A DNA stretch of 64,000 bases, taken from positions 1 through 64,000 of the forward strand of contig CDMY01000624.1 in the NCBI GenBank assembly GCA_001179505.1, written 5' to 3'. The notes under the pieces are model-generated. The model saw only the letters and a program-made list of their open reading frames with translations. It was not told the origin of the DNA and did not search any database. Each line of letters opens with the position of its first letter. The stretch's first letter is position 1. This DNA is from Vitrella brassicaformis CCMP3155 (taxonomy: Eukaryota > Protista > Chromerida). The translations under genes and the position numbers were made by a program. Of the stretch, positions 1 to 64,000 are shown one piece after another.

Positions 1-362
1 TGACCTGCAGCATCCACACGCAGAGCTCATATATGTGTGGATCTGTGCGCCCTCCCTCCCGCTTACGTACCGTTGCCTTCGTTGAAGCACTCGACTTTGT
101 CGAACGTCTTCCCCTTCTTCGCTGCCAGGTGCATGTTGAGGGCCATCCCCGAGAAGAATTTGTCGCTGAGGACGGCCGGCAGGCCCGCCCTAGCAGCCCC
201 CTGACGGAGCTCCCTCTCGACCCCCTTTGCCGTCTGGAGCACCGGCGCGTCCGCCGGCTCGTCGAAGAGCAGCGTCTTGTTGCCGCCGTGGTCGTTGTAG
301 TTTTCGATGTCATTTCCCGCTGACAGCACCACAGGCGCAAGAGTGTACGCACCGCCAGGCAT
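1..362 (-). CDS. Family A hypothetical protein, copy 1 (5' part; runs off the window start)
   Basis: ATG at 362 (MPGGAYTLAPVVLSAGND...FNEGNG). Exon 1 is 362-71, GTACGT...GCAG intron 70-5, exon 2 starts at 4. Near-identical reverse complement of 15084-15445. Confidence 0.75.
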
Positions 363-398
363 CGAGAGGCAAACGAGCAAAGCAATATCAACGGGGCT

Positions 399-425
399 GA
401 GTTTACAAAAATTCTGAGTAAACTC
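399..425. promoter_or_regulatory. Inverted repeat in the 76-nt gap between divergent A and B1 start codons
   Basis: GAGTTTAC-aaaaattctga-GTAAACTC, a perfect 8-bp stem with an 11-nt spacer. Related TTTAC/GTAAA pairs occur at 9482-9504 and 15021-15041. Confidence 0.45.
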
Positions 426-438
426 TGTGGCATCGAGA

Positions 439-1068
439 ATGAGTGACCGCAATCTCGCCAGGGTCAGCACCAGCAACCTCAATGGCCTGTTTGGGGTGTG
501 GGTCAACGAGGTGCAGGGCCTCGAGGCGTCTGTCGTGGGGGTGTGGCTGTCCAGGCAGAAGGACGGCTTCATCGGTCTTGTCGCCCCTCACCTCCGTGAT
601 GCCTTTGGCATCTTGTGGGACGATACGACCACCACATTGCTGAGTAAGCTGGAGCACAGCCATCGAGCGGAGGTGCGGGTCCAAGTTACCTCGTCGCAAG
701 GTACTGGAGAGAGAGCTGCAGGGGGAGCGGGGAGGCATCGAAGAGCCGCTTCGTTTGTGCATGCAGGGTCTGGCAGGGACGTGCTGTATGCCAGCGCCAT
801 TCGAGACCACTCGGGCGACTGGGACGTCAAGATAGCCGCAGCTGCACTGGCACCCATCCCGGGCTCAACCACCATCCCAGCCATGACGACGATGACCACC
901 ACGCACGAGGCCATCCTTTTCTACGAATCGTGCGAGACGCAGGTCCACAGGGAGGCGCACAGCACGCCCCTCTCTCCCGAGGAGATCCAGGCGTTCATGA
1001 CAACGGTGGCTGGCGGTGCTGCGCAAAATCAAGACGACGGGAATGACCTGGGGGAGACGGGGGAATAG
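439..1068 (+). CDS. Family B hypothetical protein, copy B1
   Basis: ORF 427-1068, first ATG 439 (MSDRNL...), probable in-frame intron 701-766 (GTACTG...ATGCAG). C-terminal DWDVKI...TTTHEAILFYESCETQVHRE...TPLSPEEIQAF matches B2 at 14220-14533. Confidence 0.7.
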   Translation: MSDRNLARVSTSNLNGLFGVWVNEVQGLEASVVGVWLSRQKDGFIGLVAPHLRDAFGILWDDTTTTLLSKLEHSHRAEVRVQVTSSQGTGERAAGGAGRHRRAASFVHAGSGRDVLYASAIRDHSGDWDVKIAAAALAPIPGSTTIPAMTTMTTTHEAILFYESCETQVHREAHSTPLSPEEIQAFMTTVAGGAAQNQDDGNDLGETGE

Positions 1069-1189
1069 ATGTCGTGTGTTTGGTTGTGATTTGCAAGTCA
1101 GCTCTTCAGACACATGTGACGGCGGATGATGCACGAGAAAGTTGGACCACACATACGTGAGGGCTGGGTGACAGCCCGCCGATTTTTTC

Positions 1190-1292
1190 ACGCCGACAAC
1201 GTCGGATGCGTGAGTGAGTGTGGCTGGTGGCAGTAGACTTGTTGGTTGCGATGCGTGGAAGACATGATTGGGTCAATGACTCATATTGAATC
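1190..1292. repeat. Non-coding element downstream of B1, inverted copy of about 13935-14035 (downstream of B2)
   Basis: Shadow ORFs 1106-1294(-) and 13924-14484(+) share ESLTQSCLPRIATNKSTATSHTHSRIRRCR, i.e. near-identical DNA in opposite orientation. Confidence 0.85.
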
Positions 1293-1792
1293 AATCACTT
1301 TTTCGCACGGACATTAGTCAGCACTAATAGTGAAGTGAACGGCGGCGCTGATAAAGACGCACACCCGAAGATGCTCCACCGTACATGTACGCGAGTACCC
1401 ACTCGTCATGCATCGATGCATGACAGACACAGCCAGGCACATTCACCCCTTCCCCGACATCCTCGTACCTACAGCAGGTCAGCTGCATGAAGTGACAGAC
1501 TCAGCCAGACGCGTGAAGACAGCTAGACGGATGAGCCGCCACATACACACACAAAAGCAGCAAACACACACGCGGAGAGTCATGACACAGGAGAGCACAT
1601 GTGTGGCACATGTCCCGCCACCCAGACAGGCAGACAGCCAACAGCGTCACTGACGACCACGCACGGTCACGTAAGACGACGGCTGCTCTGTCAAGGGCTC
1701 CATCCCATATGGCACGGCTCGACCTGCAGCAGGCACTGTGCTCATTGACGCATGTGTGGAATGCATGTGTATTGACGGGTTTCACCTGGGGT

Positions 1793-4700
1793 CTAGTTTA
1801 TGGCATTCGGGGGAGGTGACGCCGCTGCGGCCGATGCCGATGGCGTGGTAGTTGGCGCCGTCCCCGCTGCTGCTGCAGTCGGTGCATTCACTTGCGCCTG
1901 TTGCTGGTGGAGCCCATGCAGGAAGGGGTGGTGCCCATGCAGCTGCGCAATGGGCGGCCGTGCAGCGAACATAAAGAACGGCATCGAAAGGGCCAGTTGC
2001 GCCTGTTGCGGGTGAAATGGCATGGGTGTCATGAGTTGCGGAGCAGCCGACGACGGGAGCAGCATGGTTGGTGCGTTGGATGCCGTGGGTGCCATGAATG
2101 GCGGGGCAGCCGACGACGGGAGCAGCATGGTTGGTGCGTTGGGTGTGGTGGACCACCACTGCTGCGAAGGGGTGGGTTGGTGCGTTGGGGCGTCACCCGG
2201 GCCCTCTGAGTAGGGAAACGGCACAGGGCAAACAACGTCCTGTATGCAGCATTTGTGTATAGAGGGCTTGTGCACCCACCTGCTGCAGCATTAGAGAGGT
2301 CTGGGCTGGTAGCTTCTTGAGGGGGTGACTGGATGAATCCAAAGACGAAGCAGAGATAAGCAGAGGTGCCAAGGTGCAAGCTTTTGGATCAGTACCTGCC
2401 CCGGGATGGGGGGGCCCTGGCTTTGGTCATGGATCCCCACAAACCGCTCAGACGCTGCCAACCTATCGGTCAGTTCCGCCCGCGCCACACCCCATTGTGG
2501 CTGTGCGTTTTGCTGGAATCTCCTCATCATCGGCTCGGGCTTGACATGGGGCATCTGCATAGAGTCGTCAGCTGGCCTCTGTGTCCGGCGCCATCTCCTC
2601 ATCGTCGTCTCCACGTCGCTGAGTCGTGCACCAAGTGCACAGCGGAGGACGTCAATGCGGACACTCACGAAGGTCCCTTCCAACTCGACCCATGCCACAC
2701 TCGCACGACCGACAGCAACCAGAATGGCATCTGCACACACGCACAGACACAGAGAAATAATGCATGCACACCGACCGCCAGTTCCCTTCTCGTTACCTGT
2801 GTGGCCTCCACCGCTGTACACTTTGCTGTAGGTCGAGTGAGGGTTGCTGCAGGTCGAGCGAGCACCCCTCACTGCCTCTACGGTCTTCATCATGGTCTCC
2901 CTCATGCTGCTCGCCATGCCCGTCCAGAAGTCCTCAGTCAGGTGAGGGAGCTCCACACGGCTGAACTGGTTGACCAGCAGATTCTTCAAAGAGTCGAAGG
3001 GAAGCTTCTTGACATCGCACAGCTCCCACTGCAGCATTGCCGCTTGATGGTCCTCCCCGAAGCCCACGACCAGCCGATCGTCCGCCGGGCCGTACATCTT
3101 CACTTCCTCTTCTTTGCAGAAGAAAATCGGGTGAGCGTAGCCCAGGAGGCGAGCGGGCTCCCCCTCGCACCCCGACTGCTGCAAGACGCAGATGCGAAAG
3201 GCGCAAGGCACCCTCTCAGGGCCACGGCGCTTCGTCCTCTCGATGGGCGTGCTTCTCTCCTCCCGTCGCGTGAAGTGCATGTCCGACTCCCCCAGGTGCA
3301 AGATGACTGTCCGATCCGACCGCTTCACTGGCTTCACTGGTAGGTCGAAGCCGAGCTGAGCGCCATGTGGGACAACGCGTCCCGTGAGAAGCTCGTACCG
3401 CACTAGGATCCATGTGCCGGTGACGTCGGGCAGTGGCCGCTCAACCTCCAGCTGATGGCCGTTCTGCCCTCCCTGCAGAAAATAGCAGGCCGGGCTGGCG
3501 ACGGGGGTGGCAGCGAAAGGGACGTTGAGGACGTAGAGGATCTTGTCGCTGACATTCTGCAGCTGCTCTCCGACGATCTTCAGCAGCTGCGGCCGGTTCG
3601 CAACGGTGCGCAGCACCTGCATCACATACGTACACGCGGAACACCGCAATCAATCGATGGTGCCATTGTGATGTGGGCGAGTGCTTGCCTGGAAGTTCTG
3701 CTGGAGGAAGGCAAGCGTCGTGGTCTCGCCGTGCTCATATCCACTGGGTGATTGTGTTGCTGGTACAGCTGCACTGGACGCGCTGGCGCTCACTCGAGGC
3801 CTCTTTTGCGGCGGCTCGTTAGAGCTGCCCGCACCTTCGGCGGCATGCACCACCTGGCAAATGACAGACACACCACACAATACACACACACACACACACA
3901 CATATGCGTGACACCGGCACCGATCTCTGCAGTTTCCTTTCGTGCACGCAGCCACGCACCGGTTGTTCCTCCTCCTCTTCCTCGCCCCCTGGTCCCTCCT
4001 GCCCCTCCTCATGCTGCAGCTGGTGTGCTGCAGCAGCTGGCTGGTCAGCCGCCATGCCCACGTCCTCCGGGTCGTAGAGGAGATACTTGATATTCTGAAC
4101 AAAGACGCGGATGCATACGCACTCGTCATCACCACACGCGTATCTTCGAACCCTCTCTTGTACAAGCACTCACCTCCACACCGATGGAAAGCTTCTCGCC
4201 GGTTTGCAGGTATCGCACTTTGACCTGAACGAGTAAAGAGCGTCTCTCTCTCTCCGTCTGTCTGTGTGAGTGCCGGTGCATGTATATATGCGGTATACCA
4301 GCCATCTATCGCGCTCGGGCTCTTCGAGCACCTCCACGTCGTAGAAGCCATCCTCCTCACCATCCTCCTCGCCATCCTCCTCGAAAAGAGACGTGACTGA
4401 CATTCTCATACCTGGTCCGCACCATCAGCACACACTCACTCACTCACTCACACATTCTCTCACACACACGGAGAGAGAGATTCTTCTGATATCTTGCCTT
4501 TTTTGACTGTCTCGACTCGAGGGGGCTCGCGACGGAGCGCGTGCTCCTGCGGTGAGACAAAGGCTGCTCTTTGGTACACATCTGCAGACAGGCGGCAGAG
4601 GCCAGCAAGAGTCCCACACTCACCCACACCAAGATGCAACGCTGCGTGATGCCTCTCACCGCTCGCGAACAGTGTGGCGGCAACCTGGATGCGCTGGATT

Positions 4701-4920
4701 GGAGTGTCCAGCTCCACGGTACACGTAGTGCCATCGGTGTTGACGACGGTCCCGTTCCACCAGCACCCGCAGATCACGTAAGCCGGAACTTTCTGTCCCT
4801 GCCATTTGGCGTCCGGCGGACGACTGAACGCCAGCGCACAAGCAGCACACGTGAGCCAGAATATGGTTCTGTGGGCTGCACCCACCAGAAGACTTGCACG
4901 CGGACTCCCTTGCTCAGCAT
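1793..4920 (-). CDS. Multi-exon hypothetical protein with N-terminal Agenet/Tudor-like segment, acidic stretch and low-complexity C-terminus
   Basis: Spliced N-terminus MLSKGVRVQVFC-RPP...GCWWNGTVVNTDGTTCTVELD resembles a Tudor/Agenet barrel. Long coding exon at about 2870-3620, stop at 1793, internal repeat NAPTMLLPSSAAP x2 at about 2030-2145. Confidence 0.55.
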
Positions 4921-5504
4921 GTGGCCTCCCTATTCGCTGCGTCGTGGGAAGCGAAGATCTCCCAAGGCAAGATCTTCAAGCTCGCACAGGAAGCTGCAAA
5001 GAGGCGCTGCTGCGAAGCTGTAAAGAGGTCCCCAGGGAAGCTTCCCCTTAATCCCCACATTGGAGTCACAACAGACAGTCGAAGATGCGCTGGGCCCTTG
5101 ACTAGGCTGCATACATAGATACGGCTGCCTTGCTGTGCCAGGCGTGCATTCACAGCTTCATCTCGTCAACACGTGGAAAAGCCGATGGCCGGCTCCCTCC
5201 GCTGCGGTAGAGGTGGATGGCAGAGGCGGATGCACTCTCTTCTCTCTTCCCCGCTGACCTCATGGGCAAGACTGTCGTTGCACAGCGGTTCAAACACTCT
5301 ATCACTCATCACCAGTCGTCGATGGGATAGCTGCTGAGTCACGGAGACCACCCAGACGGATAGAGGCATGAGAGTGTTGTGGAGCTAAGGGAGGAGCCGT
5401 GCTGTATCACCACAAACTCACAGATCGGGTGGGTGGCTGTGCGGGGAAACACACAAATGCACCGACACAACACACGAGTGTTTCTCTGCCTGCCTGCCTG
5501 CCTG

Positions 5505-5545
<41 letters not shown>

Positions 5546-5546
<1 letters not shown>

Positions 5547-6752
5547 CTACCATCCGTTTCGTGAGGGCGTCATGCCCTCATGGGAAGACGCCGAAAACAG
5601 AGAGGGTACCTACCGCACACAGACAACACACACACACTCTCATGGCCCCGTCATTGCCCTTCATCTGTGTGTGCAGGTGGCCGTTTGATCGTCAAAGTGC
5701 CCAAGGACATCACTGCGGCCATCTGGGAGGACATGGTCAGTCAGCGTTACAGTGAGACGGCCGGATGGCTTCTGTGCATGTGTGTGTGGGGGCGGCATTT
5801 GTAGGTGTTGGCGTTGATCGGTGAGCAGTTCCAGACGGAGGACCCCGACGAGATCTGCGGGGCCGTCATCTCTGTGCGCCGCGGGGTCAGCACAACAGCC
5901 AACCACCCGACACACAGACATACACACCTGCCTGGTGTGGTGTCTGTTTCCCATTGCTTCAGGAGGACTCGTTGTCTCTGTGGCACAAGAGCAGACGCCG
6001 GAAGTCCACGACCAACTCATGTGTGTGAGATACCCAAACACACACATGGGAAGGCATCTTGCTGTCTATGTCTGTCTGTGTCATCAGCGAGGCGTTGAAG
6101 CGCGTGCTTCGTCTGGGCGACAGCTTCGCCATCGACTGGCGAGAGCACTCCAAGTACTGTATGCACACCAAGCATAGGCACACGGGGAGCCCTCACACAT
6201 TCACATGTTTCTCCGCCCCTGCTCGCCTTCAGGTCTCTGGGTCTGGCCTCTGTCAAGGACAACCGCAGCCGCCCCACCCCCACGCCCCCCAAACACGGCG
6301 ACAATGAGCCCCCCATCCCGCCAGGCGGCATCGAGCTCCCGCCCAGAGACACACTCGACGACGACCGCCGAGCCCGCGACATGATGCGCGACAACAACAT
6401 CGGCGGACAGCGATATGGTGGCGGCGGGGGGCGGTTTCCACGCGGCGAGAGGGTGGGGGGCGGCTGGCGAGAGGGGGAGGGAGAGGGCAGACGCCCTCCC
6501 CCCGACCGCAAAGAGCCGCCCTTCAACCGTCCGAACCGCCTGGCCTCCTTCGACACCCACAATGAGGCCGAGCCGACGCCGCCCAGCTCGGCCAAACACG
6601 CCCTCGGGGCACCGCCCCCGCCACGCCCTGTTGGTCTTGGTGGTGGGTGGGGCAGGGGCAAGGTGCTGCGGCCTGGCGGGATTGGCCGTAGAGGGCCAGA
6701 GAGGGCGACAAGGGGGACCACAGAGACGAGGAGTGACCGAGTCAGTGAGTGA
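5546..6752 (+). CDS. eIF4E: eIF4E-family cap-binding protein (C-terminal two-thirds) with a long Pro/Arg/Gly-rich tail
   Basis: Exons encode DYHPFREGVMPSWEDAENREG / GRLIVKVPKDITAAIWEDM / VLALIGEQF...EICGAVISVRRG / EDSLSLWHK / EALKRVLRL...IDWREH, the canonical eIF4E motif order, with GT-AG introns. No clean 5' exons found. Confidence 0.85.
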
Positions 6753-7619
6753 TTTGAATGCTTCTTGGGTGGCTGTGTAAGGTAGCCGAGGGGAGGAGGG
6801 TTTCAATTGAATGGTTGCGGCGTCTGTTGTGTGGGCGGTTGCTGTGTTGGTGGCTGCTGCTGCATTCCGGGAACAGCTGCGATCGCCGTATGCCTCCACG
6901 TGTGTGGCGATTGAGGATGGACTTAGAACGTCGAAGCGGCCGGCGACACAGACAACTCGAGAAGCGGGCTTAGTAGCCCGCCAGACAGACAGGCTTAGAG
7001 GACTTCTGGTGTGTTTAACTAACGGCCGCTGGCGTGGCAGGAGTGCGTCTGTGTACATCGATCGGGATGTGGACTGACTGCATATGGCTGTCCATGGCAT
7101 TGATGAATCGCAGCATCTATGGCGCAAGTCGATCAGCGGTCCACACTCCACACGCACCACACATTCAAATCGTCAGGCAGGCAGGCATCCGTCCGTCCGT
7201 CCGTCCGTCCACTGATGCGACACTCATGAGGGACACACACTGACATGAAATGCCCACACACCCACGTGAACTCCCCTGACCCTCATGTGTGCCCCGCCCC
7301 GCCCCAGCCACCGGTCTGTGTCGTCACTGTCTCTCTCGACTTCACTGCCCCGCTGAGAAACTCCACCCCCTCCACACACACACACTCACACACGAACAGA
7401 GACACGAGTGGTCGGCACTAGAGGCTCCACGCTTCACGTGCAGCCTCTGATGCCGACAAACCCGCCACACACAACAGTCCTTCATGCAACCACACGCGAC
7501 ACAAACTGCCCAGATGTCATGCCACATAGTATCAGAAACTGCCTGCCCTCCTCCTGCTTTCCCCTTCTGTCTCACCCTCCCGTCAACACCCACACGCACA
7601 CACTTGACAGCCTCTGTCC

Positions 7620-7637
7620 TCACATGCGCTTGTGCCT
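7620..7637 (-). pseudogene. 3' remnant of another family A copy (...RHKRM*) abutting the gap
   Basis: Reverse complement AGGCACAAGCGCATGTGA is identical to the inferred last codons of the family A copies at 15962-15979 and 17447-17464. The rest would lie in the N gap. Confidence 0.55.
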
Positions 7638-7937
7638 NNNNNNNNNNNNNNNNNNNNNNNNNNNNNNNNNNNNNNNNNNNNNNNNNNNNNNNNNNNNNNN
7701 NNNNNNNNNNNNNNNNNNNNNNNNNNNNNNNNNNNNNNNNNNNNNNNNNNNNNNNNNNNNNNNNNNNNNNNNNNNNNNNNNNNNNNNNNNNNNNNNNNNN
7801 NNNNNNNNNNNNNNNNNNNNNNNNNNNNNNNNNNNNNNNNNNNNNNNNNNNNNNNNNNNNNNNNNNNNNNNNNNNNNNNNNNNNNNNNNNNNNNNNNNNN
7901 NNNNNNNNNNNNNNNNNNNNNNNNNNNNNNNNNNNNN
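7638..7937. other. Assembly gap (300 N)
   Basis: Run of N. Gaps of identical length occur at 16352-16651, 22075-22374, 27359-27658 and 34543-34842, so 300 is probably a placeholder size. Confidence 1.
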
Positions 7938-8694
7938 CGTTTCAATTGATTGGTTGCGGCGTCTGTTGTGTGGGGGGTTGGTGTGTTGGTGGCTGCTGCT
8001 GCATTCCGGGAACGGCGAGCATCGCCGCGTGCCTCCTCATGCACACGTGTGTGGCGATTTGAGGATGGACTTGGAACGTCGAAGCGGCCGGCGACACGGA
8101 CAACTCGAGTAGCGGGCTTAGTAGCCCGCCAGACAGACAGGCTTAGAGGACTTCTGGTGTGTTTAACCAACGACCGCTGGCGTGGCAGGAGTGCGTCTGT
8201 GTACATTGATTGGGATATTGGCTGACTGCATATGGCTGTCCATGGCATTGATGAATCGCAGCACCTATGGCGCAAGTCGATCAGCGGTCCACACTCCACA
8301 CGCACCACACATTCAAATCGTCAGGCAGGCATCCGTCCGTCCGTCCACTGATGCGACACTCATGAGGGACACACACTGACATGAAATGCCCACACACCCA
8401 CGTGAACTCCCCTGACCCTCATGTGTGCCCCGCCCCGCCCCAGCCACCGGTCTGTGTCGTCACTGTCTCTCTCGACTTCACTGCCCCGCTGAGAAACTCC
8501 ACCCCCTCCACACACACACACTCACACACGAACAGAGACACGAGTGGTCGGCACTAGAGGCTCCACGCTTCACGTGCAGCCTCTGATGCCGACAAACCCG
8601 CCACACACAACAGTCCTTCATGCAACCACACGCGACACAAACTGCCCAGATGTCATGCCTTCTGCCGGGAGGCGATGACCACAGGACTGCATTG

Positions 8695-9433
8695 TCACAC
8701 AGGCAGAGGATTCTCCGTCAGGTTGTCGAGGCCCGAGACCCTCAAGTACTCCTGCTGGTGTCGGGCCGTGATGAGGGCCAGATGGGCGGGCGGCACGGGA
8801 CTCGCGGGGTGCACCTCGTCGACATGGTGCACGTCTTCGTGGCGGTGGCCCCATCGCTGGCGCCAGAAGAGGATGGTCCGTCTAATGATTCGGGGCAGCA
8901 TGGATGGCTTGAGGACGTCGATGCGCACCACCACGTCGCACTGCCCATTGGCCGTCACGCAGAGCTTGTAGCGGGCGGCGGCACACACGGGCTGAGCGCC
9001 GCTCATCCAAGCCGACTGAAGTGTGTACACACACAGCCACGGGAAATACGCATCCAAGCCAGATGACCCAAAAGGTGTGTGTGTGTGTGCGCTGACCTTC
9101 TGCAGGCTCGACGACGTCCCATGTGTAGCTGGTGCCCTCGACCAGGGTGTATGGGACGATCTGGGTGAGGACGTCGGCACCGAAGACGGCAACGAGCTCC
9201 TGCGCCTTGAGCCCCTGGGTGACGATATGGGCGGTGATGTCGTTCAGCCATGCGCCAGGCAGCTGTGGGGCACCAGCCGTGTCGCCCAGCTGCTGCACGT
9301 TGAGCTTGACAGCCTCGAATGTGGAGGCGTTCACCAGCCATGCAGGCTGGCGGTACCAGAAGGTGCAGTCGATGGCCTTCGGGCCGTCTTCCTGAATTAC
9401 ATCCCAATGCAACTGGCGCGAACCCGACGGCAT
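8695..9433 (-). CDS. Divergent family A member (A'); possible frameshift or pseudogene
   Basis: MPSGSRQL start. Exon 2 GQCDVVVRIDVLKPSMLPRIIRRTILFWRQRWGHRHED...EYLRVSGLDNLTENPLPV aligns with family A GRIDAIIISYGITKRVVKTTTVTWHQR...GHRHEN...AYLALLNNSNLNAGPQLPV. The obvious intron 9096-9016 puts this block out of frame. Confidence 0.6.
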
Positions 9434-9547
9434 GGTGGTGTGCTGGTTGGTCTGCGCGCAACTGGTATCCACGCGAAAGAATTTACTGGTCACATGGCTG
9501 TAAACACGGCAGCCTTGACTTGCAACCAACCGCGACCTGTTTGAGTC

Positions 9548-9985
9548 ATGCACGCTCCCGATCTCAGCGGCGATGAACTTGTTCGCCTGTACAACTCCCC
9601 GGTGCTCTCCGTCCAGCTGGTCTCTCGCCCCAAGCACGGCATCGGCAACATCCGACTTCCCAAGGAGGTCATGCCGCCGCCCAGCACGTCTTCTGAGCCC
9701 GTCATCATCAACGCCCACGAGGCGGTGATCGTCACAACACCAATGGGAGAGTTCCTGATTGAGAAGGGCAGCGGCTACGGATCAGGAGGGGGCAACACCA
9801 TTGTCAAGAAGGTCCAGCATATGAACAAGGCGCAGTGGACATTTGGCGAGGTGAGGACCGACATCGCGGCTGGAGTGACGGTGGGGCAGCTGGTGCACCA
9901 GGGAGGCACCGAGTACCGCTTGTTCAGCAACAACTGCCAAGATGCAGCAGGACGGATCATGGAGCATGCGACGGGGAGCAAGTGA
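9548..9985 (+). CDS. Permuted papain-like (NlpC/P60 superfamily, LRAT/PPPDE-type) protein, intronless
   Basis: 145-aa ORF with His strand (AHEAVIV), LIEKG, and C-terminal YRLFSNNCQD resembling the Y-x-L-x-x-N-N-C catalytic-Cys motif of LRAT/PPPDE proteins, with His before Cys as in the permuted fold. Confidence 0.7.
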   Translation: MHAPDLSGDELVRLYNSPVLSVQLVSRPKHGIGNIRLPKEVMPPPSTSSEPVIINAHEAVIVTTPMGEFLIEKGSGYGSGGGNTIVKKVQHMNKAQWTFGEVRTDIAAGVTVGQLVHQGGTEYRLFSNNCQDAAGRIMEHATGSK

Positions 9986-10448
9986 AGGACGATGCGGAGA
10001 ATGAGTGTGTATGATGGACGTGTATGTGTTGCGTGTGTGCGAGACTCTCCTTTGTCAACAAGTGAGTTACGTACTAAATGATGGCCTCAAGTAGACAGAC
10101 ACTCAGATATGCATTTCTGTGCAAATCACATCATCAGCAACAAAGCATACCACTCAGCCCTCTCGCTTTCCCTCCCCCCACCGCAACACACACTCGCCGA
10201 CTACAATCGTCCGTCCAGCGATGCACGCATAGGCTGCCACCAAGAACTTTCCCGCGACCTTCCCGCTGGAAGGACGAGCCTGATCACACACGTGCACGTA
10301 GCGGTTGTCATCCCAGCTGGCCACACACAAACACACCACACATGATGACATCACACCGCACAAACGTCCCGCTGTCCCGTACCGGTACAGCAGATAGAAT
10401 ACTCGTCAAACTCGGGTGTTGTGTGGTGGACTGGCGGCATGTGCGTAC

Positions 10449-11800
10449 CTCTTTTTTCCTTTTTGTTGATTTGTATGCGTCTGAAGCTCTCCTCCTCTAT
10501 CTGCTGCCTTTCCACCTGCCGCCTCATCAGCGCGGCCGCCTTGGCGTCACGACGCAAATCGGACCCGCCGACCTCCTCAGGCACCTGCAGCCAGACACAG
10601 ACACACAGACACACACATGAATAGGAGCACGTGTGTGTGTGTGTGTGTGTGTTTACGTCGGAGATTTCTTGTCTGAGTGAGCGGACGTATTCGGTCTTTT
10701 TGAGCCTCTCCCTCTGCCTGTCCGCCTCGCGATGCGCCTTGGCAGCTGCCGACAACTGAGACAAGACAGCCATGGCACATGGGAGGTCGACAATAGCCAA
10801 CCGCTGCATGCCGTGCTTTTGCTGTGTGTGCGCACTGCACGTACGTGGTCGCCCGTGTACTCGACAGCCAGTAGCTTCGGCGGCTTGTAGACGCCCTTGG
10901 CAGCCACCTCTCCCTCTCCCTCTCCCTTTTCCTCAGGGACTTCCCCTTCGCCCTCCTGCTCATCGCTCTGCTCCATTTGCTCTTCGTCGGCTTCATTTGG
11001 GTTCATCAGCTGGTCCAGCCGGGGCCTCAGCGGCTGCGCAGCCTCACTGGCCGCCTCTGACATACACACACACACGTGTGAGTGGACCGATTTCGTTGTT
11101 GCATGTGGGGTGGGTGCATTGTGTGTGGGTGAGTCGAGTCACCTTGGATTGGTTTAGCGGCCATGTCGAGCAGTCTGTTGACCTGGTAGGCCAGGCGCTG
11201 GTCGATGGGGCGCATCTTCTCCATCAGAGTGCGCAGCAGCACCAGCTCGTCGACCACGGGGTGGGGGCTGACCGACGCACCCTTCACCTGAACCACATCA
11301 ATCAGAACACACGTCTGTGTGTGTGTGCGTGATATGGATGGATGGCTGACCTTGAGCAGCGTGTAGTACGTGAGGTAGATGGTGTAGGTCAGCAACAGCT
11401 GCGCCTTGACGTCGAGATACGAGATGCCCTGACACACACACATGCACAGACACAGGAGGTGATATCTATCTGCCTCTGCCCCTGCCTCGCCATCCCTCTC
11501 CTCGCTCGCCCACCTTGTCCACATGAATGCTGGTCCCATCAATCGTCTCGTTGAGCGACTCAAGCTTCTTCCGCAGACTCTCAGCCTTCCCCTTCACAGC
11601 TCGCCAAGCGCACTCAACACATCCTCGTCAGCCACATCCTCACCATCCACACGCAGCAGCTCATCCCTGCTGCTGCCCTCACGTCGAGAGGAGTGGGATG
11701 TGCCATCTGGCGGGGCAGCGAAGCGGCGGAGCGCCTCATAGTCCACGAGCGGGTCCTCGACAGCATCTCTCTCGGTGTCCGCGTGATGATCTCCATTCAT
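10449..11800 (-). CDS. NGDN: Neuroguidin / Lcp5 (Sas10/Utp3/C1D family); 3' end unresolved
   Basis: GISYLDVKAQLLLTY...HPVVDELVLLRTLMEKMRPIDQRLAYQVNRLL, PLRPRLDQL, GVYKPPKL, VPEE and RQQIEEESFRRI are all characteristic of NGDN/Lcp5. Confidence 0.9.
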
Positions 11801-12069
11801 CAGCTCGGTTTGCGGGTTCAGTTCAGGGCGCTGGCAAGGTCTCGGAATCGCCTTAGGCCATTCCTTCGCGAGGCGTCATGATGATCGCTACCTAATCTCG
11901 CACTCCCAAAAGACACAATCGTCGCCTGGCAGGAGTCAAGTTGTTTACAAGTCCACGTTGGCCGAAAGAAGCTGAAGGGTGAAGCACACGATCACAAACG
12001 TGAGCGCGTCACATCAGATACGCAGCAACAGATCAGTATGAGCATGTGTTATGTGTGTCGTTATGCAGG

Positions 12070-13353
12070 TCATCCATTGCCAATGCCCCGTTTCGTGGGA
12101 CCATGCTACGAGGTGATTTGCTCGCCTGGCGGTGATCTGGTGCCGGGCAGCTTCAATGTCTTGACTGCGGGTGCCATGTTCTCCCTCACCACTACCGAGG
12201 TCTGCAATCTTTCCAGCAGCGGCGTTCGAGACCTCCTCCTTTGCGAGTTCACCTTTGGACGCCTTCCTAGCGATCTGCAGACGGACACGTTCATCGAACG
12301 TGTGGCGGCCGACGTCGAATGTCTTGCTAGAAACTGTCAGGACTGTTCCCAGCTTCGGCGCGACATCGTGAGGCGCACGAGCACAGCAAATGACGGGCGA
12401 ACAAGTGTGTGAATGTGCCTCGGTTCTGCTGTGTGGTGGTCTAGGCATCCGTCCTGCTATCTCAATGGAAGCCTCACCCGCAGATGAGTGGCAGTGGGCA
12501 GGTACATGTGAGTGATGTGGAAGCCGCTGCAACGCATCATCAAGACACCTCTGCGCTGTCTCGCTCTCAGGGCTACCATCTGCAGCCGGCAGCCGACGCA
12601 CAGACGGGTGAGCGGCTGAGAGAAGGCCATGCGCGAGTGCACGCACTCGCATGGCGCGCTTTCTATCGATTGGCCCATCTGTTTTGTGTGTTGCTGTGTG
12701 TCAGATGTGAGAGTGTGGGTGCCGAGTGCGAACGAGGCTGACGTCTTGTCCAAGGCTGAAGAGAAGAATATCAACGCTCGTCGCATTCCTCTGGACGAAG
12801 CCGGAGAAACCCCACCAATGGACTACTGCGTCTGCATTGAGATGAAAGGTCAGCTAAAACACACACACAGACGCAGCCCATTTACTGCATCTGCACATCA
12901 CACATGCCTGGTCAGGTACGACACAGTCGGTCGTGTCTGAGCTGCTCAAGAGCAGCTATCTCGTGGCTGAGCTGCTCAACAGCAGGTATCCCGTGTTGCT
13001 TCAAGTCGGCCATGCAGGCGGTGCGCAGCCTGCCCGTTTGAGCGATGCATTCGGTTACCACGAAGATCTCAACGACGACAATATCCATACGCTCACAGTC
13101 ACACACACTTCCCGCTTGTTGTGGCATGCTCACATTATGTGCATACTTGCTTGTGTCGCGTGTTGTGGTACATTCAGGTACAGGGTGTTGTTTAGTCGGC
13201 CGCAGCCAGCTCACCAGGGAGGACACAATTGTCGTACGGTGTGATGTCATCCGGTTCAGATATGCCCTCACCAACATGATGAAAAAAAGAACCACCGTGT
13301 TCTTGATCCGTCGAAGGCATGCTTTTGGCAAGGTCAGCTATTGTGTGCAGTGA
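12070..13353 (+). CDS. Possible multi-exon hypothetical gene, or degenerate gene
   Basis: Several moderately coding-like ORF pieces (12038-12412, 12705-12850, 12933-13100) separated by GT-AG-like introns. No motif recognised. Confidence 0.3.
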
Positions 13354-14219
13354 CATGAGTGTTTGCACATCTTCCCGTGCGTGCATTCATTAGGTCTCCT
13401 GCGAAGAGGAGAGAGAGGAAACCTTCTTCGAGCAGCCTTGTAGTATGCCCTCGGATTCCACCCGAGCCTATCTGACAGCCATCCGAGGCGCATACGCACG
13501 TCTAAAGGATGACCGCAACTTAACCAACGGCCCCGCCCTCCCGGTGCGCATAGGAAGACAGGCCCACACACATTCAAGGAGAGAAAAATCGCACGGGTGT
13601 CTTCTGTGTTTGGTTGCAATAGGCGCCAATTCCTCCCATCCCCCCTATTGACTTCAACAGCACCATTCATTCATCTGACGGGCGTCCGCGAGCATCTTGG
13701 TTTCATTCCGAGAGCCATTGATTGAAGTTGAATGCTGTGTTGCTACGCCGCAGCTGCCACTAAAGCACGGTTTGATGTATGTGTTAGCGAGTGTTGCTCG
13801 CTAGATGTGGCATTCTTTGTTGGACAGTGCTCCACCGTTGACTGCTGCTTTGTGTATGCCGGACTGTGACTGCGTATGTGTGTGGAGTGCTTGCTTATGA
13901 ATCAGACGAAATGATAGATACATGTGTGCGTCGTGAAAGAGTCATTGACCCAATCATGTCTTCCACGCATCGCAACCAACAAGTCTACTGCCACCAGCCA
14001 CACTCACTCACGCATCCGACGTTGTCGTGCGCGAAAAACTCAGTCGACTTTCACCCAGCCCCCACGCACAGCTCCATCGCAGCCATACATGCATACTGCC
14101 TGTGACACAGACACGTACAGACCAACGACCGCAGCACTGCAGCACTCACTGCGCGCACTCATGCAAACTCCCCTGACACGCACGCACGCACCCTGGCCAC
14201 AAGACAGTCAGGCATCACA

Positions 14220-14988
14220 TCATTGCTGGCCATTCTGCAGTGCCGTGACTGCCCACTCTTCAGCCGTCAGCCCCTGCTGTCCGGCGCCGCTGCCCATACC
14301 GACGACGGTGGCGAAGAGGGCGCCGACTTCCTGGAGGGTGATGGGCGTGTTGAGCATCTCCTTGTGCACCTGCGACTCCGACGATTCGAAGAAGAGGTTC
14401 TTCTCGTGCGTGGTGGTCGTCCAGAAGCGATATGTGGGAGGCTTCTCGCAGGAGAAGCTGATGGCCTGGACGGTGACATCGTAGTCGTCGTCAGCTTGAC
14501 GCACGATGCGCAGCATGTAGCCCGACGCAGAGCCTGCAGACAACGACACAAACACCCCACCGCGATGTACTGTACACTTGTTTCTCCCTCTCTTGTGGCG
14601 TCTACTCACCATTGGGCGTCGCATACGCAAACGATGCGTTCATGATTTTCGTTCCGCGGCGACCGATGAGGCGGATGTCCTCGTTGAGCATGTCTTTGAG
14701 TGCGTCTACTGCACTGTCGAATCTCGCCAACTGCTGAGGCGGGATCTCCTTGCGGAGCGCCTTGGCCTGCTTGGCGCACCAAGTCGGCACACAGGCACCA
14801 GACAGCCCCTCGACTTGATTGCTGAAGTTTCGCAGGCTGAGGGTGTTGAACGAAAAGAGGGGTGGAACCACCAGGGAGCCGGCCTCCGTCCGCTGGTGGC
14901 GCGAGGCGATGGGCTGGCCGTTCTGCCAGAAGGACTTGATGCCATCGAGGACGGCATTCTGCGCAGCATTCGAAAGGGAATCAGACAT
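14220..14988 (-). CDS. Family B hypothetical protein, copy B2
   Basis: ATG 14988 (MSDSLSNAAQNAVLDGIKSFWQN). Phase-1 intron 14609-14534 (GTGAGT...TGCAG) at the same position as in B1. Exon 2 DDDYDVTVQAISF...TTTTHEKNLFFESSESQVHKE. Confidence 0.75.
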
Positions 14989-15083
14989 CGGCGGACGGAA
15001 GGGCCAGCCGAGCTACCGAATTTACTCAGAATTTTTGTAAACTCAGCCCCGTTGATTGCTTGCTCGTCTGTTTGCCTCTCACG

Positions 15084-15979
15084 ATGCCTGACGGTGCGTA
15101 CACTCTTGCGCCTGTGGTGCTGTCAGCGGGAAATGACTTCGAAAACTACAACGACCACGGCGGCAACAAGACGCTGCTCTTCGACGAGCCGGCGGACGCG
15201 CCGGTGCTCCAGACGGCAAAGGGGGTCGAGAGGGAGCTCCGTCAGGGGGCTGCTAGGGCGGGCCTGCCGGCCGTCCTCAGCGACAAATTCTTCTCGGGGA
15301 TGGCCCTCAACATGCACCTGGCAGCGAAGAAGGGGAAGACGTTCGACAAAGTCGAGTGCTTCAACGAAGGCAACGGTACGTAAGCGGGAGGGAGGGCGCA
15401 CAGATCCACATATATATGAGCTCTGCGTGTGGATGCTGCAGGTCAGCTGCTGATTGCAGACGGTCGCAGTGAGAGCGTCGACGGCCGTGTCAGGGGGCGC
15501 GCATCGACGCCATCATCATCTCGTACGGTATCACCAAGCGTGTGGTCAAGACCACGACGGTGACGTGGCACCAGAGAGAGACCCTCGGCTTGATCAGGGG
15601 CCACCGCCATGAAAACAACCATGTCAACATCCAGGAGACGGCCTGCACCAAGCTCAACGGCGAAGCACAGGCACACCTCACCAAGATCAAGGGGGCTTAC
15701 CTCGCCCTCCTCAACAACAGCAACCTGAACGTCGGACCTCAGTTGCCGGTGTGTGCCAACGCCTTCATATCGACCGGCGGCATTCACGCACTCATGGATG
15801 TCTTGTGTCTCTCCTTTCAGTAGGTCCCTGTCGCCCAACGCCCCGTCATCCCGATACACCCGGCGCAACGTTCTCCTCTGCCGATCGTCATCACCGCAGC
15901 CGGCGCACGACATGGCCTGAGTTCACCACCAGGCGGCGCGGCACTGGCACTGGCACTGATGAGGCACAAGCGCATGTGA
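15084..15979 (+). pseudogene. Family A copy with a 2-nt insertion (frameshift) in exon 2
   Basis: Exon 1 is 15084-15375, intron 15376-15441. GGGGGCGCGCATC here versus GGGGGCGCATC in the 16652 copy shifts the frame and gives an early TGA near 15560. A sequencing error is also possible. Confidence 0.65.
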
Positions 15980-16651
15980 GGACAGAGGCTGTCAAGTGTG
16001 TGCGTGTGGGTGTTGACGGGAGGGTGAGACAGAAGGGGAAAGCAGGAGGAGGGCAGGCAGTTTCTGATACTATGTGGCATGACATCTGGGCAGTTTGTGT
16101 CGCGTGTGGTTGCATGAAGGACTGTTGTGTGTGGCGGGTTTGTCGGCATCAGAGGCTGCACGTGAAGCGTGGAGCCTCTAGTGCCGACCACTCGTGTCTC
16201 TGTTCATGTGTGTGAGTGTGTGTGTGTGGAGGGGGTGGAGTTTCTCAGCGGGGCAGTGAAGTCGAGAGAGACAGTGACGACACAGACCGGTGGCTGGGGC
16301 GGGGCGGGGCACACATGAGGGTCAGGGGAGTTCACGTGGGTGTGTGGGCATNNNNNNNNNNNNNNNNNNNNNNNNNNNNNNNNNNNNNNNNNNNNNNNNN
16401 NNNNNNNNNNNNNNNNNNNNNNNNNNNNNNNNNNNNNNNNNNNNNNNNNNNNNNNNNNNNNNNNNNNNNNNNNNNNNNNNNNNNNNNNNNNNNNNNNNNN
16501 NNNNNNNNNNNNNNNNNNNNNNNNNNNNNNNNNNNNNNNNNNNNNNNNNNNNNNNNNNNNNNNNNNNNNNNNNNNNNNNNNNNNNNNNNNNNNNNNNNNN
16601 NNNNNNNNNNNNNNNNNNNNNNNNNNNNNNNNNNNNNNNNNNNNNNNNNNN

Positions 16652-17464
16652 AACAAGACGCTGCTCTTCGACGAGCCGGCGGACGCGCCGGTGCTCCAGA
16701 CGGCAAAGGGGGTCGAGAGGGAGCTCCGTCAGGGGGCTGCTAGGGCGGGCCTGCCGGCCGTCCTCAGCGACAAATTCTTCTCGGGGATGGCCCTCAACAT
16801 GCACCTGGCAGCGAAGAAGGGGAAGACGTTCGACAAAGTCGAGTGCTTCAACGAAGGCAACGGTACGTAAGCGGGAGGGAGGGCGCACAGATCCACACAT
16901 ATATGAGCTCTGCGTGTGGATGCTGCAGGTCAGCTGCTGATTGCAGACGGTCGCAGTGAGAGCGTCGACGGCCGTGTCAGGGGGCGCATCGACGCCATCA
17001 TCATCTCATACGGTATCACCAAGCGTGTGGTCAAGACCACGACGGTGACGTGGCACCAGAGAGAGACCCTCGGCTTGATCAGGGGCCACCGCCATGAAAA
17101 CAACCATGTCAACATCCAGGAGACGGCCTGCATCAAGCTCAACGGCGAAGCACAGGCACACCTCACCAAGATCAAGGGGGCTTACCTCGCCCTCCTCAAC
17201 AACAGCAACCTGAACGCCGGACCTCAGTTGCCGGTGTGTGCCAACGCCTTCATATCGACCGGCGGCATTCACGCACTCATGGATGTCTTGTGTCTCTCCT
17301 TTCAGTAGGTCCCTGTCGCCCAACGCCCCGTCATCCCGATACACCCGGCGCAACGTTCTCCTCTGCCGATCGTCATCACCGCAGCCGGCGCACGACATGG
17401 CCTGAGTTCACCACCAGGCGGCGCGGCACTGGCACTGGCACTGATGAGGCACAAGCGCATGTGA
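16652..17464 (+). CDS. Family A copy, tandem duplicate (5' end hidden in gap), exon 2 intact
   Basis: NKTLLFDEPADAPV...FNEGNG / GQLLIADGRSESVDGRVRGRID...NAGPQLP / probable last exon VPVAQRPVIP...ALALMRHKRM*. The 3' flank diverges from the other copies after about 17700. Confidence 0.75.
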
Positions 17465-18123
17465 GGACAGAGGCTGTCAAGTGTGTGCGTGTGGGTGTTG
17501 ACGGGAGGGTGAGACAGAAGGGGAAAGCAGGAGGAGGGCAGGCAGTTTCTGATACTATGTGGCATGACATCTGGGCAGTTTGTGTCGCGTGTGGTTGCAT
17601 GAAGGACTGTTGTGTGTGGCGGGTTTGTCGGCATCGGAGGCTGCACGTGAAGCGTGGAGCCTCTAGTGCCGACCACTCGTGTCTCTGTTCGTGTGTGTGA
17701 GTGTGTGTGTGAGGGGGCGGATTTTCTTGGCGGGGCAGTGAAGTCGAGAGAGGCGGTGACGAGACACACCCGTGGCTGGGGGAGGGGAGGGGCACACATC
17801 AGGCCAAGGGGGGACAGTCCATGTGTGGTGTGCTTGCGTGTGTATCTCATGTCAGTGTGTGTCATGACGGGAACAATCGAAGTACGTTTCAATCAAATTC
17901 CATCACTCGCTTGCTCCATCCTCGGGAGCCCTCTGATTGGCTGACCATCAGACAGCGAACATGCATTCACACACCGACAGACTGAACGCGTTTCCATTTA
18001 TCGGTATCGTGTATGGTCAATCGCGGTCTCAATTTCGGTCTCTCCGTCCCTCCCTCTATTGCCTATTAGCTCAGCCTATCCACTAGCTAATCTCTACATC
18101 GCCACTGTCATCTCACGAACGAC

Positions 18124-20003
18124 TCACCACTTGAGTCGGTCGCCAAACTCGAAATTGGAGTTGCCCTCGTCAGAACTCTCAGACGAGTCAGACCACCCGG
18201 TGCGCTCCATCCTTCCCTCCCTCCGTCGGCTCGCACCACCACCACCACCGCCGCCATTCGGCCACCAATCCCACCCCCCAGCCCCGCCAAACAGCCACGA
18301 TCGTGGGATCCTATCATACAAAGCCACGTCTGTCTCTCTTTCGTCCCCCTCCCCAGCCTGCGTGTCGCTGGCAGGTGGGGGGCGGGGCAGAGACATGAAG
18401 GCCGAGAGGATGCTGTCTCTGTCTCTGTCTCGCTGCTGCGTGTCGTCCGTTGTGGCGCTTCGCCGCAGCTGCTGTGAGTGCCTGCCTCGCCGTGTTGTGC
18501 GGGGCTCGGAGGAGGGGGAGCTGTGTGCTGGCGGCCGGGGGCGGGAGGAGGGATGCCTGTGACGCTTGGAGGTGCGGCGGGGAGGGATCGGTGGACGCTC
18601 ACCTGACCGAGACACACACGCCGAGGAAGATCGATCAGCCAGCCAGCCAGCCAGCCACCAGAGATCACCTTCATCCCTCTGACCTTTGCTCTTTGCCTTC
18701 TGATCGGCCCTGTCGATTGGCACAGGTGTGGTCCAGTCGGTGCGATAGGTGGTCAAAAGCGGGTCGTCGCTGTCGTCCAGCAGCCCGCGTGTGCGCGCCC
18801 GGAGCGACTCGGATGACGATGACTGTGCTGTCTTGTCACTTGACCATGAGCTGATGGAGAGAGTGCGCTGGTGGGTGATGCACGAGTCGCAGAGGGATGG
18901 GGCGGGAGGGCGAGAGCGGGACTGACGACGGCGGAAAAGCATTGTGAACAAGGGAAACGGCTGACACCAGGAAAGGGGCAGGGAGAGGTCTCCGTCTCTG
19001 TGGTGTCCCTTTGTGTGTGTCTTGCGTGGTCCATGTTATGTTACCTTGCGAAGGACGAAGGCAAAGTAGATGCAGACAGCGATGAAGACAATCAACAAAG
19101 TGGTGCAGATCTGTGTGTGACCAGAGAGAGACACGTCAGACACACGCACCATCATCCATCCCCTCTCCGCCTCTTCACCCATGCTGCGATGATGACAGCG
19201 TCGTACGTCCTGCAGATGGCCTCCGTGTGGCACCGACCATGGATGACGCATGCACACCTCGTCGCCCATTGGCCGTGCTGCGGGCTGCCGTGCGATTCGC
19301 CCCTCATTTGCACAAAGTGTGACCCTCTTCCCCTGTGGCAGCTGGGGTGCTCCATGCGGAAGAGGCCACGGGCCTTGCACAGCAGAGCCCTCACTGCATG
19401 GGACACAGGGTGTCTCGCCCCCGTGGTGTCTCTGATGAGTTGGTCGTCCTCAGTCTCGGTTTCCGCGAAGGTGGGCGGCTCTTTCTTCAAGTTCAGAATC
19501 CGCTGCTCTCCGTCCTTCTGCTGCGCCGTTTCCCCCTCCTCAGTGTGTGTCTTGCCGTCGCTCTCAACCCACGTCTGTCTCACCGAGCCCTGATGCTCGT
19601 GCGGGCGAAACGACAAAGGGGAGTCGCTCGACGACACGCGGAACGGGGCCTTGTTGGCGTTGGTAATCACCCTCCGCCGCTGGCCGTGGAACAGCGCTTG
19701 TAGCAGGACATAGGGCGGCTCCTCAGCATCCATGTGCGCCAAGGAGTAGGGACGCACCGGGGAGAGGGAGCCATCCGAAGGCTGCACGGACACCTCGCGA
19801 GAGTTGTCGTCAGCAGGAGAAGGACGGGGCTGGCTGCGGAGCACGAAATGGGCCGACAGGGGGTTGCGAGAGGCGGCGGGGCCCGGTGCTGCATCATGAT
19901 GTTGCCGCCGGTCTTCGTGTCCAGGTTCCACAATGGTGATGAAGCGGCAGAAGAGGAGAAGCACGAGGGCCGGTTGGTGGTATCGATGAATCCTCATTTG
20001 CAT
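18124..20003 (-). CDS. Low-complexity (Ser/Arg/Pro-rich) hypothetical protein, possibly with an N-terminal hydrophobic segment
   Basis: Overlapping long ORFs 19152-20003 and 18124-18951 joined by GT-AG introns; N-terminal ALVLLLFCRFITIV; no recognised domain. Confidence 0.45.
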
Positions 20004-20288
20004 GTCGCCTTGAGGATGGAGAGAGAAGGTCGACGGTTACAGAAACACCCTTATCGCCAAACAGGGCGGAGAAAGCTGGAGGGCAAGAGAGGGGATGATC
20101 ATCTTGCGAAACTCGAAGGAGCCACAGCAGTCTCGTCAAAGAGCGTCCATCGTCGGCCCCCACAAGCGCGCATGTCGGGGGGAGAAGAAGGGGCGCGTTC
20201 TTCGGCCCATGGACTCATTTGCTTTCGTCCGGATGACGCGGGCCCAGGAGGAGAGCAAAGGTGAGCCCCTGGATGGACGGATGCATTC

Positions 20289-20844
20289 ATGGTGGCATGC
20301 TGGCTGCTGCTCTGCGCTGGGAGGAGGATGCATGCGAAGAAAGGCGATTCACATTGCAGAACGGTCCTTGCCTTGCTGTTTGTCTTGCTGTTCATCATCA
20401 TTCCGTCAGGTTTGGCGCCCTCCGTGGATCAGTTTTTCAAGGATGCATCCTCTGTGGCCACGAGTGCCCAGTGGCAGCAGGTGCAGTACAAGTCCTCCCA
20501 CACATCGCAGCAGTCGACGTCGAGCGATGACGGCCACACAGACAAAATCGGTGAGCAGCCAGGAGAAGGAAGAGGCGCAGGCGCGGCGGCGGCGGGCTGA
20601 TTTCCTTTTTTGCCATCTAGATGCGGAGGAGCTGTTTCGATACATCGAGTGGCGGTTCGGCATCCCCATGCCGCGCGCGTATGGCCCGCCCATCTACCGC
20701 CCCGTGGTGATGACGGGAGCTGCCGGCAGCAAGTACCAGCAGGCGGGCATGGGGGCGGGGATGGGCGTTGGGGGACACGCTGCTGCCACCACCTATCACA
20801 TCTTCAAACGCACACAGGGTGAGACCGACACTACGGCTGACTGA
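20289..20844 (+). CDS. Small two-exon hypothetical protein with a hydrophobic segment
   Basis: TVLALLFVLLFIIIP, GTGAGC donor at about 20551, TAG acceptor at about 20619, then AEELFRYIEWRFGIP...TTAD*. The start codon is uncertain. Confidence 0.45.
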
Positions 20845-21300
20845 AGGGCCTAATTGCGGTAGTGTGCGTGTGTGTGTGTGTGTGTGTCATGCAGGGCAGG
20901 GATAAGTGAGGGTAATGGGTTGGCGGGTGACAAAAGGGGATGTACGGCAGAGGGCAGAGGCGTGTACAGTAGAGTGCGGTGCAGGCAGGTTGGGGTGACA
21001 TGACAGCGTGAATATGTATGGCATGCTCAGGTAGACAGACAGACACCCACCCACCCCACTCCACCACACCACCGGCCTCCAATGGTTCATCAAGCAAGAC
21101 AGACACATAAGTCTGCGTCAGTCTGTGTGCACAGGCACACACATGCCATGCGCCCCGCGCACGTTTGTACGTCCATCTATTGACGTATGCCTGCCTGTGG
21201 GTATGTGTGTGTGTATGCGTGCGCGAAAGACCTACTCGACAACACCCACAAAATGAATGCCATCCATCCATCCACCCACCCAAGTGCCTCCCTCGATCAC

Positions 21301-23860
21301 TCAGCCTGACACAAACGGATCATAGAACTGCACCACGCCCCACCTGCACCCACAAAGACAGGGACAATGCCTGAGTGCTCAGGGGGGGGGTTAAGGCTGG
21401 GCCTTGCTCACTCACTCACCTGCCATTGACCATCCACTTTGGATCGCTCTCGGCTGCTTTCTGTGTCTTGTCCGCCGCCATGCCGCAGCTGCACACACGC
21501 GCAAGTTCATGCGCACATGTGTACCCACATACACACATGTGTTTTCATTCGCCAATCCGCTCACCCCAATTCGGCCTTGAGTGCTCGCAGGGCCAGCATC
21601 CGTGTGGGCGAATACGTCACCACATCAGAGAAGGGCGTTGATAGCGGCCAGTAGCGATCACCTGCAGCACACACACACACACACACATACACACACAGGG
21701 CTGCCTGCATCCTTTGTCCCCCGCACAGACAGCGAAGACCAAACACACCGAGTAGTCGCCTGTAGTTGCAGTCGCCCTTGACGATCATCATGCTGGACTC
21801 GTTTGCCAGTGTCTGCCGGAGGCCCGGTGGCATCTCCCAGAAGGCGTAAGGCTGGTTCCAAAAGCCATCACACTGCAGGACGGGACACACACAGAGGGAG
21901 GGAGGGAGGGAGGGAGCAAAGACGGCGGCGTCTTTGCTCTGTTTTGCGGATGGTGTGTGTGTCTCACGTTGAATTGCCACTTGTTCTCGTCGACGTAGGA
22001 CCGCAATCTCTGGGCGATCTTGACGCATGACGGATACTGCACACGCAACAGGACATCTGTGTGGGGGGGGGGGGNNNNNNNNNNNNNNNNNNNNNNNNNN
22101 NNNNNNNNNNNNNNNNNNNNNNNNNNNNNNNNNNNNNNNNNNNNNNNNNNNNNNNNNNNNNNNNNNNNNNNNNNNNNNNNNNNNNNNNNNNNNNNNNNNN
22201 NNNNNNNNNNNNNNNNNNNNNNNNNNNNNNNNNNNNNNNNNNNNNNNNNNNNNNNNNNNNNNNNNNNNNNNNNNNNNNNNNNNNNNNNNNNNNNNNNNNN
22301 NNNNNNNNNNNNNNNNNNNNNNNNNNNNNNNNNNNNNNNNNNNNNNNNNNNNNNNNNNNNNNNNNNNNNNNNNNGGGGGGGGGGGGCAGATAGGTGTCAC
22401 CTTGTCGGCATCGGTGAGCGAGGCCATGTAGTCGATGGTCTGCTCCGCATCCTTGGGCATCGCATCTGCCCACCAAACCCCATAACCAGCCACCATAGCA
22501 TAGACACACACATAAGTCCGTCCAGTGACTGACAAGATGGCAAGAATGTATGTGCACTGCAAATGTAAGTACCCGAAACGAACACAGGCTGCTCCTTGAG
22601 CTGGAACACCACTTTCTTGGCGATGCCGCACCGCACCAGGCAGTCGGCCAAACACATGTCAGACACCAGCTCAAACCCGGCGTTGTCGGCCACCATGTCC
22701 ACACGAGCCAGCGGCAGCTGCACGTACGCACACATCCCAACACACAACACACGCCATTGCCCTCCCTCCCTCCCTCTCCCCCTCTCTGTCAGTGTCACCT
22801 GTCCTCTGATGCTGTCCCACATCACGGCAAAATCGTCCGCGAGCAGCATCGCGGAGCCCTCGCTCATGGCCTGGTCCACATGTCGGGCGTGGTTCTGCTG
22901 GCTGTCGGCTGATGACGGCCAGAGGGAGAGATCCATCTTGTTGCCCCACAGGGACGCAAACACGTGCAGGTGGAGACCCATAGACTGATCGGGGTCGCTC
23001 TGACATATGCACACACACACATACACCACACACATATGTATGGAGGGGGTCGTGCGTGGGTCATCTCTCGCTGCCTTGCGTCGCCTTGCACCTCGTCGAG
23101 TGACTTTTGTGCCAGCGCTTCGATGGACGGCATGCTGTCGGCGAGCCCGGCCTTTTTCTGCTGCTCAAATGGGTCGATCTGAGTCTGGTACCAATCCACC
23201 GCCTCCAACACACGACTGCAGGCATCGCATCAAGCAAAGAAGGAGGGAGGCATCAACACAGCACATGACGCCCATTTGGCCAGCCACTCACCGATAGAAG
23301 TAGAACTCGGTGATGAGCCACGGTGCGCTCAGCCAGGTGGCCCCCTTATCCACCCACTCGCCCAGCAGCTCCCGCCAGACATCTTTGTCGGGCCCGCCGT
23401 CGCTCTCCCTGATGTGCCGCAGCTTGCTCACACCAGGCTGCTGCAGCTCGGCCTTGAGCTCGTCGAGCTGCCGAATGCATGACGGTGGGAGTGAGGGGTT
23501 TTCCTCGTAGATGCGCGAGAGGATCTCGTCGCGCACACGGCGGGACATCGTGTCATGCGCCTGAATCGTTGCACGCACACACAGAGAGAGAGAGAGATGA
23601 ATGAGCCACTCATCTGAGTGAGTGTGTCTGGCTGATTGACCAACTCAATTACTCACCCACGTGCCAGGCACGTCAGAGAAGATGCGTGGCGGCAGGTCCG
23701 CCCTGGGCATCATGCCGGGCCTCACCGACGCCCGTGTTGCCATGGCTGTTGGTGAAGCAGGCGCATGAAAACCTGACAGCCGCCGCCGAATGAGCCGTGT
23801 TGACGAGGCGAGGGAGGGGAGGATGCAGCTGATGCACAGGGGCACCAGTGGGATGAACAT
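21301..23860 (-). CDS. ARMT1: Damage-control phosphatase ARMT1/DUF89 family, with a possible bipartite targeting leader
   Basis: APWLITEFYFYR, DPFEQQK, LWGNKMDLSL, DNAGFELVSD, KEQPVFVSD, KGDCNYRRLLGD, LRALKAE and WMVNGRWGVVQF form the DUF89 motif series. One gap lies inside the gene. Confidence 0.92.
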
Positions 23861-25996
23861 CCAACACCAGCAGCAAGGAGGAGCAGCAGCTGTGGTCGAT
23901 CTCTGTTGCGGTGTTGCGCGCTTAGCTTCGAGACTCTCATGCACCGAACAGACCGACCGATCGTTTGGCGAGGATGCCACTCTGCAGATCTTGTTGAGTG
24001 GTACAGATGAGTGAGCGTCTTCCCCCGCCCCCCGTCAGACATCCACACACACACACACACACGCACACGCACACGCAAACACGCATCGATCATGCAGATG
24101 GATGAATCCATTGCAATGCAGGAAGGGAAGGCACAGAAGGCACATGATCAGATCATCTCACGTGCAGGCAGCTTGTACCAACAGCTGCGTGACATGCACG
24201 AGTTGTGACGTATGTGTTTGTTGTCTTGTCTTGTCTTACTTGCCCCAGCCACCTATCTATCCGTCCATCGAATGAATCGAGACGACCGACACGCCCATGC
24301 ATCCCACGGACGAAATACCCACTCACCCACAGGCCCATCGAAGGAAGAGACAGACGACGCAACGCAACGTGTTAAAACACTTCTGTTGCTTGCCAAGCAT
24401 GTGCGTGTGTCAACTCATTTGTGTCCGTGTGTCCGAGAAAGTGAGTGCACTCGCTGTTTGTGCCGCTGATCAGGTGAGGTGACGACACAGTGGCTGGCAG
24501 TGTAGTGTAGTGATAGTGAGTGTGTGGTCTGTAGGAAAGATCGAAGGGAAAAACTCCTGGTCAGAAGTACGCACGCAGAGCCATTTAGCCGGCCGGCACC
24601 TAGGGGAAAATGAGATTCGATTCAGCCACGCACCACTTACACACACACACAGATAGATACACACACACACAGATACACACACACACACGCACACAGATAC
24701 ACACACGCAGAGAGACATTCACGAAACCCAAATAAACGAACGCCAAACGACCGAAACGACCGAAACGAACGCAAAGGAACCAAACACGGGCACGCCCTCT
24801 CGTCGCTGCTTTGCACTCTTGTGGTGCAGCCAACAATCATCTCGTCCAGACAGGTGGACAAAGGGCGGGAGGGCCGTATGACACACGGCAGTCGTCATCA
24901 TCATCCCGCGACACGAACGAAAGTCGCGTGGCCATTGATTGATTGCCACATTCAGTGCACGTGTGCGTGTGGGAAAAAGACAAACACGCGTCCTTCGTGC
25001 GTGTGTGTGGGGAAATACGAATAGGCATGGATGGCATGTAGGTATGGAAAAAGACAAGACAACAGGGGTACACACGCAGGCAGGCACACAATGAATGAGG
25101 AAAAAGGCAGAAGGCACACGCATCTTTCTCTTTGACAGACAGGCAGGGAATGTCGTTGATGCCTGCAGTGTAATACATGTGATGGGGGTGTGCTGGTGAG
25201 GTGAGTGGTGTGAGTTGCATATCGAACGACCGTCACCGCACTTACGAGCCATCCATCCATCCATCCATCCTAGGTAAGTAATAGCATACATATCACGTAT
25301 GCCAAAATCGCCATCCATCCATCCAGCCGCGACACATCCAGCCACTCGTCCATCCATCCATCCCTCCGATCCATCCTTCATGGAAAAATTGGTTGATTCA
25401 AAACTCTTCCTCAACTGCCCCTATCGGTATATATATCAATCAGGGTATATGTATATGTGTGTCTGTGTGTGTGTGTGTGAGCCCATCGATCCATATCGAC
25501 GACAGACGAACGACGCGACACCTCTCTCTCTCTCTGTCTCTATATCTCTCTCGCGGCCACCCATCCATCCATCCATCCATCCGCTGCCGCAGACCCAGAC
25601 ACACACTGACACATCCACACGCCATGCCATTGTCAGCTGCACACACACATGCACACATCCACACACGTACACACGTTCATGGACACGGTAGGTCCCAAAA
25701 ACAGCACAGCACTTGCACCGCACTGCGTCTCTCCTGTCTGTCTGTGTGTGTGCCGGCAGCTCGTTAGAAAATGCCCCAACTGAGGAAGCAAGTGGGAATG
25801 GCCGCAAAACAAGAAGGTGAATCAGAGAGAGAACAGGGACAGTCGCACACACAAGCCACACGGACACAGACATGGCATGCAATCCATCAAAAGGCGTAGT
25901 GAAGAGAACAAAAAACCACACCACCGGCCACACGCACACACAGCTGCAGCTATCTCTCGCCCTCTCTGGTGTATTGTATAGGTGTCAGTGTGTCAG

Positions 25997-27857
25997 TCAG
26001 TAGGCGAAGAGGCTGCGTGAGACGAAGTGGGCGACTTGTTTGACGGCAGTGGGTGTGTTGACGTAGAAGTGGCCGCCGTCGAACTCCTGGAAGTCAAACT
26101 CGCCCGTCGTGATCTCGGACCAACCCACCATCTCCTGCTGAGTCGTCACCCTGATCATGACACGCACACACACACACACAGAGAGGGAGAGAGAGAGAGA
26201 CACATGTGTGGTGGTGGTGGTGGTGGATGGGGAGGGAGGGAGGGAGGGAGGGAGGGGGAGAGAGCTCACTTGTCGTCTTTGCCTCTGCAGGCAGTGATGG
26301 CTACGGGCAGCAGGTGGTCGCTGTGGGCCCACTCGTAGTGCTCGTGCAGCAGAATGTCCCCACGCAACGCGGGCAACTGATCGACCGACAGACGGATGAC
26401 ACACACATTGTCACAAACACGTTTCCTTCGGTGGCTGGCTGGCTGGATGGATGGTCTCATACCATGGTCTCGAGCAGCTCCGGGTGCTCCTGCGCCTCGT
26501 CCGGGATGAGGTCGTGGGCGGAGTGTTGGAGAAGGTTGAGGAAGGCCTCGCTGCTCAGCTCCTCAGCGCTTTTGCCCTCCTGGTCAACCTGGCTGCCGAA
26601 GCCAGCCTGGCTCGACGCCCCTCGCGGACACGCATTCCCTGCACACACACACACACACGCACCAGGTGTCTGGTGCTGGTGTGGGTGGGGGAGGGGGGGG
26701 CACTCTCTCTCTCTCTCTCTCTCTCTCGTGTGACGTACGCACCTGAGACGAATATGTGTGTTGGGAGTTTCATGCCCTGTTTGTCGAGTTTGATGGCCAC
26801 CTCGTAGAGCACGATGGCGCCCACACTGTCGCCGAAGAAGGCGTAGGGCACGGGGGAAGTCACCACCCCCTGCAGGGCCGACACGATCTGGCTCGACATG
26901 GTGTCCACACAGGTGATGGCCTCCTCGTTGACCCTACCACACACACCACACACACCAACACACACACACACAAATGCACGAAGATCCATCCATCTGTGTG
27001 TGTGGGTGTGTTCTGCGGACCGTTCGAGTCGCCCCGGAGTGAGAATGGCGATCATTTCGACGTCCTCCCTGAGCTCCTTGCCCAGCTGGTAGAAGTGCGC
27101 CGGGCCGCCCCCGGCCGGCGGGAAGCACACGAGCCGCTTGGCGGGGTTGGGCTTGGCGGGCCCGAAGCGCACCAGCCAGGGGGAGTCCTCGATGGTGTTG
27201 CTGGTGCGGGGGGAGTCGGACGTGTCGGACGCGTTGTCGTCTGTGTGGTCGTTGCCCTGGCCGTCCTCTCGGTTGCCGATCGACATCCGGCTGCACTCAC
27301 ACACACAGAGGGAGAGAGAGACGGCAGCCATCCACTCAAACCGCGTGTCTCTTTGGGGNNNNNNNNNNNNNNNNNNNNNNNNNNNNNNNNNNNNNNNNNN
27401 NNNNNNNNNNNNNNNNNNNNNNNNNNNNNNNNNNNNNNNNNNNNNNNNNNNNNNNNNNNNNNNNNNNNNNNNNNNNNNNNNNNNNNNNNNNNNNNNNNNN
27501 NNNNNNNNNNNNNNNNNNNNNNNNNNNNNNNNNNNNNNNNNNNNNNNNNNNNNNNNNNNNNNNNNNNNNNNNNNNNNNNNNNNNNNNNNNNNNNNNNNNN
27601 NNNNNNNNNNNNNNNNNNNNNNNNNNNNNNNNNNNNNNNNNNNNNNNNNNNNNNNNNNGGGGGGGAAGGTACCTGATGGATCGTGTGATGGACGTGATGC
27701 TCTCGAGTTCGGCGCGGTCGAGTCCGAATCTGTCGTTGAACTTCTCGACCAGCTGGGCGATGGTGGGGGCGTCGAAAAAGTCGCGCAGCGGGATGCTGAA
27801 TGAAACACAACACAACAGCAGGTAGGCCGCGTATCCCGTGTGATTGTTGTTACTGCC

Positions 27858-27890
<33 letters not shown>

Positions 27891-30800
27891 TGTGTGGTGT
27901 TGGTGGGGGGGGAGGCTGTGCGCACCGGAAGCCGAATTCCTTTTCGATTCTCGAGATGACCTGCAGAGCCAGCAGTGAGTGGCCGCCCATCTGGAAGAAG
28001 TTGCACGTGATGCCGCAACTGACCACCCAACACACACACACACGGAGAGAGGGAGAGAGATGAAGAGATGCAGCAGCAGCCAGCCAGCTGTGTGTGTGTG
28101 AGCGTTAGGATCGTTCCCTCACCGCTTGAGCCCCATGACGGTCGAGAATATGTCGCAAAGAGCCGACTCGCGCGCATTGCGGGGCGCCATGATCTCCTCC
28201 TCCTCGATCTCAACCTATGCGCAGGCCCCCACACCCATCCATCCATCCATCCACATGCAGATGGTCGAGCTGTTTTGATGGTCTGACCTCAGGTGCGGGC
28301 AGTTTCTTGCGGTCGATCTTGCCGTTGGGCAGCAGGGGCAGCTCCTTCAGCTGCACAAACACTGGCGGCACCTAAGAGAGGGCAGGGGAGGGCGGGGGCG
28401 GCCACACCAAAGACAGCAGAAACGAAGAGAGAGAGAGAGAGTCCGCCCGTTCCTTGGGGATAGCTTCCGCCCGCAAGAAATGAGGGATGTGACAGTCGTG
28501 AACCGTGCTGTGACGCTTTCTCTCTCTCTCCCCCTCTCTGTGCTCATGTCCCCCCCCCTCTCTCTCTCTCTCTCGCTCTCTGTGTGTGTGTGTGTGTGAG
28601 CAGATGGTTGAGTGTGTGTGTGTGTGAGTACCATGTAGTCGGGCAGCCAGGATGAGCAGTGCTCCTTGAGCATCTGGACGTCCACCTTGACCTCAGGCTG
28701 GTTCTTGTAGCACTCCCAGCCCTTGAGCGACTCGCGCGGCAGAAAGGCGTTGACCACACGGTGGTCCACAGTGGACCTGACACACAGCACACACGCCCTC
28801 TTGTCCCCATCTCTCTCTCTGTCTCTCCCCTTCTCTCTCTGTCTGTCGTTGGCTGCCGCACTTGTAGATGATGCAGTCAAAGGTGCTGGCGTCCTTGGAC
28901 GCGCTCCACCCCACGAAGCACCGGTACCCCGCACAGGCCTCCAGCACGTGTGTGCGGAGCTCCTCCGGGTGGACGGCGGTGCCGTCGTCGCCCTCGAAGA
29001 GCAGCCCGTCCTTCAGAGGACAGTCGCCCGCACACATATCGGGGTTGGACGACACCCATTGGATGAGGTTGGTCTGAACGATAAGGCAGAGGAGTGCGAC
29101 AATGGTGCGTCTCCACACGGATTGTGGTGAGGGTTAGGTGGGTTACCTCGTTGATGAGCCGGCCGTTGGGAATGTCGGTGACACGGATGACGTCCACCCC
29201 CTCGGCTGCCTTTCCGTCGATGAAGCCACACACGGCCTGCACACACACACCACACACACACACACGGAGGGAGGGAGGGAGGGACAGACAGACACATAGG
29301 ACACTTTTCAGACCGATGTGTGTGCCCGTGACACGCACCTGCAGCGGGGTGCTGCTGGTGTCTTGCTTGGTTTGTGTCAGGTGTGTGTAGGGCGTGTTGA
29401 CGGTGTTCTGCGGGAGGGTGAAGGGGCCGGGCTGGTCGCCAATGTGAAAGATGACGTCATATCTAGCACACACACACACACACACACGCACAGCCACACA
29501 GAGACACACCGGTAACGAGACGAGAAGACCACAACACCGGTGTGGTGCACCTTCCCGTCTGACCACCACACGCACCTGTATCGGGTGAACTCCGAGTGGT
29601 AGAACCCCCGCTTCAGCCGCACCTCTACGTGGGCCACGCCGGGCAACTCGCCGTTCTGACACACACACACACACACCACACGACACACATACACACACAC
29701 ACAACCAAACACGCACACGCACTCACAGATCTGCACACAAGTCCCCCTCTCTGTATGTGTGTGTGTTGTGTGCAGGGGGTCAGACGCACCTGCCACATGG
29801 TGGTGAAGAGGAAGGGGTCATAGAGGCTCTCCTTCTCCGTGTCGATGGCCTTGTCGATCAGGGCCTTCACCTCACGCACCGGTGTGTGAGGGTTGGCCTG
29901 ATCCATGGGAAGGGCGATGCGTTCCAGCACGTGTGTTGTGTGCGGCGTTGGCTGCCTGTTTGTGTGGTTGATTGTCCACCCACCTGGTGCATTCTGACGG
30001 CGTGGTGGAACTCGCGGAGGTGCAGGGACGAGCGGACATCCCCCAGCACCACCTTGCCGCCTATAACCGCACACACACACACAGACATTTACACACAGAC
30101 CTCTCCCTGTCTCTCTGTGGCAGCTGTGTTTCATGCATGCCTTTGCGCACAAAGCAGACAGACCTTTCTTGACGACGTTGCAGGCGCGGAGCACCACGTC
30201 CAGCAGATAGCGCACACCTGCCCACACAGCCACACACAGCCAGGCATGGTGGACGGATGTCTGTGCACACGCTAAAGGTATGGTCAGCTGTTTCAGGCTT
30301 ACTTGGGAAGTACATTGAGACGCCGTTGACGAGCACCAGGTCGTAGCTGTCGTGCGCCAGGTTGGTGAAGTCGGCCGCCTCGCGGAGAGAGGTCTCTAGA
30401 GAGATGTGCCGGTACTGCGGCAACGTCGAGCGCACCTGACATCCATTCAGAAACACACATCCATCCATCCATCCATCCATGTGTGTGTGTGTGTGTGTGT
30501 GCACAGGCGCACACCTCTTGCAGGTAGCCGAGTGCCTCGTTGGAGATGTCGCAGCCGTGGTAGTGCTGCACACTCGGGGCAATGCGGAACAGCAGCATGC
30601 CTGTCGAACCACACACACACACAGCAGAGACAGAGGGGAGAGAGAGAGAGAGAGAGTGGGCAAAGGTGTGTGTGGCCTCCCCGGCATGAAATCAGCCCAC
30701 GGAAAAGTTGTGCAGTAAGTATGCACCCCCCTCCATCCCTCCCTCCCTGCCCCTCCCCTCCCTCCCATTGCCTTGAGAAGACAATACACGGACGGGCTCA

Positions 30801-33800
30801 GTCGCTCCTTCGGGCGTCATCAGCTCAGGTCAGATGTCAGCTGCTGGCCGCCACCATTGCCGCACGCACACACACCGACATGCACCCCGGCTGGGCTGGT
30901 TGCCGAATGGCGGATCGATTCGCGGGCTGGCCGACACTGGTCAGTCAACGTTACGCCCCCACGCACAGGCAGGCACACGGATTCACGTGACGCATCGCAT
31001 CCATCGCATGTACTGTAACGAGACGCCCGCACACACACATGACATGGCATGGACAGCACGGTAAAACGTAACGGCCCAGACGTGGGTAGTGCGACGTTGC
31101 CCAGCACAGCAGCAAAGGATAGGGCATGTGTGGGTGCTCTCTCTCTCTCTCTGTCTGTCTTTGTATGCACGCTTGTGTGTGTGTTGGTGGTGATGGTGGT
31201 GTTGGGGTGAGTGTACCGTTGCCGCATCCCATCTCGAGCACGCGTCTCGGCTGCAGATCCATGACAATCTTGACGGTCTCCTCGACCCTGCGACCACACA
31301 CACACACACACACACTCATGTGTCTGCCGGTCTGTCCACGGGCACACACGCATGCAGACAGACCACTCCTTGACGACGTCGACTTGGTGCGGCATCAGGG
31401 TGTAGGAGTCGTCATAGCCACTGAAGTTGAGAGTGGGGTCGTCAACCTGTCCATCCATCCAGCCAGCCAGCCATCCATCCATCGGATACACACTCGTGTG
31501 TGGGCATGGGGCATGGTGAAGTGGTGTGAGCGGCCCACCACGCCGGTCTTCCTGCTGTAAGCGGCATCGTAGACGTCAGCCCAATCCTGCACCTTCGAGT
31601 GCGACCGGTCCTCCGCCTCCTTGGCCTCACTCTCACGCGCCTGTTGGTTGGCACAGATGCGATGAGCACGTGAGTGACACGCACTCTGCGTGTTGGTTAA
31701 TTGGTGGGGGGGTACCTCGTTCTCGAGTTCCCACGGCTTGGTGACGATGTAGGAGACGAGCTGCTTGCTGCCGTCTGGGGTCTCGTGGCCCACCACACAC
31801 ACGTCGGCCACTGAGGGGTGGTGCGACAGGACGTCCTCGATCTCGCCGCACTCGATGCGGAAACTGCACACACACAAAGAGAGAGAGAGAGAGAGAGGGA
31901 GGGAGAGAGAGGAGAGAGAGACAAGTGCATGGAAGATGCGTGTGTGGGTGTGGGAGTACCCTCTGATTTTGACTTGGTTGTCGATGCGCCCCAGGCACTC
32001 GAGCTGCTTGTCGGGCAGCAAACGCGCCAGGTCCCCTGTCTGCACGTCACACACACACACACACACACGCACACAGAGAGAGAGAGGCGGGCATCCATCC
32101 ATCCATCCAACCATCGCATGTGTGTATGGTGGTGTGTGTGTGTGTGCGGCACCGACCTTGTACATGAGCGTGTTGGGGACGAACGGGTTGGCAACGAACT
32201 TCTCGGCCTGCAACGCACACACACATACAGAGAGTGAGAGGTGGTTCTCGAGCCCAGCCCACATACAGAGTGAACTCTTCACCGGCCGGCCTCAAGACCT
32301 ACCGTGATCTCAGGTCGATTCAAGTACCCCCGGGCCAGCGACACGCCAGCGATGTGCAGCTCGCCGACCTCGCCGTCCTTGACGAGCTCGCCCTTTTCGT
32401 TGAGAATGTAGTGGACGTAGTTGGGCAGCGCGTACCCGATGGGGACCTTCTCCATTCCAGCGGTGATCTCGGCCGTCGTGCACCATATCTGCCACCCCAC
32501 CACACACACAGGCGCGTTGCGTCGTGTGGCCGTCGCTCACTGACTGACTCACCGTGGCTTCGGTGGGCCCGTAGAGGTTCATGACGCGGTCGCCCAGCTC
32601 GCAGAGGCGGTTGGCCAGGTGCTTGTTGAGGGGCTCGCCACCGCTGCCGATAGTCAGCCCGCGGCAGCCCTCCCAATCCGAATCGATCAACGCCTACACA
32701 CACCCAACCAAACCAACCACACAATCACTGGCACACACACACCAGTGCTGGTGTGTGGTGACGGCCGGCCGGCCGACCTTCCAGAGTGACGGTGTGGCCT
32801 GCATAAAGGCCGGTTTGGCAGTGCGGAAGACGTCCATGAGGAGGGAGGTGTCGCGCATCTCGTCGCGTGAGGCGATGCGCAGGTGTGCGCCGAAAATGAG
32901 TGGCAGGAACCAGTCCAGGTTGGAGATGTCGAAGCACATGGTCGTCACGCCCAGCAGCGTGCCCTCCTCGGGAAGTTGCAGCGCCTGACGAACGAACGCA
33001 CCCCACCCACACAGGGCAGGCAGGAAATGTCCGGTGGTGTGGTGTGTCTGTGGATGGTATGGGGTGGGTGGTATGCTCACCTCCTGGAATCCATAGAGGA
33101 AGTTGACCAAACTCTCATGCAGAATCTGCACGCCCTTGGGTTTGCCCGTGCTGCCGCTCGTATACAGCACATACACCAGGTCGCCGGCCTCGCTGTCGCG
33201 CCACCCACCAGGCACAGGCACACCCTGTGCGGACGTGGTGGCCACATCGGGAAGCGGCTGGTCGACGTAGACGATCTTGTGCGCCCCTCCCTCCTTGAGC
33301 TCGGGTGAGACATCGCCCTCGGCCACCAGCACCGACGCGTTGGCATCCTCCAGGATGAAGGCAATGCGCTCGGGCGGGAAGTCGGGGTCGAGCGGAACGA
33401 ACCCGCCGCCCGCCTTGAGCACGCCCAGCAGCGAGACGATCAGGCGGGCCGACCGCCGCACCGACACCCCCACCAGTGTCTCGCGCGTGATGCCCTCTGC
33501 ACGCAGCACCGCCGCCAACGCATCGGCCTACACACAAGACACACAAGACAAACACCCGCAGCACACACGCCCCGGCGCCCCGGATTGAGAGGTCTCGTGT
33601 TGCTGGCAGTGGTGGGTGGGGTGGGGAGCACGCACCTGTTGGTTGAGTTGGGCGTAGGTGAGAGTGGTGCCGAAGGCGTCGGTGACAGCAGGGCGGTTGG
33701 GGTGCTTCTTGACGCGCTCCTCGAAGAGCTTGTGGGTGGTGCTGCGTGGGAAGGCGAGCTCCGAGGCGGGGATCTGCTCGTGTGCCTGGCGGCTGAGGTG

Positions 33801-33812
33801 GGAGCTCACCAT
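25997..33812 (-). CDS. Stand-alone NRPS: adenylation domain interrupted by an N-methyltransferase, then carrier (T) domain and thioesterase; about 30 exons
   Basis: A1 LTYAQLN, A2 LKAGGGFVPLDP, A3 YTSGSTGKPKG, A4 FDIS, A5 NLYGPTE, A6 GELHIAGVSLARGYLNRP, A7 YKTGDL, A8 GRIDNQVKIRGFRIECGEIE. MT: VLEMGCGNG, YHGCDIS, LVNGVSMYFP, LGDVRS. A9 LPDYMVP, A10 PNGKIDR. T: FFQMGGHSL. TE: FPPAGG, GDSVG, DGGHFY. Confidence 0.95.
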
Positions 33813-34120
33813 TGCGAAGCAAGTCGAGGGCAAAAGAGCTGCGTCGTTCTGCCGAGATCTGCACTCAGGCTAAGCTCGCTTAGCTCGCAGGAGGTGCCGA
33901 GCGCAGACATCTCTCAGAGATCTCCCAGCAAACACCAGCCGGGTGAGGCCATCTCCACAGCACACACACTCCCTCAGGTCAGTCACGAAAACACACCAAA
34001 GGAAAGGCCAGACTGACTGACTGACCGGTGCTGTTGTGTTGTGTGTGTAGATTTGTTGCCTCTTCGGAGGTCTCTGACAAACACATTTCGCACTCGCCAT
34101 TCAGCCGTGTTTGATCAGTG

Positions 34121-34542
34121 ATGGCGACGGAGCCGACCTTTACTACAGTCCAGTCGACAGCGCAGGACAACCCTTCGCCTGGCGGGACCTCGGGGCGCTG
34201 TCGAGTCAAAATATCGCGCCAGGCTGCCGCTGGTTTGGTGGCTGTGCTCTCCGTCTTGACGGTGGTGCTGTTCGCGCTCAACTTGGCCTTCAACTTCGAC
34301 AGCTCCAGATCAGCCATCCTCGGCGAGGAGGTCAAATCCGTCGGAAAGGTGAGTTGAGGCAGATGGCGAATGTGACACCAACGGTAGGCTGCCTGTCTGT
34401 CTGTCTGCCTGCCTGCCTGCAGGTGTCTGACAAGTATGACACTCCAATCACGCCAGCTGGCAGCGCGTTCGCCATCTGGAGCGTGATCTATCTTTGGAAT
34501 GCCCTGCTGCTAGTGTTCGCACTGTACGACGCCTTTATGCCG
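34121..34542 (+). CDS. Membrane protein, partial copy (rest in gap); inverted paralog of 47569-48720
   Basis: MATEPTF...LVAVLSVLTVVLFALNLAF / VSDKYDTPITPAGSAFAIWSVIYLWNALLLVF. DNA at about 33965-35060 matches the reverse complement of about 47270-48875. Confidence 0.7.
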
Positions 34543-35230
34543 NNNNNNNNNNNNNNNNNNNNNNNNNNNNNNNNNNNNNNNNNNNNNNNNNNNNNNNNNN
34601 NNNNNNNNNNNNNNNNNNNNNNNNNNNNNNNNNNNNNNNNNNNNNNNNNNNNNNNNNNNNNNNNNNNNNNNNNNNNNNNNNNNNNNNNNNNNNNNNNNNN
34701 NNNNNNNNNNNNNNNNNNNNNNNNNNNNNNNNNNNNNNNNNNNNNNNNNNNNNNNNNNNNNNNNNNNNNNNNNNNNNNNNNNNNNNNNNNNNNNNNNNNN
34801 NNNNNNNNNNNNNNNNNNNNNNNNNNNNNNNNNNNNNNNNNNGGGGACTGTTCTGTTCATGGGCTTTCTCTCTCTCTCGGCGGTGCGGTGCTTGCTATAT
34901 AGGTGTGATGGTGAATAGGTCTGTTTGCAGCGCGCCGGCGTGCTTTTGTCTTCTGCTTTACTTGCTCTCATTTGGACGTCAGCAAAAGGGGGGCGCAGAA
35001 CTTGTGAACGCAATAATATCGTCTGCGTGTGGATAGCATGCCGTTTGACATATAATCACTGGCTTCAAAGCTTATTACGTGCAGGCGTCATGATGTATAT
35101 ATGCACTCACGTCATTCGACTAGAGCTGTCTCTTTCCTCATTCACGCAACACGCACACACACAGATGCACATACACATACGTACACACACACATATATAA
35201 ACACATGGATCATGTCACTCGCTCATTCAT

Positions 35231-37029
35231 TCATTCATTCAAAGTCGCGCCATTTGGGTGTCTTGGGGGTCTTGGGGGTCTTGCCTCCAGCAGTCGGTCC
35301 AACGCCCTCCTCACCCTCCTCGCCCTCCTCACCCTCTTCACCCTCTTCACCCTCTTCACCCTCCTCACCCACCTCCATCTCTCCCTCTCCCTGCGGCTGA
35401 CCCTCAGGCAATGCCTCGTGTGCGTGACCAGCGGCCTCCTCGTTGGCCGCCTCTGCGATGGGGCCCAGCTGCTGCTGGTCATGTGTCTCATCTTCGCTAG
35501 TGGGACGGTGATCTTCGGCGTCCTCGTCCTGGGGGTCCTCGGCCTTGTTGTCGTAACCTGCCGCATCGGCTTCTTCCTCGCCCTCTCCCCCTTCCGGCTG
35601 CTCTTGCTGCACATCGTGCGCTCCATACTCAGGAGATTCCTGAGAGACAGAGGCAGTAATGAAGACGGAGATGGATGGATGTGTACACGGTGGATTTTTG
35701 CTCGCTGACCTCCTGTGTCTCGTCCTGATATGATGCCTCTGCGTCCACAGGCATCTGCGATGGGGCGGCGTGGTCGATGTCCCGCTCCTCCGGCGACTCG
35801 GGGCCATCTTCCTCAGGCTGTTCCTCCTCGGCTCCCTCTGCAGCCTCGGCTTCATCTGCCAATTCAACGCCGACGAACGGCTGCTCACCCTCTTGAACGC
35901 CAGGCTCCTCGGCCTCCCTCTCGTCGCCTTCCCCTGCCTCCTCCGCCTCTTGCTCTTGCTCGACAACCACACCGCCTTCAGCGCCCTCCTGGCTCTGCCT
36001 GAGAAGACTGGACGGGCTGTCCCTGCCCATCCCCAGGCCCCCTCCCTCACGCGAGAGGGGCGTGACGATGGCGTCTTCGGGTAGCCCTGCGGCGGGGTAG
36101 GGTGAGGTGTCGAACGAGGGCAGCGCTGGGAGTTCGCCCTTGTCGGCAAGTTGCCCCTGGTCGGACTCGGGGGCGTTCTTGCTGATGGGGTAGGACTTGC
36201 GCTCCTTCACTGCGAGATGTGAGGGAGGGAAAGTAGAGAGGGACGAGACTCAGACAGATGGTGTGTGTGTGTGTGTGTGTGTGTACCGATCTTTGGTCCG
36301 ATGTGTTGGTCGATGTCAACGTCCCATTTCTTCTCATAGGGGTCGGTGGGATCGAAGAGCTGCTTGGCGCGCTTGTGCTGGAAGTGCTTGGGGTTACGGG
36401 CCTCAAGCGCCTTGCGCTTCTGCACATCCATCCCAGACAAGACACAGACAGGAAGAGACACAGGTGGGATGTTTCTGTCCCGCCTCTGCGAGTTTGTCGT
36501 CACCCATACTGACCTGTGCTGCCTGTGCGAGCAGACGGACGTGCTCGGGCACGCCGACATCCTTGGGCAGCTGGGCGCTCGTGATAAAGCCAAGACCCAG
36601 GAACAGATACCCACAGATAAGGAGTCCCAGCAGCTGAGCAAGTAACAAAGGCAGACACCGAGGTGCGTGTGGGTCTGAGTGTTGGTCGAAGCCGACCTCG
36701 ACACCGAATGCGATGAGCTGTCTGATAGCGCAGGCTTGGAGGAGCCAGGTGGGGTCGACCTCTGTGCACTGGCCGAACATCTGACAGTCAAGGCTGACGA
36801 CACACGACACACGACACACACACACACACACGCACACATACACGCACAACGGCATTCATAAGCCGTGTGGGTGGCTGTTCCACTCATGGCTTGCTGCAGC
36901 GGGCCGAGCGCCTACTATCCAATTTGGAGGATGAGGGCGAACGTGTCGCCCATGAAGGCCCAGGGAGAGATCAGCAGGATCAAGTTCCCAAAGAAATACT
37001 GCACACACGACACACAGAAGGAGAGAGAG

Positions 37030-37060
<31 letters not shown>

Positions 37061-37469
37061 AGCAGACAAACGACACACATGCATAAGTCTCAGAGCCGCT
37101 GTCCCTTCCTTCCCTCCCGCGCACCGCACTCACCAGCCATCTGAATATGGTGTGTATGTCGACAAAGAGCCCCACGCCACACACAAACATGGATATGAGC
37201 GCCCGAAAGGTGTTGTGGAGGGCCACTTGGGTCTCATAGAAGAAGCACAGCGGCCCCAGAGAAACCAGGTGCACCACGCACAGCACCCGCACAATGTACA
37301 CCTGGTAGCGGATGAAGGTCGCCTCGTGGTTCAGGATGCAGTAGAGCGCGAGGAAGAGGAACAAAAAGATGGCCAGCGTCGCGGCGCCCAGCTCAATCAG
37401 GTACCAGTGCAGCTGCGATTGGAGCGGGAACTCGTGCTCCGTGATGCTACCGATGTCGCTGGACGACAT
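35231..37469 (-). CDS. Hypothetical membrane protein with about four TM segments and a long acidic C-terminal tail
   Basis: Hydrophobic helices in exons 1-4 join in frame across GT-AG introns (e.g. IG/YLDCQMFGQC). The tail has (EEG)n repeats at about 35300-35375 and ends KTPKTPKTPKWRDFE*. Confidence 0.7.
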
Positions 37470-37757
37470 TGTCGACGTCGGCGGGGAAAATGGTGTGGGG
37501 GCCTGGTGGGGGTCAAAAACGTCGGCGTCTCCGAGTCGTCACTCGCTTTCAACAAAGATGAGCTGCTTTGCATCCGCGCTCTAGCGCCATAGCCATTCGG
37601 CGTCTGCTCCACACTCCACGGACGATCCAGCGCATGAATTTACACACAGACAGCCGGTCTTTGAGTGTTCATCAACAACGTTAGGATGAGCCAGTTTAGC
37701 CCTTGATCGCAGCAGCTGTACAACAAAGTACCGCAACATCGTCAAACCATCGTGGCG

Positions 37758-40700
37758 ATGAAGCGCAACGCTCCCAAGGCTTCCCCGAAGGCCTCCCGCC
37801 CCCTCTCGCCCAACAACAACCGGCAGCAGCAGCAACAGGGCGGCGCCAACAAGCCAGGAGCCAACAACAGGGGCGGCAGGGGCGGCGGCAACAACAACGC
37901 CAATAACAGCAATGCGCCAGCAGGTGGTGCGGCTGGCAGAGGAGGGAATGCTCGGGGCGGGGGAGGCGGCGGTGCGGCGGCTTCATCATCGCGGGCTGGC
38001 AGCTCTGCCGCGAGCGTCACTCGGTCGACGCGAAAGAAGGATGGTAACACTAAGCCGAGCGAGTAAGCGTATGGGGGGAATGGGTGTGCGGGTGGATGGA
38101 TGGATGGACGGATGGATGGATGGGTGCAGGAATGATGCGTCGAAGGCCCCTATGACGCGAGAGAGGGCAGAGGACATCCTGCGCAAGGCTTTCAGGTCGG
38201 CCTTTGTGTGGCGTGCGGACGAACATAATATATTGTTCGCTTCATCCTCATCTTCTTTCTGTCTTTCAGGGGTCATTTGTTTCGCAAGCGCGTCACCCAG
38301 ATGCTCAAGGACGTCAAGACATGTATGTATGGCAGTGTGTTTATTGGGATAAGGCTGCATGCACAGACGTCTACTTGGTGTGTCTGGGTGTGTGGCAGCC
38401 GAGCAGTACATGACCAAACTCAAGCTGGACAAGTATTCTCACACAGACAGACAGACAGACCGACAGAGGCAGAAGAGGCAGATGAGGAGGATACTATCTC
38501 TCTGTGTTTTCCTTGTGCGTGTGCATGTGTGTGCGTGTGGCCATCCGTCCACAGGTCGGAGGTGTATCTGCTGCAGCAGCTGGTGATCGAGCGCAAGTCG
38601 CGGCTGGGCCACGGCATGTCGGGCAACGTAGTCAAATGCACCGACGCAAATCAAACCAAACACTTCGCCATGAAGGTAGGTACCTCTCCCCTCCTCCCTC
38701 CCTCCCTCCCTCCCTCATGTGTGTCGGTGTGTGTGTGTGCAGGGTTTGGACCTGACAGTGTACAAGAGCAAGAGTGAGAAGGAGCGCGAGAAGAAGAAAA
38801 AGGAGGGCGGCAAGGATGGGGGCAAGGACAAGGAGGACTCCCCGCTCCAGAGGATCAAGAAGAAATGCGGCGTCAAGGACGACGGTACACACGTGTGCAG
38901 ATGGGCATGGGCAGCGGGGAAGTGTGTCATGGGTGTCAGTATGTGTCTATGTGTGCAGAGGGGGAGAATAACGACGCTGGCGACAAGGAGGACAAGGAGA
39001 AGAGGAAGCGGAAAGAACAGGACTTCATCGCATCACAGGTCGGCACGGCAGCGAGCCCAGCCACACACACCTACACACACACATGGATGGATGGATGGAT
39101 GGACACGTTTCCACACCCCTCTGTGTCTTTCCTTCTCCATGTGTTAAGTTGCGTTCGTTTGAGATAGAGGTCGACTTCCTGAAGCGTCTCAAGGCCTCCA
39201 ACCACCCCAACATCGTCTACCTAGAGGGCATCGCAATCTCGCCCCCACACTACTGCATTCGTACCTATCCATCCATCCATCCACAATACTCATCTGACCT
39301 TATTTCTCAGTGACACGTTTGGAGAAGCATGCCCTGGCGACCAATGTGCGTGTGTTGGCCTTTGAGAAGGGCCGCCGGGGGGTGCTGCCGACCCCCATGG
39401 CGAGCCTGTCGCCATACGACCTGCCGCAACAGCTTAGCATGGGAGCTGAGGTACACCGGGACATGGATCTACGTCTGTCTGTGTAGGTGTATGTGTGTGT
39501 GTGTGTGTGTGTGTGAGCGCAGATAGCCTCTGCCGTGGCCGAGCTGCACAAGCACATGATACTTCACAGAGACATCAAGTCCAACAACGTCCTGGTACGG
39601 TACGGCACGCCTACCACACCACACCGTGACGCACACACACACGCACGCCCACACCCCACCCCACGCACATCTCAGATGTGCATCTAAACAGATTCGTCAG
39701 ACGCCGACGGATGGAGGTTATCCGTCGGTGTGTCTGTGTGACTTCGGCATAGCGCGCCAGATGAAGGAGGAGGGTCGCGGCATATACCCTGGCAACGGCG
39801 GTACCTACACCACACACATGTCTCTCTCTGTCTGCCCATGGACGGATCGATGTGTGTGTGTGTGTGTCAATCAGCGGGCACACCATCGTACAAGGCGCCG
39901 GAGGTGATCTCAGAGCACGGTAGGGATAGCTATAATGGACAGGTACATCTCGTTGACGTCGATTCGTGCTTGTTGTCTGTTCAGGGTTCTACTCGATGGC
40001 AGGCGACGTGTGGGGCATCGGGGCCGTGCTCAGCGAGCTCTTCGCAGGCACGCACCAATGCCATGCAGACACATAATGACGCTCCACCTGTACAGTGTAT
40101 AGGTATCTTCGTGGGCGTGTGTGCACTGTGCAGGTGTGCAGTCGCTGTGCCAGTGGGTGTCCATCACCAACAACCAGAAGGACAAACGAGTCCTCAGCGG
40201 ATTCGCTGTCAGCCGCCCACCCCACCCACAACACACACACACACACACAGATGCATGTCAGCACCTACGTGTGCGGTGTCGTGTTAATCCCCCCAGCTGC
40301 CGCCGCTGCCCGATTCGGTCCCTGCTGGCCCCAAGGAGGTCATCCTGGTGACCAAAACAAACCAACACATGTACAGCACGCCCACCACCATGTTTGTGTT
40401 GTATTGCGTACCTGCGTGCAGCGGTGCATGCAGTACGAGGCGCCCCTGCGCCCATCTGCCGCACAGGTGAGTGCGGTGCTTGGCGGGCACACCACACAAA
40501 GACGCGACGCGTGTGTGGGTGCGAGTGTGTGTGCAGGTAGCGGCTGTGTTGCGTCGGCTGCTCAAGGAGTACGAGGAGGAGAACGCCTTCCCGCCCAAAG
40601 CCAAACGAGGCACGAACAACACAACACAACACAACACACCCAAATGTGTGTTCATATTTGCGGGCTGCCCGCCTGTGTCCATCCATCCACAGGCACGCGC

Positions 40701-41705
40701 ATCAAGAGCAATGACGCCAAGAGTGCCGGGGCGAGTGCAGGTAGTGACGACGCGGCCGCCAAGGGGGCGGCGCTCGACCCCCTGCCGGAGGACCTACACG
40801 TACGCACACACAAACCATCACACACATGGACAGACAGCTCATGAAGAGAGAGAGAGACACGCATTATTGTGGCCATCAAATGAATGAGTTTGTTCAGTAT
40901 GAGTACTACCTGCGGCTGGGCGTGGCCTCCTTTCGCATGAGATCGCAGCGCGCAAACGCATACGTACACCCACACACACAGAGACACAGATACACACACA
41001 CAGACACACACAAAGATCCATACGATGGCCGATGGCATGAGTGCAGCAAATGTTGGACGAGTTGGAGAAGAAGCGATATGAGACCATGAAGGAGGCCGAC
41101 AAGATGCTTGTGCGGGTCGGCCACACGGACCATCCACAGCAACATCTTACGCAGTCACTGACACACCTCCTGTGCCCCTCTGTCTGTCTGTCTGTCTGTC
41201 TGTCTGCTGCAGCGTTTGTCGGTGATGGCTCGTTTTCAGGAGGAGAAGTACCGTCGCGAGCGGCAGCCCGAGGAGGGAGACGACCACTTCGCTCTCATCC
41301 CACAATATAACGGGCAAGGTACAGTACACGCCCTACACACGCATTCATTCTGGCTGGATGGACGGATGGATGTGTGAGTGTGCGCATGCGTGTTGGCTGC
41401 AGGGACGTACGTGGCTGACCCGAACGTGGTCAAGCAGGGGTGGGTGTCGCCCTACCAGCGGTCGCCCTACCGCAACAGCACTATGCGCTCATACAAATGG
41501 CTTCTGCAGGGTGAGGGGCTCAATGGATGGATGGATGGATGGCTGACTTACACACCTGCGCGCCTCTCTGCATGTCTCTCTCTCTCTGTGTGTGTGTGTG
41601 TGAGCAGGTGTGAAGCCGACAGTGCCCAAAGGCAGCGTGGCGTTCGGCGGTTCGCACAACAAGTGGGTGCAGAGTGAGACCGGCAAGTGGGTCAGGCAGC
41701 AGTAG
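37758..41705 (+). CDS. Serine/threonine protein kinase with low-complexity N-terminus and charged/coiled-coil C-terminus
   Basis: LGHGMSGNV, FAMK, EVDFLKRL...HPNIVYL, HRDIKSNNVL, CDFGIAR, GTPSYKAPE and DVWGIG are present, so all catalytic residues appear intact. Confidence 0.9.
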
Positions 41706-41918
41706 CTGAGAGTTGGGTGGGGGCCTCAGTGAGGGAGGGGTGGGTGGGTGTGCATACCGGGGGGCTGGCATCCATCGACCACATGTCCATTTGTGTAAAG
41801 GGGTGAAGTGAGACACATTTGTACTTACGCGTGGAAGACACACATTTCTTGACGGACACAGTCGGCTTATGCATGACGTGAATACATGTCCAGGTGTGCA
41901 GGCGCATATCTCATGACG

Positions 41919-43924
41919 TCACGCTTTCGTGAGTGTCCTAGCACCAAATCTGTTTGGCGCAAAAGGCCTCAGGTCCACACACGACGACTCGCCAGTGGCT
42001 ATCAGCTCAGCCAAACCTTTCCCAGTGGCTGGGGCATTCAGAATCCCCTGCACCACACACACACGTCTGTGTGTCGCTGTGTGCATGGTTACGTACCCAG
42101 CATGAGTGTCCGGTTGCGACGTAGACGCCATTGCAGCCAGGCACTTCACCTGGACACATGGGGGAAACACACAGCACTTTTTAAGTTGCCCATGAGCACC
42201 ACCCAGATGAGTGCATGTGTGTGTGTGTGAGGGTGCACAGGCCGCCGACCGATGAGTGGTGTGTTGTCAGGGGAGAGGGGCAGGAAGCAGCACGAGACGC
42301 CCTCAACAGATGTGCCTGTTTGCAATAGTGACAGACACAGACACAGACACTCACTTGTGTGTATACCCCCGTGTGTGTGTGTGTCAGACCTTGCAGAGCT
42401 CCACTCATCGTGTCGGCCATCTGTTTTAGCCTCTGGCCTTTCTCCTCTTCAGGCACCACTGCACCTGGGTCGTCTGCACACATACACACACACACACACA
42501 CAGACAGACACACGCACACACACACACGAGATACTCCCACGTGTGGACCCACACGCACGACTCACTCATATCATCAACGAACCTGGCACAGGCACCATGT
42601 CGGGAAAGCCGCACATGTACACCTCATTGTCAGGCCGTGGGTAGATCTCGGGGTCCTCACTGCCACGCCACCCGCCCATTCGGTTGCGATTGTGGTACTG
42701 GATGAACAGACAGTGGTTCGATATCGCTGCTTTGGGCCGCATCGTGATGCTGTGATAACGCTGGCCTGATGACCACACACGCAGAAGAGAACACCTGCAT
42801 GTAGGTGTGTGGGTGTCTCGTGAGTGAAGCCACCTCCGATCTGCGGCAGAGCGAGCCATTTGGCGGCCTCTTTTGTCCAGGGTCCCATTGCAATCACCAC
42901 CTTCTCGCAAGGAATGACAGTGCCGTCAACCTTGACGCCAGTCACGCTCCGGTCGTCGGCCATCTCGATCGCCTCCACCCTGCCGATTCGCAGCTGTGCG
43001 CCTCGCCTCGTGGCGCCAGCCAGCAGCGCTTCTGTGAGCAATCGGGGATGCACCTACAGAGAGGAGAGAGAGGCACATACATACCATACGCCCATCTGTG
43101 TTCGTGGGGTCGGGGCAGCCGGACCTGTGCAGTTGTGCTCTCGTCGCCGAGTTTGCCGTTCGCCCAGACATTCTTGTCCAGCCATTCGGGCAGCTGCCCG
43201 CCGCCACCAGTGCCCCGAGTGCCTGTGTTCCTGCCGCTGTCGGTGTCTGACGCCATGACACCGATGGTGTGCACTTGCCGATACATGACGTCAGCCCTTT
43301 CCTCTTCCTGCACACAGACAGACAGACAGACCCAGAGGCAGATCATCAGTGTGCTGGCTGGTAGGGATGTGTGTGACCTTCAGCTGCTTCGCCAGCTGGG
43401 CGTGAAGCGCATAGGACACCCGCGCGAGGGGACCGACAGGGCTGTGGTCATTCCTGGCGACGAATCGCGGGAATCTTGCATGCACTGTGCGTGAGTGAAT
43501 CATTCCACTGCTCACCAGTGCTTCGCCAGAAAACCGCCCGCCTTGCCGGACGCAGCACAGGCCGGCTTGGTCCGCTCAACTATGATTGACTTGACGGCAT
43601 GCTCCCGCGCCAGGTGGTATGCCACGGAACAGCCAATGATGCCGCCGCCACAGATCACCACCTGACACAGCAAACACACAAACAAAGAAGTCCATCTCTT
43701 TTGAATGCACGAAATGAAGGGGCGCCTGGCGTCATTGCAGTGCATTCGCTTCCCACCTTTGCCTGCTGCGATTCATCGCTCATCGTCGTCGTTGCCTTGT
43801 GCTGCCTGGAAGAGTGCCTTATCCGCAAGATCTTCGCTGGCAGATCGACAAACGGGACAAAAGCTGATGTGTTCACATGTGAGAGGTGCAGCAGCAACAA
43901 CAGAGGGCCTTTTTTGAGGAGCAT
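41919..43924 (-). CDS. FAD-dependent oxidoreductase, DAO/glycine-oxidase superfamily (TDA3-like), with signal peptide + SAF leader
   Basis: VVICGGGIIGCSVAYHL (Rossmann), AASGKAGGFLA, VHPRLLTEALL, VVIAMGPW, PEIYPRPD and GILNAPATG. N-terminus MLLKKGPLLLLLHLSHVNTSA-FVPF. Confidence 0.88.
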
Positions 43925-44002
43925 TTGATTTCTGCCGATCCGTCTGCGAGCTAAGCTTGCGGGGAGAACTGAAATGGGAGAAAAGGGACGGGCAGATGCA
44001 CC

Positions 44003-46990
44003 ATGATGATCCCCGTGCTAGACAAGGACAACATCTTCGACTTGACCGCCGTCCCGCACCCCGTAGAAGACGGCCCCAGCAGCCCCACCCAGCAGCAGCG
44101 CCGCACCCAGCAGCAGCGCCGGGAGTCCTTCTCAGCCATCGGCGTGTCCAAGATATGGCACTCGGGGTATACACTCAACTTCGCCATTCCTGCAGAGGTG
44201 CCAGGGGATGAAGACGACGAGCCATCCATCCACACTGACAGACACGAGGACTCCGAGGCTGAGGACGCACAGCCACAAGCTGCAGCAGCCGATGAAGAAA
44301 GTGACTCCGAGGTGCGAGATGGCGGCGTCCAGTTCGAGAAGAGCGTCTCCCACGCCCCTCTCCCCGTGTCGAAGGTCTTCCATGACATCCCTGGCAGTGC
44401 CAGCCACCCACACAGAAAGAACTTGAAGAGGTTTAAGTGGCTGAGGACGGGCACATTTCGCCAGCCCTCGTTTATCAAGTCGTGGATGATGCGGACAACC
44501 AGTCAGAGGCTGGGTGAGGAGCGAGCGTGTGTGGGGTGCTGGATGCTCCTGAGGGTCATGGCTCTGCTTCTGTTGCCGCTCGGGATTGGAATTCTTTGGA
44601 TATCGCTGCCCTTGAAGAGGCCCAGGGAACCGTGGGCTGAGCAGATGGCGTATTTCTGGGGTAAGCCAGAAGCGAGACAGAGACAGAGACAGGGACGCAT
44701 TCATTTTTCCCATCCCCCGCTTCAGGTTACCTGCCAATGTTTCGCCTCATGATCGGTGTCCTGCCCTCGACGTGGATCCCCGCACTCCTCCAGGAGCGAG
44801 TCACCATCTGGACTCTCCTGGCAGGCATTCTGCCAGGCCTCTTCGGGCCTCTCCTCACCCTCCTCGTATCCGTCGCACGCAGCGAAACAGGCATCCCTGC
44901 GCACACGTTTTTAGTCGGTATCCCGGTGTTTGGCTTACAATGCTTTGCGATGATCTTCGCCTTCCCCCGCTGGCGGGAGAGGTACTGGCTGGACCGCCGT
45001 GGCCGCATGCGGTGGCTGAAGATGACCATAGTCTGCATGTTCGCTCCCATGCTCTGGTTGGCCGCCGTCCTATACACAGTAAGGGAGAGACACATAAGCG
45101 AGAGAGACACAAGCGAAAGGGGCCGCATTACATCTGCCCTGTGCTTCTGCGATGTGATTATGACAGTACGTCATTGTGAAGGTGGCCAAGGCCAAAATCG
45201 TCTGGTAATGATCCGAAAAAGATGATCGAGGGAAAGGGCGTGACGATCCTTCAGTGAGAACGCTTGTTTTTCCGTTCTTTTACAGGCTGCATGCGCTTCT
45301 TGTCTTCGCTTTTCCATTTTTCGGTGACCTAAGAGGCGTCTCTATGAGACATTCCCTACGAGACACACTGGCTCGACGTCTATGGCTGACTGTGTGCAGG
45401 TCGCGAGAGCGTGCTGATTGCGAGACGGATCCTGCGGATAACCAGGCGCAAAATGGAGGTCGCGGGAAGCATGTAAGCCGAACAGGAGCAGACACACAAA
45501 GGTGCTGGCAGCAGCTCACTTCCGTGTGCGCATGCACAGGCTGCCAGAAATGGTGACGCACCAGGCACACGGGCGTCGACACACAGATGCCACACCCGTG
45601 TGCCTCATTCCTTCTGTGTGTTCGTCAGGTGACGACCATGTATCTCTCTCTTTTGTTTCCCGGGATCCCGCCGTGGATCTTCATGGTGACACTCGTCGAG
45701 CGGTGCATTCTTTTAGCGTGGCCCGGGCTGTCCGTCATCGTAGAGCACAAGAAAGCCGTCTCGAGAAAGTTCCAGCAGGGCTATTTCCCCATTGAGGTGG
45801 CCATCGAGCCCGACAGAGCTTCCGCCTTGGGGTATGTGTTGGCGTGCCTGAGGTGCTTCAAGCAACCCGAGACATCGCCCCGGAGTAGCAAAGGGCTCAG
45901 CCTGAGCGTTTCCCAGGGCCAGCCTGCTGCTCAAAATGACAGCGACACCACCGCCACCAATAACAAAGTCCTCTTCGACTTGCGCGACGATGCTGCGGAC
46001 GACCAAGCGGCCAACGACGAGCTGTCATCAAAGCAGCCGAAGGAGCAGCGGGTGTCGAAAGACAGCAGCCAGAGTGACGAAGTGGTGGTGACGAGCACGC
46101 CACCAGCAGAGCAACCGGCACCGGCAGTTCCCCCAACGCCAGGGAGCCAGAGGCGGGGATCGGTGGCATCTCTGTTGCGGACTGGCAGTGGGAGGGAGGT
46201 GAGCGTGTACGACGTTGATGAGAAGGTGTCGGAGTTCGTGATGTGCACATCCGGCGTGTTCCTTATCAAGGCTTTTACTGAGGTGGGCACACACCACAGG
46301 AGAGACGCATAATGAACAACTCAAAGCTGTCGACGTCGGGAGCATTCAGTGCAAGCTGTGCCTCAGATTTGTGGCCCGTTTGAGGTCTGGTTGTACATCT
46401 GGTACCTGAGAGAATGCTCACCGAGGTGAGAAGCAGCCTCACTCACCATCTGCACACGCGATGCTTGGTCACGCATTCATTGTCTCCTTCCTTTCATCAG
46501 TGGGTACCTGTACCCGTCTTTTGAGCTGATGACGTCGTCCGCCTTTGATCGGTTCACCGTCTTCACCGGCGTGGTGATCATAGCCATGGTCATCGTCTCG
46601 CTGATCATCGCTCTCATCACCAGCCCCTACCTGCCTGTCACCAGTGAGCACAATGCGAGACACTCTCTCACTTACACACAGGCATTGGGCAATGGCTGAT
46701 GTGTCTGCTCAGAGCGGCGGATCATGTCTCGCCTGATCATGGAGGAAAGTCTCTACTACGCCATGCTGGGAGCACTCGTCATATCGCCCGTCTACCCAGT
46801 CATGCTACTGTCAGCCCACCACGCACATGCAATCAGGGAACACACATAGAGAGACACGAAGAGGGTTGGCACGTGCCACATGTCTCACTGTCTGTCTCCT
46901 GCGTGTGTGTCTGTTTGGCGTGCCTTCAGCACTCCGCACAATCTGTTCCCGCTCGATCTGAAGGTCACGCTAACGAGTGGCTGACACAGA
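44003..46990 (+). CDS. Multi-pass membrane hypothetical protein; 3' end approximate
   Basis: ORFs 44003-44660, 44727-45076, 45629-46282 and 46500-46640 carry multiple TM-like segments joined by GT-AG introns. No family recognised. Confidence 0.6.
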
Positions 46991-47568
46991 TGCCCCATGC
47001 AGGGATCCATCGATATATATGGGCGAATTGGGTGCGGTGCATTCAATGCAGGTGACACCGACTGACGAAATCAGCAATCGACTATTGCCAACATTCAACT
47101 GACTGACTGACTGCTTTAAGAGTCATATAGAGCTAGCTGCGTGCTTCTGTCATTTTCGTCTGTCTGGCGCCTGAATTCTTGCTTACGTGGCGGTGTGTTT
47201 GTGCGGTTTTGTTGGCATGCGAATGTACTGGAATGATAAGGCGGTCGTTAAATGACCTTCCTCTCCTCTGTCTTGGCATCTATAAGTTGTCCGACGTCGC
47301 AAATGGCCCCCACGTTTCATATTGCATTCACAAGCACCACGTCCAAGTTCTGCTCCCTTTTGCTGACGTCCAAATGAGAGCAAACAAAACAAAAGACAAA
47401 GCACGCTGGCGCATTGCAAACTGACCTATTCACCACCCCACGTTTAGAACAAGCACCGCACCCACCGGGAGAGAAAGCCCCATGAACAGTGCCCTCCCCC
47501 TTCCACGCGAGACACGTTGGTACGCGAGACACATTGGGTAAGAGGACCACAGCCTGATCAATCATCAG

Positions 47569-48720
47569 TCAGCCCCTTCGCTCGCTCGCGAGCACGAAAA
47601 GCCACAGGCAGGTATAAAGGATGAAGCACACCCCGATGAGCACGAGGGGGGCTATGGTGAGGATGGTGTTTGTCGATCCAGCATCGTAGTTGCGGTGCAG
47701 TGACCAGCTGAGAGCCCACAGGAGCACTGCGAAATCGGTGAAGAGGCACAAGGTCAAGAATTGGCCACGCAAGAGGACGACCCGTGCGGCGAACCACAAG
47801 GCGACTGCACAAATGAGGATGGACAGGGAAACAGTGGCCATGCGCTCGGCGCTGAGGGTCTCGAGGTCATACGTCACCCAAGAGATTAGGTTGAGTAGCA
47901 GGGCGACCACCACCCACGTCGCGTAGATGAACAGCCCGTTGACGACCAGCGCGTGGAAAGTAAAGGCGTCGAAGTTGCAATTACATGGTTCAGGAACGGA
48001 ACGGCCCTTCCAGAAGACGGCCGCAATGGCGCCCCAGAGTCCTATGTTGACGAATAGGAGGAAGAGCACCGAGAGGCCCAGCATCTCGTTGGTCCACACG
48101 TAGACCCACACGGCATTCGACACACACGCCAGGCTGTACGAGACGTACTGAATGAAACACGCGCACAGAAGAGGCTCCATCAGGAAGCTTGTGTGTCAGG
48201 CCTTCGCTTACGAAGAGCGGCGTGAGAAGATGCTTGTCGAATGCACCGGTTTGGTCACCTTCATCCTGATGCCGCCTCCGACCAATCCGAAACCCGCAGA
48301 CCAGCGGCATAAAGGCGTCGTACAGTGCGAACACTAGCAGCAGGGTATTCCAAAGATAGATCACGCCCCAGATGGCGAACGCGCTGCCAGCTGGCGTGAT
48401 TGGAGTGTCATACTTGTCAGACACCTGCAGGCAGGCAGGCAGACAGACAGGCAGCCTACCGTTGGTGTCACATTCGCCATCTGCCTCAACTCACCTTTCC
48501 GACGGATTTGACCTCCTCGCCGAGGATGGCTGATCTGGAGCTGTCGAAGTTGAAGGCCAAGTTGAGCGCGAACAGCACCACCGTCAAGACGAAGAGCACA
48601 GCCACCAAACCAGCGGCAGCCTGGCGCGATATTTTGACTCGACAGCGCCCCGAGGTCCCGCCAGGCGAAGGGTTGTCGGGCGCTGTCGACTGGACTGTAC
48701 TAAAGGTCGGCCCCATCAGT
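47569..48720 (-). CDS. Trp-rich multi-pass membrane protein (TspO-like TPAGxAFxIWxxIY family), full copy
   Basis: VSDKYDTPITPAGSAFAIWGVIYLW, YSLACVSNAVWVYVW, GLFIYATWVVVALLLN, AVLLWALSWS; about 7-8 hydrophobic helices. The family name is from recollection of the motif. Confidence 0.7.
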
Positions 48721-49209
48721 AGCACTGATCAAACACGGCTGAATGGCGAGTGCGAAATGTGTTTGTCAGAGACCTCCGAAGAGGCAGCAAACTCACCTAC
48801 ACACACAACACAACAAGACCGGTCAGTCAGTCATGGCGTTCCCTTTGGTGTGTTCGTGACTGACCTGAGGGAGTCTGTACCAAGGGGAGGGCACCTTTTG
48901 CCTTTATTCCCATGTATTCCCATCAAGAAGCCCGCATAGCTCGCCACTGGATCTACGTAAGGCCTTGAAAGTGGGCAGAGGTGACGCGGAATGACAAGCT
49001 GAATCGATTTGCTTAAGCTTTCGTGCCGATTGGCTGACTGATTGGCGAGAAAATGTCCAAATACTGCGTGTTTGGGAATAGACAGTGCTCGTTCGTGATG
49101 CGCATTCATTGCCTTTGAATCTCTCATGCGTCCTCCCACAACCCTCTCACCACCCCCCTTGTGTCTCCATTCCCTCACACAAGCACTATTCACGCATTCC
49201 ACCCACACA

Positions 49210-49803
49210 CTACTCGTGCTTCTTGTTCTTCTTGCGCTTGGGGCGGCCGCCGTCTCCCTCCTCTGCCGCGGCCGCTGTGTCGGTCTCGAACTGGCTCATG
49301 CGCTTCCTCTTGATCGCACGCGAGGCACGCTCGTTGACGCCGAGAGCGGGGGGGATGCCGTACCAGCGGCCGTTTTTCTTGTATGGGGCGGGATGGGGTG
49401 GTGCGGGGATCTGTACCCGGCTGCTGTTTGCTGGGATCTGTGCTCGGCACCTTTACGCGGTCACCCACCCACCTACGCGAAGGCCAGTTTCTCCCCTTGG
49501 CGGCGCTGAAGAAAAAGGTTCTGGGGAGTAGACGCTCTGCAGCAGCGGTTTCATGGAGCACCCTAGGCGGCCTGGCGGCCAAGTCCCCTGTCGGTCTGTC
49601 CAACATGAAAACACGCACCCTAACATGCAACCCGGACACGCAACACGCAGCACGCAGAGGGCAGATGCAGCAAACAGGAGGATATGCAATGCGCTGGGTG
49701 GGCGTCTCGTCGAAATGCGAGCCCGAGTGTACGCACATTGTTCGCGACGTTCGATGCGTCGTTTCAACTTCGCTACCATCCTGTTGGTCGGCCTCTCCGC
49801 CAT
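49210..49803 (-). CDS. Small basic hypothetical protein
   Basis: MAERPTNRMVAKLKRRIERREQ start; last exon IPAPPHPAPYKKNGRWYGIPPALG...RPKRKKNKKHE*. The middle exons are not resolved. Confidence 0.45.
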
Positions 49804-49909
49804 CGGTCAGCGGCTAAGTGGTCAGCGGGCATCCTCACTGACCACGCATTATGAAAGATTTTCCTACATTGTGTGCATTTGTATGGCTGTTTTCCTTCAA
49901 TAACTGCTC

Positions 49910-50759
49910 ATGAGCTCGGTAGGTGACCGCCCCCACGCATCTACCCTGCCATCCCGGTCGGATGCAACGAGCTGGGGTGTTGTTTTAGATGCTGGAACCG
50001 GGGTTCAGTCTCTGACGTGGCTTGTGGCGCAGCAGACGAAAATTGCGAAGCTGGTTGCCGTCACAGCGAGTCCAAGTCAGGCCGAGACCTTACGGCAACA
50101 ATTCAAGGATAAGTTGCGGCCACAAGATGAGATTGTTGACGGGAATTGGGACGATTCGACATTTCTCAGCAACTTTCAAGCCGATGTCATTGTCGCCGAC
50201 TATCTCATAGGCGCAATCGACGGATTCTCACCCTATTTTCAAGATCGAATCTTCTCTCGCCTCGTGCAACACCTCAAGCCAGGCGGATGGCTGTACGTCG
50301 TCGGACTTGAACCGTTCTCGAACAGCGAGGCGACGTCCAAGGCGACCGAGCTGATCAAACAAGTTGCGAGAGTCCGAGATGCGTGTATTCTTCTCGCTGG
50401 CCATCGATGCTATCGTGAGTATCCGCAAGATTGGATCCATCGGCAACTCCAACACGTCAAATGTCGTATTGACGCCAGCGAGCGATGGCCTAATTTGTAT
50501 TTGGGTCGACAAGTCGAGCGTCAGGTTCGTCTTCAAGTTAGCTCATGGCAAATTCTCCGCCTCCTTCCTTGTTGACTTTGGTTGTAGATCCAAGTGGGGA
50601 GGGACGAATTGCCCTTCTTCCCCGATACTCAGCTTGCCGATAAATATATCTCGAAAAATTGTCCCGAGAGACACAGGAGCTTTACAGCAACGACCAGAAG
50701 CACTCGTTTGGGTTTGATTATGTCGTCTGCGCCGAATACCAGCCAGAAAGCTCGTCATA
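49910..50759 (+). CDS. Class I SAM-dependent methyltransferase; probable intron and apparent frameshift near the 3' end
   Basis: VLDAGTG, GNWDD, DYLIGAIDGFSPYFQD, LYVVGLEP and RDACILLAGHRCYREYP. Probable intron 50525-50587. A plausible tail (YLEKLSRE...HSFGFDYVVCAE) is in a different frame after about 50643. Confidence 0.8.
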
Positions 50760-51382
50760 GCTGTACAAGAGCAAATATCACTAGCATCGACAGAGACAAT
50801 GCGACGCTTCTTGATACATATCAGTCAATACTTGTCAGTCACCACACAGTGAATAGTAGAATTTCACCCATTCACCACACACAGTAACCACCGCCACCCA
50901 CTGCCTTTTCCAGCTGCCATGCATTGATTGACCCCAAGAGCGTCCGAGTGCGGAGGTGTGGGGGAAATGGAGGCCGGTCAGAAGGCAGGAATGAGCTACT
51001 GCAAAGTAAAACAAGATCGCAAATTCGTCTCGTCTTCGACAACTCCCAGCTCTTCCAATCACAAAATTCACTGCTTTCCTTTTTTGTGCGACGTACAGTT
51101 TGCATAGGCTCAAAGCTTTGAGATGGTTCTCTGTCCATTCGCACATTCGGGCGACACGGCATGGATCTGTCCATTGCATTATGTGGTCACACGTCACTCA
51201 CACAGAAGAGCCCCTGAATTACAACTCGGGACGAAGAAACCATCAGCTGGTAATAGCTCAGCAGCGTCCCTTCCTCGATCTCTACGCCCATCCAGCCCTT
51301 GTCAATCTAACTCTCTCTCCCGCAACACATGACCCGCCTCTCATCTGTCATCACGCCTCCCTGTCGGGGAATCATCTCATCT

Positions 51383-54300
51383 CTATTTTTCCCCCTCCCC
51401 GCCCCTCCTGCTGCCATCCCCCTCCCTGGACATCTGCTGCTGCTGCTGCTGCTGCTGGTTTGGCGGCACTCCGAACGCCGGCATGGGCGGCGGTGGGACT
51501 CCGAACGCCGGCATGGGCGGCGGTGGGACTCCGAACGCCGGCATGGGCGGCGGTGGCGGTGGCAACTGCGTGAGGCTGGCGACGCTCTGCCACACGCCGG
51601 GGGGGAGAGGGGGCGGGGGCGGGTACACCATGGCGTGGGGGAGGCCGGGATGCACCATTGGCATGGGGGCGGGACGGAAAGGAAAGGCAGCAGGGGCAGC
51701 AGAGGCACCGGGGGCTGTCTGCTGCCGCTGCTGCTGCTGCTGCTGAGCTGAGGCGGCGTTGGATGTGTGGTGAATGCGCTGCTGATGGATGGACGCCAGC
51801 TGGTGCGCCCAGAATTGAGACTGCGCTTGCAGAAACAAACACTGGCACAGACCGACGCGCCACACACAGGCAGCAGCCAGACAGAGAAGTGGATGAAGCG
51901 CCGCTATCACATGATTCCACACCCTTATTTGTCTGCCATCCCTCCCTCACACTCTCACCATCTGGTACGAGTGCTGCATGGCCAGCATGAGGTCGTTCAT
52001 CGAATTTGGAGAGGGGCCGCCAGCCGCCACACCACGTACCTCACCGACCGCGCCGACACCCAAACCACCAGGGAAGGTTGGCGGCACTCCTGCACAGCCA
52101 AACAAAAATCATAATGTAAGAGTAGACCGACATTCGCCCCTGTGTAGCCTCTGTGTACCTGGTGCGGCAGTGAACCCGAGCGGTGCTGCGGTGCCTCGTC
52201 CCTCCTCAAACACTCTAGGCACGGGCACCCAGCCGGCCGCAGACGATGATGCACCGGAAGCAGCCGCAGCAGCTGCCGGTGCCGGGGCCGGCACCTCACT
52301 GTCAGCCACACACAGAGACAGACGCCATCCATCCATCCATCCATCCATGTGTCACGCCTTACCCTCCCCGTCTTTGCCTTCCTTGTCTTTGCTGACCTGT
52401 CGTCCTTGACCATGCCGGTGCCCATGTCGAACCCGCCCATCCTCCTGGCCGCAGCAGCCAGCGCCGCCCGCCGTCGACGCAGCTCAGAATCGCCAGACTC
52501 TTCCTGAGCGGCTGGCAGGGGCGACACAGAAGGCTCGGACAAATCCCTAGCAGCGCGGGGCGGCGTCGCAACAGCAGCTGCCACCGATCCGGGGCGGGCA
52601 GGCGAGGGCGTCGCGAACTCGCGGGCGGCGCCCTGACAGACATCAAACACGTACACACACAAGGAATGGGTCTTGCGTCTCCGGTTGTCTGTCCACTTAT
52701 GAAGGCCTACTGGTGTCTCTCTGGGAGGCGTTCTTTCCAGCAGTGGTGGCTGGGCGGCTGGTGCAGCATTGTCTGGTCGTGCAGCGGCCCGTTCCGGGCG
52801 TGGGGGCTGTCTGGGTGTGTCGGTGTCTGCGTCGGCTGAGGTGGTGGGGGCGTGCAGGGGGATGTCGGCCCGACACGTTGGGCAGGACTGCTGCTGCACC
52901 AGCCACGACCTGCATGGCAATCGACACACAGGCACACGTGTCTGGGTCGGTCTGTCTGTCTGTCTGTGTTGGTGCCGACTTGAGGCATTCGATGTGGAAG
53001 ACGTGACCGCATGGCAGCTTCTTGTCGCCCTCGTAGAGTGAATCCCGGCATATGATGCACGTGTCGGCCGCCTCAATCTCCTCTGCCGTGGCGTCCGGGA
53101 ACCTGAGACCACACACACACACACACACACCCCACACAGAGGGACATGACCTGTGAGCTGCTGGCGATGCGATGTGCGTGTGTGCGTGGTGCGGTAAGGT
53201 AACCCCCCTCCCGAACAGCACACCGATTCGCCCCCCCCACCACCACACACACACACACACACCTGCTTTCCATGTTGGCTGTGAGTTGTCTGTATCGCCT
53301 GAATGACTTGAGCCGCTGGGCAAGGGTGCGGGCCACCCCGATGATGTCAGCCGTCATGTAAAGGGGCAGACGGGCCGGGTTCTGCAGGAAGAACACCAGC
53401 ATGAACACCTGCAGCGCAGTGCAGCCATCGATGGATGAAATGGAGCACACAAAACACACAACACAGATCAGATCAGCCGGCCGTTTCTCCTTTTCTTTGT
53501 TTGGCAGCCGGCCGGCCAACCGACCGACCAGGAAGATGCTCATGCTGACGACGTCGCCGAGGAGGTCCATGTAGAACAGGTTGGCAGACTTGGCTGTCCA
53601 ACCTGCGCACACACCACACCCATGCCCATGTGTTGGCGATGCATGTGTCGGCTGTCTGCCCGCCGGTAGGGTAGCACTACCGTTGTCTAGCCGAAGGTCG
53701 ATGAGGTGGATGATGTACTTGCCGATGCACAAGCCGCACGACGCGCACATAGCCAGCGTCTGGACGAAACGACGCACCAACCAACCGCACAGAGAGAGGA
53801 AGTCCTATGAATGATGGTGCGTGTGTGTGTGTGGGGTGGGGTTGGGGGGGGGGGGGGGGGGGGGGGGTGGCCACCTCGAACAGCAGCCAGGTGTAGAAGG
53901 TGGACGTATTGGACACTCGCGCATAGAAGAATGACAGGAGTGACGCATCCTGTGGTGCGCACCAGACAAAACAGCACGACAGACAGACACGTGTTCACGT
54001 GTTGTGACGCGCATTGGCCTCCCTCCCTCCCTCCGCCCTGCCTTCGCCATACGCACCACGAGCAACAGAGAGAAGAGAAACGCGCAGATGCGCAGCAGCA
54101 CGCCCACACGCGGGACGCCAATCTCAAACATGTGGGCGATCCTTATCGATGAGATGAGGTGGAAGACCTTGAGCGCCACGATGATGCACATGAACTGGAT
54201 GAGGTAGGCCGAGGCCACCTCCTTGCCGTCGATAGTGGGGGAGGCGAACACCAGGAAGAGGATCATGTCCAGGAGGAAGCCGCGGCCCTGGTCTATCAGC

Positions 54301-54614
54301 TGCTCCATCTCAAGATCTCTCAGCTGCCCGATGAAGAACCTCAGCAGCACCTTCGACGTCGCCACAAACAAAAAGAACGCGAAATTGTACATGACCTTCG
54401 CACACACACACACACACGTCGGTCACATGTGCTCGCTCGTCTGCTGGTTGTTGGTGTTGCTTCCTTCTTTCTGTTTTACCCCGAGGCTGATTTTGTCGGT
54501 GGAAAGGTAGACGACGGCCGGGTAGAACTCCTCGTATGTGATGTAGGCGTGCGTCATGACGCCCACCACACCCACCACAGACAGCAGACTGTACAAACCC
54601 AGCTCCACCCTCAT
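51383..54614 (-). CDS. HRD1: ERAD E3 ubiquitin ligase HRD1/synoviolin (TM region + RING-H2 + Pro-rich tail)
   Basis: FYPAVVYLS, IGQLRDLEMEQL, LKVFHL, WTAKSANLFYMDL, RFPDATAEEI..DTCIICRD..KKLPCGHVFHIECLKSWL.QQQSCPTCR. Confidence 0.95.
51466..51560 (-). repeat. 30-bp coding tandem repeat x3 (PPPPMPAFGV) in the HRD1 tail
   Basis: GGCACTCCGAACGCCGGCATGGGCGGCGGT-type unit repeated three times in frame. Confidence 0.9.
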
Positions 54615-54849
54615 CGCCGCCGGCTATCGTTCTCACGCCTCCACGGCAGCAACTCTTTTCCTCCTTTCTTCCTTTCTTCCTCGTGCGAGCTTATCGGAGA
54701 TCGCGGAGGAGGGCAAAAGGGACGAAAAGAGCAGGGGAGGACTGCCCCAGGAACAGGAGGACTGCAGCGAAGCACCACGTGAGAAACCGGCACAGAATGA
54801 CGCACAATCTACGTACACATGTGCGGGGCGCGCCGTGGCTGTCTGTGGC

Positions 54850-55640
54850 TGGACTCTGCAGAGGCGAAGATGAGTCGCTTCTTTAAACTGCACGACTCTC
54901 CTATTGTCTCGGAGTTTAACTGCACAGACTTGGCGGAGCTTGGCAAGTTGCGGACGGTCGGTCATGTAAAGAGCTTCCTCTAGTACTGCGCCGGCATGGC
55001 TGGCCTCAACAAGCGCTCTGATGTGGTGCTCATCGACTTCGTGGGCATGCCCGACAAAACGCCACTCGGCGACGTGTACGTGACACACGCACATACAGGC
55101 AGACAGATAGACAGACACAGCGTCACACGTGTGTGTCTGTGTGTCTGTGTGCTCCCTGCGAGCACAGGGGGCTGACCGAAGATAAGCCGATCGTCATCAA
55201 AGCGACCATGCCACTCCCGCCGGGTACGCCTCACAGCCAGCTGACTGGAACACTCACACAGATGTGCACAAGACTGAGTGACTCTCTCCATCTCGCTCTC
55301 TCTCTGTGTGTGTGTGAATGACCGACAGTCGCTGGCTACCCGGTGGAGCCATGGGTGGAGGAGTCCATGCGCGACACAGAAGGACGCTCCGGGACCGGTC
55401 GCCGTGAAGTGCATGAGTTGTCCCGGCTGTGAGATGTACTCGAGGCTCCCTCCTTCCCATCACACAGCCGGCTGTGGTGGTGAGTGTCGGGGCGTCTGGC
55501 CCCGGGGCGCCCGGCGCTTACGTGCTGCATACTTAGCAGCACACACGGAACACAGACACACACACACACACACAGACAGACAGCACCAAAAGCTGACTGG
55601 GCGCGTAGGCATCAGCGGCTGTGCTCTGGTGCGCGTCAAA
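54850..55640 (-). CDS. Possible multi-exon hypothetical gene
   Basis: Coding-like pieces LEYISQPGQLMHFTATG, RREWHGRFDDDRLIFG and VAEWRFVGHAHEVDEHHIRAL between microsatellite introns. The ends are not determined. Confidence 0.4.
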
Positions 55641-56496
55641 CACTCAAGTGGCTGTCTAGATGTTCATCTATCATTAATTTGATTAGCTGATTTCTTGCCT
55701 GATGTGACTTTTTGTCGTGTATGGCTGTGGCTAGGCTAGCAGGCTGGCTGATGTGATGCGTTGTATGGTCAGTGAGGGAGACACAGCGATGGGATCGATA
55801 ACCGGTTTGTTTTGGCGCATCATTGAGGAACGCCCTAGGTCAGACATATCAGAGGATCCGTGCACGTGTGAGATCATGAGAAGGTGAAGAATGAGTCTCG
55901 GCAACGTTCAGCTGACATGCAGCACGTGAGATGAACTGTTTGTCGTCGCATTGTAACTTCATCGGCCATGGAATTACCTCCATGGCATGGGGTGGGATCG
56001 ATGAGTGAGATGCATACGCAGCCGATCATGTGGACGATTAAGGGAAAGACTCACTCACTGTCGCATCCATCAGGCAGGCAGTGTCTGTCTGTCTGTCTGT
56101 CTTATGTCTGCGTCACACACCTTATCCACACACACACGGACAGAGCGAGATGTGATGATAATGTGCGTATGCATGCGATCAAATCATGGTACACACGAGC
56201 GCACAAACAAACAAATATATAGCTGGGCCGGGAGACAGGCAGGGTAGGTGGGCGGACGATACACAGGAGCCGCTGTGTTGTGGGTGGGGTGGGTGGGTGC
56301 CTAGCAAGGCACACCGAGACAGCCAGGCAGCAATACATACATGTCAGGCAGAGAGAGTTCAAAAACGCCACGCCACGCCACAGACAGCAATGAATAAGAG
56401 ACGGACGACCACTGCCTTCCCCTCCTTCTTTCTTCCGTCCGTCCGTATCACACACGACAAAGAACCCTCCCCTCAACAACCACACCACCACAGCCG

Positions 56497-59400
56497 TCAC
56501 TCTCCGCCATCGTCGGTCTTGGTCGTCCCATCTCCCTTACTGTCGCCATTGAACCGGTACGGATAGCTCGCGCCACCCTCCTTCCTCGATGACGACGCCT
56601 CGCCATCCCGCCCGCCCTGCTCCCCAGGAGTCTCCCCCTCATCGTGGCCATGGCTGTTGTTCTCAATCCACGTGGACAGCAGGGGGATGCCGACGGACCG
56701 CCGCTCCTCTGCCACAGACCCCATCGACGAACACGACTCGACATGACGCTGCGGCCGATGTTGCTGATCCTGCCGCAATTCCACCACTGCGGGCGGTGCA
56801 ACTGCCAGCGGGGGGGCACTTGGTGAGTGGGCGGTGGGTGATGTTGGTAGTGGTGGTAGCGGCTGGGGGACGGGTGCGGGTGCTGCGTCGATAAAGCTCG
56901 ATGACGAGCCGGTGCGGCCACACACGGCGAAGCACTTGGTCCAGCGGCGCAGAATAAAGTCCATAGTATCGGACACGCGACGAATCGTAGTTCTGATGAG
57001 CACACACACACACGACAGACAGGCAGGCAAGCGCGGGGGATGGATGGATGGAGGGAGGGAGGGAGGGAGGGAGGGACAAGGCAGGTTGAGTGTCCACCTT
57101 ACGCATTAGCGTCTGGCTGGGCGAGGGTGGAGACAAAACCCGATAAAACGTCCACATTGTCTCGGCCATCGCTGAAGGCTGCCGCCTCATCCTTGTCTCC
57201 CTTCACACCGTCATGGCCGCACACACACGCCTCACCACCGCCACCAGGGGCGGCAGCAGGATCAGCGGACAGTGGTGCCGGTGGATCCCCCTCTCTCCGG
57301 TCATCGTCAGTGCCGTTTTTTGTGGCGGCATCAGGCAGCGGCACCGCCTTCATGCCGGCCCTAGGGAAGATCCGTCTGAGTGCGGGCGACCATGGTGACC
57401 AGTAGGCCTGCCCGTCGCTGCTGGTCTCCCTTCGTTGCCGCGCCGTAATGGCTCCTGGGGGCGTCCCCGCACGCCTAGCAGATCGGGTGAGCAGTGGGCT
57501 CCGCCGTTGCTGCATACGGGGGGAGAGACGATTGGCGGCCTGCTGCTGCTGTTGCTGCTGTGACGACGAGACGGCGTTGGCAGACGGGATGAACTCGCCG
57601 ACACGGTGGATGTGGCTCTTGATGCCGAGCAGCTCTTCGTAGGCCTCCATGATCTCCTGGACGACCTGAGCCTGCACCTCCTCGGTGATGAGCAGACCGG
57701 CACGGTCCTTGGCGGTGAAGACTGCCGACTCGTCGTTGAGCACCTCAGCCAAGTCACACGCGTTGAACTGAACACACACACACCAACACATACACACATA
57801 AAGAATAAGACATGCTGATGGTTGTTTTGATTGCTGGGTGGTCCGACTGACTGACCGAGTGAGGCGGCAGTGTGCGGCTGGCGGCGATGGTGCTGGCGTC
57901 GGTCCCTATAGCGCTCGCATTGACGCTCTCGGGCGTACTGCTCGACCCACCCGCCACAGACTTGTCCCCCTCACCACCACCCCCACCACCACTTGCTGCT
58001 GCCGTCTCAGTGCCGCCCCCCACCCCGTAGCCCGCGAGGCTCATGCCCATGTTCTCCATTATCTGCGTGACGGCGCCGGTAGTGCCGGAGGTGCCACCGC
58101 CAGGGTCATTCTTGCGCATCGTCCATCCATTTCTCCTCTCCTGCCACTCTTGGCTGTAGTTCTGCAGGCTCTTGTAGGCGCCCTTGCTGGTGTCCTTGAC
58201 GAGGCGGAATGTGCCAAGGATGGGGAGGTAGATGAGGTTGAGCATCCCCACCCCCACACCCATGGCACCGCCCACGAAGCCGCCCGACTTGACGCCGTGG
58301 AGCGGGTACGTCACGATGCCTTCGAAACCTGATGCATGCATCATTAGGATGGATGTGCAGCATCGTCAGAAGAGACAAATTGCAAGGGAGGGACGGCTTT
58401 GTGTGTGTGTGTGTGTGTGTGTGGTGCGTGTGTGAGGGGGCGGGAGGTGGCTGACCCTGCTGCAGGCATTCGGCGTATGTCTGTGCGCCCCGCATGACGC
58501 CTTCGTGGAAGTTGCGGATGTTGCCCTTCTTGCGCCGCCACGTCCAGTCGATGGCATGGTACTCCCTGACACAGCAACCATAGTGACCACATCGACCATC
58601 TGCAGAGAGAGACAGATGGACTGCGTACCTACCTTCTTGTGTGTGGCCTGAAGTTGAGTATGGCGTCGTCATCGGTGCCCTTCCTCCTCTGCATGGTGCC
58701 CAGGACGTCCCGCCTCACCAGGTGCGGCCACTCGTCCGCATCGCCATCGTCGCTAACCCCACGCTGCGCAGCCAACTCCGGTGGCACCGGCACGCTGATA
58801 ACCAAACCGTCCTCAGCACTCGACGAAGACGACCCCTCCCCCTCTCCCTCTCCCTCCGTCAGGTCGTCTTTGCCAGCCGCGGCGGTCTCCAACAGCGGCA
58901 GATTTGGCTCACTGACAGACATCGGAGGCATCATGTCCACTCGACGCCTTACTGTGGCACTGGCAGCCGACGGGGCAGCGTCGCCATCCCCCGAGCACTC
59001 AGTGCGATCGCTGGGATCCCTCAAGGGGTCAGAGAGGAGGTCTGTGGGTGCTGGTGGTGCTGCTGGTGGCGGGGGAGGGGGAGGTGTGGGGGGCGGCTGG
59101 GCAGTGTCTTGGGTTGGTGTGGTGGGTGCTGCATCTGGCTTGCTGCTGGTGTCCTTCTGCCCTCCGAGTAGGGGCGGCAGTGGTGGCGCGTCGGCTTTAG
59201 ATCGGATGAGCGGCTTGGTCTGCTGTGAGAGGGGCGTCTCGAGAGGGAAGCGTCGCCTGCGCCGCCACGCGTAGCCCTGCGGGCCGTTGATCACATAGTC
59301 ACATACCCTGCCAGGTCAGACAATCGACAAGCAGACCAGACGCACACCGATCAACACAATCCACACACGGGATCGTTCTCGTGTTCCTTCTTACTTGCAG

Positions 59401-62400
59401 AGCCTCATATCGGCGTCGTGGTCGTAGACCTTGGCCAGCCCCGCCGTCTGCAGAAAGTGCTGCTTCGACTTGCTGGACCGGCCCATCGGTGACCGAAAGG
59501 GATCGCTCTGGTGACTCAAACACCGAGTGGCCCTGACAGGCGTCTCCCCACCGCCACCCACACCCACACCCACAGACGCCTCGGTGGCGCACCGCATCGG
59601 CGGCGCCGACACTGCTCGCGCAGACGCTGTGGCTGTGGCTTTGTTGTCGGTGTCTGCCAGGCTGGCCGTGTCGGTGGACATGGCCAGCAGGGGCTCGCCG
59701 GCAGCAGGAACGGCGTCGGAGCGTGAGAGTCTGGCGGGGGAGCGCGCCTCGAGGCTGACGGGCGATGGCGAGCCGTTGGGCGTCTTGGAGAGGGCATCGA
59801 TCTGGCTGTGGGTGGCGGAACGCAGCTCCTGGATTGTCTGGCGTGTAGCAAAAGGGCAGCGAATGAATGACCACTGAGTGTGTGTGGGTGTGGTGTGTGC
59901 GCGTGTGGTGTGGTGTGTGACCTGGTCCTGTCTCTGCAGTAGTGCCTGTCGGCAGACTTCGCACTGCAGCAGGTCCAGGGGCAGCTGCCGGTGGAACGCC
60001 GCCACGCCCTCCTCCACACCATTCTCACGCGCCATCTGCTCCGCCAAAATGGCCGCATTCGCCTTGGTCTAAAGATACACCAAAACCAACGCACACGTGA
60101 CCAATACGGCTCGCTCTGCTGATGAGTATCTCTCACATCGTCTCGCTGGCAGTGTCGAATGGCCTCCGCGAAGGCTTTCTGCGTCATGCGTGTGCCGGCG
60201 ATGGGTGCCGGCCCCGCCCCGAACCGCTTGACCATCTCGCCCCAGAAGAACTGGTCGCCGAAAAACGGCACGACGATGGTGGGCCGGCCGGCGCGGAGCC
60301 CCGCTGCCGTCGTGCCGGCGCCGCCGTGATGGCAGACGGCCTCACACCGGGGAAACAGCCAATCGTGCGGACAGTTGCCTGCAGGAGACAAAGAGGCAGG
60401 CGTGGAGATGGGGTGGTGGAGAGATGGACTGACCGATGAAGAAGATTTGGTCGGGGTTGACGTCTTCGAGTTTGGAGAGGTCCTCGCTCCAGCCCTTGTT
60501 GATCAACGCACGCACTCCAGTGGAGCTGTCAGACAACCAGCCACCCAGAGAGACACACGAGGAGAGAGGGAGAGAGAGAGAGATGCAGCGAGCCAGCCAG
60601 GCACCCGGCCGTGTGTGGTAGGCTGCTTACATGACGGCTTTGATGATTCCGCTCATGATTCGGTCGAAGCCGTCGACCACCACAGAGCCAAAGCCGATGT
60701 AGAAGGGCGGCGGACCCTTAGACATGAAGGCGTCCAAGTCGCTGGGCGGCCGATACGACGTCACACTGAGAAATGCGCACAGACCCACAAAACACACACA
60801 ACACACACATACAGATGGATGGTTCAAGCTAGCATGGTGGCGGGGCGGGGGGGCACACCAACCAGTCAAGGAAGAAGAATCCGGTGATGTCGATCTGCGG
60901 CCCCCAGTCTTTCGGCTTTGGGATGAGGGACGGCGACCAGCAGTAGGCATGCGGCACCTTCAAGTGGTCCAACAAACTAGGAGCTGACAGATCAACAGAA
61001 GCACCGCCACTGATGGAATGCCTGGGCTCTTTCTTCTCTCCTGATTGATTGATTGATTGCTTGACTGACTGACCTTCTTCGGTCCTGTGGATGGTGTCCA
61101 GGCCGAGTGTCCTCTTGCGGAAGTTGTTGATGAGGTCCCGCATGCCCAGCCACGTCAGCTCGTTGACCAAAGTGTAAGACAGCCAATTCTCAAACTCATT
61201 CGTCGCCCTGCAAAGCACAGACACACACATATCCACACATCCGTTTGTTTGCATGTGTGTGTCTGGCTACGGCCCCCACCTACCCACCTGTCATGGTGTG
61301 TGAGGGGGTGGGGGAAGCTCTCTGTGGGCGACCACGGCATAGTGAAGTAGATGTGGCAAGGGATCTTGAGCCGCTCCGCCACGTGGATGTGCGCCCACGA
61401 CACAGGGTTCGCTATGATGGCCTCGGCCACAAACTCCTCACCCGTGTCCAAATCACTCGCCCTGCACAGCACACACACAGCGGCATGGGATGGACATCTA
61501 GCGTCTTGTCGTCTGTCTCTTGTGTGTGTCACTCATTCGGTCATTGGTACGTGCTGGCGGGCCAGGCCGACTGGATGATCTCATCGAGGATCTGGCGCTT
61601 CTTGGGGATCTCACGGGGGTCGCGCGGCAGCAGACCTGACCCACCGCACCAGCCCCACCCCCAACACACGACTGTGCGGCACTTGCCTGTGTGTGAGTGT
61701 ATGTGTGTGAGTTGATATGGGCCCTGACAGGCACGTACCAGGGTTGCGCACCATGTAGGCGAGCAGCTCCTTGGGGTCACCGCCCAGCGGATAAAACGCC
61801 AGACCCTCACCCTTGACGAAATCCTACCACACACCGCACCCATGCGCTCATGCGTCACTCCCTCCCTGCCTGCCTCCCGTGTCACCCTGAAATTAGAGTG
61901 TGTGGCGAGCCTGCAGGTGTGTCCGATCTCATTCAGCTTCTTGGCCAGCGGGATGAATGGCTGCACGTCGCCCCGCGACCCCACCACCAGGATCAGTATC
62001 TTGAGCCGCGGGATGAACTCCAGATTGTCCGGCTGGATGAACAGCTGGCCCACAAGCATGTGCGCCTTGCTCCGGACGTCCTCCCGACACAGAAACTCCG
62101 TCAGGTCCTTCTCGATGCACCGCACACTCTTGTCGATCGACACGTCGTTCTGGTCCTCCAGACCACACACAGTCTCCTCCAGGCGGTGCACCAGCTCGGG
62201 GAATTCGGGAGAGGGGAGGTTGGGGAAGCGAAGCTCGATGCGCCGGAGGGAGACGATGAAGTAGGAGGAGCTCATGAGCAGCTCTCGCGTGGCGTCTTGG
62301 TGTTCGATCTGGAAGAGGAGCAGGAGCTGCGCGCCTCGCCGGCTCCACCCCTTGATGCGGATCTGGTAGTGGGGCGTGGTGTCCTTGATGCTGTCGCGGT

Positions 62401-62789
62401 CGTGCCGGCTGGCCTCCTTCTTGGCGAGCTCCTCACCTGCCGCACGAAGGTCAATGCGGCTGTCGTGGGTGAGGGTCCTGTGCAGCACCATCGATACACC
62501 ACACACACAACAGACAGACAGACAGGCAGACAGATAGGCAACAGGTGAGGTGCCGATGCATAACTTGCTTGTCCATCTCTCGGAGCCCGTGTGTGTGTGT
62601 GTGTGACCTGAGGAGTTTGATGGCTTCCTCGTCCTTGGCTTCATCGTCGCTTGGCAGAGATGCCGGCGAGTCCTCCTTGACGGCACGGCCGGGCGACCGC
62701 AGCTGCCCCTCGGCCACGGCAGCAGGCTTGCTGCCCCTCGCTGATCTGGGCCGCTTCGACGAGTCGGATGATGCGCGAGACCGAAACAT
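56497..62789 (-). CDS. GT1-family sterol 3-beta-glucosyltransferase-like protein (UGT80/ATG26-like) with N- and C-terminal extensions
   Basis: [49 protein letters not shown]...[35 protein letters not shown]...[12 protein letters not shown]...[12 protein letters not shown]. Confidence 0.92.
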
Positions 62790-63037
62790 CAGGGACGCCG
62801 CGAGCAACAGAAAGAGAAGCAGCACCGACTACTTAGCAGCACCGAATACTAGCATAAGCCATCAGCACGTGGTTTTTTCCTCATCATCGCTTCTTTTGCG
62901 AGCTCAGACGGGAGCGATCCGAAGCTCCAGCTCCCCCTTGACTCGTTTTGGACGGTGTAGCGTTCCTCAGGCAACCTCTTGCAGCACATTGATGTGTAAT
63001 TGCGTGTTGACGACGTTTGTTTGAGCGTCCCGCGGCG

Positions 63038-63815
63038 ATGGGTTATGTGGAGCGGCTGGCGGCGGCCGCCCAGCCCCTCCCGGGAGAGGAGAAGAGGACA
63101 CTCGAACAAGCAGGTACATCCCACACACATTTGCTCACCACCTGCACGATTTCTTGTCATTTCATTGTCCTGCTCATGCTGCTGCTCTCTGTTGTCTGTT
63201 TGGGCGCCCAGAATCAGAGTGTCGGAAGATCTTTGAAGAGCTGCAGCTCAAGCAGCAGCAGCAGAAGCAGCAGCGGCAAGGCAGCACAGGCACAGACCCC
63301 CATGGCAGCGACGCCCACTCGGCCTTCGACAGGCTGGCGCGCACCCAGGGCCTGCACCCTGCCGCCAAGGGCAGCCCCCTGGCGCAGCTGCTGCTGGAGG
63401 GGTCTCGCGAGGCGTTCCTGGAGACGCTGCGTGTGAGCCTGCCGACTCAGGCTGACCTGAAGGCGATAGCTGACGTGATGGTGCAGTACTGCGACCCACG
63501 GGGAGAGATGGGCAGGGTCAACCATGAGGGCTTCGAGAAGGTCGGTAGGTCGGTAGGCCGGGTCGGTGGGGGAGGGAGGGAAACGATGGCTGGATGGCTG
63601 TGCGTGCGTCGGTGGACGGACGGATGCTATCCATGGATGTCTTTTGTCTTTAGGTGAGGACGCTGCTGCCCGAGGCGTTCCATCACTTCTTCACCCCCAA
63701 GGTCTTCGCCAAACTCAAACGAGACGAGTGAGTCAGTCAGTGGGGGGGCGACGCATTGCACTGCATGCCGGTGTCGGGTCGGCTTTGCGCCCATCAATCC
63801 ACACACTCACTTCTA

Positions 63816-63849
<34 letters not shown>

Positions 63850-64000
63850 CAGGTACGGGTGCATCTCAGTGGAGGAGCTCACATACCACATCTATCAGAC
63901 CAGTAAGTAGCAACTACCCAACTCAGCGAGCAGGGCAGCTGCAGCAAGCATTGCTCGTGTCATGTGTGCCTTTGTGTGTGTGTATGTGCAGCGAGCATCT
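63038..64000 (+). CDS. PPP2R3C: PP2A regulatory subunit B''-gamma-like protein (5' part; runs off the window)
   Basis: VNHEGFEK / LPEAFHHFFTPKVFAKLKRD / YGCISVEELTYH resembles the INYE.F.K...F...F.KL..D.YGRIS motif of PPP2R3C. Confidence 0.65.

Follow-up and report, generated by a model that had tools for sequence, protein, structure and literature searches.

Toxin–antidote and effector–immunity pairs are known from the polymorphic toxin–immunity systems of bacteria and from eukaryotic selfish gene pairs such as wtf and peel-1/zeel-1, and bacteria also encode toxins of the papain fold that come with an immunity gene. Ectopic gene conversion shapes some multigene families, such as the subtelomeric ones of Plasmodium, in which the coding bodies diverge while the non-coding flanks are conserved. 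The genome of Vitrella brassicaformis has a median intergenic distance of 92 bp and is enriched for head-to-head gene pairs (Woo et al. 2015, PMC4501334).

We compared these systems with a locus at the start of a 64,000-nt stretch of V. brassicaformis CCMP3155 DNA (the window), which is the first part of scaffold C624. The locus is probably a small, Vitrella-only gene cluster that was built up through local segmental duplication and later homogenised in part by gene conversion, and whose genes share bidirectional promoters. It holds copies of a gene family without assigned function (family A), two genes of a second family (B1 and B2) and a papain-like gene, arranged as follows.

1–362, minus strand: A1, a 5′ fragment of an A gene with which the scaffold begins (exon 1, 71–362; intron, 5–70), recognised by DNA identity to A2 and A3
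401–425, minus strand: bipartite motif with one mismatch, GAGTTTACT-N9-TGTAAAC, in the B1–A1 spacer
439–1068, plus strand: B1, two exons separated by an in-frame intron of 66 nt (near 700–767), annotated as P0001 (187 aa)
1156–1282, no strand: B1 downstream flank, homologous to the B2 downstream flank (13939–14066; 93%)
2552–2749, minus strand: A″, a distant and borderline A-type domain, C-terminal in a longer gene (ORF 2294–3649)
6800–7637, no strand: Repeat X, which includes the A2 3′ flank (15962–16351) in reverse complement at 7250–7637
7638–7937, no strand: assembly gap at a repeat border, with the flank repeat on its left and another repeat copy on its right
8386–8659, no strand: A′ 3′ flank, 99.3% identical to the A2 3′ flank (16076–16351), the coding regions being ~31% identical as protein
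8695–9433, minus strand: A′ (exon 1, 9116–9433; intron, 9016–9115; exon 2, 8695–9015), annotated as P0002 (212 aa)
9479–9505, plus strand: bipartite motif, GAATTTACT-N11-TGTAAAC, in the A′–papain-like spacer, with 42 nt between its end and the papain-like ATG
9548–9985, plus strand: papain-like gene, single exon, P0003 (145 aa)
12038–12412, plus strand: possible decayed papain-like relic, in tandem and upstream of A‴, with 'FTFG...NCQD' present and the His absent
~12629–13549, plus strand: A‴, with an extra intron and an uncertain start; exons at ~13192–13344 and 13391–13549 hold the A domain
14220–14988, minus strand: B2 (exon 1, 14610–14988; intron, 14534–14609; exon 2, 14220–14533)
15018–15042, plus strand: bipartite motif, GAATTTACT-N9-TGTAAAC, in the B2–A2 spacer, with 41 nt between its end and the A2 ATG
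15084–15917, plus strand: A2 (exon 1, 15084–15375; intron, 15376–15441; exon 2 from 15442)
16352–16651, no strand: assembly gap between non-coding sequence downstream of A2 (left) and A3 codon 28 (right)
16652–17402, plus strand: A3, an open A frame intact from codon 28 (intron, 16863–16928)

DNA self-comparison of the window revealed that 1–435 is the reverse complement of 15009–15445 (96.4% identity) and 1–281 that of 16652–16932 (100%), and that 15165–16320 matches 16652–17803 at 97.9%. The 388 non-coding nucleotides at 7250–7637 differ from the reverse complement of 15962–16351 only by a 2-nt indel within a GT repeat, while another part of Repeat X (6800–7523) is 94% identical to 7939–8659. 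Both assembly gaps fall at repeat borders, no read-through is possible across them, and dovetail overlaps link the contig ends to other contigs: 1–281 with 16652–16932, 7250–7637 with 15962–16351 and the start of scaffold C138 (1–155) with 7939–8093, of which it is the reverse complement at 100%. The join across 7638–7937 thus appears doubtful. Overlaps and rough contig depth suggest that contig 1–7637 was mis-scaffolded, which would most likely explain why the 5′ half of A3 lies at the scaffold start. Judging by the suffix–prefix overlap, A1 is probably the missing 5′ end of A3 and part of the same gene, although their 100% match is a weak discriminator because within the 281-nt overlap a single position separates A1 and A3 from A2. 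Contigs of the A1/A3 type had ~1.5× the depth of single-copy B2 (69 versus 45 in run X1, unitig depth being rough according to the tool), a ratio that fits two A copies rather than three.

Repeat-bordered gaps and dovetailing ends would also be left if the locus were mostly an assembly artefact, its repeated A–B units being one locus with one B–A pair that had been left uncollapsed or mis-joined; at 15983 and 15990 the assembled sequence disagrees with each of the four read sets. We regard this as highly unlikely, however, because B1 and B2 are truly different genes that both occur in read-derived contigs, the A2-type and A3-type 2-nt variants are both present in reads, and the sequences of A, A′ and A‴ are plainly different.

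The first-pass annotation, made from the sequence alone, had counted at least five copies or remnants of family A, a number that shrinks on closer comparison. Three of the five (A1, A2 and A3) are mutually 96–100% identical and so constitute one recent duplicate set, in which A1 and A3 are probably a single gene, and the supposed remnant at 7620–7637 is 18 nt of the 388-nt non-coding 3′ flank repeat rather than what is left of a gene. The family is characterized by a C-terminal domain of ~100 residues with conserved RID, W.QR, GHRHE and AYL...NL..GP.LPV. It is through its second (C-terminal) exon that A′ (8695–9433) belongs, distantly, to the family as proposed (BLASTP E = 2e-6, 31% over 89 aa), but the first exons of A′ and A have no detectable likeness (E = 0.13). 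A‴ gave collinear profile matches (E = 1.4e-5 and 0.11), was also found by tblastn (E = 1e-4) and by genome search, and lies tail-to-tail with B2; its GC3 of 0.62–0.67 suggests that it may be decaying. The best non-member match of an enlarged A-domain HMM was A″ (E = 0.011), to the same segment of which both A and A′ align, making it a probable, if borderline, member. By these comparisons, family A would comprise four to five sequence types within ~17 kb, namely A, present in two copies, together with A′, A‴ and, probably, A″.

Genome searches found no further A loci elsewhere in Vitrella, and the A-domain profile, searched against 1.84 billion protein representatives, returned only P0002, P0004 and P0005, all from Vitrella; the extension to relatives that had been recommended therefore recovered family A in this species only. 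The N-terminal exon of A was searched against the Vitrella genome and Pfam. In alignment, A2 carries a 2-nt insertion near 15497 that shifts its frame relative to A3, A′ and A‴ and that is also found in culture-run contigs; its annotated model, P0005 (179 aa), omits 51 residues and so avoids the frameshift. A3, which begins right after the gap, is annotated as a 5′-truncated protein (P0004, 153 aa).

B1 and B2 are paralogues via exon 2 only (39% over 82 aa, E = 1e-10), and the Vitrella genome holds these two members of the family and no further loci. Exact unitigs cover B2 (13998–15050) in two culture runs, and B1 appears in the reads as a joint from 14027 to 15021, which we read as a B1-bearing copy on shared flanks, and as a loose end at 15021. 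Homology at both sides of B (1156–1282 with 13939–14066, 93%; 1–435 with 15009–15445, 96%) argues that B and A were duplicated as a unit. To that extent the proposal that the pair is the unit of duplication holds, but independent pairings number no more than two, A with B and A′ with the papain-like gene. No relationship was found between B and the papain-like partner. Distant paralogy of A and B was not demonstrable: hhalign gave a probability of 0.1% (E = 0.44), BLASTP of P0002 against P0001 an E value of 0.19, and the A-domain HMM no match to B.

No signal peptide or membrane helix was predicted in the A, B or papain-like proteins, and the products of the cluster all appear to be small, soluble and non-secreted. 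A and B matched no Pfam family and no sequence of a solved structure, an F-box was absent from Pfam matches at E values up to 10, and the monomer structure models were poor (pLDDT 34–55). Both families are without recognisable biochemistry.

All three visible A 5′ ends face a divergent partner, and the start codons confirm the gene coordinates and spacings first reported: 362 (minus) and 439 (plus) for A1/B1 (76 nt), 9433 (minus) and 9548 (plus) for A′ and the papain-like gene (114 nt), and 14988 (minus) and 15084 (plus) for B2/A2 (95 nt). All three pairs lie well within the <1 kb spacing used for bidirectional pairs. Given the genome-wide median of 92 bp and the enrichment of head-to-head pairs, the arrangement alone is not beyond expectation.

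The spacers also share the bipartite motif, which is roughly palindromic (TTTAC ... GTAAA) and ends 41, 42 and 38 nt upstream of an ATG in the three spacers. Its exact form, with N9 or N11, has two copies in the 72.7 Mb of genome searched, both in these spacers. An equivalent two-block match was reached by 7 of 5,000 shuffles and by 13 of 4,865 random genomic 114-mers (permutation ~0.001–0.003), figures that apply to a motif defined after being seen and whose half-to-half spacing differs by 2 nt between spacer types. The word AGCTCGCA was absent from all three divergent spacers. Because the motif is common to the three, we infer that the promoters probably share both an origin and a binding factor, and hence that transcription of the genes in each pair is probably coupled. 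Contigs derived from the reads contained no intron joints, and none of the runs recorded as RNA contained the stretch. Co-regulation, one half of the two-component module put forward in the first-pass annotation, is therefore plausible on promoter sequence; the other half, an effector with its antidote, a bicomponent toxin or a recognition pair, found no support.

Two paralogues of the papain-like gene were identified, on scaffolds C305 and C506, and only in Vitrella. His57 and Cys130, the latter in an 'NC' motif, are invariant among the three, and in the AlphaFold2 model (pLDDT 55) a helix at 129–142 starts at this motif, placing the Cys at its N-terminal end. Pfam Peptidase_C97 (PPPDE) was matched below its cut-off by one of the three paralogues only (E = 0.17; 12.2 bits versus 29.2). 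Searches with the papain-like profile against solved structures returned nothing relevant, and Foldseek with the model no match to solved members. VIA-align produced matches spanning 73–113 residues (Z 3.0–3.9, all under the tool's reliable level), led by TseH (3.9), DeSI-2 (3.7), Aichivirus 2A, CLN5 and PLAAT4 (3.6 each) and YiiX (3.3); the long weak matches were mostly to permuted-papain proteins. Together, the invariant residues and weak fold matches suggest that the partner is probably a Cys–His enzyme with a permuted papain fold (LRAT/PPPDE-like), in line with its original label. The possible relic at 12038–12412 has a GC3 of 0.62 and a BLASTP E value of 3e-4, which is weak and comes from a pair chosen by eye; the papain-family HMM had no match there.

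These partners bear directly on whether the cluster is a genuine two-gene module, in which A works with the gene on the other side of its promoter (B or papain-like), as a regulator or inhibitor with an enzyme or a toxin with its antidote, and the pair is kept by selection. Consistent divergence at 76–114 nt, a spacer motif unique to this locus in its exact form and the joint duplication of B and A would all fit such a module, as would the B1–A arrangement also found in a marine sediment metagenome, a possible second adjacency, at 12038–13549, between a papain-like relic and an A member, and the position of TseH as top, though weak, fold match. Yet the two independent pairings involve unrelated partners, and A‴ lacks both the motif and a divergent B or papain-like partner, contrary to the expectation that A always has a head-to-head partner. 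Nor does the papain-like gene always adjoin A: on C305 and C506 its paralogues lie beside a different gene on the same strand, not beside an A gene. Further, A2 is frameshifted beside an intact B2, secretion signals are lacking, close head-to-head pairs are the genome norm, and the 1.84 billion proteins hold no A relatives outside Vitrella in which co-occurrence could be tested. We consider this module unlikely; nothing here shows that A needs its partner, and as no finding points to a toxin–antidote system, the effector–antidote version is unsupported.

The uneven identities across the locus could also reflect a diversifying, recognition-type locus, idiomorph-like or of the variant-gene kind, in which the non-coding flanks stay near-identical while the coding cassettes between them are under pressure to diverge (B1 from B2, A′ from A) and B1 and B2 may even be alternative forms of one position. 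B1 and B2 are unalignable as DNA between flanks of 93–96% identity, with borders 4–21 nt from the B start codons, and the 99.3% flank of A′ adjoins a protein only ~31% identical to that of A2. Differences between A copies are mostly non-synonymous (both differences between A1 and A2 in exon 1, and two of three in exon 2 in an alignment read by eye). However, the B1 and B2 contigs are not collinear beyond the short flanks, so the two genes are not simple alleles; B2 unitig depth equals that of single-copy neighbours (45 versus 46–50, X1), only two B forms exist, and old paralogues with converted flanks explain the pattern without selection. This reading is, in our judgement, quite improbable.

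Segmental duplication followed by gene conversion would account for the locus as follows. Local duplication would have produced the cluster, with each of A, A′ and their neighbours starting from a short shared bidirectional promoter of the kind usual in a compact genome. The B–A pair would have been duplicated as a unit long ago, as the 39% identity of B1 and B2 in a single exon suggests, and the A side and outer flanks would later have been homogenised or re-copied (93–99% identity), after which A2 may have gained its frameshift. Gene conversion is our reading of the mosaic of identities, and homogenisation would have been partial. A more ambitious version, to which we give little credence, is a private regulon of Vitrella-only proteins under a genome-unique promoter element, in which conversion keeps the non-coding flanks nearly identical while the coding cassettes (B1/B2 and A/A′) are forced to diverge; it would make the locus a diversifying two-gene recognition or toxin–antidote system, one of its partners being a permuted-papain enzyme, in a free-living organism related to the apicomplexan parasites.

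Among described systems, the permuted papain fold (NlpC/P60 superfamily: PPPDE/DeSI Peptidase_C97, LRAT/PLAAT, picornavirus 2A H-box/NC and the T6SS effector TseH) resembles only the papain-like partner, in its His before Cys, 'NC' motif and length of ~145 aa. The longest structural alignments of the model all fall in this group, but every score is sub-threshold (Pfam E = 0.17, Z ≤3.9, no Foldseek match). With toxin–antidote pairs the locus has in common two small, fast-evolving, lineage-restricted genes that adjoin and were duplicated together; it differs in that neither A nor B has a recognisable toxin domain, co-occurrence is not conserved and a broken A2 stands next to an intact partner. 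As in the subtelomeric families of Plasmodium, flanks of 93–99% identity stand beside coding regions that are unalignable or ~30–40% identical as protein, but here members are few, confined to one locus and free of secretion or membrane signals. Like the bidirectional pairs of Vitrella (PMC4501334), the genes described here are divergent, with short spacers (76–114 nt versus a median of 92 bp) and a shared control region; they are set apart by a bipartite element of their own, the exact form of which occurs nowhere else in the genome.

Self-comparison of the sequence placed A1 (1-362), A2 (from 15084) and A3 (from 16652), the near-identical members of family A, in one recent duplicate set, since 1-435 matched 15009-15445 as a reverse complement at 96.4%, 1-281 matched 16652-16932 as a reverse complement at 100% and 15165-16320 matched 16652-17803 at 97.9%. 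Across the whole genome, a search located A exon 1 at no site other than these three, and exon 2 at two places. The first-pass annotation had counted at least five A copies or remnants, an overestimate that arose from repetitive contig ends and from a probable error in scaffolding. Its remnant at 7620-7637 is the final stretch of a non-coding repeat of 388 nt; this repeat (7250-7637) matches 15962-16351 in reverse complement, with a 2-nt indel within a GT run as the sole difference. The assembly has C at 15983 and T at 15990, whereas A is read at both positions in contigs from each of the four read sets, the metagenome included; no assembled repeat copy carries A at these positions.

The assembly comprises 72.7 Mb in 1064 contigs, and the window covers its scaffold C624 from the start to 64 kb, with database protein matches identifying the source as Vitrella brassicaformis CCMP3155. 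Within 1-22074, three contigs are joined by 300-N gaps.

Contigs at the start of scaffold C624
1-7637, contig c1
7938-16351, contig c2
16652-22074, contig c3

Neither gap is readable across: the first is flanked by two repeat copies, and the second has non-coding DNA downstream of A2 on its left and codon 28 of A3 on its right. Reverse-complemented c1 ends in the same 281 bases that open c3, c2 overlaps at its end with the beginning of reverse-complemented c1, and bases 1-155 of a further scaffold, C138, match the c2 start (7939-8093) in reverse complement at 100% identity. These dovetailing contig ends suggest mis-scaffolding, with c1 (1-7637) fitting inverted into the gap at 16352-16651, and a probable error of this kind where scaffold C624 begins inflates the copy count. 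The simplest order would be reversed C138, c2, reversed c1 and c3, in which case A1 and A3 would be one gene, with B1 as its partner, and this pair would lie in tandem with B2-A2. Unitig depths in run X1 (69 for the A1/A3-type contig versus 45 for single-copy B2, read with the tool's warning that depths are not copy numbers) roughly fit two A copies, not three.

Genes in the window contain introns, and splice sites were based on the annotated proteins P0001, P0002, P0004 and P0005 together with the sequence; no sequencing run catalogued as RNA was found to contain the stretch, and no intron joints were found in contigs of the four read sets examined. Spliced models were searched exon by exon, with full-length proteins used only where a database returned them.

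Gene models and candidates
439-1068, B1, annotated protein P0001, 187 aa
2294-3649, minus strand, longer gene carrying the probable A-type domain A'', with good coding signal and a GC3 of 0.80 in its first part
8695-9433, A', annotated protein P0002, 212 aa
12038-12412, plus strand, papain-like relic candidate with an 'FTFG...NCQD' stretch and no His, in tandem before A'''
about 12629-13549, plus strand, A''', a further A member tail-to-tail with B2, with an extra intron; absent from the first-pass list
14220-14988, minus strand, B2, two exons
15084-15375, A2 exon 1, followed by a 66-nt intron and exon 2 from 15442, in agreement with the annotated A3 protein P0004

Near 15497, A2 has two additional bases that disrupt the frame common to A3, A' and A''', and the annotated A2 model (P0005) skips 51 residues, so avoiding the frame break. 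The insertion is present in culture-run contigs and the A3-type form was seen in a sediment metagenome; A2 is probably a decaying copy. Homology of A' to A lies in the second exon (E = 2e-6), with none detectable in the first. The last exon of A''' matches the A profile (E = 1.4e-5) and its preceding exon matches collinearly; its GC3 is 0.62-0.67 versus 0.75-0.84 in other genes, so A''' may be decaying as well. The C-terminal part (last exon) of the 2294-3649 gene scored E = 4.3 with a two-sequence profile and E = 0.011, as the best non-member match, with the enlarged profile, making it a probable distant A-type domain. Family B has two members in the whole genome, similar in exon 2 only. A and B could not be shown to be related (hhalign probability 0.1%), and their paralogy was rejected.

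The head-to-head pairs had been proposed as a duplicated two-component module, such as an effector plus antidote, a bicomponent toxin or a recognition pair. The three divergent spacers are real, and their coordinates and start-codon distances of 76, 114 and 95 nt (B1-A1, A'-papain-like and B2-A2, respectively) were correct. Intergenic distances in Vitrella have a median of 92 bp, however, with head-to-head orientation in excess among close genes (PMC4501334). As one pair is a copy of another, only two of the three pairings are independent, with partners (B and the papain-like gene) that are unrelated and show no similarity. Upstream of A''' there is no convincing gene; its nearest neighbour appears to be a divergently oriented Sas10/Utp3-family gene roughly 0.8 kb off, a distance set by homology with C138 and not by a defined gene start. 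Given the genomic norm, the two independent pairings, the unrelated partners and an A''' that lacks such a partner, the arrangement alone is no evidence of a module. The Sas10/Utp3/C1D-family gene itself lies between the pairs at about 10350-11850 on the minus strand (Pfam E = 2.9e-12), and a second copy, 90-94% identical, occupies C138 4516-5886.

The B2-A2 and A'-papain-like spacers, otherwise unalike, share a bipartite motif consisting of GAATTTACT, then 9 or 11 bases, then TGTAAAC. The exact form GAATTTACT-N9/11-TGTAAAC has two occurrences in the 72.7 Mb genome, both in these spacers, and a copy with one mismatch is found in the B1-A1 spacer.

Motif copies and distance from motif end to ATG
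401-425, minus strand, B1-A1 spacer, 38 nt to A1
9479-9505, A'-papain-like spacer, 42 nt to the papain-like gene
15018-15042, B2-A2 spacer, 41 nt to A2

Two-block matches at least this good arose in 7 of 5000 shuffles and in 13 of 4865 114-mers drawn at random from the genome. Orientation of the motif may be immaterial, since its half sites TTTAC and GTAAA make up an imperfect palindrome. No motif copy was found upstream of A''', and the word AGCTCGCA was not found in these divergent spacers. Because the motif was defined after being seen, it constitutes moderate evidence, and to that degree its sharing favours co-regulation of the paired genes.

Identity across the locus is mosaic. At the DNA level B1 and B2 are unalignable, yet the sequence on either side is 93-96% identical, the borders falling 4-21 nt before the B start codons and 90-150 nt past the B stops; likewise, A' and A2 have 3' flanks that are 99.3% identical and proteins that are about 31% identical. 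The most economical reading is that these are old paralogues, with the flanks and one A gene later homogenised by gene conversion or re-copied, although diversifying selection acting on the coding cassettes is a possible alternative for such divergent genes between similar flanks. Under the old-paralogue reading, genes are copied by local duplication along with their bidirectional promoters, the flanks are kept alike by gene conversion, and copies such as A2 and A''' then decay.

In searches beyond the locus, an A-domain profile run against 1.84 billion cluster representatives recovered three Vitrella proteins (P0002, P0004 and P0005) and nothing else. Pfam gave no significant match for any A, B or papain-like exon or protein, sequences of solved structures gave none for A or B, and B1, A' and the papain-like gene, used as queries in word-based protein searches, each recovered their own Vitrella protein and no other. 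None of the ESM Atlas look-alikes of P0001 and P0002 reached 0.9 (Atlas models, pLDDT 0.34-0.36), the AF2 model of A' with two paralogues was unusable (pLDDT 34), and no contigs on record were found to encode P0001. A 2025 marine sediment metagenome (run X9) contained about half of the sampled words of 13900-16351, and included an intact A3-type frame and a B1 start adjoining A (the B1-A junction), indicating that a close relative of the sequenced strain occurs in sediment.

The papain-like partner of A' (P0003, 9548-9985) has two paralogues in the genome, on scaffolds C305 and C506, and His57 and Cys130 ('NC' motif) are invariant in all three. Its Pfam PPPDE match was sub-threshold (E = 0.17). 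In the AF2 model, which is weak (pLDDT 55), a helix begins at the Cys, and Foldseek gave no match; exhaustive structural comparison of this model yielded low scores (Z 3.0-3.9), with permuted-papain proteins (TseH, DeSI-2, CLN5, PLAAT4, picornavirus 2A proteins and YiiX) accounting for 8 of about 12 alignments over at least 90 residues, at low Z. On these grounds the papain-like identity is plausible rather than established. Neither paralogue adjoins an A gene; each directly follows, on the same strand, an unrelated gene. In these regions (C305 4985-6483; C506 3836-6460) that upstream neighbour is conserved, of unknown kind and without a Pfam match. On C506 its reading frame abuts the papain-like one, so that the two may be one gene, and a second, convergent copy of the upstream gene is also present. 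The reading frame at 12038-12412 resembled the papain-like gene in a pairwise comparison (E = 3e-4, pair picked by eye) and was rejected as a paralogue when the family HMM gave no match; it may, tentatively, be a decayed relic.

No signal peptide or membrane helix was detected in any of the proteins, which argues against secreted effectors or toxins. The effector-antidote module is not supported, if still conceivable. Together, the sequence comparisons point to a cluster confined to Vitrella that duplication, conversion and decay have shaped, its bidirectional promoters being ordinary apart from a private motif that they share. This motif is the most useful new item, as a possible handle for finding a transcription factor and its few targets in an organism whose promoters have hardly been studied. 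Were the paired genes to depend functionally on each other, which the present findings do not make likely, they would form an unusual eukaryotic two-gene system; as it stands, the locus is a case of lineage-specific genes arising and spreading in a compact alveolate genome.

Follow-up and report, generated by a model that had tools for sequence, protein, structure and literature searches.

Single-module NRPS-like enzymes devoid of a condensation (C) domain have more than once proved to carry out primary-metabolic reactions that were not expected of them, shinorine ligation and the reduction of glycine betaine among them. These C-less enzymes include the MysE-type A-T-TE (shinorine), indigoidine synthetase (A-Ox-T-TE), the fungal A-T-TE quinone synthetases and the ATRR glycine betaine reductase, with Ser, Gln, aryl keto acids or glycine betaine as substrates; compared by description, they resemble the enzyme treated below in coupling a single A-T unit to a releasing domain. 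A second group of relevance is that of the Family 1 interrupted adenylation (A) domains, such as TioS A4aM4A4b, which contain a type I backbone N-methyltransferase (M) of 390 ± 21 aa between a8 and a9 (Lundy et al. 2020, PMC8341866); 5WMM is the solved representative of this methyltransferase family, whose members occur in multimodular bacterial lines, beside C domains.

The gene described here, from the chromerid alga Vitrella, codes instead for a single C-less eukaryotic module with such an M domain; the C-less enzymes named above are not known to carry an embedded N-methyltransferase, and their release chemistry differs. It represents a clean, expressed and full-length eukaryotic case of an embedded N-methyltransferase combined with a type-II-like thioesterase, for a predicted substrate as simple as glycine, and it documents an ancient gene of bacterial type which, in this alga related to the apicomplexan parasites, has come to contain 29 spliceosomal introns.

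Gene structure and transcription

Genomic and transcript data confirm a genuine, expressed gene for a stand-alone NRPS-like enzyme. In the exon model assembled from the genomic sequence all 29 introns are of the GT..AG type, and the 30 exons form a single ORF of 1363 aa, from the ATG at 33812-33810 to the TGA at 25999-25997.

25997..33812, minus strand: whole coding sequence, 30 exons and 29 introns, 4092 nt (1363 aa plus TGA)
33812-33636, 33527-33081, 32984-32778, 32693-32553, 32488-32303, minus strand: exons 1-5
32207-32157, 32039-31960, 31863-31716, minus strand: exons 6-8
31640-31539, 31446-31364, 31287-31217, 30600-30515, 30435-30303, minus strand: exons 9-13
30217-30164, 30060-29984, 29897-29790, 29655-29576, 29462-29339, minus strand: exons 14-18
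29236-29147, 29073-28862, 28776-28632, 28371-28288, minus strand: exons 19-22
28214-28123, 28018-27926, 27795-27673, minus strand: exons 23-25
27291..27672, minus strand: intron 25, GT at 27672-27671 and AG at 27292-27291, of nominal length, with an N gap inside
27290-27021, 26933-26743, 26638-26463, 26376-26270, 26150-25997, minus strand: exons 26-30

The model corresponds, nucleotide for nucleotide, to one transcript contig in three RNA-like runs (X1, X2 and X7), whose spliced joints read CT..AC (equal to GT..AG), and the introns are present in the DNA run X3. The sums of the exons equal the unlisted lengths of the transcript record (392+3, 906 and 1290+25 nt); the joint 28212>28286, in the region of the carrier domain, is present in the three runs, the stop codon falls within the contiguous RNA piece 25900-26149, and the contig extends no more than 25 nt upstream of the ATG. 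None of the small ORFs of the 3′ UTR is on record. Contig and model thus agree on a gene transcribed and spliced as one ORF; the ends of the model equal those of the original prediction, but the stretch 31641-31715 (VPPHQLTNTQ...), which would have been read through in it, proved to be intron 8. Bacterial contamination was ruled out because the 29 GT..AG introns are seen removed in the RNA contigs, and the data support a nuclear gene, spliced, whose domains are of bacterial type.

The N gap at 27359-27658, which is not bridged by the contigs of run X3, sits entirely within intron 25. Positions 2577-2847 of the transcript record map to 27020-27290 and positions 3243-3382 to 28635-28774, with 395 nt of the record between the two pieces; the four intervening exons (84+92+93+123 nt) amount to 392 nt, and three more nucleotides finish exon 21. 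The gap is therefore intronic, with no hidden exon, so that the carrier and thioesterase domains share one mRNA. It is by this length accounting that the joint 27673|27290, absent from the 15 spliced joints listed, was placed, and the same exact accounting rules out the break or extra domains for which the original prediction had wanted the gap checked.

Domain order and bacterial relatives

The domains follow one another as A(N-MT between A8 and A9)-T-TE, with all core and catalytic motifs intact. The positions of the domains are as follows.

31716..33812, minus strand: adenylation domain, motifs A1-A8 (exons 1-8, aa 1-479; Pfam AMP-binding, AMP-binding_C)
28690..31640, minus strand: N-methyltransferase domain between A8 and A9 (exons 9-21, about aa 480-915)
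28288..28689, minus strand: A9 and A10 (end of exon 21 and exon 22; 8/8 conserved columns)
27673..28214, minus strand: carrier (T) domain (exons 23-25; Pfam PP-binding)
25997..27290, minus strand: linker and thioesterase of the type II kind (exons 26-30, aa 1065-1363)

Within these domains, the principal motifs, with their positions in the protein, read:

A3, aa 180: LYTSGSTGKPKGV
A4, aa 226: FDIS
A5, aa 316: NLYGPTE
A8, aa 420, ending at aa 439: GRIDNQVKIRGFRIECGEIE
MT motif I, aa 557: VLEMGCGNG
A9, aa 930, interrupted by intron 21: LPDYMVP
A10, aa 950, with Lys952: NGKIDRKKL
T motif, aa 1004, with Ser1007 (context FFQMGGHSLLA): GGHSL
TE nucleophile motif, aa 1189, with Ser1191: GDSVG
TE His motif, aa 1338, with His1340: GGHFY

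Pfam on the exon frames returned colinear AMP-binding pieces (profile 1-384), AMP-binding_C, PP-binding and Thioesterase, in agreement with the motifs, the alignments and the C-less, single-module A(N-MT)-T-TE first proposed from the letters alone. As in NRPS adenylation domains (PF00501/PF13193), A1-A10 are found in order, together with Asp227 (PheA 235) and the A10 lysine, Lys952 (517); PP-binding (PF00550) is matched on exon 24 alone at 1.8e-6. Among the columns conserved in at least 95% of the bacterial sequences, those retained are 48/50 in A1-8, 27/32 in the methyltransferase, 8/8 in A9-10 and 6/7 in the carrier, and along some 1040 aa the protein can be aligned colinearly with A(M)-T modules of bacteria (35-39% identity). 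Scaffold-plus-exon alignments were left out, their short exons having been scattered by MAFFT.

A canonical C-A-T(-TE) module is not formed: the ORF starts about 50 aa ahead of A1 and contains no C domain, and for the lack of it upstream the protein is here called NRPS-like. In the whole stretch of DNA analysed, of 64 kb (the window), tblastn with C-containing NRPSs gave no match outside 25900-33900, and no C, KS or further NRPS match was found elsewhere.

The best match is NER33974.1 of Oscillatoria sp. SIO1A7 (locus L065:5528-9412), an uncharacterised “amino acid adenylation domain-containing protein” of 1295 aa, with 38.7% identity over aa 27-1037 (691 bits). It, too, stands alone as an A(M)-T-TE, M being placed between A8 and A9; its code (DILQLGMVWK) is of the glycine type, and its neighbours include no NRPS or PKS gene. 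Unlike the algal gene, it is bacterial and intronless, and its TE, with GWSMGG and the AB3403 TE as best PDB match (1.3e-41), is of type I rather than type-II-like. In the ESM Atlas, too, there are bacterial clusters, about 1200 aa long, in which AMP-binding, PP-binding and Thioesterase occur together, in some cases with a methyltransferase as well. The layout is thus not special to this organism and, being shared with unstudied bacterial proteins, it makes for a solid, if only moderately novel, find. No characterised member turned up when a match to a known enzyme was looked for, as the original prediction had advised, and the literature search found neither a characterised stand-alone A(M)-T-TE nor an NRPS route to sarcosine or betaine.

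As to the searches, that with the exon 2 protein ranks by summed A domains, its best 150 matches being giant multimodular NRPSs, which were reused for local BLAST; the best 120 matches of a profile made of seven bacterial A(M)-T modules and four window exons were mostly cyanobacterial C-A(M)-T or two-module proteins, and the alga's own protein was not among these 120. The frame of exon 2, intron and exon 3, searched against proteins of 152-485 aa, gave no self or orthologue fragments, the best matches having 40-49% identity.

Specificity of the adenylation domain

The specificity code, DILQGGLIWK, agrees at 9/10 positions with the glycine code DILQLGLIWK, the difference being L299G, and the 13 glycine-coded bacterial modules read DILQLG[LMV][IV]WK. 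The code columns were checked on 98 bacterial modules and can be regarded as validated, since other codes in the same columns match the well-known Leu, Thr, Ser and Ala codes. In the A-core IQ-TREE the protein falls in a clade with 13/13 glycine-coded bacterial modules of the sample (SH-aLRT 99). The pocket-forming exons 3-5 have as best PDB matches AB3403, DhbF A1 and LgrA A2, which are glycine-activating A domains. These best solved pocket relatives, i.e. AB3403 of Acinetobacter baumannii (C-A(Gly)-T-TE, 4ZXH/4ZXI), DhbF (5U89) and LgrA (6MFY), share with the algal protein the motifs FDIS..L, MQATP and GGE and the glycine-type code; they differ in having condensation domains and no methyltransferase, and the TE of AB3403 is of type I. 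The A domain is thus of the glycine type, as judged from code and A-core phylogeny.

The deviating position deserves attention, because L299G should widen the pocket and might admit alanine, beta-alanine, serine or another small amino acid, leading to a different N-methyl amino acid. Gly299 is found in this protein alone among the DILQ-coded modules (NER33974.1 has Leu), and the whole-module FastTree leaves the protein outside the glycine clade, with a long branch and with the row L078, of the odd code DMAVGGGILK, nearest to it; nevertheless, the nine other code positions, including the bulky Leu239, Ile330 and Trp331, are of the glycine type and the A-core clade unites the protein with all the glycine-coded modules, which makes a substrate other than these A-core relatives suggest rather unlikely.

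Methylation, release and candidate product

Considering its domains together, the enzyme would, on balance, carry out the ATP- and SAM-dependent making and hydrolytic release of N-methylglycine, a product deduced from the predicted specificities. The A domain would adenylate glycine, or another very small alpha-amino acid, and load it on the phosphopantetheine arm of Ser1007; the embedded SAM-dependent methyltransferase would then N-methylate the tethered aminoacyl thioester, and the C-terminal type-II-like TE (Ser1191/Asp/His1340) would hydrolyse it to free N-methylglycine (sarcosine).

The methyltransferase belongs with the Family 1 interrupted A domains, lying between a8 and a9 and being homologous to, and colinear with, their M domains; BLAST against bacterial embedded N-MT domains gave 26-41% identity over 260-400 aa, with one weak match excluded. 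The SAM motifs are kept, the domain motifs reading VLEMGCGNG, GCDIS, NGVSMYFP and GGKVVLGDVR, and the insert, of about 430 aa, slightly exceeds the published range. Five positions are altered with respect to columns conserved in at least 95% of the sequences (W524Y, S631G, Q634M, L705S and N738S), the conserved NSVxQYFP having become NGVSMYFP, so that activity or methylation count may differ; the sequence does not reveal how many methyl groups are transferred.

These alterations bear on the possibility that the tethered glycine is methylated two or three times, giving N,N-dimethylglycine or the compatible solute glycine betaine. Its amine would be left free, because there is no C domain; moreover, the gene is well represented in the RNA contigs of three runs, as for a housekeeping function, and the same layout occurs in Oscillatoria sp. 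SIO1A7 without a gene cluster. However, expression cannot be ranked from contig depth, no betaine-related gene lies nearby, and the embedded N-MT family is known mainly as mono-methylating; repeated methylation is accordingly judged improbable, and a single methylation is the preferred reading.

On the TE exons, Pfam Thioesterase (PF00975) scores 6.2e-19, and the motifs CFPPAGGG, GDSVG, GKDD and GGHFY are present; the catalytic Asp would be Asp1311 or Asp1312 of GKDD, as placed by eye. All the PDB matches are of the TEII type, with RifR best (1.4e-14), followed by human TE2 and RedJ, and the ESM Atlas places the TE with YbtT/TEII clusters at 0.91; no relative sharing 5-residue words was found in a TE-frame search of proteins of 100-318 aa. 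The domain is thus of the type II (RifR/YbtT/human TE2) kind, in contrast to its bacterial look-alikes, whose TEs are of type I. It has in common with RifR (3FLA), TE2/OLAH (4XJV), RedJ (3QMV) and YbtT the motifs CxPxAGG, GxSxG and GGHF(F/Y), but these are free-standing, whereas here the TE is fused in cis, C-terminally to the carrier in one ORF, and the elbow of the nucleophile reads GDSVG and not GHSMG. The classical role of type II thioesterases is editing, not release; the fused TE probably works like a classical free-standing in-trans TEII, yet is not to be filed as one.

If editing of mis-primed or stalled carriers were the only role of the cis TE, the protein could be a loading module acting in trans, handing a sarcosyl or N-methyl-aminoacyl thioester to a separate condensation-domain protein or PKS. 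In characterised cases the members of this TE family are mostly editing enzymes, and a survey reported that Vitrella has a single NRPS and numerous type I PKS genes, 18 by its count (PMC7073580). On the other hand, no partner lies in the 64-kb window, neither end of the protein has an evident docking or communication region, the look-alike in Oscillatoria is also without NRPS or PKS neighbours, and a C-terminal fused TE is the usual sign of a terminating module; transfer in trans is therefore considered possible but unlikely.

Still less probable by far is that the TE joins two tethered units by oligomerisation or cyclisation, e.g. to a sarcosine diketopiperazine. Among fungal C-less A-T-TE enzymes there are some that dimerise their substrate (PMC9047271), but they take aryl alpha-keto acids and their TE is of a different clade; the nearest relatives here are hydrolytic type II thioesterases, and nothing indicates dimerisation. 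The analogy with indigoidine synthetase and the fungal enzymes (tailoring, dimerisation) drawn in the original prediction is thus not the closest one, because the A domain keeps the Asp that binds the alpha-amino group and the glycine-type code, and the TE is of type II.

Hydrolysis to free sarcosine remains the preferred outcome. From a metabolic point of view, to spend ATP on free sarcosine would be odd, since soluble glycine N-methyltransferases exist: GSMT/SDMT and GNMT, which methylate free glycine (or sarcosine) with SAM, without ATP or a carrier, would be functional analogues of an unrelated enzyme kind. A free product, sarcosine or betaine, would represent a new route to common algal solutes and would give a function to the unstudied bacterial proteins of the same layout; a mere building block for another synthase would make this an ordinary find. 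A wider proposal is that the stand-alone A(Gly)(N-MT)-T-TE enzymes of the alga and of cyanobacteria such as Oscillatoria sp. SIO1A7 make sarcosine, dimethylglycine or glycine betaine by a carrier-bound, ATP-driven route that has so far gone unrecognised, as part of a primary-metabolic osmolyte or methyl-group pathway assembled from NRPS parts and not of secondary metabolism; we regard this as a long shot.

For the putative small-molecule pathway of the original prediction, a search for a local cluster in the 64-kb window found no NRPS, PKS or partner gene; as neighbours the gene has an ARMT1-like phosphatase and a kinase-like frame.

Gene structure and transcripts

The Vitrella brassicaformis gene had been predicted to occupy 25997-33812, and the model obtained by setting exon boundaries through base-by-base reading of the minus strand has identical ATG-to-TGA ends:

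33812-33810, minus strand, start codon ATG of the spliced gene model
25999-25997, minus strand, stop codon TGA of the spliced gene model

The model contains 30 exons and 29 introns, all GT..AG, and the joined ORF of 4092 nt codes for 1363 aa. The window is GC-rich, at about 0.52-0.63 around the gene, and includes five N gaps of 300 N each. Minus-strand stop-to-stop frames in 25997-33869 carry adenylation, methyltransferase, carrier and thioesterase pieces separated by microsatellite-rich stretches (CA, GA, TGGA); Pfam recognizes in the exon frames colinear AMP-binding pieces, AMP-binding_C, PP-binding (the GGHSL exon) and Thioesterase. Nearly all introns in 25000-34000 hold CA, GA or TGGA microsatellites, whose translations read HTHTH, RERER and WMDGWMDG.

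The gene stretch is contained in eight public sequencing runs. X1, X2 and X7 each cover about 40-45% of its words, which equals the exon share, and give one long contig apiece on 25900-31899, confined to the modelled exons and with CT..AC joints (GT..AG on the minus strand); since these contigs lack introns, the three runs were taken as RNA. Contigs of the presumed DNA run X3 are continuous through introns. Contig pieces from the run mapping were trimmed by a few bases, or repeats skipped, at the intron microsatellites. Joints in the X1, X2 and X7 contigs include:

28212>28286, minus strand, spliced joint
29073>29147, minus strand, spliced joint
29896>29983, minus strand, spliced joint
30059>30163, minus strand, spliced joint
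30215>30301, minus strand, spliced joint
31639>31715, minus strand, spliced joint

The transcript contig record X2-3 measures 904 nt between 29147 and 31537, versus 906 nt for the ten modelled exons, one joint being ambiguous by 2 nt (GT). The record extends 1315 nt upstream of 31862, and subtracting the exon sum of 1290 nt leaves a 5′ UTR of 25 nt, with no further ATG between that of the model and the contig end. The stop codon falls within a contiguous RNA piece. Contigs matching exons and joints, and record lengths fitting the model, establish that the gene is transcribed and spliced as one ORF, and the observation in the original prediction was confirmed.

The N gap at 27359-27658 had been regarded as a place where a break or extra domains might hide. 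Between 27290 and 28635, X2-3 has 395 nt, accounted for by exons 22-25 (392 nt) and the 3 nt finishing exon 21; this exact match places the gap entirely within intron 25 (27672..27291), whose span is nominal as it includes the 300 N, and rules out a break or hidden exon. Carrier and thioesterase therefore share one mRNA, in frame (...TRSIS|RMSIGN...), the exon 25/26 joint being deduced by length accounting and standing apart from the 15 joints read directly. X3 contigs fail to bridge the gap.

The X1, X2 and X7 contigs all extend 1842-1852 nt past 25900, beyond the stop codon (24048-25996, minus strand), which indicates a 3′ UTR that measures about 1.95 kb and ends near 24050; a codon-usage scan of 24048-25996 gave no coding signal, and the next minus-strand ORF starts at ATG 24111, close to the predicted end. 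Intron 11 (30601-31216, 616 nt) is the longest by far and holds low-depth RNA contigs (X1, 30873-31043, depth 5; X7, 30769-31124, depth 16; mRNA depth 375), explicable either by partial retention of the intron or by a small transcript of its own.

Domain architecture and predicted substrate

The protein has the order A(M)-T-TE, that is, an adenylation domain (A) carrying a methyltransferase (M) between A8 and A9, a carrier (T) and a thioesterase (TE), with intact motifs:

aa 180, LYTSGSTGKPKGV, A3
aa 226, FDIS, A4
aa 316, NLYGPTE, A5
aa 420, GRIDNQVKIRGFRIECGEIE, A8
aa 557, VLEMGCGNG, methyltransferase motif I
aa 930, LPDYMVP, A9
aa 950, NGKIDRKKL, A10
aa 1004, GGHSL (Ser1007), carrier
aa 1120, CFPPAGGG, thioesterase
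aa 1189, GDSVG (Ser1191), thioesterase
aa 1338, GGHFY (His1340), thioesterase

Local BLAST against retrieved proteins aligns it in one colinear stretch with A(M)-T modules of bacteria over about 1040 aa (35-39% identity), and the methyltransferase part alone aligns with their embedded N-methyltransferase domains. For exons 3, 4 and 5, the closest relatives of solved structure are AB3403, DhbF A1 and LgrA module 2, which all activate glycine. Specificity was read from ten columns after aligning 98 A(M)-T modules of bacteria; these columns are validated, as they return DAWFLGNVVK, DFWNIGMVHK, DVWHISLVDK and DLFNNALTYK, familiar as the Leu, Thr, Ser and Ala codes. DILQLG[LMV][IV]WK occurs in 13 of these modules, and the Vitrella protein has DILQGGLIWK, L299G being the sole difference from the glycine code and unique to it. 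This change should enlarge the pocket, and a slightly larger substrate is an unlikely alternative to glycine. In an IQ-TREE phylogeny of the A core (447 columns, LG+G4), the protein falls in a 15-row clade (SH-aLRT 99) that takes in each of the 13 modules with a glycine code; identity reaches 48% at most, and the A core is of glycine type. A whole-module FastTree tree sets it on a long branch (1.24) beside L078, a module with the code DMAVGGGILK; the divergent methyltransferase was taken to cause this as a long-branch effect, but the placement remains a caveat.

The insert belongs to the A8-M-A9 kind with a type I M domain, "family 1" of the interrupted A domains of Lundy et al. (PMC8341866), and a profile of bacterial embedded domains matches the interrupted A domain of TioS (5WMM) at 1e-110. 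Where at least 95% conservation is seen across the 98 modules, the Vitrella protein keeps the columns to the extent of 48/50 in A1-8, 27/32 in the methyltransferase, 8/8 in A9-10 and 6/7 in the carrier; the five changed methyltransferase positions are W524Y, S631G, Q634M, L705S and N738S. The domain would N-methylate carrier-bound glycine; that it would methylate several times over, yielding dimethylglycine or glycine betaine, seems quite improbable.

Thioesterase, product release and genomic setting

The PDB matches of the stop-free frame of exons 26-27 are all type II thioesterases (RifR, 1.4e-14; human TE2, 3.7e-11; RedJ, TesA and SrfD), and in the ESM Atlas it matches YbtT/type II clusters at 0.91. 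Among proteins of 100-318 aa none shares enough words with the frame to score, which indicates a divergent domain. We propose that the A domain would adenylate glycine and load Ser1007, and that, after N-methylation, hydrolysis would free sarcosine; this whole route is, on balance, the probable one. Dimerisation driven by the thioesterase is very improbable.

A tblastn search with bacterial NRPSs containing C (condensation), E or TE domains gave no match in the 64-kb window outside the gene, and the flanking frames showed an ARMT1-like phosphatase downstream, a weak match to a kinase at 38.2 kb and nothing else; the enzyme is therefore a module that stands alone, with neither a condensation domain nor a local cluster. 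That it is a loading module serving a synthase encoded elsewhere, its thioesterase acting as editor only, is a minor possibility. The downstream frame (22400-23164, minus strand) matches the ARMT1-like damage-control phosphatase domain PF01937 at 1.2e-18 and is abutted by the N gap 22075-22374; frames at 59519-62788 (minus strand) resemble, by eye only, a UDP-glycosyltransferase.

Bacterial proteins of the same or a related layout

When 185,579 species genomes of bacteria and archaea were scanned with an N-methyltransferase profile, 80 loci were returned, whose ORFs were parsed with domain probes and with Pfam. Most are C-A(M)-T..., and C-less single modules are also present:

L065, Oscillatoria sp. 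SIO1A7, NER33974.1, 1295 aa, A(M)-T-TE
L080, 3860-9511, Anaerolinea MAG, HpaB-A(M)-T-TE
L046, 5462-9919, A(M)-T-R (Pfam), R being a reductase
L024, 5528-9904, A(M)-T-R (Pfam)
L062, 1329-5687, A(M)-T-R (Pfam)
L068, 5642-9973, A(M)-T-R (Pfam)
L054 and L055, A(M)-T-R appearance, by probe parsing only

The Oscillatoria protein is the top overall match to the Vitrella one (38.7% identity, aa 27-1037, 691 bits), has the glycine code DILQLGMVWK and lacks NRPS neighbours. Its thioesterase, however, is type I (closest PDB match, AB3403 TE at 1.3e-41), whereas that of the alga is type II-like, so that the algal A(M)-T is joined to another kind of thioesterase. Bacterial clusters in the ESM Atlas, with 51-88 members of about 1200-1400 aa, combine AMP-binding and PP-binding with Thioesterase and/or methyltransferase domains. 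A literature search for a characterised stand-alone A(M)-T-TE enzyme found no paper; in an algal genome survey, two Vitrella genes were tallied as "Other(A)" and left undescribed (PMC7073580). The original interpretation, an uncharacterised small-molecule pathway in an apicomplexan relative, is partly supported: it holds as regards a spliced and expressed C-less A(N-MT)-T-TE enzyme, but the layout also occurs in bacteria. The gene is genuine and expressed, and encodes a eukaryotic version of a kind of bacterial enzyme that databases contain but that is not known to have been studied.

The stand-alone A(M)-T-R proteins, with a terminal reductase (NAD_binding_4), come from several cyanobacterial and uncultured genomes; given the glycine code of L046, its predicted product would be N-methylaminoacetaldehyde. 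In the Anaerolinea protein, a 4-hydroxyphenylacetate 3-hydroxylase (HpaB_N and HpaB) is fused N-terminally to an A(M)-T-TE module whose code, DILQLGLIWK, is exactly that of glycine. An ORF 5 kb downstream of the Oscillatoria gene (L065, 14358-15227) matches cyclodipeptide synthase at borderline level (PF16715, 27.8 bits versus a cut-off of 27), and the genes in between resemble defence or toxin-antitoxin genes.
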